Source: an uncultured Clostridia bacterium
GTDB taxonomy: Bacteria; Bacillota; Clostridia; TANB77; CAG-508
Length of the DNA: 53,886 bases
Direction: 5' to 3'
Assembly (NCBI GenBank): GCA_948664205.1
Contig: CAPNDH010000002.1
Location: forward strand, 1 to 53,886
Shown here: positions 1 to 53,886 of the stretch, piece by piece
How positions within the stretch are numbered: the stretch's first letter is position 1
How the letters are laid out: each line of letters begins with the position of its first letter
The notes under the pieces: model-generated
Told to the model about the DNA's origin: nothing
Database searches by the model: none
The model's input: only the letters and a program-made list of their open reading frames with translations
Position numbers and translations under genes: made by a program

Positions 1-883
1 AAATTTTGAAAGAGTTTTATAAAAATTTATTTGAAAATTATTTATCTTTACGGAATATTTATTTTCTTTATTTCCTGTTTGTTCATTTTTTACTTGTTTT
101 AATTGTATTTTTTCTTTTTGACTATACCATACTTTTGCCTTTACATCGCCATTTGCATGCACATATCTTATTCCTGTATATTTACCTTCAAGCCATCCAC
201 CAACTAATATAGTACCTTCTTTTATTGTATCACCTTCTTTTACTAGGGGAGTACCATTTAAAGCATTTACCTTTACAATAACTCCGTGGTTTTGTTGAAA
301 CTATATTACAGTAATCCTCTTCATTTATAATATCAGGTTTTTTATCTGCTTCTACTATTTTAACAATAGCATTTGTACCTTTTAATTCTATTCCAATCCA
401 TGCCAAGTCATTTCTTTCTAGGCGCATTTTACTTATAATTTGTTTTGCATTAATTTTTCCTTTAAACTTACCAATTTTCAAGCCTTCTTGCTCTAAGCTT
501 CTAACTATCTCTTCTTTTGAAATATTTACATTTCCACTAACATCAATATTCCAAATAAAGTTTGACAAAGAAATAATCGAAGCAGTAAGAATAAACAGAA
601 AAAAGAAAAATATCTTTCTTTTTTTATACTTATTAAATATAAAAGGAAGTCCCTTTTTATTTTTTATTTTTACTCTACATTTAGAATTTTTAGCTATTTT
701 TCTTACTTTTCTAAAATTATTAATTCCTATATTACAATTCACTAATGTAGATTTTGTCCTTTTAATGTTCCATAAAAATATGTTTTTTGCTATACATGTA
801 TTTATAAATTTCTCAACAAAATAGCCCTCTATTTCAATATTTAAGTATCCTAATATATAGTTTAAAAATATTTTTACGTACAA
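1..883 (-). pseudogene. yqfD: Sporulation protein YqfD (stage IV). The C-terminal part runs past the window start and the reading frame is broken at nt 286 as assembled.
   Basis: The 217-aa ORF 230-883 has the YqfD N-terminus and TM segment. The frame continues in -1 register from nt 285 to nt 1 as GVIVKVNALNGTPLVKEGDTIKEGTILVGG...VHANGDVKAKVWY, typical of the YqfD C-domain. TTG start with GGAGGAGGG SD. Located next to yqfC. Confidence 0.8.
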
Positions 884-897
884 ACTTATCCCTCCTC

Positions 898-948
898 CAA
901 AATTCGCAGAATTTTGTACTATTCATTATTCACTATTCACTATTCATT
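898..948 (-). repeat. Leader cassette copy L1 upstream of yqfD: SD-proximal hairpin (898-916) plus TGAATAG/TGAATAA heptads (917-948).
   Basis: Same architecture as copies at 48118, 49584, 50873 and 51874. Stem is AAAATTC/GAATTTT. Confidence 0.7.
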
Positions 949-980
949 TAAGCCTTTTCTCCAAAGATTGGACGAGCTAT

Positions 981-999
981 GAGTCAAAAGGGACACCCC
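981..999. repeat. Q-core repeat GAGTCAAAAGGGACACCCC, with an inverted partner at 1444-1462 on the other side of yqfC.
   Basis: 18/19 nt reverse-complement match. The core CAAAAGGGAC is shared with the T and Q3 elements. Confidence 0.6.
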
Positions 1000-1101
1000 T
1001 AACATAACTAGCTTGGCTGTATATATTTTTCAATAGTATAAATATTTTTTATAAAAAACACTTTTATATTTGCTATATTTTTCTATTTCCCTTTTGGCAA
1101 G

Positions 1102-1392
1102 CTATTCTTCTATAGTTTCAAAATCTATTGTTTCTATCTTTCCTGTAATCATTAAATCATCTGATGTCATTTCATTTAGTTTTAAGTTGAAACCATTTAT
1201 ATTTATAATTCCAGAATATGTACTTATTCGTATGAAGAACTCTTGATATTCCAAAATACCTTTATAGTTTTCTATTAACATTTCATTAAAGCTTACTATT
1301 GTTATTTTAGGATCTGTTGATGATAGCTCTGTTGGAATTTCTAGTAATCTTTCAAATTTATTTTGAACTCGTTCTTTTCGTTTCTTTTTCAT
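1102..1392 (-). CDS. yqfC: Sporulation protein YqfC
   Basis: 96 aa with a YqfC-like sequence (PKITIVSFNEMLIENYKGILEY...ITGKI), immediately upstream of yqfD. Confidence 0.85.
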   Translation of the reverse strand: MKKKRKERVQNKFERLLEIPTELSSTDPKITIVSFNEMLIENYKGILEYQEFFIRISTYSGIININGFNLKLNEMTSDDLMITGKIETIDFETIEE

Positions 1393-1464
1393 AACTAATA
1401 TTTACCTTTCTCATAGTTATTTCTTATTTATTTTTCTAAGGGGGGGGTGTCCCCTTTGACTCAA

Positions 1465-1497
1465 GTGAGTCAAAAAAGGCCGTCCCTTTTGACTCAC
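1465..1497 (-). terminator. Q2 hairpin GTGAGTCAAAA...TTTTGACTCAC overlapping the pdaA stop codon.
   Basis: 11-bp arms. It is a shortened version of the 38-bp palindrome at 53162-53245. Confidence 0.45.
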
Positions 1498-2300
1498 TTT
1501 TCGAAATTGTCTAGTGTTTGGAACTCGTAGCCCATATTTTTTATTTCTTTTATACAGTGATCTAGCACGTTTGTGTTGTCTTTTGAGTTTCCGTGTAGTA
1601 GTATTACTGCTCCGTTGTGGATGTTTTCTAATATTTTCTTTTTGGCGTATTCTTCTCTTCCTTGTTTGTTTTCATCCCAATCATCATATGCGAAACTCCA
1701 CATTACTGTTGTATAGCCTAATGTATTACAGTAATTTACACTTGACTCACTGTATTCTCCTTTTGGAGGTCTTATGTATTTCATTTCATATCCGAATTTA
1801 TCATAAATTGTTGTATGTAATTTCATTACTTCTTCTTTTATTTGTTCATTGTTTAAACTTGGCATACTTTTGTGGTTTACTGTATGATTTCCTATTGTAT
1901 GACCATCATCTATCATTTTTTGTACTAAATCAGAACTTGTATTTACATAGTGTGCTGTTATGAAGAAACATGCTTTTACTTCGTTTTGTTTTAATGTTTC
2001 TAATATTTTTTCAGTGTATCCTGCTTCATACCCTTCATCAAATGTTAAATATACTTTTTTTGATTCCTTATTTCCCATTGCTATTCCTTTTGCTTCATCT
2101 ATTATTCTTTTATTTAAAGAACCTAAATCTGGTTGTTCATGATTATCGTTTCTTTTTATTCCCCATTCTATCTTTTTATTGCTTAAGCTAGCTACATTCG
2201 CACTTGTTGGCATTATACCTTTATTATTTTTTAATTCTATTATAGTGATTCCAATTACAAATATAATAACTGTTATAAATATTTTTTTTGTATTATTCAT
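1494..2300 (-). CDS. pdaA: PdaA-type polysaccharide deacetylase (delta-lactam-biosynthetic de-N-acetylase)
   Basis: YLTFDEGYEAGYT...GHTIGNHTVNH...IRPPKGEYS...LLHG motifs and N-terminal signal anchor. Collinear with B. subtilis PdaA from memory. Confidence 0.8.
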   Translation of the reverse strand: MNNTKKIFITVIIFVIGITIIELKNNKGIMPTSANVASLSNKKIEWGIKRNDNHEQPDLGSLNKRIIDEAKGIAMGNKESKKVYLTFDEGYEAGYTEKILETLKQNEVKACFFITAHYVNTSSDLVQKMIDDGHTIGNHTVNHKSMPSLNNEQIKEEVMKLHTTIYDKFGYEMKYIRPPKGEYSESSVNYCNTLGYTTVMWSFAYDDWDENKQGREEYAKKKILENIHNGAVILLHGNSKDNTNVLDHCIKEIKNMGYEFQTLDNFEK

Positions 2301-2593
2301 TATTACCTCCTAATATTTATATTGGTTCATTGTTTAATAATATGTGTATGTTTTTTGTATTATTCATATTTTATATGTATTGTAATTAATATCTATGTCT
2401 TAATTATAATTTTTTATATGTTTTATTATTTGTATTAATTTATATTTGAATATTTTCTACTTTTTGGTTTGCTAGTGCAATAATATATTTTAACTAGTAT
2501 GTTAATTTTTCGTTTTTTCTGTTTGATTTTTTCTTGTTTTTAGTATATTTCTGCACTTTTCGACATTTTTACGTTTTTTAACCTATTTTTCTA

Positions 2594-2622
2594 TTGACAT
2601 TATATAATTTTTGGTTTATGAT
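2594..2622 (+). promoter_or_regulatory. Sigma-A-type promoter TTGACA-17 nt-TATGAT upstream of the LytTR regulator.
   Basis: Consensus -35 (2594-2599), 17-nt spacer and near-consensus -10 (2617-2622), ~80 nt before the ATG at 2702. Confidence 0.45.
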
Positions 2623-2701
2623 TGGAATTAATTGGAAATAATGCCTTATGCTTTTCTTTTGCTTGGCATTTATTTTTTCAATTTACACGGAGGATAAAGA
2701 T

Positions 2702-3475
2702 ATGTTAAGTTTTGTATTATGTGATGATAATCAGTCTATTTTAGATAGGTTATCTAAAATTTTGGATTCTATATTTATAGAAAATAATATTAGTGCAGAA
2801 ATAACATTTACTGCTAAGAAGCCAGAAGAACTTTTAAGTTATATTAAATCAAATACTGTAGATGTTTTATTTTTAGATATTGACTTGAAATCGAATATTT
2901 CTGGAATTGACTTAGCTACTAAAATAAGGAAATTTAATAAAGATGTTTATATAATTTTTACCAGTGCTCATTTAGAATATATCTTAATTGCCTATAAATG
3001 TAAAACTTTTGATTTTATTCCAAAACCTATTTCAAAAGAACGTGTAGAAGAAACCATAATTAGACTTATGGAAGATATTAATAATGAAAAAACTCCTATT
3101 TCTTTTATTCGTATTGATAATAAAAATACGATAATAAATCAAGATAGTGTAAACTTTATAAAAAAAGAAGGAATGAAGTTACTCTTTTACACAGATACAA
3201 GAGTCTATGAAACTTATAATTCTTTTAACAAAATATCTAACGAATTACCTAAAAACTTTATCAGATGTCATAAATCTTATATTGCTAATGTTAATAAAAT
3301 TAGCAATGTAAATTCCAATAGCAATTTAATTCTTTTTAATACAAAGAATAATTGTAACGAAATTAAATGTAATATTGGACCAAAATATAAAAATAATTTA
3401 ATGGAGGTTTTAAAAAATGGAAATTTTTCAAACAATTTGGACGGCTTTAACAACAGAAAACGAAATGTTAACTAA
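2702..3475 (+). CDS. LytTR-family response regulator (AgrA-like)
   Basis: Receiver domain (VLCDDN...LFLDIDL...IIFTSAH) plus a C-terminal LytTR domain. ATG at 2702 is preceded by a GGAGG SD; the track start at 2648 is rejected. Confidence 0.85.
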   Translation: MLSFVLCDDNQSILDRLSKILDSIFIENNISAEITFTAKKPEELLSYIKSNTVDVLFLDIDLKSNISGIDLATKIRKFNKDVYIIFTSAHLEYILIAYKCKTFDFIPKPISKERVEETIIRLMEDINNEKTPISFIRIDNKNTIINQDSVNFIKKEGMKLLFYTDTRVYETYNSFNKISNELPKNFIRCHKSYIANVNKISNVNSNSNLILFNTKNNCNEIKCNIGPKYKNNLMEVLKNGNFSNNLDGFNNRKRNVN

Positions 3476-4763
3476 TATTATAGGAGTACCTTCTGCATAT
3501 TTAGAAGGATTTTTATATATGCTTCTTTTCACTACATTACTAAATATAGAAGCTACTAAAAAGCAAAAATTTATATATGTTATTGTAGTCTCAACTTTAA
3601 GTATTATAAATAGATTTATTATACCTGATCCAATAATTTCATATGTAAATATATTTATGGTTATAATTTCTGTTATGCTTATCTTTAAAACCAATATATT
3701 TAAAGCAATAATAGCTTTATTTTTCCCTATGATTGTTGCAGCATTAATAGAATCTATTTTTACAAAACTTTATTATCACACTCTTCAAATAGACTACTTA
3801 ATTGGTGCTAAAATTCCCTTACATAGGCTAATTGGTTCTTTAACTGTATATCTTTGCTTATTTATTATTTATTTGTTACTAAAATTATTTAAGTTGAATA
3901 TTGGTAAATTACAAATTTTAAACAAAAAGAAACGATACTTATTTGTTTTTAGTACTTTATTTGGTTTTTTATTGATTGGTTTACAATTTTATTTAATAAC
4001 TTTTTATGTTTCATATTTGCCATTTTTCGTTACATTATTAGATGTTTTAGCATTAATTGTATATTTTTCTATTAATATATATACAATTTTTACAGTTTCT
4101 GAATTAGAAGATACTACTACAAACTTAGAAGAAGCTCAGCTATATAATAAAACATTACAAATACTTCATGATAATGTTAGAGGTTTTAAACATGACTTTT
4201 GGAATATAGTTCAAGGCCTTGGTGGATATATTGATAAAAATGATATGGAAGGTTTAAAACAATATTATTCAAAATTGGTTGAGGATTGCCAACAAGTAAA
4301 TAACTTAACAGCTTTAAGCCCAAGTGTTGTTAATAATCCTGCTGTTTACAATGTTTTAGCAAACAAATATCATATGGCTGATGAGCTTGGTATAAAAATA
4401 AATTTAGAAGTATTTATGGATTTGAATGAATTAAGTATAAATTCTTATGAACTTACAAGAATAATTGGTATACTTATGAATAATGCGATTGAAGCTTCTA
4501 AAGAATGTGAAGAAAAAATTATTAATGTTACTTTTAGAAAAGATAAAAATAAACATATGCAACTTGTTATTGTTGAAAACACATATAAAGATAAAAATAT
4601 TGATACAGAAAAAATATACGAAAAAGGATATTCTACTAAAGAAGGAAATACTGGACTTGGTTTATGGGAAATAAGACAAATTATGAAAAAACATAACAAT
4701 TTAAATTTATACACTACTAAAACAGAAGAACTTTTCTCACAACAGTTTGAAATATATTATTAA
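3417..4763 (+). CDS. AgrC-like (HPK10) membrane sensor histidine kinase
   Basis: Six or more N-terminal TM helices, an FKHDFWN H-box and a GHKL ATPase (NAIEAS...GLGLWEIRQI). GGAGG SD 9 nt upstream. Confidence 0.8.
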   Translation: MEIFQTIWTALTTENEMLTNIIGVPSAYLEGFLYMLLFTTLLNIEATKKQKFIYVIVVSTLSIINRFIIPDPIISYVNIFMVIISVMLIFKTNIFKAIIALFFPMIVAALIESIFTKLYYHTLQIDYLIGAKIPLHRLIGSLTVYLCLFIIYLLLKLFKLNIGKLQILNKKKRYLFVFSTLFGFLLIGLQFYLITFYVSYLPFFVTLLDVLALIVYFSINIYTIFTVSELEDTTTNLEEAQLYNKTLQILHDNVRGFKHDFWNIVQGLGGYIDKNDMEGLKQYYSKLVEDCQQVNNLTALSPSVVNNPAVYNVLANKYHMADELGIKINLEVFMDLNELSINSYELTRIIGILMNNAIEASKECEEKIINVTFRKDKNKHMQLVIVENTYKDKNIDTEKIYEKGYSTKEGNTGLGLWEIRQIMKKHNNLNLYTTKTEELFSQQFEIYY

Positions 4764-4769
4764 AAAGTT

Positions 4770-4799
4770 AAACAAGATAGTTTAGGCTATCTTGTTTTT
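4770..4799. terminator. Bidirectional intrinsic terminator between the kinase gene and agrD.
   Basis: AAACAAGATAG-6 nt-CTATCTTGTTT followed by a T-run. Confidence 0.6.
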
Positions 4800-4813
4800 C
4801 TTTAAATATATAA

Positions 4814-4933
4814 TTAATCTTTTTTTATTAAAGATGCAGGCATTTTTGGTTGGTGCCAACACCCGATTATCCAACAAGCTGTATTTGTAGATTTAGCATA
4901 TTTCTCTGCTATTTTTGCTAATAATTTTATCAT
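4814..4933 (-). CDS. agrD: AgrD autoinducing-peptide precursor (39 aa), not present in the ORF track.
   Basis: MIKLLAKIAEKYAKSTNTACWIIGCWHQPKMPASLIKKD: amphipathic leader, Cys-containing core and a conserved QP-x-x-P tail. AGGAGG SD 8 nt upstream. Directly downstream of agrB. Confidence 0.75.
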   Translation of the reverse strand: MIKLLAKIAEKYAKSTNTACWIIGCWHQPKMPASLIKKD

Positions 4934-4997
4934 AACAATTTCCTCCTTAGTTTAATTTTTAATATATTAAAATATTGCCGGCCAATATTTTATTATC

Positions 4998-5627
4998 TTA
5001 AATTGTAACATCTTGTGCTTTTAAATATTCCTCATAACCATATTTGTTCTTAGTTAATATGTAGGCTATCCTTGTTATAGAAATAGTTTGTATTGTAGTT
5101 CCAAATATTAGTATATTTGAAATTATACTATTTGGTATAAATATTGCTCCTAACATATTTATACTTAAAAAAACATAAGATAATATCTTTTTTGTTTTTC
5201 TTTCTTTTTTAGTCAATATTGGTAAGTTTTCTGTATCCGCTGGGGCATATATACTCACTAATATTATTCCAATTACCCAAATAGATATAATAGTAATTAT
5301 TTTTACTACTTCATTTGGAAATGTATATTTTGTACTTAATATTGCATTTCCACAATAAACTACATTTGTGCAAATAAAACATCCTAAATGTGTTTTTAAA
5401 TGAAATCCTCCGCTACACACTTTATAAGGTAATATTAAGAAAAATGCTAATAGTGTTTGCCACCATAAACCTAAAATAAATCCTAATCCAAACATTAAAA
5501 ATATTTTAGGCACTTCACCTACAATTAGTTGTACTCCATATAATATCACTTCTGCTCTTTCATCATCTATTTCTGGCATTTTTTTTCTTATTTTATTTGT
5601 TAAATATTCACAAAATTTATCTATCAT
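4998..5627 (-). CDS. agrB: AgrB (AgrD-processing membrane endopeptidase)
   Basis: 209 aa, polytopic, with the AgrB-family pattern (LILPYKVCSGGFHLKTH). Confidence 0.85.
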   Translation of the reverse strand: MIDKFCEYLTNKIRKKMPEIDDERAEVILYGVQLIVGEVPKIFLMFGLGFILGLWWQTLLAFFLILPYKVCSGGFHLKTHLGCFICTNVVYCGNAILSTKYTFPNEVVKIITIISIWVIGIILVSIYAPADTENLPILTKKERKTKKILSYVFLSINMLGAIFIPNSIISNILIFGTTIQTISITRIAYILTKNKYGYEEYLKAQDVTI

Positions 5628-5707
5628 TTGCTCATCTCGTTTCTATTTACTTTCTGTTATAATAATATCTTCTTTTTTCTCATATTTATTTTTTATTTAC
5701 AACATAT

Positions 5708-5756
5708 AAAAAAACATATATGAAAATACAAATTTATATTTTCATATATGTTTTTT
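5708..5756. terminator. Perfect ~20-bp hairpin flanked by A/T runs, downstream of the rluA-family gene.
   Basis: AAAAAACATATATGAAAATA / TATTTTCATATATGTTTTTT. Confidence 0.6.
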
Positions 5757-5779
5757 ACAGTTTTATAAAATATACATAA

Positions 5780-6469
5780 TTAAATTTCTGTTATTCCCTC
5801 TAATATTTTCCACGTTCTATTTATTTCTGGCAATATTTTAAATGTCATTTGTTCTTTAGTAATTGGATGCAAAAATTTAAGTTCATATGCCCACAAAGCT
5901 ATTTGCTTTCCATGTCCTCTTCCACCATACTTTTGATCTCCATATATACTATGGCTTCTACTAGACAATTGTACTCTTATTTGGTGATGCCTTCCTGTAT
6001 GTAAATCTATTTTTAACACAGATAAATCTATTTCTCTATTATATTTTAATACTTCATACTCTAAACTAGCTAATTTTGAATTTTTAGTTCCTTCTTTTAC
6101 AACTTTACTCATATTAGCTTTTTCATTTTTCAAAAGATAATCTTCTAGTATTCCTTTTTGCTCTTCCATTTTTCCATTTACAACTACCAGATATTTCTTT
6201 TTAAAATCTTTAACTCTTACTTGTTCACTGAGCCTTGCTGCTGCTTTTGAAGTTTTTGCAAATACCATTACTCCCCCAACTGGTCTATCTAATCTGTGAA
6301 CTAACCCTAAGTATACATCTCCAGGTTTATTATATTTTTCTTTTATATATTGTTTTATTACGGTAAGCATATCAATATCACCTGTTTTATCTCCCTGAGA
6401 TGGAATATTTACAGGCTTTTCTACTACTATTATATGGTTGTCTTCATAAATTATATTTAATTTTTTCAT
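5780..6469 (-). CDS. RluA-family pseudouridine synthase
   Basis: HRLDRPVGGVMVFAKT catalytic motif and 229-aa length. Confidence 0.8.
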   Translation of the reverse strand: MKKLNIIYEDNHIIVVEKPVNIPSQGDKTGDIDMLTVIKQYIKEKYNKPGDVYLGLVHRLDRPVGGVMVFAKTSKAAARLSEQVRVKDFKKKYLVVVNGKMEEQKGILEDYLLKNEKANMSKVVKEGTKNSKLASLEYEVLKYNREIDLSVLKIDLHTGRHHQIRVQLSSRSHSIYGDQKYGGRGHGKQIALWAYELKFLHPITKEQMTFKILPEINRTWKILEGITEI

Positions 6470-6487
6470 TCTATTTCTCCATTAATA

Positions 6488-6538
6488 TGATGCAAAAGGG
6501 ACAGATGACGCTATTTACAAACGTCCCCAATGAGTCAT
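6488..6538 (-). repeat. T-element copy T1, abutting the stop codon of the methyltransferase gene.
   Basis: CAAAAGGGAC...GTCCCCAA core with ATGAC/GTCAT second pairing. Same layout as 28524, 32997, 49779 and 51982. Confidence 0.6.
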
Positions 6539-7404
6539 TAATTATTTTCCCAACGTGCAAATATTCCGCATGGTAATATTAGTTTTGAATTTGTCATTGG
6601 AAGTCCTACTTCTCCGCTTGTTACTTTTCCATTATATTTTTTTGTTACATTTAGGTTTAATATGTTTTCTAATACTGTACTTGATATTCCTGTTGTGTAT
6701 GAATTTATTAAGAAAAATAATGGGTTATCTGATAAGACTTTAGAACAAAGCTCTACTAAGTCACATATGTTTTCTTCAAACTTCCATACTTCGCCATTTG
6801 TTCCTCTTCCATATGATGGTGGATCCATTATTATTGCATCATATTTATTTTCTCTTCTTATTTCTCTATTTACAAATTTTACTACATCATCTACTATGTA
6901 TCTTACTGGTCTATCTTGCAGACCTGAAGAAGCTATATTTTCTTTTGCCCAAGCTACCATTCCTTTTGAGCTATCTACATGGCATACGCTTGCTCCTGCA
7001 TAGCTACAAGCTACTGTTGCTCCACCTGTATATGCAAATAAATTTAATACTTTTATTTCTCTATTTGATTTTTTTATTTTTTCTATCATCCAATCCCAGT
7101 TTACGGCTTGTTCTGGAAATAGACCTGTGTGCTTGAATCCCATTGGTTTTATATTGAATGTTAAGTTTTTATAATTTACTTGCCAGTTGTTAGGTACTTT
7201 CTTTTTATATTCCCAACTTCCTCCACCTGTACTACTTCTATTATATTTCGCATTTATCTCTCTCCATTTATTAGGAAAACTTTTACTTTTCCATATTATT
7301 TGTGGGTCTGGCCTTACTAATATAATATCTTTCCATCTTTCTAGCTTTTCTCCATTTGCCATATCTATTATTTCATAATCTTTCCAATTATTTGCTATTA
7401 TCAT
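6538..7404 (-). CDS. Class I SAM-dependent methyltransferase (RlmI/RlmK-like)
   Basis: VLNLFAYTGG SAM-binding motif and IIMDPPSYGRG motif. Confidence 0.7.
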   Translation of the reverse strand: MIIANNWKDYEIIDMANGEKLERWKDIILVRPDPQIIWKSKSFPNKWREINAKYNRSSTGGGSWEYKKKVPNNWQVNYKNLTFNIKPMGFKHTGLFPEQAVNWDWMIEKIKKSNREIKVLNLFAYTGGATVACSYAGASVCHVDSSKGMVAWAKENIASSGLQDRPVRYIVDDVVKFVNREIRRENKYDAIIMDPPSYGRGTNGEVWKFEENICDLVELCSKVLSDNPLFFLINSYTTGISSTVLENILNLNVTKKYNGKVTSGEVGLPMTNSKLILPCGIFARWENN

Positions 7405-7591
7405 ATTCTTCTCCTTCTATTTTTCTGTTTATTATTATAACAAAATATTGCTTATAATTCAACATATATATTCAAAGACAAACAACAGACTAGTTATATT
7501 CCTAATCTGTTGTTTTGTTTCTAGTTTAAAAAGATAATATCTCTGAACTATTATTATAATTATATATATTTTAAATTTCATCGCTTTCATT

Positions 7592-9121
7592 CTACTTAAT
7601 ATAAAGTATTACACGATATCCTACATTAAAAGCAGTTTCGCCCGCTTTTATAAAATCACGGAAACATGTAGGGTTAGTAGTACTATTGTTTGAAAAACTA
7701 CCACCTCGAAGCACATGGTATAGTGTTGTGGTATTACCTCCCAAAAATGATATTTCTTCTGTAATTTCCCATAAATTACCTGCTATATCAAATATATGAT
7801 ATTTTTCTGTTTGATCACTTGCTCCCGTTGTTAGTAAATCTCCATATGTTCTATCACTGCTATAATTTGATGTTATTCCTGTTGTTATAGCTTCGAATGG
7901 TTTAAGCGTCCATGCATTTGAATTTGTTTTGTTATAATCTGCTATTGCTAATCTACCATTATATGATAATGTTGTATTTCTATAGTTTCCCCAATTATTT
8001 GAATTTGTTAAATCACTTGCATTTATAGCTTTTTTGGACACCATTTTATTTAATATTACATCCCATTGTGTACCTGTTATTAAACCACTACTTACATAAT
8101 TGTTGTTGTACATACTTTCTGCATTTTTCTTTGAATTATCCCAATCTATAAACATCCATGGTACAACACCTGCTTTACTTTGTGGAATACCTTCTTTATT
8201 ATATATTTGATTTTGTGTATTACTACTTTTTTGATTTGTTGTAAATTCTGAAATTGTTTCTGCTAAACCTGCTTCATATCTTGCTACATAAAATCCACCA
8301 TATTTTTCTATTTGTGTTAATTCTGATTTTGGTGTTGTTTTATCCCACCATGCGTTTCCTAATGTTGAATTTGTTTGTGTAGTTCCATTCCAAACATTAC
8401 ATTTTTTATATTCACTTGTAGAACATGGTATCCATACAAATTGATTACCTTTTAAATTTGTTGTATATTCATATGTTGTTTTGTCTTTTCCTTTTTCATA
8501 TGCATCATCTGGACTATCTGATATAATTACACCATCGTCTAGTGTTCCGCCTACATAGTAGAAGCCTTTAGGTACTGGAACAGTATCTCCGTTTCCTACT
8601 GATACTGCATATACTGTTGCTACTTTGATCAAATTTTTTACTTCTTGTCCATTTTTAGTGTTTGTATATGTTACTGTTTCTTTTCCCCATCCATCTTTTA
8701 GGGCTACTTCTTTTCCTATTTCTTGTGGATTTTCTTTTGTATTTTCTGGAAGATTTTCTATTCCTAATTGTTTATATAATTCATTTAATTCTCTTTGTTC
8801 TCGCTCTTCTGCAGTTAAGTATTTATCTCTTGTCTGTTTTGCTCTTCTAAATATTCCATTTTCGCCTAAGCTTAAGTTTACTGCCACTCCTGCTAGAATA
8901 ATTAGTATTATTATTGTTACTACTAATGAAATTAATGTTATTCCATGATTAGAGATAATCCTTTCCTCTACATTGTTTTTATTTAAACAATTTTTCTGAC
9001 TAATGAATGAGCACTGCTCGCACCTACAATTATTTATTCTTTTATTATATTTTAATTTTTCATTCACTATATGTTTTCTCCTTTGTTTTTCAATTATTAT
9101 AACCTTTCTTGATAAAATCAT
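7592..9121 (-). CDS. Pilin-like N-terminal anchor fused to an FGE/SUMF1-type (sulfatase-modifying-factor) domain. The start is uncertain; GTG at 9067 has the best SD.
   Basis: HG-ITLISLVVTIIILIILAGVAV resembles a prepilin signal but lacks Glu+5. C-terminal RGGSFSNN...GYRV matches the FGE-sulfatase fold signature. Confidence 0.6.
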   Translation of the reverse strand: MILSRKVIIIEKQRRKHIVNEKLKYNKRINNCRCEQCSFISQKNCLNKNNVEERIISNHGITLISLVVTIIILIILAGVAVNLSLGENGIFRRAKQTRDKYLTAEEREQRELNELYKQLGIENLPENTKENPQEIGKEVALKDGWGKETVTYTNTKNGQEVKNLIKVATVYAVSVGNGDTVPVPKGFYYVGGTLDDGVIISDSPDDAYEKGKDKTTYEYTTNLKGNQFVWIPCSTSEYKKCNVWNGTTQTNSTLGNAWWDKTTPKSELTQIEKYGGFYVARYEAGLAETISEFTTNQKSSNTQNQIYNKEGIPQSKAGVVPWMFIDWDNSKKNAESMYNNNYVSSGLITGTQWDVILNKMVSKKAINASDLTNSNNWGNYRNTTLSYNGRLAIADYNKTNSNAWTLKPFEAITTGITSNYSSDRTYGDLLTTGASDQTEKYHIFDIAGNLWEITEEISFLGGNTTTLYHVLRGGSFSNNSTTNPTCFRDFIKAGETAFNVGYRVILYIK

Positions 9122-9275
9122 TATAAATCAACTATAGGGTATTTGTAAATACATTATTTATAAATAATATGATTTACTAGCAAAGCTTTTTTTTAAATAT
9201 AAAGATGTAAATTACTTTTAAATTAGTTTAAAAAGACGAAAAAACATTAAGTCTTTCCATCTTTTTATATACATT

Positions 9276-9476
9276 TTATAACGTTATTAATAAATTTATA
9301 AAATTTGATACCATATATAAGTCAATAACAATTAATGCTGTCGTTACAAATAAAATATTTATAATAAATTTATTGTTCTTATATATATGTATTAATCTCT
9401 TTATTGCTTTCCTTTCTTTAAAATTAATCTTTCTTCCATACTGTACATTTAAAATAATATCTTTTGTATATTCCAT
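9276..9476 (-). CDS. Hypothetical small single-pass membrane protein
   Basis: ORF only, with one hydrophobic helix. No recognisable family. Confidence 0.3.
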   Translation of the reverse strand: MEYTKDIILNVQYGRKINFKERKAIKRLIHIYKNNKFIINILFVTTALIVIDLYMVSNFINLLITL

Positions 9477-9627
9477 AAAAAATCCCCCTAAAATTTATTC
9501 TTATTAAATATATATTCCTATATATTCAAATTTATGAAATAAATCGTATACAAAATTATTTTATAATTTTACATTATTTAGCAATTATATTATATTTTAT
9601 AGAATTTACCCCATACCCAAAATATAA

Positions 9628-9656
9628 TTGACAAATTTCGACTTTTAGCATATTAT
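9628..9656 (+). promoter_or_regulatory. Sigma-A-type promoter TTGACA-17 nt-TATTAT upstream of mscL.
   Basis: Consensus -35, 17-nt spacer and TATTAT -10. Confidence 0.45.
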
Positions 9657-9690
9657 GAATTTAGAATTTTATATATGAAAGGTGATTAAT

Positions 9691-10170
9691 ATGTTAAAAG
9701 AATTTAAAGAATTTGCTACAAAGGGAAATATTATGGATATGGCTATTGGTGTTATTATTGGTGGTGCTTTTCAAAAAATAGTTACATCTTTAGTAAATGA
9801 TATTATTATGCCAGCTATTGCAATTTTTACTGGAAAAGTAGATTTTTCAGAATTAGTTTTAACAATTGGTAATTCTTCAATAAAATATGGCTCGTTTATT
9901 ACTACAATTGTTGATTTTTTAATTATAGCATTTTCAATATTTATAGCTATACGAACATTTAATAAGTTAAATGATAAAACAAAAGAGAATTTAGAAAAGA
10001 TTACTAAAAATAGCAAACGTTCTAAAAAGAATAAAAAAGATGAAGTTATAGAAGAAGAAAAAGTAGAATCGCCTACAACAAAAATATGTCCTTATTGTTT
10101 CTCTGAAATTAATATTAAGGCTACTAAATGCCCTCATTGTATTTCTAATTTACATGAGTGTAGTGAGTAA
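9691..10170 (+). CDS. mscL: Large-conductance mechanosensitive channel MscL with a C-terminal CPYC...CPHC zinc-ribbon extension.
   Basis: [27 protein letters not shown] is a canonical MscL N-terminus. ATG at 9691 follows an AAGGTGA SD. Confidence 0.85.
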
Positions 10171-10228
10171 TAGATTAAATGCCTGAGGTTATTAATAGAA
10201 CTAAATTTAAACAATAAATAATTAATCT

Positions 10229-10263
10229 AAAAATAGATGCAGTCTGAATTTGCATCTATTTTA
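10229..10263. terminator. Bidirectional terminator between mscL and the STAND-like gene.
   Basis: AAAATAGATGCA-9 nt-TGCATCTATTTT. Confidence 0.6.
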
Positions 10264-10287
10264 ATTTGTTTATAATACATTATTCAA

Positions 10288-11517
10288 TTATATATAATAT
10301 TTTTTGTAAAAACTTTCTTTAGCTATATTACACATGTCTGTTTTTATATCTTTTTGTAATTTCTCTATCGCTTTTATAGACTCTGTATATATATCATACA
10401 AGTAATCCCAAACTTTAATATTTGAACAAATATCTCTTAGTTTTTTATCTTCTATAATTTTTTCAAAATCTAATCTATACACTTCTTCTTCATAATCGTA
10501 ACACTTTTTATATAGTTCTTTCTGATAAATAGCATAATCTAGTAATGCAATATGTGTTTCTACAAATATTCCCATAACAAAATCTATTACAGGTATATAA
10601 GTATATGTATGATAGAATTGTGAGCGTACATTGAATTTTTTATCAATCTCTATCTCCCAAGAAATCATATTAGTAATAGCTCTTGCTATTTTCATTTTGT
10701 CTTTTGATTTACTCATTCTTTGTACATTATCAGTAAAACATTTTAATGCTGTAATTACATATTTTTCATTAAACTTTTGTCTATTAATTGCTGAATATAC
10801 TTCAAAAATTCTTTGCTTTAAATAATCTATATTTTCATATATATATTCATTATTACTTTCATATGTTTCCCAATTTTCAATAATTTCTATTAAATTATAA
10901 TCGTTTTTATCTACTTCATTTATTGCAATATACAAATAAATATATCTATTTATAAAATAGTATTTCCCATTTTTATTTATAATAAGATTGGATTTATATA
11001 TTTGTTGCATAATTTCTGGATATTTGTTTTCATATCGTTTTATATCTGATCTCTCTATAAATAAATTTCCTTTTATAAAATTATTATATACAATTTGTTT
11101 TAATATTTTATCAGTTTCTTTTGATATATTATATTTTTTGTAAAGAAATGTTAAAAATTTTTTTGCTAATTTTCCTAATGAATAATCTATGTTTGATTGT
11201 TTTGTAACAAATTCATAGAATAGTACTAAACTTGGATTATTTTCATTTTCCTGAAAGTAATCTATATTTGTATCAATAAAGCTATATATCCACCATTTGT
11301 TATATACTTTTATAAATAGATTATCTTTAAATTTTTTATAATCAATCTCTTGTTTTTTTTCTATATGTTCATCTTCCTCTAACTTTGAAATTCCTGTCTC
11401 AAATATTTGTTGAATATATTTTATTTGTTGCTCATTCTCTTTCGGTACATCTTCTATATAATATCCATATGATGTTTTCGTTTGTTTTTTCCAATATTCT
11501 ATTGTTTCTTCTAGCAA
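10288..11517 (-). CDS. C-terminal helical-repeat part of the STAND-like protein, probably the same gene as 11511-13763.
   Basis: No ATG or SD. Its frame stays open upstream to the T6 run at 11593-11598, giving ...KLYSKAIYEEILQDLHEYCYIYIDEELLEETIEYW. Confidence 0.5.
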   Translation of the reverse strand: MLEETIEYWKKQTKTSYGYYIEDVPKENEQQIKYIQQIFETGISKLEEDEHIEKKQEIDYKKFKDNLFIKVYNKWWIYSFIDTNIDYFQENENNPSLVLFYEFVTKQSNIDYSLGKLAKKFLTFLYKKYNISKETDKILKQIVYNNFIKGNLFIERSDIKRYENKYPEIMQQIYKSNLIINKNGKYYFINRYIYLYIAINEVDKNDYNLIEIIENWETYESNNEYIYENIDYLKQRIFEVYSAINRQKFNEKYVITALKCFTDNVQRMSKSKDKMKIARAITNMISWEIEIDKKFNVRSQFYHTYTYIPVIDFVMGIFVETHIALLDYAIYQKELYKKCYDYEEEVYRLDFEKIIEDKKLRDICSNIKVWDYLYDIYTESIKAIEKLQKDIKTDMCNIAKESFYKKYYI

Positions 11518-13763
11518 TTCTTCATCAATATAAATATAACAATACTCATGTAAATCCTGTAATATTTCTTCATAAATAGCTTTACTATATAATTTTTTAA
11601 GCTTGGTATTTCATCATGTATTTCAGCATCAATATGCTCTATTTTTATTTCTTCTATTGTTTTTCCCTCTATAATTTCATTTGCTATATTATCTAACATA
11701 ATTTCCTCAATAGTTGATGTTACATCTTCTGAAATTACACTAATTAATATACTTTTTACATCTTCTAAATTACTCATCATATAATTACTGTTTTTTTCAT
11801 AATTCAATATTCTTAAACATATATTAAAATATATTTCACAGTCATAGTACGTTCTAAGGTTGTATAAGTATTCTTCATCATTCGATTCTATGATATATTT
11901 TTTGAATAAATTTAAGCAAAATTTATATAATGGCTTATTACTATTTTCTTCATATTCTAAGATATCAAGTATTAAATCAATATTATAATTTTCAAATAAT
12001 TCTAAAATTACTTGCTTTAGTAATTTTTCTCTGTCAGTATTTATCTTTCTTGCCAAAATTCCATATAATATTTGATATCTGTCGTAGAAGAAACTTTTAA
12101 TGCTTTTTATATCATTTTCTACCTTTTTTGCTAGCTCTTCTTTCACCCATTCTTGTTCATCTTTTATAACTAAGTCTATATAATGCAAAACTTCTACATA
12201 TTTTGCACTTTTAATATACCTTTTTATATCTATTTGGTTTTTTCTTATTTTATTAATTATATAGTCTGATATGCTATGCTTGCATACTTCTAGTTTTCTT
12301 TGAGAGGATTCATCAAAAGTGACCTTTATAAATGATACTGTTAACCTATCTATCGATTTTAAAAGTTCCTCTGATTCTATTTGCTTATTTTCATTTTTTA
12401 ATATTTCATAAAATTGTTCTTTTACATATTGCTCTGGCACATTAACACCAAAAAGAACTATAATTATTAGTAATATTTTTTCATATTCTGATAATTTTTG
12501 ATATTCTTCTTCCCATAGTTTATTTGGGTCTTCTAATGTTTTTTCAATATATTCATTAATATCACTAATATTTTTATTTTTCATCCTTTCACAAATTAAT
12601 GCTATAACTCCTGGATTAAAATTTTCATGTCTTATAATAGTTTCATAAAACCTATTATTCAATATTTTCTTATATTCTTTTGTACCTATAAGTTTATTCT
12701 TTTTTAAGTGATTATATAAAATACTTCCCTTTTCTAAATAATTATAATCTGCTACATCTATTAGATATTCATCACTTACTGCTGTCGAATTGTAAAATTT
12801 ATAAAACAGTTGCTTACAGTTATTGTAAATATATGTTCTTGTTGTCATTATTAGCTTTTTGTCTTTACTATTTTTGAAAATACCTATAATTTTATCTAAT
12901 GTACTTTCTGCAACATTCTTTTCTAAATATTCTACATTAGAACCCAAAAAATCATCTATTAGGCATATTATTTTTCCATCAATTGCAACTTGATTTTTTA
13001 TCTTTACTAAATCATCTACATTTCCATATACAAACATATAGCCCTGATTAATATAGTCCATTACTAATTTTCTAGCTGTACTTGTCTTTCCTACCCATGG
13101 TTCTCCATGTAATATAATAACATTTCGTTCTTTTAATTTTTGTACCGCTTGTTTGTATGCTTTCGTTTCATAAAATACTTCATTGGATTTTTTCATTTCC
13201 TCAAATTCATATTTTGTATTATAATCGTAGCAAATTGTTTTCTTTTCATATACTTCTACCTTTTCTACTGGTATAAACTCTTTATATATATTTAGATTTT
13301 CAATGAATTGAATACAAATTGTATCTAGATGGTTTTTCTCTAGTTTTTTAAATTCTATTTTTAAAGTTTTTTGCCCTTTTCTCATAGAACTTAATATATT
13401 ATCTATTTCTTTTAAATCAAATACTTTATAAAAAATAGAAGTCTGCCTGTTTGGAAAAATTTGCACAACAAAAAATATTGCTCCTTTTTTGTCTTTTTTA
13501 TAATTTTCTATATCGCTAACCTTTACTCTATAATATATATTATTATTTTTTGTATCTTTTTCTTCTTCAACACTTTTCACTTGTACAGGTATTCTTCCAA
13601 CAATTTCGTTTGATTTATTACTTTCTGATTTATACAAACGTAATTCTCCATCCCATACAGGTTCTCTATCTCTTTTTTGAAGATGATCTTCTAAATTATC
13701 AAATTGATTTACTTCATTAATAATTGCAGTAATTGAAATACTTTCTTTCTTAGCTGAGTTCAT
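11511..13763 (-). CDS. DUF4365/Mrr-like N-terminal domain plus P-loop STAND-type NTPase (candidate defence protein), N-terminal part.
   Basis: N-terminus EPVWDGELRLYK...GRIPVQVKS (D...E...QxK nuclease-fold pattern). Walker A ILHGEPWVGKTSTA and Walker B KIICLIDDFLG. The last 26 aa are low-complexity out-of-frame-looking sequence. Confidence 0.6.
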   Translation of the reverse strand: MNSAKKESISITAIINEVNQFDNLEDHLQKRDREPVWDGELRLYKSESNKSNEIVGRIPVQVKSVEEEKDTKNNNIYYRVKVSDIENYKKDKKGAIFFVVQIFPNRQTSIFYKVFDLKEIDNILSSMRKGQKTLKIEFKKLEKNHLDTICIQFIENLNIYKEFIPVEKVEVYEKKTICYDYNTKYEFEEMKKSNEVFYETKAYKQAVQKLKERNVIILHGEPWVGKTSTARKLVMDYINQGYMFVYGNVDDLVKIKNQVAIDGKIICLIDDFLGSNVEYLEKNVAESTLDKIIGIFKNSKDKKLIMTTRTYIYNNCKQLFYKFYNSTAVSDEYLIDVADYNYLEKGSILYNHLKKNKLIGTKEYKKILNNRFYETIIRHENFNPGVIALICERMKNKNISDINEYIEKTLEDPNKLWEEEYQKLSEYEKILLIIIVLFGVNVPEQYVKEQFYEILKNENKQIESEELLKSIDRLTVSFIKVTFDESSQRKLEVCKHSISDYIINKIRKNQIDIKRYIKSAKYVEVLHYIDLVIKDEQEWVKEELAKKVENDIKSIKSFFYDRYQILYGILARKINTDREKLLKQVILELFENYNIDLILDILEYEENSNKPLYKFCLNLFKKYIIESNDEEYLYNLRTYYDCEIYFNICLRILNYEKNSNYMMSNLEDVKSILISVISEDVTSTIEEIMLDNIANEIIEGKTIEEIKIEHIDAEIHDEIPSLKNYIVKLFMKKYYRIYMSIVIFILMKNC

Positions 13764-13918
13764 GTATACACCTCTATAAATTATTTTGGTATACTATAAC
13801 ATATTTTGTCGTATTTTTAAATACTCAAGTGTAAAAAATATAAATTTATATTATTCTAGTTTTAATAAAAACTATTTTTAATAATTAAATATACATATCA
13901 GTTTAAAATAGCAACATA

Positions 13919-13950
13919 AATATAGAGTAGTAAAATTACTACTCTATATT
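13919..13950 (-). terminator. Hairpin directly after the spo0A stop codon.
   Basis: ATATAGAGTAGTAA / TTACTACTCTATAT arms. Confidence 0.5.
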
Positions 13951-14769
13951 TTATGCTGTTTTTAATTCTAATCTTAATTTATCTGCTATCATTGCTATAA
14001 ATTCTGAGTTTGTTGGTTTTCCTTTTGCTGCTGATACTGTGTAGCCGAATATGTTTTCCATTGTATCTGTTTGGCCTCTTCCCCATGCTACTTCTATTGC
14101 GTGGCGAATTGCTCTTTCTACTCTTGATGGTGTTGTTTCATATTTTTTAGCTATGTCTGGATATAATTGTTTTGTTATTTGGTTTATAACATCTATATCA
14201 TTTACTACCATCATTATAGCTTCCCTTAAGTATTGATATCCTTTTATATGTGCAGGAACTCCTACTTCATGTATTACATTAGTAACTAATGCTTCTAGGT
14301 TTTCTTCATTTTTCTTACTTTCTGGTGCTAATTCGATGTATGATGGTTTTATTTCTCTTGCTGCAAACCCACCTCTAACTGTCCCTGGTTGATAATACTT
14401 GAAGTCTCTCATTCTTTTTATTAATAAATTAATATCAAATGGTTTTACAACATAATACTCTGCACCTAAGTTTATTGCTCTTTGTGTTATTTTATCTTGA
14501 CCTACTGCTGAAAGCATTATACACATTGGCATTTTTGATATTGCCATTGTTTGTAGTCTTTCCAATACACCTAATCCATCTAAATGTGGCATTATTACAT
14601 CTAATATTGCTATGTCTGGCTCATTCATTTTTATTAGATCACAAGCTTCTTCGCCATCTTTTGCTACTCCTACCACCTCTATATCTTCTTCTTTTTGTAA
14701 ATACCCTGTTAGTGTGTTTACAAAATCAACATTGTCATCTGCAATTATAACTTTTATTTTGTTACCCAC
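13951..14769 (-). CDS. spo0A: Sporulation master regulator Spo0A
   Basis: Receiver domain plus the Spo0A-specific C-domain ([12 protein letters not shown]...[15 protein letters not shown]). Confidence 0.95.
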
Positions 14770-14993
14770 TTTTCTTCCTCCTTCGTTTCCAAATATTGTA
14801 AATATTCCTTACAAGTCAGATTATATTATTAATAGAAAATTTTTGCAATAGTTTTTTGGAAATTTTTTCAATTTTTTACCATATTTTTCCATATATGTTG
14901 TTTTTAGTTATTTTATTGCACTATTTTGCAATATAAATAATTTTACAACATCCATCATTTATCTATAAAGTAGCGTGAAGGAAGTAATATATT

Positions 14994-15626
14994 TTATTTT
15001 TGTAAATTTTTTCTTATATTTTTCTCTTTTATTACTCTATATTTTTCAATTTTAAAGTTTAATTCTTCTATATTATTTAATAATTTCTCTTTTTCTTCAT
15101 TATTTATTTCTAAAACACATATTATTTTTTCGCCATATTCTGTATTAATCGTATTTATATTATTTTTCTTACAATAGTAGCTTAATTTCTCAAAATCATT
15201 ATAATTAATTTCTAGCTCTACTTCATAGCCTCTTTCTTCTATTACAAATTCTGCACTATTTATCGCTTTTATTGTACTTTCTGAATATGCTCTTACTAGT
15301 CCTCCTGTACCTAATAATATTCCGCCGAAGTATCTTGTTACTACTACTAGTACATTTATAAGTTCATTTTTATTTATTATATTTAACATAGGGGCTCCTG
15401 CTGTTCCACTTGGCTCTCCATCATCAGATAGCCTATTTACAATTCCTTCGTTTGTCATTATGCTATATGCAAAACAATGATGTTTTGCATCAAAGTATTT
15501 CTTTTTTATTCTATTTATTTGTTCTTCCGCTTCTTCTATATTTTGAACATATATTATATCTGCTATAAATTTAGATTTTTTTTCTACTATTTCGGCTGTT
15601 ACATTTTCTTTTATCGTTTTTAACAT
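14994..15626 (-). CDS. YigZ/IMPACT-family protein
   Basis: KSKFIA...HHCFAY...DDGEPSGTAGAPML...TRYFGGILLGTGGLVRAY. Confidence 0.8.
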   Translation of the reverse strand: MLKTIKENVTAEIVEKKSKFIADIIYVQNIEEAEEQINRIKKKYFDAKHHCFAYSIMTNEGIVNRLSDDGEPSGTAGAPMLNIINKNELINVLVVVTRYFGGILLGTGGLVRAYSESTIKAINSAEFVIEERGYEVELEINYNDFEKLSYYCKKNNINTINTEYGEKIICVLEINNEEKEKLLNNIEELNFKIEKYRVIKEKNIRKNLQK

Positions 15627-15698
15627 ATCTACCTCTCTTTTGTTTCTTTATATCACAAATTTGAAAGGTTATCAATATTTTTATTTATAGATTTAATA

Positions 15699-17890
15699 TT
15701 ACCAATCTACATATACATTGCTTTCCTCTTTTACCTTTATGCTTGCTTTTGGAGTTTGTGTTTTTACAGTTGTATTTTCTTTATCCATTCCCTCTTGTTC
15801 ATTTGATATTACTAGTTTTAGATTATTTTCTTTTAGTAATTTTTCTGCTTCTTTTAGTGTTTTTCCTTCTATATTGGGTACTTCTACTTCTTTTTTCATT
15901 TCTTCTTCTAGTTCATTATCTTTTACTAGTTCTAAATATGGAAGTACCTCTCCAAATATTTGTGAGCCTATTGGTGCTGCTACGCCCCCTCCTTGGTGAC
16001 CTCCTTCTCCTGTTGGGTTATATAGTGTTATTAATACTGCTACTGTTGGGTTTGATATTGGTGCTACTCCTATAAAAGATGTTACATATTTTCCTGTGTT
16101 TACTCCGTCTTCTGATGTTCCTGTTTTTCCTCCTATTCTATATCCTTTTACTTGTGAGTTTTTTCCTGTTCCTTCTGCTACAACGCTTTCCATCATACTA
16201 AGTACATTTTTTGCAGTTTCTTCTGAAATTACTCTATCTTTTTTTATAACTTCTACTTCTTTTCTTTCTCCTGTTTGACTATCAATAACTCCCTTTACTA
16301 CTCTTGGCTGTATATATGTTCCTCCATTTGCAATAGTTGATACCATTGTAATCATTTGTATTGGTGTTACTTCAAATCTTTGACCAAATGCTATTGTTCC
16401 GAAGCTCTACTGGTCCTACTTTTTCTTCTTTTAGGAATATTGAACCTGCCTCACCTGGTAGGTCTACTCCTGTTCTTCTTAAAAAACCAAATTTTTCTAA
16501 ATATTCATAATATTTGTGTACCCCAAGCTTTTGTCCTAGCCCTATAAATACTGGGTTACATGAGTTCATTAGTGCTTGCCTTAAGCTTTCTGAGCCATGT
16601 GGCCTATAATGCCTCCAACATTTCATACGTGTTCCTGCAACTTCAATTGAACCAGTACAACAAAATTCTCCTTCTTTATCTACTTCTGCTATCTTTTCCT
16701 CTAACGATGCTGATGCTGTTACTAATTTGAATGTAGAACCTGGCTCATATGTATCTGAAATCGCCTTATTTCTCCACATTGCTTGTAAATTTTTAGTTTT
16801 ATCACTTTGATTTAAGCTATCCCAATTTGCCTTTAATTCATCAGTATTTGGTGAATATGGCTCATTTAAGTTATAGTTTGGGAAACCTGCTAAAGCTAAA
16901 ATATCTCCATTTTGTGGGTTCATAATCATTATATTTCCACCGTCTGTACACTTATTATCTATGCAAGCTTCTTTCAAATATTTTTCTGCTATTCCTTGAA
17001 TTGTACTATCTATTGTAAGTATTAGATCATTTCCATCAATTGCTGGTACATAATTTTCTGTAGAGTTTTCTATTTCTCCACCTTTTGCATCTGTTACTTT
17101 TGTTATTTTTCCGTTTACTTCCTTTAAGTTCTTTATCATACCAAGCTTCTATACCATCTAGACCTTGATTATCACTTCCACAAAAACCAATAATTTGTGA
17201 TGCTAAATTATTGTATGGGTAATATCTTTTTGTGTCTTCATCTATATTAATTCCACTAGTTATATTATTATCTTTCATCCATATTCTAAGTTCATCTGCT
17301 TTTTCTTTATCTACTTTTTTTACTATTGTTTCTATTGAACTTCTTTTAGTTACTCTTTTTAAAACAGTCTCATAGTCTAAGTCAAATATTTTAGTAAGTG
17401 CTTCTGCTACTTTTTCTTTATTCTCTTTTGCTATATTTACTGGGTTAACTGTTATTGTTTCAACTGTTGAACTAACTGCTAAAATATTTTTTCCTGTACT
17501 ATCATAAATAGTTCCTCTTTTAGGGTTTATATTTCTGTCTAAAGTTTGCCCAATATATGCCATAGATTGTAATTCTTCCCCTTTAATAAATTGTATATGT
17601 GCTAACCTTCCTGCTAAAAGTGTGAATAACAACATAGCTACTATTAGCTCCCATATAACTTTTTTCTTTCTTGTTATATTTCCTGTAATTTCTGAATTTT
17701 TGGTTTGCTTTTTATTTATTTTTCCAAAGTCAACTTGCTTTTTCTTTTTCAATTTATCTATTTCTTTATTATTATTTTGTTTATCTATTTTTTTCTTTAA
17801 TTTATTTTTTACAATTTGCCTTTGAGTTTTTTTTATATTTTCTTTTTTGTTTTTTAAATTGTTAACTATATTTTTTCTGGTATTTTTCAT
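15699..17890 (-). pseudogene. spoVD: SpoVD/FtsI-type class B penicillin-binding protein (one PASTA domain) in dcw position, split into three ORFs by two +1 frame breaks (nt 17113 and 16401).
   Basis: The three track ORFs are collinear with the intact paralogue at 22848-25148 (STFK, SCN, KTGT motifs). 2192 nt minus 2 equals 730 codons. Confidence 0.8.
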
Positions 17891-17971
17891 TTTTTCAATC
17901 CTTTCTGAACTTTTCTATCAGTTTCCGCATTTTTGATAGCTTTTAATGATATAATGCTATCAAAATGTTAT

Positions 17972-18080
17972 GTAGGGGCGACTATTAGTCGTCCGCTCTT
18001 CGAAGAAATTACCCTAACTTATATATTTGTTTAAGTACTTTCGCTGGAGCAAGGACGAGCGATTGCAAAGCCCCTACAAT
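17972..18080. repeat. Inverted pair of P-modules (GTAGGGGCGAC-TATTA-GTCGTCCGCTCTTCGAAG ... CCCCTACAAT) in the ftsL-PBP spacer.
   Basis: Matches the P consensus seen at 45927, 48172, 49728, 51023 and 51932. Confidence 0.6.
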
Positions 18081-18158
18081 CTAAATTATTTACTATTATA
18101 AAGATATGAAAAATAGCGCAAAAAAAGAACAGTTTGCATATTATACAAATTGTTCCTC

Positions 18159-18680
18159 TTATCTTATACTTTGTGTTAAACCTTTCCAAATTTTTTGCCA
18201 TATATTTAAATTTTCTTCTACTTCTACTTCTTCTGTTGCTGGCTCAATATAGTCTTTCTTTGGAAGATTTATATAAACTTTTTGTTTGTTATCTAATTTT
18301 TGCATTCCTAGTAGTTCTTTTGCTTGCTCTTCAATGTTTTTTAAATTTAAACTACTTTCTATATTTACCTTTAGTTGTTCATTTTCCTTTTGCACACTAC
18401 TTAACTGTTCTTTTAGTTTTTCTTTTTTATTAAAGTTTTCTGTAATTAGTGAGTTTCTATAGCTTAGTCCAAATAATACCGCAAAACTAATAGCTACATA
18501 TAAAGCTACTTTAGCTTTTGGTTTCATTTTTGATTTTACTGCTTTTTTCTTACTTACTTTTTTCGCAGTAGACTTTTTCTTTACGTCATATGGATTTTTC
18601 TTTTTTCTTGTCTCATATTCTGGCTGAATTTTTCTTGGGCTGGTTTCATATTGGTAACCATTGTATCTTTGGTATGCCAT
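18159..18680 (-). CDS. ftsL: Cell-division protein FtsL
   Basis: Position between rsmH and the PBP, single TM segment and coiled-coil ectodomain. ATG at 18680 follows a GAGGTGA SD. Confidence 0.7.
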   Translation of the reverse strand: MAYQRYNGYQYETSPRKIQPEYETRKKKNPYDVKKKSTAKKVSKKKAVKSKMKPKAKVALYVAISFAVLFGLSYRNSLITENFNKKEKLKEQLSSVQKENEQLKVNIESSLNLKNIEEQAKELLGMQKLDNKQKVYINLPKKDYIEPATEEVEVEENLNIWQKIWKGLTQSIR

Positions 18681-18703
18681 AGTTCTCACCTCTTCTCTTT
18701 TGG

Positions 18704-19633
18704 TTATTTCTTTTCGAAAATTCTTAGCTTAGCACTTTTCGATCTTGTGTTTCTTTCTAATTCTTCTTTTTGGGCTATTATTGGTTTTTTATTAATAGCT
18801 TTTCCTTGTGACTTACAACCACATATACAGTATGGTAAATCACTTGGACATGTGCATATTCCTTCAGCTTCTTTAAATGCTTTTTTAACGTTTCTATCTT
18901 CTAATGAGTGAAAAGTTATTACACATAGCCTTCCTTTTATGTTTAATAATTCTATACTGTCTTTTATTGTGTTAAATAGTGGTTTTATTTCATCATTTAC
19001 TTCTATTCTAATTGCTTGGAATGTTCTTTTTGCTGGATGTCCATCTTTTTGTTTTGAAATTGGTATAGACCTTTTTATAATTTCTACTAGCTCACTAGTT
19101 GTTTCTATTGGACCTTTTTCTCTTTGTTTTATAATATTTGTTACAATTTGTTTTGCAAATCTTTCTTCCCCATATTCTTCTAAGATATTTATAAGTCGTT
19201 CTTTTGAATATGTATTTACTACTTCTTTTGCAGTAAGCTCTTGACTTTTATCCATCCTCATATCAAGAATAGCTTCTCCCATATAGCTAAAACCTCTTGC
19301 TCTTTCATCTAATTGATATGATGAAACTCCTAAATCTAATAAAATTCCATCTACTTTTTCTATTCCAATATTCCTTAATAAAGTTTTTATATCATCATGA
19401 TTTCCATGTATAAATTTTACATTTTTATATTCTTTTAATCTTTTGCTAGCCTCTTTTAATGCTTCTTCATCTCTATCAATTCCTATGAGTAAACCTTTTG
19501 AAGATAATTTTTTTATAATTTGACTGCTATGCCCTGCTCCTCCTAAGGTACCATCTACATATATTCCATCTGGTTTTATATTTAGGCCCTCTATGCATTC
19601 ATTTAGCATAACTGGCTCATGTTTAAATTCCAC
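18704..19633 (-). CDS. rsmH: 16S rRNA (cytosine1402-N4)-methyltransferase RsmH
   Basis: HEPVMLNE...[12 protein letters not shown]...[10 protein letters not shown]...ITFHSLEDR. Confidence 0.95.
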
Positions 19634-19668
19634 TTTTTTCTCCTAAATTTGTATTTTTATAGGCTCTA

Positions 19669-19728
19669 AATAGCATGAGCAGTTGGCAATCTTATTTTTA
19701 AGTAATACCAACTGTGTCTCATGCTATT
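19669..19728 (-). other. Long imperfect hairpin immediately upstream of rsmH.
   Basis: AATAGCATGAG-CAGTTGG ... CCAACTG-TGTCTCATGCTATT. Confidence 0.4.
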
Positions 19729-19773
19729 ATTATTCTTTAGTATATTTATAAACTTTTCTTTAGCTCAAATTAT

Positions 19774-19927
19774 TCTTTTGTATTTATAATTTTTTGCTTT
19801 TGTTAGTTAATAAATATCTTTTGGCTTTTTTAAATCTTTTGTAGATTATAAATCCTTTGTTTATAAACTAAAATTTTATCTTTTGTATCTTTAATTTCTT
19901 TTGTACCTTAATGTTTTATCTTTTGTA
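19774..19927. repeat. Eight phased copies of TCTTTTGTA (three degenerate) at ~17-26 nt spacing within the mraZ-rsmH spacer.
   Basis: Copies start at 19774, 19796, 19818, 19835, 19853, 19879, 19898 and 19919. Confidence 0.6.
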
Positions 19928-20159
19928 CTTCTCATTGCTTTTTTTATATTCTAGAAAAATTATTCCAGTGGAATGATTTTTCGTAGAAGATAATTATGGC
20001 GGATGTTAGAAATTGTAGCAGTTTCCACTGCGTACATTTCTTAGCCGTAGCATTTTTAATGCGTACGGATAAGTTATGCGTTAGTATTTCTTAGTTCCGG
20101 CTTTTAGTTTTCTTTAGTAAATTTATTTTTTAGGAAATTTCTTTCCTCAAAAACCTATG

Positions 20160-20585
20160 TTATATTCCTAGCATTGTCATATTTTCTGCTATTTCATCTG
20201 CTGAAATTTCACCATCGCATTTTTCCCAAGTAGCTTTATCCCAAATTTCAAGTCTTGTTCCAACACCTATTATAACTGCTTCTTTTTCTAGATTTCCTGC
20301 TATTCTTAAATTGTTTGGAATTAGGAATCTTCCTTGCTTATCTATTTCACATTCTGTAGCACCAGATAGGAAAAACCTTACAAAATTTCTAGCATTTTTG
20401 TCTGAAAGTGGAAGTGCTTTTAATTTAGATTCAAAATTCAACCATTCATTTTGTGAAAACGCAAATAAACATCCATCTAAACCTTTTGTAACGATGAACT
20501 TCTCTCCCATATCTATTCTTAATTTTGCTGGCATTATTAGTCTTCCTTTAACGTCTAAAGAGTGTTCGTATTCACCTATTAACAA
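20160..20585 (-). CDS. mraZ: Transcriptional regulator MraZ
   Basis: (M)[15 protein letters not shown]...two SpoVT/AbrB-like repeats. TTG start at 20585 after a GGGAGGTGA SD; the track start at 20624 lies in the operator repeats. Confidence 0.9.
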
Positions 20586-20597
20586 TTGAATTTCACC

Positions 20598-29349: not shown

Positions 29350-29492
29350 GGGTAAATTCTTTTAAGTATTCCTTACGATGTAGCCCCATGGTTTTACTAA
29401 TGAATAATGAATAGTGAATAGTGAATAATGAATAATTTTTTCTTGTTAAGTATGTGACATCCATTTCAACATTCACTATTTATTATTAATTA
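29350..29492. repeat. Degenerate half S-element (29350-29386) plus inverted TGAATAG-type heptad arrays (29396-29437 / 29463-29492).
   Basis: GGGTAAATTCT...GTATTCCTTACGATGTAGCCCC resembles the S right arm. Heptad periodicity read directly. Confidence 0.5.
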
Positions 29493-29561
29493 TTCGCTAT
29501 AAAAAAGCACCCCATACATATATATGAAATGCTTTTCTATTTTATTCTTTCTTTGATTATT

Positions 29562-30716
29562 CTAATATAGTGCAAAATTTGAGTTGTCTTTTGTTATTCC
29601 TTCTCTAAGCTCTGCAACGTAAATCCTATTTTCGGAATCATATACTGCATGCATTAGTTCTTCAAACACATAGTTAGTAGTATTTTCAAGCTCTCGTGCA
29701 CCTGTTCCGTAATCTAAAGTGGCTTCTGCAACTTCTTTAAAAAAGTCAGGATAAACTTTGAGTTCTATTCCTAAGTTTCTAAGTCCTCTTTCATACATTC
29801 TAAATACAGAATCTTTTGATTCTTGCTGTATCCTTATTAAAGTTTCAGTAGTAATCGGATTTGTTACATAAATTTTATTAATTCTACCTACCAATTCAGG
29901 TATAAAACCATATTCTAACAAATCTTCCTTTGTATAAATACTCTTTTCAGGCGATAATATTTCTGATTCATCTTTTTTCGCTTCTACAAATCCTATAGTC
30001 TTTTTTCCTAACCTTTTTTCTTTTATGTCTTGTATCCCTGAGCATGCATCCATTAAAAAGATTTTTAAGTTTTTTGTTTCGAACTGGAATGTCTTCTTAT
30101 CAACTGTAATATTCATAGGTGACCCTGATAAAACAGGAAGTAAGGAGTCTAATACGCCTTCTCCACTAATGTCTCTACCATCATGCCCTTTTCCTCTACC
30201 TTTTGTTGTTTTCTTGCCAATTTCATCTATAACTAAAATTCCATTTTCTGCTTTTCGAAAATCTTTTCCTGCATTTTTGAATAGATTAGAAAGCATTGTG
30301 TTTACACTTTCTCCAACATAACCCTCCTGAGTGTACTGAGTTGCACTTTCAATGGTATATGCTAAACCCATTTCTTTGCAAAAAGTTTCCATTGTTAGTG
30401 TTTTTCCTGTTCCACTTCCACCTATTATTATATTTACACATCTAATGTTCATATAATATGCATTATAAAGCGAGGTTGCAACACTTTTAACTAATTGATC
30501 TTGCCCTACAACAACTTCTTTTACACAATCTTCAATATCACTAATCCGCGGAAGTGCTTCTTTCTCATCTAATGAGAAGGGAATATATCCTGATGATGGT
30601 GTATCTTCTCCAGAAGCTATTTGAGTCTCTTCTCTTAGTTCTTCTTCATCTGATTCATAAAATTCGTTTGGCATAGGTGGCTTTGTAAATGGGATTATGT
30701 TTTTGTTTTTTTGCAT
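29562..30716 (-). CDS. ClpX-like AAA+ ATPase lacking the N-terminal zinc-binding domain
   Basis: GGSGTGKT Walker A, LVIDEIGKK, GYVGES pore loop, RDISGEGVLDSLL, TIGF (IGF-loop-like), GFIPELVGR and GARELE. Acidic N-terminus instead of a C4 zinc finger. Confidence 0.75.
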   Translation of the reverse strand: MQKNKNIIPFTKPPMPNEFYESDEEELREETQIASGEDTPSSGYIPFSLDEKEALPRISDIEDCVKEVVVGQDQLVKSVATSLYNAYYMNIRCVNIIIGGSGTGKTLTMETFCKEMGLAYTIESATQYTQEGYVGESVNTMLSNLFKNAGKDFRKAENGILVIDEIGKKTTKGRGKGHDGRDISGEGVLDSLLPVLSGSPMNITVDKKTFQFETKNLKIFLMDACSGIQDIKEKRLGKKTIGFVEAKKDESEILSPEKSIYTKEDLLEYGFIPELVGRINKIYVTNPITTETLIRIQQESKDSVFRMYERGLRNLGIELKVYPDFFKEVAEATLDYGTGARELENTTNYVFEELMHAVYDSENRIYVAELREGITKDNSNFALY

Positions 30717-30756
30717 ATATATTCCTCCTTATTTAAAAAGAAATTTATTAGTTACA

Positions 30757-30806
30757 AAAAGTATAGACATATTATATAATCTTTTACATAATATGTCTAT
30801 ACTTTT
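30757..30806 (-). terminator. Perfect 19-bp hairpin between the GGDEF gene and the ClpX-like gene.
   Basis: AAAAGTATAGACATATTAT / ATAATATGTCTATACTTTT. Confidence 0.55.
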
Positions 30807-30816
30807 CTACAAATTT

Positions 30817-31743
30817 CTACTTTTTTCTTCTATCTATAACATATGTACTACCTTGTATTGTTTTTGCTAAATGTTTTACACTTGCTCCTGCTTCTGCTAT
30901 TTCTAGTACATTTTCAAACTTTCCATTTTCAACTTCTACTACTCCTATTGAAATTGAAGTAAGTGGGAATTGTTCTATTATTCCTCTTCTGTTTGCAACT
31001 TCTATATATCCTTTTGTAATATCTTCTTCATTATAATGTCTTTGCACATTAATATCAAAATCTGCTATTATATTTTGGCATATATTTTCTGTGTCTTTAT
31101 TAGATACTATTGCTATAAAATCGTCTCCTCCTATATGGCCTACAAAACTGTCTTCATATTCTTCTGTATGAACATTTTTTAGTATTACTTTTGCTGTAAA
31201 TTTTATTATTTCGTCGCCTTTCATAAAACCATATACATCATTATATGCTTTGAAATTATCTAAGTCAAAATATAGCATAGAAAATTTCTCTTTACTTAAA
31301 AACCTTTTCTTTATTTCTGCCTGTATTTGTACATTTCCAGGGAGACCTGTAAGTGGACTTACTCTTCTATTTATATATAAAAGCTTTAGCACATTTACAA
31401 TTGTATAATACAAATAATCTTCTTCTATTGGGTGTCTTATATAATGTGATATTCCTAATTCTAACATTTTAAGTTTATGTTCGTGTTCTTTGTTTGATGT
31501 AATTACTATTATTGGTGTTATGCTATTGTCTTCGTCATTTTTTATTTTTGTTGCTACTTCCATAGCATTTGAGTCGATGTTATCATCATTTATAATAATA
31601 AGAGATGGTATATTTTTTAATGCTATATCTAATTCTTTTTCTGTTACTTTTGTTATTTTATATTCTTTTTCTTCTTTAAAAATACTATTTAAACTTTCGT
31701 ATATTTTAGTATCATTATCTACTAAATAAATCTCTTGTATCAT
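30817..31743 (-). CDS. Response-regulator receiver plus GGDEF-type domain with a variant GGDDF site
   Basis: N-terminal REC-like fold (VDND...IIINDD...VITS). C-terminal LTGLPGN...DLDNFKAYNDVYGF..GD...HIGGDDF. Confidence 0.75.
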   Translation of the reverse strand: MIQEIYLVDNDTKIYESLNSIFKEEKEYKITKVTEKELDIALKNIPSLIIINDDNIDSNAMEVATKIKNDEDNSITPIIVITSNKEHEHKLKMLELGISHYIRHPIEEDYLYYTIVNVLKLLYINRRVSPLTGLPGNVQIQAEIKKRFLSKEKFSMLYFDLDNFKAYNDVYGFMKGDEIIKFTAKVILKNVHTEEYEDSFVGHIGGDDFIAIVSNKDTENICQNIIADFDINVQRHYNEEDITKGYIEVANRRGIIEQFPLTSISIGVVEVENGKFENVLEIAEAGASVKHLAKTIQGSTYVIDRRKK

Positions 31744-31763
31744 AATTTCTCCTCTTTTGTGTT

Positions 31764-32684
31764 TTATACTGTTGCATTTGCTGTTATTTGTTCTGATAGT
31801 CCGTTTACACTATATGCTGTTATTACTACTGTATTTTGACCTGGGTCAAGTTTTTGCCTTAATGATACTTCTTTCATATCAAGTGATGCTCCAGTGTTTT
31901 GCCAGTCTGTTGAATAAAATTTTCCATTTACTGTAAGTTCTATTTTCTTTATGTTTTCTTCATCTGTTACTAATATTACCAATTCGTCTCCTTCTTGTGA
32001 AACTTTTATTTCTGGCTTTTTAGCTCCTTTAAAGGTTTGCTGTTTAGTTTGTTCATTTCCTGCTGCATCTACTGCTATAACAGTTAATATATGTTCACCT
32101 TTTAATATAGAAATTTTTTCTTCTATTTGAGTTTTTGAGTCCTCCCTTACTTCTATTGTTGTATTATCTTCATCATCCCAACGATACATTATATATTTAA
32201 GCTGAGTTTCATCTTTTGCTACTATTTTTACTTTTGAGCCTTCTACTAAAAATTCTATTTCTGGATTTATTAGGTCATTATCTTCTTTAAAGAATTCTTT
32301 TTCATATGTGTATTCTTTATTATCTATATCTACTACCTTTACATATAAAGTGTTTGTTCCTACTGGTATGTCTATTTTTTCATTAATTACTGTTTGACCT
32401 CTTCCTTGAAGAGTGTGTTCTTCTTCTTCATTCCATGAATATACTATTTTATTTATTGTTTTGCTACTTGTAATATTTAATATTACTTTTCCGTTATCTT
32501 CTATCATTTGGACTGTTGGTTTTACTACTGTTTTATTTTTATTAGAAGATATTAAAGAAAATATACCTTTTCCTATTAATATAACGGCTAATATTAGCGT
32601 AATTATAACAAATATTTTTATAATTGTTTTTATATTTAATGGATTGCCTCTTTTTGGGTTATCCACGAATAAAATCTGATTCAT
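31764..32684 (-). CDS. N-terminally anchored membrane protein with three Ig-like repeats
   Basis: One TM helix, then three ~80-aa beta-rich repeats (..YSWNEEEE.., ..YRWDDEDN.., ..ELTVNGKFY..). Confidence 0.5.
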   Translation of the reverse strand: MNQILFVDNPKRGNPLNIKTIIKIFVIITLILAVILIGKGIFSLISSNKNKTVVKPTVQMIEDNGKVILNITSSKTINKIVYSWNEEEEHTLQGRGQTVINEKIDIPVGTNTLYVKVVDIDNKEYTYEKEFFKEDNDLINPEIEFLVEGSKVKIVAKDETQLKYIMYRWDDEDNTTIEVREDSKTQIEEKISILKGEHILTVIAVDAAGNEQTKQQTFKGAKKPEIKVSQEGDELVILVTDEENIKKIELTVNGKFYSTDWQNTGASLDMKEVSLRQKLDPGQNTVVITAYSVNGLSEQITANATV

Positions 32685-32813
32685 ATTTTCACCTCATATC
32701 ATACTTATATGATAGCACAAGCGATTTTTTTTGTAAAGAATTTTATGCTATTTTTATTAAGCAATATTTGGTATTTTGTTACAATTCAAATTTGTATAAT
32801 ATCTTATTTTACC

Positions 32814-32959
32814 GTAGGGGCTAAATCGGTTAGGAATACCCCTTTGAGAATACCGAATTTCGCCCTTAGACAATTTAAATATTGATATAAATTAAAATAT
32901 ATGTTTAGGGCGTAATTAGGTAAATTCTAACTAGTATTCCTTATCGATTAAGCCCCTAC
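32814..32959. repeat. S element copy S1 (146 nt, near-palindromic, GTAGGGGC...GCCCCTAC termini).
   Basis: ~85% identical to the reverse complement of 43038-43184. Half copies at 49647-49698, 50936-50986 and 29350-29386. Confidence 0.8.
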
Positions 32960-32996
32960 AATAATTTCAAATTACGAACTTTAAATTATCGCAAAA

Positions 32997-33048
32997 TGAC
33001 GCAAAAGAGACAGATGACGCATCGGAAAACGTCCCCAACGCGTCATCT
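32997..33048 (-). repeat. T-element copy T3, 6 nt after the stop of the 1,590-aa gene.
   Basis: GAGAC/GTCCC (G-U only in gene-sense RNA) and GATGACGC/GCGTCATC pairings. Confidence 0.6.
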
Positions 33049-33054
33049 TATTTT

Positions 33055-36000
33055 TTATTTTAGAACTTTCTTTTTAATAAAGATTATTCCTGTAATTAAT
33101 ATTGCACTTGCTAACAATGTTATTCCTGCTATTATGTAAGGCATTCCTGCGTTACCAAATGGTGGTAATATTTTAACAATTTCTGCTCTGTCTGCATCTA
33201 CTTCTGTTATATTTCCATTTGGGTTTTGGTTACCTACTACTGAGTATGCCATTCTTCTACCTACATTATTGCTTGTTTTTACAATTTCTACAACATTTCT
33301 GTATGTTAAGTCGTCTGTTTCGTTTTCTGAAGTGATTAATTGTGTTAATACTAAGTCATCACTAACTGTTGCTTTTGTTTTGTCATATTTTTCAGGTACT
33401 AATTCAGTTTTTGCAATATTTGAATTTTGGTTTGTTGTAATTACTGTGTTGTACTTTTTAACTTCATCAGTTAATTTGTTGTTTACTAATGTTTTTGTTT
33501 CTTCTCCATTTGCTAATAAAGTTTGTTCATCTATTACGCTCCAACTGTTATTATCTACTGCGTAGAATTGTAAGTTGTTTGCTACATAGTCAATTACTTG
33601 ATCAGCCTTCGTTTTTACAACTGTTCCTGGATCAGATACTATTCCCGTGTAGTAGAACATATTGTCTTTATAATCTACTTCTCCCTTATTAGTTACAGTT
33701 ACTTTGTACGAAATTTTAATTGTTGCACCATGCATTAATTCTTCATCCATAGACATTTGAATTAAACCATATTGTGCATCATATGCGTTTCTATCTCTTA
33801 CTGCTACCATTGGGTCATCTTTTAACATTAAATCTTCATTATAATATTTGAAGTCATGTTCTTTATGGTGTCTCCATAATACATTTGCCATTTTATCTGT
33901 TGCATCAAATAATGTTGATCCGTCTGCTAATGTTAATTTAATGTTTGTTACTTCTTTATTAACTGAAAGCTGAGCTTTTGGTCTTTCTTCTAGTCCTAAG
34001 TTTAAGTTTTGAATTTTATATGTTGTATTATTATATTTTTCTTCACCATAGTTTCCTTGCTCTCCAGTTCCTGTTCTGTCATATTCAACTTCTATGTCAA
34101 TTATACCTGTTTCAGCTGTCATTTGAGTTTTTGCCATTAACTCTGTTAGCATATTTTGTAGTTCTTCTCTTGAATAGTAAACTTTATTTCCTTTACTGTC
34201 TACAAATACAGCTGCCTTTTCATGTGATGCTAACACTCCTGCAATTCTATTTATAACTTCTTTATCTGAATATCCTATTACATCTTCTCTACTGTTTAAT
34301 GTAGCATTTTGTCTATAATATTGTGTATTTACATTGTTATCTGTCATAATGTCTTTTGCATCTGATATTTTAGAATTAGCATCTGATGCTGTAATGTTGT
34401 ATATATATGAGCATGAAGTATGGTTATTTGCATATGTAGAATAATCTGTTACTCCTGCTTGATATGTTGTTGTTTTGTAATCTTGACCATTATATGATTT
34501 TTCATTTTGTCCTTGCCATTCAGAAATTCCTGTAGATTCAGATACTTTTGGAAGTGCAGTTTTCACTGTATCTCCATAAATATATCTAACTATATAATTT
34601 CCTGTAGGATATGATTTAAATACATATTTTCCTATAGTATTATCTACTACATCTGGTATTAATGGTGTTCCACTTTCACCTATTAAATTAATAATTGGTT
34701 TATATGTTCCTTGACCAGATGAGAATCTTTCCCATACATATTCTGTTCCATTATTCATAAGTTCTACTAATTCTACAGTTAGTCCATTTATTGAAACTTC
34801 TTTTGAATTATCGTATATACCATCACCAACTGCTGTTACTTGTTCATTATTAATTACATTTCTTTCATCTTCCCAAATAATACCATCCATTGTTCTACAT
34901 ACTATTTCACCATTTTCTCTGTATATTATTAATCTGATATTTGGTGCTTTATCTGTATCGTCTTCAAAGTTATTGTAGTTAATATTTCCATCTTTTGGTA
35001 CATCATTTGGATTTATATTTCCTGGTACTGAGTCTCTATCGAATAAACCTGCAACTTTGTTTCCTGAAGTTTTTCCTACATTTGGTATATATGTTCCATC
35101 TCTATAATATGTTTTGAATCCATTTATTTCTGCAATGTTTTCTTTTCCTACTCCAATTGCTGTAGCTTTTTCTACTGTTTCATCAAGTCTTATCCAATCT
35201 TCACCGTTTACATTATCTTTCTTAACTTTAAATGTTAAGTAAATATATGCTGTTTGACCTGTAGTTAATTTTTGTCCTTGTAATCCTTGTACATATATTG
35301 CATCATAACCTGCTATATCAGTTGAATTAGAATTTCCATACATACTTGTGTATGATGCATTTACAGGATACTGACCTTTATTTTTTCCGTTTTTTATTTC
35401 AATATATGAACGGTCATTTACATATTCATAATCTTCATCAAAGTAGTCTACAACTTCTGTTATTTCACCTTGTATACTTTGTGATTGATTACGAACAGTT
35501 AGCTTGTATGTTACATATACATTTAATTCATCTGCTTTAGTTTTACCATATGCAGTTGCATTATTGCCATAGTTTGATGCTTTATATTGATAATCTGAAC
35601 CAAATATTTCTCTTGAATATTTAGTATTGTAATAGCTATCAGAAAGTCTTACATTTATATCCCAAGTTCCATGGTCTGTTTCATCTGCAAAACTTCTTGT
35701 GTCATAATCATATGTATGAACTTTTCCATTTATTTCTATTGTTGCTTTTTGTACGTCTTTTCTTAATGCCATATCAAATTGTTCTCTTCTATTTAATCCG
35801 AAATCAATTTGTAAGTGTGATGGATATAATGCTGGATAAAATACTCCTGCTACTGTTCTTGATTCTGTGCTTTCATTAAAGTTATCCCAAATTGGGTAAT
35901 TTACTCTTGTACCATTATATCCTGTGTATGAAGATATTCTACAGTCTTCTATAAATTGTAATTTACTTTTTGTAGTATTATTATTTCCAAATTTATTTAA

Positions 36001-37827
36001 TGTATTTGTATATGCTGTTTGATAGCTCTTAGTTTCTACTGCTTGCTCAGTTAAATAATCATATATTTCTTTAATACCATATGGTGTTTCTGAGCTTTCT
36101 TTTTCTATTATCCAAGCTGTGTTGCTAGAACCATTTGAATAATATAAACTTCTTCTTACTGTGTAATTTCCTGGTGCTGAACCAATTTGTGCGAAGTGAT
36201 TATTAAAGTTTACTCTTTCATTTGGGTCTTCTGTTCCATTATTTTTCAATCCTTCAAGTCTTTGTTCATTTGTTAATGTGTTGTCATATTTTGTTGCTTG
36301 ATATATTTGTCCATCATAAACAAATTCTATGTAGTATTTCCTTTGAGCATTTAAATTATTAAATTCATAGTATCCATCTTTATCTGTTACTGTTCTTGCT
36401 ACTTCTGTTCCACTTTGCTCATGTAATATAACTTCTACACCTGGTTTTACATTTTCGCTTTCATCTTTAATACCATTTGGTTCACTACGTTTACTTGAAT
36501 CTTCATCTTCCCATACACGACCTGCAAGTTTTATTTGTAAATTCTTTTCAGGTGGTGTAGTTGGCTTATTTGGTGGTATCCTTGTTGGTTCTTTATGTGC
36601 TGGTATTGGTATATCTAACGAAGAACTATTTAATTTTCTTTCTCCTTCTGCTGACATTAATCTTTGGCTTGGATCTGATGTTGCTATTATTTTCGCAGAC
36701 GCTACTTCACAATCCCAACAATTTACTGTTGTACTATGTGATTTTGTACAACCTGATGGACAATTTTTGCTATGTGAACCTTTTTTAGTATGTGTATGTG
36801 TAGGATGATCAAAAGTGTAGCTTGTTTCATACCTAGTTCCTTTATAATATGTAAGAGTTGCTGTTGCTTCCATCCATTGGAATTCAAAATGTACTTCGTT
36901 TATTTGTTCTTCCTTTTCAGATACATATTTTACATAGTACTCTTCTCCTGATTTTGGATAAGCCTGTGGGTTTCTATCAACCATTTCTACGCTATCTGGT
37001 GTAAAATATTTTGGAGTTATTTCAGTTCCACCTATTATAAATGATTTTATTTCTATTCGTCCACTTTCTGCTTCTATATATGCATTAGATATTCCTCCAA
37101 ATGCTATATTATCATATTGCCCATTACCATATTGTAAACCTGGAAATGGTCCAGCTATATATTCTTTTGGGTTTTGTGCAACACTTATTTTTACATTATC
37201 TGCGCTACCAGTTGGGTTAGCCATTTGGTTCATTTGGCCTGGGTTAAATTCTCCATATTTTGCGGCTTCTGCAAGAATTCCATCAGACCCTGCACTTGAT
37301 GGTGGTGTTGCTGAGTTGTTACTCATTGAGCTTCCCCACATTGCATATTGTTTTTCCTCTGACCAATCATTTACTCCTGGCGCTGGATATGTTACTATAT
37401 ATGCTTCTTCTGGAGTTGCCTCCCTTGTACCATCTATACTATAATATATTTTTGATTTTAATGGTACTCTGTTTTCTACATATACATGAGTCATACATGA
37501 TGCTTTATCATTTTTATGTGCTTCTATATCTGCTTCTAAGTCTTCATAGTAGTCACCTTCTAAGCTTACATGCCCACCTTTTTGTGCACAATATATTTGT
37601 GATATTCCACTTACTTCAAAGTGAATTGGTTCAAAACCTATTACTGTGCTTTGATCTGCTACAAATACTGAGCCTGGTGCTAAGCCTAAAACTTCTTCAC
37701 CTTCTGCTTTTTCAATTGATACATTCTTCATTAAGAAGTTAGGTATAGATTTGATTGCTAAAAATGCTACTATTGTAACTAATGTTATAAATACTAAATT
37801 AATTATTCTTTTTATATTTTTATTCAT
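33055..37827 (-). CDS. Giant surface protein (1,590 aa) with SdrD-B/Cna-B-type repeats and a C-terminal hydrophobic anchor
   Basis: N-terminal signal anchor. Cys cluster CPSGCTKSHSTTVNCWDC, a Pro-rich linker, a GRVWEDED...DGYYEFNNL prealbumin-like repeat, and a C-terminal LPPFGNAG + TM + KKK tail. Confidence 0.7.
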   Translation of the reverse strand: MNKNIKRIINLVFITLVTIVAFLAIKSIPNFLMKNVSIEKAEGEEVLGLAPGSVFVADQSTVIGFEPIHFEVSGISQIYCAQKGGHVSLEGDYYEDLEADIEAHKNDKASCMTHVYVENRVPLKSKIYYSIDGTREATPEEAYIVTYPAPGVNDWSEEKQYAMWGSSMSNNSATPPSSAGSDGILAEAAKYGEFNPGQMNQMANPTGSADNVKISVAQNPKEYIAGPFPGLQYGNGQYDNIAFGGISNAYIEAESGRIEIKSFIIGGTEITPKYFTPDSVEMVDRNPQAYPKSGEEYYVKYVSEKEEQINEVHFEFQWMEATATLTYYKGTRYETSYTFDHPTHTHTKKGSHSKNCPSGCTKSHSTTVNCWDCEVASAKIIATSDPSQRLMSAEGERKLNSSSLDIPIPAHKEPTRIPPNKPTTPPEKNLQIKLAGRVWEDEDSSKRSEPNGIKDESENVKPGVEVILHEQSGTEVARTVTDKDGYYEFNNLNAQRKYYIEFVYDGQIYQATKYDNTLTNEQRLEGLKNNGTEDPNERVNFNNHFAQIGSAPGNYTVRRSLYYSNGSSNTAWIIEKESSETPYGIKEIYDYLTEQAVETKSYQTAYTNTLNKFGNNNTTKSKLQFIEDCRISSYTGYNGTRVNYPIWDNFNESTESRTVAGVFYPALYPSHLQIDFGLNRREQFDMALRKDVQKATIEINGKVHTYDYDTRSFADETDHGTWDINVRLSDSYYNTKYSREIFGSDYQYKASNYGNNATAYGKTKADELNVYVTYKLTVRNQSQSIQGEITEVVDYFDEDYEYVNDRSYIEIKNGKNKGQYPVNASYTSMYGNSNSTDIAGYDAIYVQGLQGQKLTTGQTAYIYLTFKVKKDNVNGEDWIRLDETVEKATAIGVGKENIAEINGFKTYYRDGTYIPNVGKTSGNKVAGLFDRDSVPGNINPNDVPKDGNINYNNFEDDTDKAPNIRLIIYRENGEIVCRTMDGIIWEDERNVINNEQVTAVGDGIYDNSKEVSINGLTVELVELMNNGTEYVWERFSSGQGTYKPIINLIGESGTPLIPDVVDNTIGKYVFKSYPTGNYIVRYIYGDTVKTALPKVSESTGISEWQGQNEKSYNGQDYKTTTYQAGVTDYSTYANNHTSCSYIYNITASDANSKISDAKDIMTDNNVNTQYYRQNATLNSREDVIGYSDKEVINRIAGVLASHEKAAVFVDSKGNKVYYSREELQNMLTELMAKTQMTAETGIIDIEVEYDRTGTGEQGNYGEEKYNNTTYKIQNLNLGLEERPKAQLSVNKEVTNIKLTLADGSTLFDATDKMANVLWRHHKEHDFKYYNEDLMLKDDPMVAVRDRNAYDAQYGLIQMSMDEELMHGATIKISYKVTVTNKGEVDYKDNMFYYTGIVSDPGTVVKTKADQVIDYVANNLQFYAVDNNSWSVIDEQTLLANGEETKTLVNNKLTDEVKKYNTVITTNQNSNIAKTELVPEKYDKTKATVSDDLVLTQLITSENETDDLTYRNVVEIVKTSNNVGRRMAYSVVGNQNPNGNITEVDADRAEIVKILPPFGNAGMPYIIAGITLLASAILITGIIFIKKKVLK

Positions 37828-37843
37828 ATCTAATACCTCCTTC

Positions 37844-40800
37844 CTACATTCTTCTTAGTACAAATTTTCTTATATAGTAAATACTTACTCCTAATACTGT
37901 ACATATAATTACTGAAATTATTGCTGTATAAATTACCACATCACCTGTTTTTACACTTATTACAACATCTGCTGATGACATGTCGTCTTCACCATTTACT
38001 TTGTTTGCTGGTGTTGAGTCTATATCTGCTATGCCTTCTTCGTTGTATACTTCGTAAAGTTCTGCATTGTTATTTACTATTCCAACATTTTTATCTGTCA
38101 TTTTTCTTGTTAATGTTAATGTTAATTCTTTAGACTCACCACTTTCTAGTTTTATATTTGCTAAACTAGAATTATATAAGTCTCCATTTGTTGATTCATA
38201 CCAATCTCTATTTAATTCTGAATTGAATTTCATATCTTTTGGTATATAATCTACTACCTTTTTAACGTAGTTTGCTTTTGCCCCTTCATTTGTAACAACT
38301 ATTTTGTAATCTATTATAACTGTTGCATTTGAAAGTTCTTTTGCTGGAATTTCAACTTTTGCAAGTTTTGCATTTTCATAATCATAAGTTTTTACTGTAT
38401 TTCCATATGTTAGTGTTATTTTTGAAATATATTTATCTAATCTTAAATCTGATTTGTCTGATTCAAGTAGACCTATATCTATATTTCTTGCATTTTCTTT
38501 ATTAATTATTATTAAGTCTGATATTGCTACTGTTTGTTCTTTTCCGTTTATATTCATATTTGTATTTATAAAATCAGAGTTTACACTATTTTGTACTCCA
38601 TTTGCTCTATAACTTGTTAAATCATATTTTGCAGAATTATATACAAATACTACTATATATTCTCCTGATGGTAAGTTGATAAATCTATATTCTCCATTAG
38701 AACTTGTTTGTGTTACTTTATCTGCTTCCGAGTCAACATCTTTTACTATTTCATTTGTATTTTTATTTAGTAATCTAACTTCTATTCCAGGTAATGTTTG
38801 TTCTTCTTCATCTCTTTGTCCATTTTTATTAGTATCTAACCATGCTGTTCCTGAAATTATATATCTTCCTTCTTTTTGTGGTTTATCACTTGGTCCATCT
38901 ATTAAGTCATGTGCTTCTTTGTTATATTCAATACTTGCTTTTACACTATTTGATGTTATTTCTTCAAACATATCTCCTGAAATTACTGCATAATTCGTTA
39001 TTTCTTTTTCTGTAACTCCATCTGGTAATAGTTCTGCCTCCATTGTTACTGTAACAGTTATTTTTTCATTTGCTTGTAATGAATTTATTTTTGTTTCTAA
39101 AGTGTTTGCATTTGTTACATTTCTTGTTATATCTAATTCATATCCTGTTTTAACTATTTTAGCATTTACTACTTTCATTCCTTCTGGAATTATATTTTTA
39201 AAGTTAATGTTTTTTACATATACTTTGCTATTGTTTTCAATATCATATGTAAATGTTATTCTTTCTTTTTCTTTTACATATCCACTTGAAGGTGCATTTT
39301 GTTTGAACCCTAAATTTACTTTGCTTACTTCATTTTTTGTTATATTTGAGTAATGCATACCTGTATTATTTGCCTCACCTGCCATTGAAAATTCTATAAT
39401 TCCTTGTGCATCATTTACTTTTGCTACAATTATACATTCAATATAATTTCCTTTTGGAAGATTATTTATTGTGAATATAATGTCATTTCCTTCCATACGT
39501 TTTGAATATGTTATTTCATTGTTTGGTATAGTTCTTGCTTCTATTTTAGCATCTTTTATTTCTAAACCATTTGGCATCTTTGCTCTTAATACTAAATTTT
39601 CTAAATCTTGTGAACCATTTGCTTTTACTACTGCTGTATATTCAAGTTCATTACCTTTTACTAAAGTATATGAACTAAATTTATTTGCTCTTGTCTCAAT
39701 AGTCATATATCCTTCTTTGATATTTAGTTTATATTCATTAGATACTACTTCTTTTTGTAGTTTATCTGCCATAACTCTTACTTTATTATTAAGAGTTACT
39801 TCTGATTCAATTATTTCTTCTTCTAAAATATATAAATTGTTTCTATATTCTTCTATGTTTTCTATTCTTAATTCATATTCAATAGATTTAGTTTGACCAG
39901 CTGGTATTTTACCTACATTAATTGTTTTTTCTTGTGCATCACTTTCTTCATATCCAAAGAATAGTTCTTCTTCTTTGTATTCAGTATGTTTTGTAGTATA
40001 TTCATATACCAATTGCCCTTCAGGGTTTGCTATTTTACTTACATCTTCAGTAAAGAATACTTCTCCATTTTCCATATAAGTATATATTTTTCCATTTGGT
40101 GCAGTTATATTTAATTTTACATTTTCTGCATCAACTGTTCCTGTATTTTTTATGTTTGCTGTAAATTTTACATATTGTCCTTCTCTTACAATAGAGTTTT
40201 CTTCTGAAGTAGATTTTAATTCTACTTGTAATTCTGGTGCATCTCCAGTATATAATTTTACTTTGTTTGCTTTTGCTCTATCATTTATTATTTGTTCTTC
40301 TTTAACATTATCAAAATATACTGTATATAATGAATTTGTTTCTTCTGAATATCCTAAGTTTGCTGGAACTTGCACATCGTAATTAAATTTAACACTATCA
40401 CCTATGTTCATCTCATAATTATTTAATACTATTAGGTATGATTTAACCTTTGTATAATCTTGAACTTCAGCTTGCCATCCATTTTCTCTATTTTCTAAAT
40501 CTTGTGTTGCTGTTCCATTTTCTGAGTAATAAATGCTTACATTTTCAAATCCATTTGTATTTATAGGGCTTGTCATTGGTGCATCAAATGTGTTTTCTAA
40601 GCTTTCGTTTGAGTCTATATCGTTTGCACCTTGCATTAATGTTCTTCCTAAAATACGTACATTATTTATTTTATTGCTGTAATTATTTATTACTTGTATT
40701 TCTGCTTTTGCATTTTGTGCTACTGTTTGTACTTCAAGTACTGCTTCTTCATTTTCAGTTAATGCCATTAGGCTTGCACCTTTTGCATAGTTTTCTATTT

Positions 40801-42829
40801 TATTTACTGTTACTATTCCTGTTGGTGCTATAAAGTTTATTTCTTTATTTACTTCTATTTGTTCATTTTCATTTGAAACTATCATTTTTACATTTTCAGC
40901 TTTGTTTGGTGTTAAATTATTTACTGTTATATCTGCTAAAATAACTAAGTTTGCTCCGCCTGAAATTGCATCAATACTATACATTGTTTGAGTTCCTGCT
41001 AAGTTTACAACAATTTGTTTTCTTCCATTGTTATTTACTACATTCCAATTTGCTATTTTTAATTCAGTTTCAAATGGTAATTGAATATTTTTTATATTAA
41101 TGTTTTCTATATATTCTGGTAAATCAATTACAATGCTAGGGTTTTTATATAATTTGTTAAATATAGAATTTGTATTTAGTATTACTTTAAGTTCTACATC
41201 TTCATTTACTACTACTGTTGATAAACCTAAATTGCTTATTTCTAACCCTGCTGTAGTTTGTGGTTCTACTAAAGCTGTTTGTATATTTTGTGCTTTTTCT
41301 ACTATTGTTTCATTTCCATTTATCGCTGTTCCTACTATTTCTTGTTTAAGCATTTGAATACTTTGCATTTGAGCCTTAGTGTAATTACTATTACCTAATA
41401 TTTCTTTTTCAAAGTTAAATACTAATTCTCCATCGTTTTCTGGTTTTGATGTTTCTATAATTACACTTGATGCATTTAATTCTATTGTTTTTTCTTCAGT
41501 ATCTTTATTTATTATTACTTCACTATTTTCTGTAATAACTTTAATAGTTCCTTCTTCACCTAAAACTTTTAGCCATGCTTCTTTTTCTATTTTTAAGTTT
41601 TTGTATATTGTATTTGCTGTATATTCGTTACTATCTATTACATATTTATCTGTTACGGCTGAAAGTTTTACTCCATCTACTAATTCTGGCATTGCTATAT
41701 TTGATGTTACTTTCTCTTCATATGTTGTATTTATTTTTTCTTTTCTATCATAATTTGCGTATATGTAACCTTTGCTTATGTTTTGAACTGTTTCTACTTT
41801 GTAGTCTACTATGTCTCCAACTTTTTCTGTTAAAATAGCTTCATTTGCATAAGTTGCTGGTAATACTTTTTCATCATAACTATACACTGTAATATCTGAT
41901 AAAGCATTTATTGTTATAGCTGTTTCCTCTACAACTGCTGTTTCTGAATATTTATATGTTATTATAAATTCATTTAGCATATTATTATTAAAAACAATTT
42001 CTTTGTTTTCATTTTCTATATTTTGTGCTATTATTCTTACAATTTTATTTTCTTTATCATAGCTTGAAGTATAGTTTTCTGTATTTTGTTTGTTATATAC
42101 TGTTACTTCTTCTGGAGCTATTCCATTTATTTCTGGTACTGAAATTTCTATTTTATTTTGTTTTATTGGTAACCTATTATCTTTTAAATTAGACTTAACA
42201 TCTACTTGCATTATTAAACCTTTTTGCCCATTTATATCATATGGTACATATTTTGTAATTTGAGCTTCTAATATACTTTCGGTTTCTAGTGTCCATTTTA
42301 AGTTTAGCTCAATTTCTTTTCTAATTTTACATTCTTTTCCTTTTTCATCTATGTATGTACCTGTTAAAATTACTGAGCTTATTTTATTTAATTGTTCTTC
42401 TGAAATTACATTTTTAGTTTCAAATGTGAATGGTATGTCTAACTCTACTGTTTCCCCATTATCAATTTGATTTAAAACTATACTGTTATTTTCAATTTTT
42501 GCTACTTTTTCTGATTCTAGCTCATTTGAAATTTTGAAATTTGAATCGACAAAATCGACCCTAGCATTTTTCAAATATCCTGCATTCTTTACAGTTATTT
42601 CTGCTACGACCTTATTTTCTTCTCCTACGTTTTTTATTGCTTCGTATTTTTCTTCTTCAAAGTAAGTATCAAACTCTACATTTTGGTGCTGTGTTTTGCT
42701 ATTTTGATTTTTTAATTTTGAATCTGTTGCAAAAACTGCTCCAAGGCTTGAACCTATTGTACTTACGTGTGCTAGCATCATAATAAATACGATAGCACTT
42801 GCTATAATTTTGTTACCTTTTTTGTACAT
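37844..42829 (-). CDS. Giant surface protein (1,661 aa) with DUF11/Cna-B-type repeats and a C-terminal sorting-signal-like anchor
   Basis: Signal peptide, many ~100-aa beta repeats, a GTAWLDTNKNGQRDEEE...NGEYRFINL repeat, and a C-terminal SVKTGD + TM + RKFVLRR. Confidence 0.7.
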   Translation of the reverse strand: MYKKGNKIIASAIVFIMMLAHVSTIGSSLGAVFATDSKLKNQNSKTQHQNVEFDTYFEEEKYEAIKNVGEENKVVAEITVKNAGYLKNARVDFVDSNFKISNELESEKVAKIENNSIVLNQIDNGETVELDIPFTFETKNVISEEQLNKISSVILTGTYIDEKGKECKIRKEIELNLKWTLETESILEAQITKYVPYDINGQKGLIMQVDVKSNLKDNRLPIKQNKIEISVPEINGIAPEEVTVYNKQNTENYTSSYDKENKIVRIIAQNIENENKEIVFNNNMLNEFIITYKYSETAVVEETAITINALSDITVYSYDEKVLPATYANEAILTEKVGDIVDYKVETVQNISKGYIYANYDRKEKINTTYEEKVTSNIAMPELVDGVKLSAVTDKYVIDSNEYTANTIYKNLKIEKEAWLKVLGEEGTIKVITENSEVIINKDTEEKTIELNASSVIIETSKPENDGELVFNFEKEILGNSNYTKAQMQSIQMLKQEIVGTAINGNETIVEKAQNIQTALVEPQTTAGLEISNLGLSTVVVNEDVELKVILNTNSIFNKLYKNPSIVIDLPEYIENINIKNIQLPFETELKIANWNVVNNNGRKQIVVNLAGTQTMYSIDAISGGANLVILADITVNNLTPNKAENVKMIVSNENEQIEVNKEINFIAPTGIVTVNKIENYAKGASLMALTENEEAVLEVQTVAQNAKAEIQVINNYSNKINNVRILGRTLMQGANDIDSNESLENTFDAPMTSPINTNGFENVSIYYSENGTATQDLENRENGWQAEVQDYTKVKSYLIVLNNYEMNIGDSVKFNYDVQVPANLGYSEETNSLYTVYFDNVKEEQIINDRAKANKVKLYTGDAPELQVELKSTSEENSIVREGQYVKFTANIKNTGTVDAENVKLNITAPNGKIYTYMENGEVFFTEDVSKIANPEGQLVYEYTTKHTEYKEEELFFGYEESDAQEKTINVGKIPAGQTKSIEYELRIENIEEYRNNLYILEEEIIESEVTLNNKVRVMADKLQKEVVSNEYKLNIKEGYMTIETRANKFSSYTLVKGNELEYTAVVKANGSQDLENLVLRAKMPNGLEIKDAKIEARTIPNNEITYSKRMEGNDIIFTINNLPKGNYIECIIVAKVNDAQGIIEFSMAGEANNTGMHYSNITKNEVSKVNLGFKQNAPSSGYVKEKERITFTYDIENNSKVYVKNINFKNIIPEGMKVVNAKIVKTGYELDITRNVTNANTLETKINSLQANEKITVTVTMEAELLPDGVTEKEITNYAVISGDMFEEITSNSVKASIEYNKEAHDLIDGPSDKPQKEGRYIISGTAWLDTNKNGQRDEEEQTLPGIEVRLLNKNTNEIVKDVDSEADKVTQTSSNGEYRFINLPSGEYIVVFVYNSAKYDLTSYRANGVQNSVNSDFINTNMNINGKEQTVAISDLIIINKENARNIDIGLLESDKSDLRLDKYISKITLTYGNTVKTYDYENAKLAKVEIPAKELSNATVIIDYKIVVTNEGAKANYVKKVVDYIPKDMKFNSELNRDWYESTNGDLYNSSLANIKLESGESKELTLTLTRKMTDKNVGIVNNNAELYEVYNEEGIADIDSTPANKVNGEDDMSSADVVISVKTGDVVIYTAIISVIICTVLGVSIYYIRKFVLRRM

Positions 42830-43037
42830 AGAAAAATCCTCCTAATTTTTTATATTTTATTTTTATTTTTTACAATATTGCCTATATTTTATTATACACC
42901 TTTTTCTGGCATTTTTCAACGTTTTTAGGATATTTTTTAAACTTTTTATGTATATCATGTTTTATTCTACTTTTATCGACTTTTTTCGTGATTTTATTTA
43001 TGGTTTTTATATATTTTAAAAATATTCTATTACTACT

Positions 43038-43184
43038 GTAGGGGCTTAATCGGTTAGGAATACCCGCTAGAATTTACCCAATTACGCCCTAATCGCATAT
43101 TTAAATTTGTATCAATATTTAAATTTCATAAAGGGCGAAATTCGGCATTTCCAAAGAGGTATTCCTTACCGATTTAGCCCCTAC
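43038..43184. repeat. S element copy S2 (147 nt), inverted relative to S1.
   Basis: See S1. The arms are distinguishable, so orientation is defined. Confidence 0.8.
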
Positions 43185-43513
43185 AGTATAAATATATTGT
43201 TTGTTTACTGTATTTTTAGCGCATAATACCCCTTAATTATATATATTATATATATTTTTACATATTTAAACGTATTTTTCAATGTTCCAAAACCTTTGTA
43301 TATAAAAATATCGTGTAATGCACTACGGAAGTACGTTTTCAGCTATTTATATTAAATTTTTATTACATTTCTTATTATTTTATTATTTTTTTGTAACACT
43401 ATTGTTTTTTTTGAATATTATTATAATGATATGATATAAAAAATAGATTTAATTTGGTCGATTAAAACGTGCGACCCCTATAAAAATTTATTTTAAGAGA
43501 GGATGTGCTGTTT

Positions 43514-43984
43514 ATGAATGAGGAAATGTTCAATAATCTCGCAAATATGCTTGATAACAGTAACAGTAGCAATACTAATAATTTTAATAATTCTATCAAT
43601 AAAAATACGAATATGAACAGTAATAATTCTAACTATAATAATAACAGCAAAAATAACAATAATACCTCTAATACTAATTTCGAAAATGATTTTCAAAATA
43701 TATTTTCAAATTTTAATGTAAATTCTAATAATAACTCTGATACATCTAACTCAAACAATGGATTTGATTTTTCTAATATTGATATGGCTACCATTATGAA
43801 AATTAAAAATGTTATGAGTAAAATGAATAGTAACAAGGATGATCCTAAATCGAATTTACTTACTTCTTTAAAACCTTATTTAAGAAATTCTAAAAAAGAA
43901 CAACTTGATAAATATATGAAAATTATGAATTTAACCTCTGTAATGGAGGTATTTAATAATATTGGTGGTGATAGTATAAAATGA
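43514..43984 (+). CDS. Asn-rich hypothetical protein with a conserved-looking C-terminal helical domain
   Basis: ORF. The ATG at 43514 is better spaced from the AGAGAGGA SD than the GTG at 43505. ATGA overlap with the next ORF. Confidence 0.5.
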   Translation: MNEEMFNNLANMLDNSNSSNTNNFNNSINKNTNMNSNNSNYNNNSKNNNNTSNTNFENDFQNIFSNFNVNSNNNSDTSNSNNGFDFSNIDMATIMKIKNVMSKMNSNKDDPKSNLLTSLKPYLRNSKKEQLDKYMKIMNLTSVMEVFNNIGGDSIK

Positions 43985-44376
43985 TAGCACCTAACCCTTT
44001 TTTTCCTCAATTTAATCATATGAGGTATAACAATAATAATATACATAATTTTAGTAATAAGTTTAAAGGAAGTACCCAAACTCCTTATGCCCCTAACGCT
44101 AATTTAGGAAGTTATAAAAACAATACATATAATAATAATCCTAAATCAAATAATTTAGGTTCAAATTTTTCACATTCTTCAAATAATTTTTCTAATACAT
44201 TTAATATGGATAATATAGAAAAAGAAACAAAACAAACTGAACAATTTTTTGAGATATTTGGAATTAAATTATACTTTGATGATTTATTAATTATTGCACT
44301 TCTTTTCTTTTTATATAAAGAAGAATGTACTGATGATTCTTTATTTATTATTTTGATACTTTTATTATTAACATGA
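43981..44376 (+). CDS. Asn-rich hypothetical protein with a C-terminal TM segment
   Basis: ORF translationally coupled (ATGA) to the previous one. Confidence 0.45.
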   Translation: MIAPNPFFPQFNHMRYNNNNIHNFSNKFKGSTQTPYAPNANLGSYKNNTYNNNPKSNNLGSNFSHSSNNFSNTFNMDNIEKETKQTEQFFEIFGIKLYFDDLLIIALLFFLYKEECTDDSLFIILILLLLT

Positions 44377-44401
44377 TTTTTTTAGATTAAAAATTTATTG
44401 A

Positions 44402-44725
44402 TTATAATTTATTTAGATAATTTTGACCTTTATAAAATATATGTATGATTAATACTTCTTGTGTATCATCTTTTATTTCATAAATAATATTATAGTTATT
44501 TATTTGAATTTCTCTTAAAATTCTATTTTTATTATACATAGGTTCAATCTTTTTGAACCTATGTGGCATAAAATTTAGAGTATTTATTTTTTTAATTACC
44601 TCGTTATAAAATTTTTTAGCTATTATTGGTTCTTTTAATTTATTCTTTAAATAATATATAATTTCTCCAAGTTCTTCTTTAAAAGTTAAGGTGGGAAGAA
44701 CCTTGTATTCATTAATGTAAATCAT
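44402..44725 (-). CDS. RelE/ParE-family type II toxin
   Basis: 107 aa with a ParE/RelE-like pattern (...NYNIIYEI..DTQEVLIIHIFY...). 14-nt overlap with the upstream antitoxin. Confidence 0.75.
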   Translation of the reverse strand: MIYINEYKVLPTLTFKEELGEIIYYLKNKLKEPIIAKKFYNEVIKKINTLNFMPHRFKKIEPMYNKNRILREIQINNYNIIYEIKDDTQEVLIIHIFYKGQNYLNKL

Positions 44726-45062
44726 ATTCTTCCTCCATTTCTGTACAAAATTCTTTCATTGTTTGGTATTTCCCTTCGTCTACGTCTTTAAGTCCTTGCT
44801 CTATTTTTTTCCACATAGCTTTTTCAAATTCTTCTTGTGTTTTATAATGTTTATTAAAATGTTCTTCTACTAGTCTATCAATTCTTTCTTCTTCTGTTTC
44901 TTTTTTTACTTTAATAATCTCTTCGTATAATTCGTCACTTAAAACAACTAAATCGTTAGTTCCATTTTTCGTAATATACATAGGCTCTTTTGTTTCATGA
45001 CAGATTTTTGAAATTTCATTATAATTATTTCTTAAATCTGCACAAGGTCTAATTAATGCCAT
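44712..45062 (-). CDS. Phd/YefM-family antitoxin
   Basis: MALIRPCADLRNNYNEISKICHETKEPMYITKNGTNDLVVLS is a Phd/YefM N-domain. Confidence 0.75.
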   Translation of the reverse strand: MALIRPCADLRNNYNEISKICHETKEPMYITKNGTNDLVVLSDELYEEIIKVKKETEEERIDRLVEEHFNKHYKTQEEFEKAMWKKIEQGLKDVDEGKYQTMKEFCTEMEEEYDLH

Positions 45063-45099
45063 AATATTTCCTCCTTTTTATATTTGTTATAGACAAATT

Positions 45100-45117
45100 A
45101 TATCATAATTATGATAT
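45100..45117. promoter_or_regulatory. Perfect 18-bp palindrome ATATCATAATTATGATAT upstream of the antitoxin (candidate TA operator).
   Basis: Self-complementary, 38 nt upstream of the antitoxin ATG. Confidence 0.45.
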
Positions 45118-45138
45118 ATGTCAATATATTTTTATACT

Positions 45139-45174
45139 AAAACAGAACATTTCAAAATAAAATGTTCCTGTTTT
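45139..45174 (-). terminator. Hairpin after the minC stop codon.
   Basis: AAAACAGAACATT / AATGTTCCTGTTTT with one bulge. Confidence 0.5.
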
Positions 45175-45179
45175 AAGTT

Positions 45180-45803
45180 TTATTCTAATATTATTTCTTC
45201 GTTTTCACCTACATAAGCATATTTTTTTCTTCCTTCTGTTTCCTCTTCCTCTGAAACTTGTTTTTCTTTTATTATATTTGCTATACGTATTTGTGGGCAA
45301 TCTATTCTATTTGCTGCTATTATTGCTTTTTTATTTCCTTTTGCACCTGCATGTGCTAAACCTCTTAAGTTTCCTAGTATTACTATATTTTCTTCTGCTA
45401 TTACTTCTGCTCCTCCATTTACATCTCCTATTATTACAATGCTTCCTTCATATTCTATTCTTTGACCAGAACGTAATGAGCCTTTATGGAATTTTGTTGT
45501 TGAATCTTCTATTTCTTTATCAAATGTCTTCTTTATTCCATGCAATCCTAATGTTTTTGGTGTTTCAAATTCTATTTTTACATCTATTTGATCTTGTACA
45601 AGTTCTTGTATCTCATCCATTTCAATAGTTTTTAATGTTTTTCCTTTAACTTCAATTGGTGTCTTTTCTTCTTTATATAATTTTTTTAGTTCAGGTAATT
45701 TTTCTTTTAAATCTTCTAATATTGCCTCATGTGTAGCTGTTTCTTTTATTTTTATTATAATTTTATCTTTTTTTAAATTTACAAATATATTTGATTTTTT
45801 CAT
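45180..45803 (-). CDS. minC: Septum site-determining protein MinC
   Basis: C-terminal beta-helix GSLRSGQRIEYEGSIVIIGDVNGGAEVIAEENIVILGNLRGLAHAG. Confidence 0.9.
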   Translation of the reverse strand: MKKSNIFVNLKKDKIIIKIKETATHEAILEDLKEKLPELKKLYKEEKTPIEVKGKTLKTIEMDEIQELVQDQIDVKIEFETPKTLGLHGIKKTFDKEIEDSTTKFHKGSLRSGQRIEYEGSIVIIGDVNGGAEVIAEENIVILGNLRGLAHAGAKGNKKAIIAANRIDCPQIRIANIIKEKQVSEEEETEGRKKYAYVGENEEIILE

Positions 45804-45875
45804 TTTTGTTATTTCTCCTCTTTTTGATTTTACTTTTCTATTTTATTTTCTTTAGTTTTTAATTTCGGTTGTTTT

Positions 45876-46000
45876 GGAAGTTAGAAGTTGGAGGTTGGAG
45901 GTTGGAGGTTGGATTTGGGGTAGTTTCTTCGAAGTTCGGACGGCTAATAGCCGCCCCTACAATTTTGTTTTCTGATTTCCGACATCCGACTTCTGACCTC
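45876..46000. repeat. GGAGGTT/GAAGTTA heptad array (45876-45920), P-module (45927-45964) and an inverted TCCGACA/TCTGACC heptad array (45971-46000).
   Basis: 7-nt periodicity on both sides. The arms are imperfectly complementary. Abuts the mrdA stop codon. Confidence 0.6.
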
Positions 46001-48102
46001 TAATTTTGTATTTGTGTTGTTGGTTTGGCAGTCATATTTTCGGTTACTTTGTTTGCGTTCATTCCAAAATATTCTGCTATTATATCTCTTGCTGTTTCTG
46101 AGTTGTAGCCTCCGCTTCCTCCATTTTCTACCATTACTACTACTGCTATTTCTGGATCGTCAAATGGTGCAAAACCTACAAACCATCCATTTGTTTTTCC
46201 TTTTATTCCTGTTTGAGCTGAACCTGTTTTTCCTCCTACTTCTATATTAAAGTTTTTAAAGTATGAATATGCTGTTCCTCCAGATTCACTTGTAACTCCT
46301 CTCATTCCTTCTTTTATTGCTGATAAATTATTGGGGTTAAAGTCTAATTCTGTTGTTTGTGCACTTTCTATTCCTAAACGTTCTTTTATAAAATTGTTTA
46401 GTTCTTCTTTTGGAATACTCTTTCCGTCTATATCTATTATATCTTTTATTATAGTTACATCTATATCATTTCCACCATTTGCTATTATGCTTATATATTT
46501 TGCCATTTCTATTAGTGTAAAACTATTATCATGTTGTCCAATTGCTGCTTGAAGTGTATTTCCGCCTGTAAATACTGTGTTTCGTGCCTTTGATGTTTCT
46601 TTACTTGAAACTATTCCTTCTACTTCTCCTAAAAGCTCTATTCCTGTTTTACTTCCAAGTCCTAGCGACCTAGCATATCTTGATAGTGTATCTATTCCTA
46701 TTCTATTTCCTAATTCATAAAAGAAATAGTTACATGAATGTTTTATTGCATCTGTTACATTTAAATATCCATGTCCTCTTCCATAGGAATTGTATAACCA
46801 ACATTTTGGCTGATAGTCTTTTGTATATCTATATATTCCAACATCATTTATTTTTTCTGTTGTCGAAATTGCTCCAGTTTCTAATGCTGCTAAAGCTGTT
46901 ACCATTTTGAAGGTAGAACCTGGTGCATATACAGAAGATATTGCTCTATTTAGGAAAGGGTGATTTGCTTCTTCTGATATATATTCATTATATTTTTCGT
47001 TACTTATTCCGTCTACAAATAATTGGGGCTCGAAGTCTGGATAACTTACCATTGATAAAACTTCACCTGTTTTTACATTCATTACTACTGCAGATGCTGC
47101 ATCTGCTGCATAAGGAGTTCCAAACCCACCGCTTCTTATTTTTTCTATATTTGCTTTTAATGCGTTTTGTGTTACTTGTTGCAGGTTCGCATCTATTGTA
47201 AGAACTACACTATTTCCTGCAATCGCTTCTTCTACTGTTCCTTCTCCTGTTATTGTTCCTTCAACATCCATATCTATTTGTTTTATTCCATTTTTACCTT
47301 TTAGATATGGTTCAAATATATACTCTATTCCTGTTTTTCCTATTCTATCATTTAAGTCATAATTTTCATTTTCTTTTAATTCATTTTCATCAATTCTTCC
47401 AACATATCCTAATATATGTGATGCTAAATTTCCTGATGAGTAACTTCTTACTGCTCCTGTTTGAATTGTAAGCCCTGGAAATTTGTCATTTTGCTCATTA
47501 AATATTGATACGCTTTCTTTACTTATATTACTTGCAAGCTCCACATTTTTTGTACTACTATATCCATCTTTTGATATTGTATATCTCATTGACATTATTT
47601 TTTTTGTATCTGCTATATTATCTGATTCTATTTTGTATTTTTCTTTTAATATGTAAAAGCATTCTTCCGCATTTTTTTGTTCTTCTATATTATTTTGTTT
47701 TTTCCATTTCTTAGCAGATTCTTCACTTATCGTAAATTCAAATGGTTCTATTTTTATTGGTAGCTCATCTCTATATGAGTCTTTATTACTTTCTAATACT
47801 TTTACAATATTTAGTAATGAATTATTTAATGTTTTATCATCTATTTTTGTTTTGTATAATTGCAATATATAGCCTGATTTTGTAGTTGCTAGTTTATTAC
47901 CTGATTGATCTAGTATATCTCCACGTGCCGCTTGCAGAGTACTCTCCCTTGAAAGCCTTGTATTTGACTGCTCTCTATAATCTGCTCCTTTAATTATTTG
48001 AAGGTTAAATAATTGAATAAGTAGTATTATTCCTATAACATATACTAATGCTGATACAATATTATATCTTAATTTATCTTTTTGAGTTCTTGTTTTATTC
48101 AA
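46000..48102 (-). CDS. mrdA: Penicillin-binding protein 2 (elongasome transpeptidase)
   Basis: STFK, SCN and KTGSAQ motifs, in the position after mreD. TTG at 48102 follows a GGAGGG SD. Confidence 0.85.
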   Translation of the reverse strand: MNKTRTQKDKLRYNIVSALVYVIGIILLIQLFNLQIIKGADYREQSNTRLSRESTLQAARGDILDQSGNKLATTKSGYILQLYKTKIDDKTLNNSLLNIVKVLESNKDSYRDELPIKIEPFEFTISEESAKKWKKQNNIEEQKNAEECFYILKEKYKIESDNIADTKKIMSMRYTISKDGYSSTKNVELASNISKESVSIFNEQNDKFPGLTIQTGAVRSYSSGNLASHILGYVGRIDENELKENENYDLNDRIGKTGIEYIFEPYLKGKNGIKQIDMDVEGTITGEGTVEEAIAGNSVVLTIDANLQQVTQNALKANIEKIRSGGFGTPYAADAASAVVMNVKTGEVLSMVSYPDFEPQLFVDGISNEKYNEYISEEANHPFLNRAISSVYAPGSTFKMVTALAALETGAISTTEKINDVGIYRYTKDYQPKCWLYNSYGRGHGYLNVTDAIKHSCNYFFYELGNRIGIDTLSRYARSLGLGSKTGIELLGEVEGIVSSKETSKARNTVFTGGNTLQAAIGQHDNSFTLIEMAKYISIIANGGNDIDVTIIKDIIDIDGKSIPKEELNNFIKERLGIESAQTTELDFNPNNLSAIKEGMRGVTSESGGTAYSYFKNFNIEVGGKTGSAQTGIKGKTNGWFVGFAPFDDPEIAVVVMVENGGSGGYNSETARDIIAEYFGMNANKVTENMTAKPTTQIQN

Positions 48103-48117
48103 TCTTTTCCCTCCTTC

Positions 48118-48206
48118 CAAAACTCGAAGAGTTTTGTACTATTCACTATTCATTATTCATTTAAGCCTTTTCTTCGAAGCACGGACGACTAATAGTCGCC
48201 CCTACA
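48118..48206 (-). repeat. Leader cassette L2 (hairpin 48118-48136, heptads 48137-48161) plus P-module (48172-48206) filling the mreD-mrdA spacer.
   Basis: See findings. The P-module starts at the mreD stop codon. Confidence 0.7.
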
Positions 48207-48207
48207 G

Positions 48208-48741
48208 CTAAAAATATCTCGTTAATATTTTCTGGCCCTTATATATATCTTCTATTTTATACCCTACAATTTGTATTAATGGATATAAAATTACCGTTAA
48301 AATTGCATTATATAATACTTCTATCAATATAATTCTTATAAAACTTAAAATTTCTATATTTGTATTTAGCATTATTATACTTAATACATAACTTCCTATT
48401 TCAAATATAAATGTACTTCCTATTACCATAAGCATAATTGTAATTTTACTATCTTTTGAGAAATTTTTGTCAAAGTATCCACCTAAAATTGCAACTGCTG
48501 TTAGCATAATGGCATTTATTTCTATAGTTTTACCTATTACTATATCTAAAAACAATCCAAAAGTTAATCCAAATATTATACCATATTTCATTCCTAAAAA
48601 TAAACTTATAAATAATACTAAAATTATAAATAAATTTGGTTTTACTCCAGCTATTGTAAACCAACTGAAGAAGTTGGCTTGCAAAAAATATATAATTAAA
48701 AAGGTTAATATTAAACCTATTATTGTTATTGTTTTTTTCAT
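48208..48741 (-). CDS. mreD: Rod shape-determining protein MreD
   Basis: 177 aa, polytopic, directly after mreC. Confidence 0.8.
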   Translation of the reverse strand: MKKTITIIGLILTFLIIYFLQANFFSWFTIAGVKPNLFIILVLFISLFLGMKYGIIFGLTFGLFLDIVIGKTIEINAIMLTAVAILGGYFDKNFSKDSKITIMLMVIGSTFIFEIGSYVLSIIMLNTNIEILSFIRIILIEVLYNAILTVILYPLIQIVGYKIEDIYKGQKILTRYF

Positions 48742-48753
48742 TTTTAGTTTCCT

Positions 48754-53886: not shown

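What the first reader, a model, noticed from the sequence alone, without database searches (positions are those of the whole stretch)
32814..43184. Inverted pair of 146/147-nt S elements brackets the 10-kb cassette encoding the two giant surface proteins
S1 (32814-32959) and S2 (43038-43184) are about 85% identical as reverse complements. Each is itself a near-palindrome with GTAGGGGC(T/A)AATCGG...CCGAT(T)TAGCCCCTAC termini, two GC-rich internal boxes (GAATTTCGCCC / GGGCGTAATT) and an AT-rich centre. Its two arms are distinguishable, so orientation is defined. Between the pair lie only a T element, the 1,590-aa and 1,661-aa genes and their upstream region. Half copies (one arm) sit in the radC-mreB, mreB-mreC and cwlD-upstream spacers. 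No transposase is present. The possibilities are a MITE-like element family whose copies mark the borders of an inserted accessory cassette, recombination substrates for inversion or excision of the cassette, or structured RNA/DNA boundary elements.
Basis: partly seen in the sequence, partly recalled or inferred. Interest (0 to 1): 0.65.

Follow-up and report, generated by a model that had tools for sequence, protein, structure and literature searches.

The report
REP doublets beside an ancestral operon
The two 146/147-nt "S elements" are real, but they are ordinary copies of a dispersed palindromic repeat family (REP doublets) that flanks a small tyrosine transposase gene elsewhere in the same bacterium. 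They entered two spacers beside an old, conserved pair of surface-protein genes and do not mark a mobile or invertible cassette.

Summary
S1 (32814-32959) and S2 (43038-43184) are 87% identical in inverted orientation. Each is a near-palindrome with GTAGGGGC...GCCCCTAC ends.

The cassette interpretation does not hold.
- S belongs to a family with 20 full and 66 single-arm copies, counted in the window plus 66 loci from about 10 mouse-gut Clostridiaceae MAGs.
- Each 38-53-nt arm is a GTAG-tagged hairpin, that is, a REP. A full S is two arms head-to-head, like a REPIN.
- In the window's own species, and in two other lineages, a 151-159-aa HUH/Y1 transposase gene sits exactly between an S left arm and an S right arm. 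Its best fold match is E. coli TnpA-REP (4ER8), and the residues reported to read GTAG are conserved.
- The two giant genes are syntenic and equally oriented in three related species. None has S at the S2 site, where the window carries a clean 217-nt insertion. The sister species has only a plain terminator at the S1 site.
- About ten conspecific assemblies show no inversion or excision.
- S1 and S2 are no closer to each other than to copies elsewhere.

Verdict: a REP/RAYT system in a low-GC Clostridiaceae, which is a new member of a known kind. The bracketing is best explained as coincidence.

The parts
32814..32959 (+). S1: full S element. It is a head-to-head doublet of two GTAG-tagged REP units (left arm 32814-32865, right arm 32908-32959) around an AT-rich spacer.
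   Evidence: As ssDNA it folds into one long hairpin, -32 kcal/mol, z = -8.0.
43038..43184 (-). S2: full S element in the opposite orientation to S1.
   Evidence: ssDNA fold -38 kcal/mol, z = -8.7.
43006..43222 (.). 217-nt block (32 nt + S2 + 38 nt) present in the window's species and cleanly absent from the aligned spacer of three related species. This is the actual inserted unit at this site.
   Evidence: Four-species alignment of the spacer between the giant-1 gene and the divergent small ORF.
33012..33048 (-). Hairpin of the T repeat (family copy about 32993-33048). It is the predicted intrinsic terminator of the two-gene operon and lies between the stop codon of the 1,590-aa gene and S1.
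   Evidence: 17-pair stem plus a T-rich tail. RNA fold -32.9 kcal/mol, z = -5.2. Other family copies (D5, D14).
33055..37827 (-). 1,590-aa surface protein gene (signal peptide, SdrD_B/CarboxypepD_reg Ig-like repeats, C-terminal membrane anchor).
   Evidence: Syntenic homologues in relatives.
37844..42829 (-). 1,661-aa surface protein gene (DUF11/CLIPPER, SdrD_B; signal peptide and C-terminal anchor).
   Evidence: Syntenic homologues in relatives.
42891..42919 (-). Promoter-like site of the giant operon (TTGAAA-17-TATAAT), conserved in four species. S2 lies about 120 nt upstream of it.
32709..32737 (-). Promoter-like site of the downstream 306-aa gene (TTTACA-17-TATCAT), conserved in the sister species. 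S1 lies between the T terminator and this promoter.
49647..49698 (-). Single S unit (one REP) in the mreB-mreC spacer. The sister species has a mutationally decayed copy at the same place.
50935..50986 (-). Single S unit in the radC-mreB spacer. One conspecific strain (L076) carries a 55-nt internal deletion.
29338..29391 (+). Degenerate S unit next to a heptamer array.
17972..18077 (.). Doublet of short canonical 'G-type' REPs (GTAG + GGGCGAC-TATTA-GTCGTCC + CTTCGAAG box). Further single G-type REPs lie at 45915-45961, 48169-48206, 51024-51060 and 51928-51966, with a remnant at 22699-22706.
   Evidence: (I10, I19, I25, D7)

Best explanation
S is a doublet of GTAG-tagged repetitive extragenic palindromes (REPs), comparable to a REPIN. 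It belongs to the repeat population of a REP-associated tyrosine transposase (RAYT, HUH/Y1 family). The RAYT gene lies elsewhere in the same genome, between an SBP_bac_5-family solute-binding-protein (SBP) gene and recA, and is itself framed by one S left arm and one S right arm.

Shown: the family exists in many copies, nearly all intergenic. Each arm is a hairpin tagged by 5'-GTAG. The RAYT is flanked by the arms in three lineages. The giant-gene pair is ancestral and syntenic. Three relatives lack S at the S2 site, and the sister species lacks it at the S1 site. Copies differ in presence or absence between strains and between species.

Inferred: the RAYT binds the arm hairpin on single-stranded DNA, cleaves at or next to GTAG, and copies or moves the units, as shown for E. 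coli TnpA-REP and for IS608. S1 and S2 then arrived separately in two permissive spots. S1 sits between the operon's terminator and the next promoter. S2 sits about 120 nt upstream of the operon's promoter. They flank the operon by coincidence. Any present role (extra hairpin, transcript-end stabiliser) would be secondary.
For: Family:
- The 26-nt terminus hits 66 loci in about 10 uncultured Clostridiaceae MAGs.
- An nhmmer census gives 20 full and 66 single-arm copies. Five lie inside predicted ORFs and 11 could not be classified at locus ends. The other 70 are intergenic.

REP nature:
- 95 distinct arms align as GTAG plus a 13-pair hairpin with 93% of cells paired.
- Pair 10-48 is never unpaired: U-A 71, A-U 21, C-G 1, U-G 2.
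- The 38-nt short form has a 5-nt loop.

Transposase:
- L002 385-840 is a 151-aa ORF lying exactly between an S left arm and an S right arm, with GTAG outward.
- It matches Pfam Y1_Tnp at 40.8 bits. It scores 75.7 bits against NCBIfam REP_Tyr_transpos and 33.6 against IS200.
- P0002 is the homologue assigned to the window's species. It gives a sequence hit to PDB 4ER8 with HUH, W94, Q95, E100, H101, R104, Y115 and N119 all conserved.
- Its AlphaFold model (pLDDT 90) matches 4ER8 best, with TM 0.69 and rmsd 2.5 Å.
- P0002 contigs come from the same samples, at similar coverage, as the window's species. Thirteen of the 14 best runs are shared.
- Both of its flanks are S arms.
- A RAYT only 60% identical, at a different locus, is also framed by S-type arms.

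Synteny:
- The order minC, two small ORFs, giant 1, giant 2, 306-aa gene, GGDEF gene is conserved in the sister species and in two further species.
- None of them has S at the S2 site.
- The sister species has a plain terminator at the S1 site.

No special pairing:
- S1 is 88% identical to a strain-polymorphic copy and 86% to a copy in another species, against 87% to S2.
- S2 is 88% identical to copies in two other species.

Dynamics:
- A full S is present in three conspecific contigs at 22678-22754, where the window has only a remnant.
- One strain carries a deletion inside a single unit.
- An orthologous spacer compared across species holds no S (L016, L028), a single unit (L006) or a doublet (L007).

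Orientation:
- Unpaired GTAG heads in tandem spacers point with the genes 60 times and against them 12 times, p = 8e-9.
Against: - No transposition or cleavage was observed, so activity is inferred by homology.
- The arms are longer (38-53 nt, with a bulge, an internal mismatch and often a 19-nt loop) than the canonical REPs of Proteobacteria.
- Copies differ by 12-17%. From my own knowledge, this is more than in typical REPIN populations, so the population may be old or inactive.
- The L002 protein, 89% identical to P0002, scores just below NCBIfam's curated cut-off (75.7 against 80). P0002 itself was not scanned.
- The indel at the S2 site is 217 nt rather than 147 nt, so the ends of the mobilised unit are not defined.
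- The link between the RAYT contig and the window's genome rests on co-occurrence and coverage, not on a physical join.
- Two full copies in consecutive spacers has a chance of about 6% (33 of 561 spacer pairs; and arithmetic). This is unremarkable but not nothing.
Confidence: 0.85

Rival explanations
1. S1 and S2 are the functional borders of a mobile or invertible 10-kb cassette. They would act like a composite transposon or as recombination substrates for inversion or excision of the surface-protein genes.
For: Two full copies in inverted orientation lie in the consecutive spacers that flank the operon. In one contig (L067) the giant-1 gene is replaced by the sister species' allele, so the region does vary.
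Against: The gene pair is syntenic and equally oriented in three other species, none of which has S at the S2 site. The sister species also lacks S at the S1 site. About ten conspecific assemblies are collinear with the window. The longest exact match between S1 and inverted S2 is 17 nt, which by general knowledge is short for RecA-dependent exchange. The operon promoter lies inside the interval. G+C content of the cassette matches its surroundings. The L067 replacement runs from about 37.9 kb to the end of that locus (window 42678), so only the 37.9-kb boundary, inside the operon, was seen. It could also be a chimeric assembly.
Confidence: 0.04
2. S is a classical MITE derived from a DDE-type insertion sequence with 26-bp terminal inverted repeats. 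It would be mobilised in trans by that IS, and the RAYT association would be incidental.
For: Perfect 26-nt terminal inverted repeats, a size of about 146 nt and an AT-rich centre resemble MITEs such as Correia elements.
Against: None of 17 full copies has a target-site duplication. The flanks tend instead to extend the palindrome. Single arms outnumber doublets three to one, and each arm folds on its own with covariation. Y1 transposase genes sit exactly between the arms in three lineages. No DDE transposase with these ends was seen in about 0.5 Mb of flanking loci.
Confidence: 0.05
3. S copies are kept mainly because the host uses them as structured boundary elements (terminators, transcript-end stabilisers, insulators). 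S1 and S2 would then have been selected at the two ends of the highly expressed giant operon.
For: In L006 and L007 an S copie occupies a convergent spacer that holds a plain bidirectional hairpin in L016 and L028. Its flanks extend the stem with a compensatory change and end in a T-run. Single units are co-oriented with transcription 60:12. S1 and T replace the sister species' simple terminator.
Against: At S1 the terminator-like hairpin is the T repeat, not S. S2 lies upstream of the promoter, where no terminator is needed for this operon. The spacer classes that hold S mirror the background spacer classes. Relatives manage without S at these sites. The orientation bias is equally expected from insertion into the lagging-strand template. 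No usable RNA data were found.
Confidence: 0.12

Closest known systems
REP / REPIN-RAYT systems (E. coli TnpA-REP with REP/BIME; Pseudomonas REPINs; the GTAG-tagged REP families of Di Nocera et al. 2013, PMC3733652)
   Same: - A 5'-GTAG tag abutting an imperfect hairpin.
- Many extragenic copies occurring as singletons and as inverted doublets with GTAG outward and a conserved spacer.
- A small HUH/Y1 transposase gene framed by two inverted units (a 'REPtron'), always found in one genomic context per lineage.
- Conservation of the residues reported to read GTAG (Quentin et al. 2018, PMC6006769).
- Mosaic stacking with other repeat modules, like BIMEs.
   Different: - The host is a 27% G+C uncultured Clostridiaceae from rodent gut. 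The GTAG-REP survey of Di Nocera et al. mentions no Clostridia or Firmicutes. Bertels et al. note only that Group 1 RAYTs also occur in Clostridia.
- The units are long (38-53 nt), AT-rich in the middle, and carry a bulge, a mismatch and a partly duplicated loop.
- Copies are 12-17% diverged.
- Short canonical REPs (G-type) with the same GTAGGGGC head coexist with them.
IS200/IS605 transposons (IS608, ISDra2) and their miniature derivatives
   Same: The Y1 HUH fold, ends recognised as hairpins, absence of target-site duplications, and a strand-biased orientation.
   Different: IS200/IS605 ends are two different subterminal hairpins rather than long inverted repeats, and the elements are multicopy with their transposase. 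Here the transposase was seen in a single genomic context per lineage, and NCBIfam scores it as RAYT (75.7 bits) well above IS200 (33.6 bits).
Correia elements of Neisseria and other TIR-type bacterial MITEs
   Same: About 150-nt size, 26-nt inverted termini, full and shortened forms, and location in spacers next to promoters and terminators.
   Different: Correia elements make a TA target duplication and have no hairpin-forming half units or associated Y1 transposase (statement from my own knowledge). S has no duplication and is framed around a RAYT gene.

Membership tests
REP / REPIN-RAYT system | Conserved GTAG (or GTGG) tetranucleotide 0-2 nt 5' of a hairpin | tested here: met
   Among the 95 distinct arms (which were selected with a GTAG-headed pattern), 93 start with GTAG, one with GTGG and one with GTAA. 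The stem starts at the next base.
REP / REPIN-RAYT system | The unit is an imperfect palindrome whose pairing is maintained | tested here: met
   13 pairs with 93.1% of cells paired, against 12-49% when the 3' partners are slid by 1-3 columns. Pair 10-48 shows U-A, A-U and C-G and is never unpaired. The stem has a bulge and a mismatch, and the long form has a 19-nt loop, so it is not a canonical short REP.
REP / REPIN-RAYT system | Many copies, overwhelmingly extragenic | tested here: met
   86 copies in the window plus 66 loci. Five lie inside predicted ORFs and 11 at locus ends could not be classified. In the window all heads but one are in spacers, and that one lies at the tRNA.
REP / REPIN-RAYT system | Inverted doublets (REPIN / head-to-head dimers) with a conserved spacer | tested here: met
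   20 full copies of 121-156 nt align along their whole length with defined polarity.
REP / REPIN-RAYT system | A RAYT gene flanked by the same REPs in inverted orientation | tested here: met
   L002, L082, L090 and L107.
REP / REPIN-RAYT system | The protein is a RAYT: HUH motif, catalytic Tyr and GTAG-contacting residues | tested here: met
   The alignment to 4ER8 conserves HUH, W94, Q95, E100, H101, R104, Y115 and N119. 4ER8 is the best fold match. The L002 homologue scores 75.7 bits against NCBIfam's RAYT model, just under the cut-off of 80.
REP / REPIN-RAYT system | RAYT present as a single copy at a fixed, vertically inherited locus | tested here: inconclusive
   All 16 places shown (of 21 contigs read) for P0001 and P0002 are compatible with the same SBP-RAYT-recA context, and no other context was seen. 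No closed genome was available to count copies.
REP / REPIN-RAYT system | The RAYT binds and cleaves the REP, and units are mobilised | not testable with these tools
   Only indirect evidence exists: presence/absence differences between strains and species.
TIR-type MITE of a DDE insertion sequence | Target-site duplication flanking the terminal inverted repeats | tested here: not met
   None of 17 full copies has direct repeats at its borders.
Composite transposon / invertible cassette bounded by repeats | The repeats travel with the cassette, or rearranged junctions exist | tested here: not met
   Relatives carry the genes without S at the sites examined. All conspecific contigs are collinear with the window. 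Only assemblies were examined, so rare variants are not excluded.

The most novel reading that the evidence does not exclude
This may be a living REP-RAYT system in a Gram-positive, low-G+C gut anaerobe. Sequence integrity of the repeats may depend on the RAYT. The window's species keeps an intact RAYT and crisp S and G repeats in about 30% of its spacers. Its sister species shows no RAYT orthologue in the protein database and almost no repeats across about 30 kb of syntenic sequence. It does carry a mutationally decayed S unit at the shared mreB-mreC site. If this holds, the species pair would be a natural experiment on whether RAYTs maintain REP populations.
Probability: 0.3. Interest if true: 0.55.

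Novelty: new member of a known kind. Interest (0 to 1): 0.35.

Why it matters
For the finding as written, the result is deflationary. The giant surface-protein genes are core, syntenic genes, not an S-bounded accessory island, and the S pair should not be annotated as cassette borders or as an invertible switch.

What remains of interest is modest but real. A GTAG-tagged REP population with its own RAYT occurs in an uncultured rodent-gut Clostridiaceae, a lineage outside the Proteobacteria where such systems have mostly been described. Its units are unusually long, and short canonical REPs coexist with them. Repeat load also differs sharply between sister species.

The result explains why assemblies of this organism break at these spacers, since unitigs end at the S arms. 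It also provides ready substrates (arm oligonucleotides plus a 151-aa enzyme) for a biochemical test of REP recognition in a new lineage.

Tried and rejected
- Rfam, gathering thresholds, whole window: only a tRNA. S and T are not known RNA families.
- Exact-protein look-up with the long MreB ORF found nothing because the start codon was wrong.
- Target-site duplication search: none.
- I first took the 528-aa ORF next to the S doublets in L016, L028 and L059 for the orthologue of the SBP gene beside the RAYT, which would have implied a "RAYT-deleted REPtron". tblastn showed it is a different gene, so I dropped the claim. The true orthologous SBP-recA spacer in one MAG (L022) holds a G-type REP doublet instead of a RAYT.
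- Logan contigs of four DNA runs: the listed "joints" have only 20-27 nt on the shorter side and come from other repeat copies or chance matches. They are not rearrangements.
- Metatranscriptome contigs gave only tiny or related-strain fragments, with nothing over S1 or S2.
- Literature searches for RAYT or REPIN in Firmicutes or Clostridia found only passing mentions.
- A pseudoknot reading of the T repeat was not pursued. Folding gives a simple hairpin for the copy beside S1 and nested stems for the others.
Full report
OBSERVATION. S1 is 32814-32959 and S2 is 43038-43184. S1 read on the + strand aligns best with S2 read on the - strand: 129 of 148 columns, or 87%. The direct orientation gives 76%. 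Each element is 74-77% identical to its own reverse complement, so they are near-palindromes with a definable polarity. The 26-nt terminus GTAGGGGCTWAATCGGTWAGGAATAC occurs six times in the window against 0.00 expected. Four of these are the ends of S1 and S2. The other two are single arms in the mreB-mreC and radC-mreB spacers. A degenerate arm lies at 29338-29391. The 8-mer GTAGGGGC occurs 12 times against 0.22 expected, because other repeat modules share this head. Between S1 and S2 lie only the T repeat, the two giant genes and their upstream region. The window encodes no transposase.

CONTEXT. The window is about 27% G+C throughout, and the cassette does not stand out. It carries the dcw and mre/min cell-division and shape genes of a Clostridia-class bacterium. 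The 1,590-aa and 1,661-aa proteins have a signal peptide, Ig-like SdrD_B/DUF11 repeats and a C-terminal membrane anchor. Public runs that hold the sequence are mouse and rat gut metagenomes.

WHAT S IS.
- Distribution. A scan of one genome per species for the S terminus returned 66 loci, all from about ten MAGs labelled uncultured Clostridiaceae, Clostridia or Clostridium. None is the window's own genome. The closest syntenic match is about 85% identical in DNA.
- Census. A profile built from S1 and S2 finds 20 full copies (121-156 nt) and 66 single-arm copies in these loci plus the window. The full copies align end to end with the same polarity.
- Arm structure. The left and right arms are inverted versions of one 38-53-nt unit. 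In 93 of the 95 distinct units it begins with GTAG, followed at once by a stem (GGGC, mismatch, 4 bp, bulge, 5 bp), and it ends in GCCC. Across the 95 units, 93% of cells are paired, against 12-49% for slid controls. One pair covaries (U-A 71, A-U 21, C-G 1, U-G 2) and is never unpaired. This covariation preserves pairing within an arm, not between the two arms.
- Match to the definition. A GTAG tag on an imperfect hairpin is the published definition of a GTAG-type REP (PMC3733652, PMC6006769). A head-to-head doublet with GTAG outward is the REPIN / "HH dimer" arrangement.
- G-type REPs. The window also holds short canonical REPs with the same head (GTAG + GGGCGAC-TATTA-GTCGTCC), which I call G-type, in six further spacers.

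THE COGNATE TRANSPOSASE.
- Discovery. I screened ORFs in the loci for ones framed by outward-facing heads. This gave L002 385-840, a 151-aa protein with MPNHIHMI and WQRNYYEHIIRDE motifs lying exactly between an S left arm and an S right arm.
- Family. It matches Pfam Y1_Tnp. It scores 75.7 bits against NCBIfam "REP-associated tyrosine transposase" (cut-off 80) and 33.6 bits against IS200.
- Assignment to the window's species. Its 89%-identical homologue P0002 sits on contigs from the same samples, at similar coverage, as contigs of the window's species. Thirteen of the 14 best runs for that contig also hold the window. I therefore assign P0002 to the window's species.
- Genomic context. In every place shown for P0001 and P0002 the context is compatible with SBP_bac_5, RAYT, recA, and both flanks are S arms.
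- Conserved residues and fold. P0002 hits PDB 4ER8 (E. coli TnpA-REP bound to a REP hairpin). The HUH motif is conserved, as are W94, Q95, E100, H101 and R104, which are reported to contact GTAG, the catalytic Y115, and N119 (residue roles from PMC6006769). An AlphaFold model (pLDDT 90.4) has 4ER8 as its best fold match (TM 0.69, rmsd 2.5 Å), ahead of the IS608, ISDra2 and IS200 transposases.
- A third lineage. A RAYT only 60% identical, at a different locus (after rplQ) in another organism, is again framed by S-type arms.
- Other features. Full copies show no target-site duplications. Their flanks tend to extend the palindrome.

IS THE PAIR TIED TO THE CASSETTE? No.
- Conspecific assemblies. 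About ten conspecific contigs (99.8-99.98% identical) show the same arrangement. S1 and S2 are unchanged apart from one SNP. Logan contigs of four further runs are collinear and simply break at the S arms.
- Synteny. Three related species all have minC, two small ORFs, giant 1, giant 2, the 306-aa gene and the GGDEF regulator in the same order and orientation. Their MinC proteins are 89%, 77% and 74% identical to the window's, and the GGDEF regulator is 88% and 77% identical in the two species where it was looked up.
- The S2 site. None of the three has S there. The four-way alignment shows a clean 217-nt insertion in the window (43006-43222, with S2 at its centre) between two blocks conserved in all four species.
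- The S1 site. The sister species has a 102-nt spacer with a simple terminator hairpin, followed by the conserved promoter of the next gene. The window has the T hairpin (a predicted terminator), S1 and extra AT-rich sequence instead. A third species has unrelated palindromic repeats there.
- No special pair. S1 and S2 are not each other's closest relatives. S1 is 88% identical to a strain-polymorphic copy. S2 is 88% identical to copies in two other species. They are 87% identical to each other.
- Recombination potential. Their longest exact inverted match is 17 nt.
- Promoter position. The operon's conserved promoter (42891-42919) lies inside the S1-S2 interval, so inversion could not act as an on/off switch.
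- Chance. GTAG-headed repeats occupy 10 of the window's 34 spacers of 50 nt or more, and S-type copies occupy 4. The chance that two full copies fall in consecutive spacers is about 6% by simple arithmetic.

DYNAMICS.
- Within the species. Three conspecific contigs carry a full S at 22678-22754, where the window has only a GTAGGGGC remnant. Another strain has a 55-nt deletion inside the radC-mreB unit.
- Between species. One orthologous convergent spacer holds no S (L016, L028), a single unit (L006) or a doublet (L007).
- Sister species. It has one GTAGGGG head in each of its syntenic loci, which are 12.7-21 kb long (L098, L104, L106). The window has 10 heads in 24 kb. Its mreB-mreC spacer holds a decayed S unit at the site of the window's intact one. 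No RAYT more than 60% identical, other than P0001 and P0002, is in the protein database. This fits loss of the RAYT and decay of its repeats in the sister species, but it is an inference from incomplete data.
- Orientation. Unpaired GTAG heads in tandem spacers are co-oriented with the genes 60 to 12, p = 8e-9. This is expected both from insertion into the lagging-strand template, as known for IS608-type elements, and from an RNA-level role. The data do not separate the two.

MECHANISM. Shown: the family, the hairpin, the RAYT framed by the arms, the ancestral synteny of the genes, and the lineage-specific presence of S2. S1 is absent from the sister species and from a third relative. Inferred by homology with TnpA-REP and IS608: the RAYT recognises the arm hairpin on single-stranded DNA, cleaves at or beside GTAG, and thereby copies or moves units and doublets. 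Also inferred: S1 and S2 landed independently in permissive positions, S1 after the operon's terminator and S2 about 120 nt upstream of its promoter. Any effect on transcription is secondary and untested.

COMPARISON AND NOVELTY. The system meets every sequence-level criterion of a REP/REPIN-RAYT system. Activity and copy number could not be tested. It differs from described families in several ways. The host is a low-G+C uncultured Clostridiaceae. The units are long, with a bulge and a partly duplicated loop. Copies are relatively divergent. It coexists with short canonical REPs and other stacked modules. The GTAG-REP survey does not mention Clostridia or Firmicutes. Bertels et al. note only that Group 1 RAYTs also occur in Clostridia. 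I rate it a new member of a known kind. The finding as written, S elements as cassette borders, is not supported.

Noticed in passing
window 893-975, 48113-48188, 49579-49654, 50866-50941, 51867-51948; also 25155-25365 and 29373-29436: A repeated 5'-leader cassette lies directly upstream of the start codons of five genes: the gene at 230-883, pbp2, mreC, mreB and radC. It consists of a (GAATAGT/GAATAAT)n heptamer array, a short hairpin (CAAAACTC-N-GAGTTTTG) and the ribosome-binding site. The sister species has only one decayed copy, in the mreB-mreC spacer.
   Followed up: partly
window 6484-6520, 28522-28558, 32993-33048, 49773-49809, 51976-52012: The T repeat family has a conserved inner stem GGGAC/GTCCC. 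Its outer stem differs between copies with compensation (GATGACGC/GCGTCATC versus GTCCA/TGGAC). Copies sit just after stop codons. The one beside S1 scores as an intrinsic terminator.
   Followed up: partly
L067 1-5041 (corresponds to window about 37.9-42.7 kb): One conspecific contig differs from the window by 0.2% or less across most of its length (up to about 2% in two repeat-bearing spacer bins). Its giant-1 gene, however, is 12-30% divergent and 98.9% identical to the sister species' allele. This is either allelic replacement of a surface-protein gene by recombination or a chimeric metagenome assembly. The same sample also yields a window-type contig (L078).
   Followed up: partly
window 44402-45062: The Phd/YefM-ParE toxin-antitoxin pair between minC and the small ORFs is present in the window's species and absent from the syntenic loci of three relatives. 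This pair, not the giant genes, is the accessory insertion in this neighbourhood.
   Followed up: partly
L022 about 7300-7500: In one MAG with many S copies, the SBP-recA spacer holds a doublet of short G-type REPs (GTAGGGGCGATTAATAATC...) instead of the RAYT that other species have there. The downstream flank is the same.
   Followed up: partly
window 15699-17890: The dcw-cluster penicillin-binding protein is split into three consecutive ORFs (PBP_dimer; Transpeptidase N-part; Transpeptidase C-part plus PASTA). It is a probable pseudogene or a run of frameshift errors. An intact paralogue lies at 22848-25148 in inverted orientation, which explains inverted repeats I1, I2, I5 and I7.
   Followed up: partly
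window 53161-53246: A perfect 39+39-nt palindrome with an 8-nt loop lies after mecA. One conspecific contig (L075) lacks about 60 nt of it.
   Followed up: no
L044 5333-5413 and 6747-6829; L003 2725-2777 and L041 569-622: Some single S units lie inside long predicted ORFs. One ORF of more than 1,179 aa holds two of them, and a pair of homologous ORFs in two MAGs holds one each. These are possible intragenic REPs of the kind reported for other GTAG families.
   Followed up: no
window 43300-43420 and the aligned L098, L100 and L102 spacers: An inverted motif GTGTTACA...(about 25 nt)...TGTAACA is conserved in all four species between the divergent small ORF and the giant operon. It may be an operator site.
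   Followed up: no
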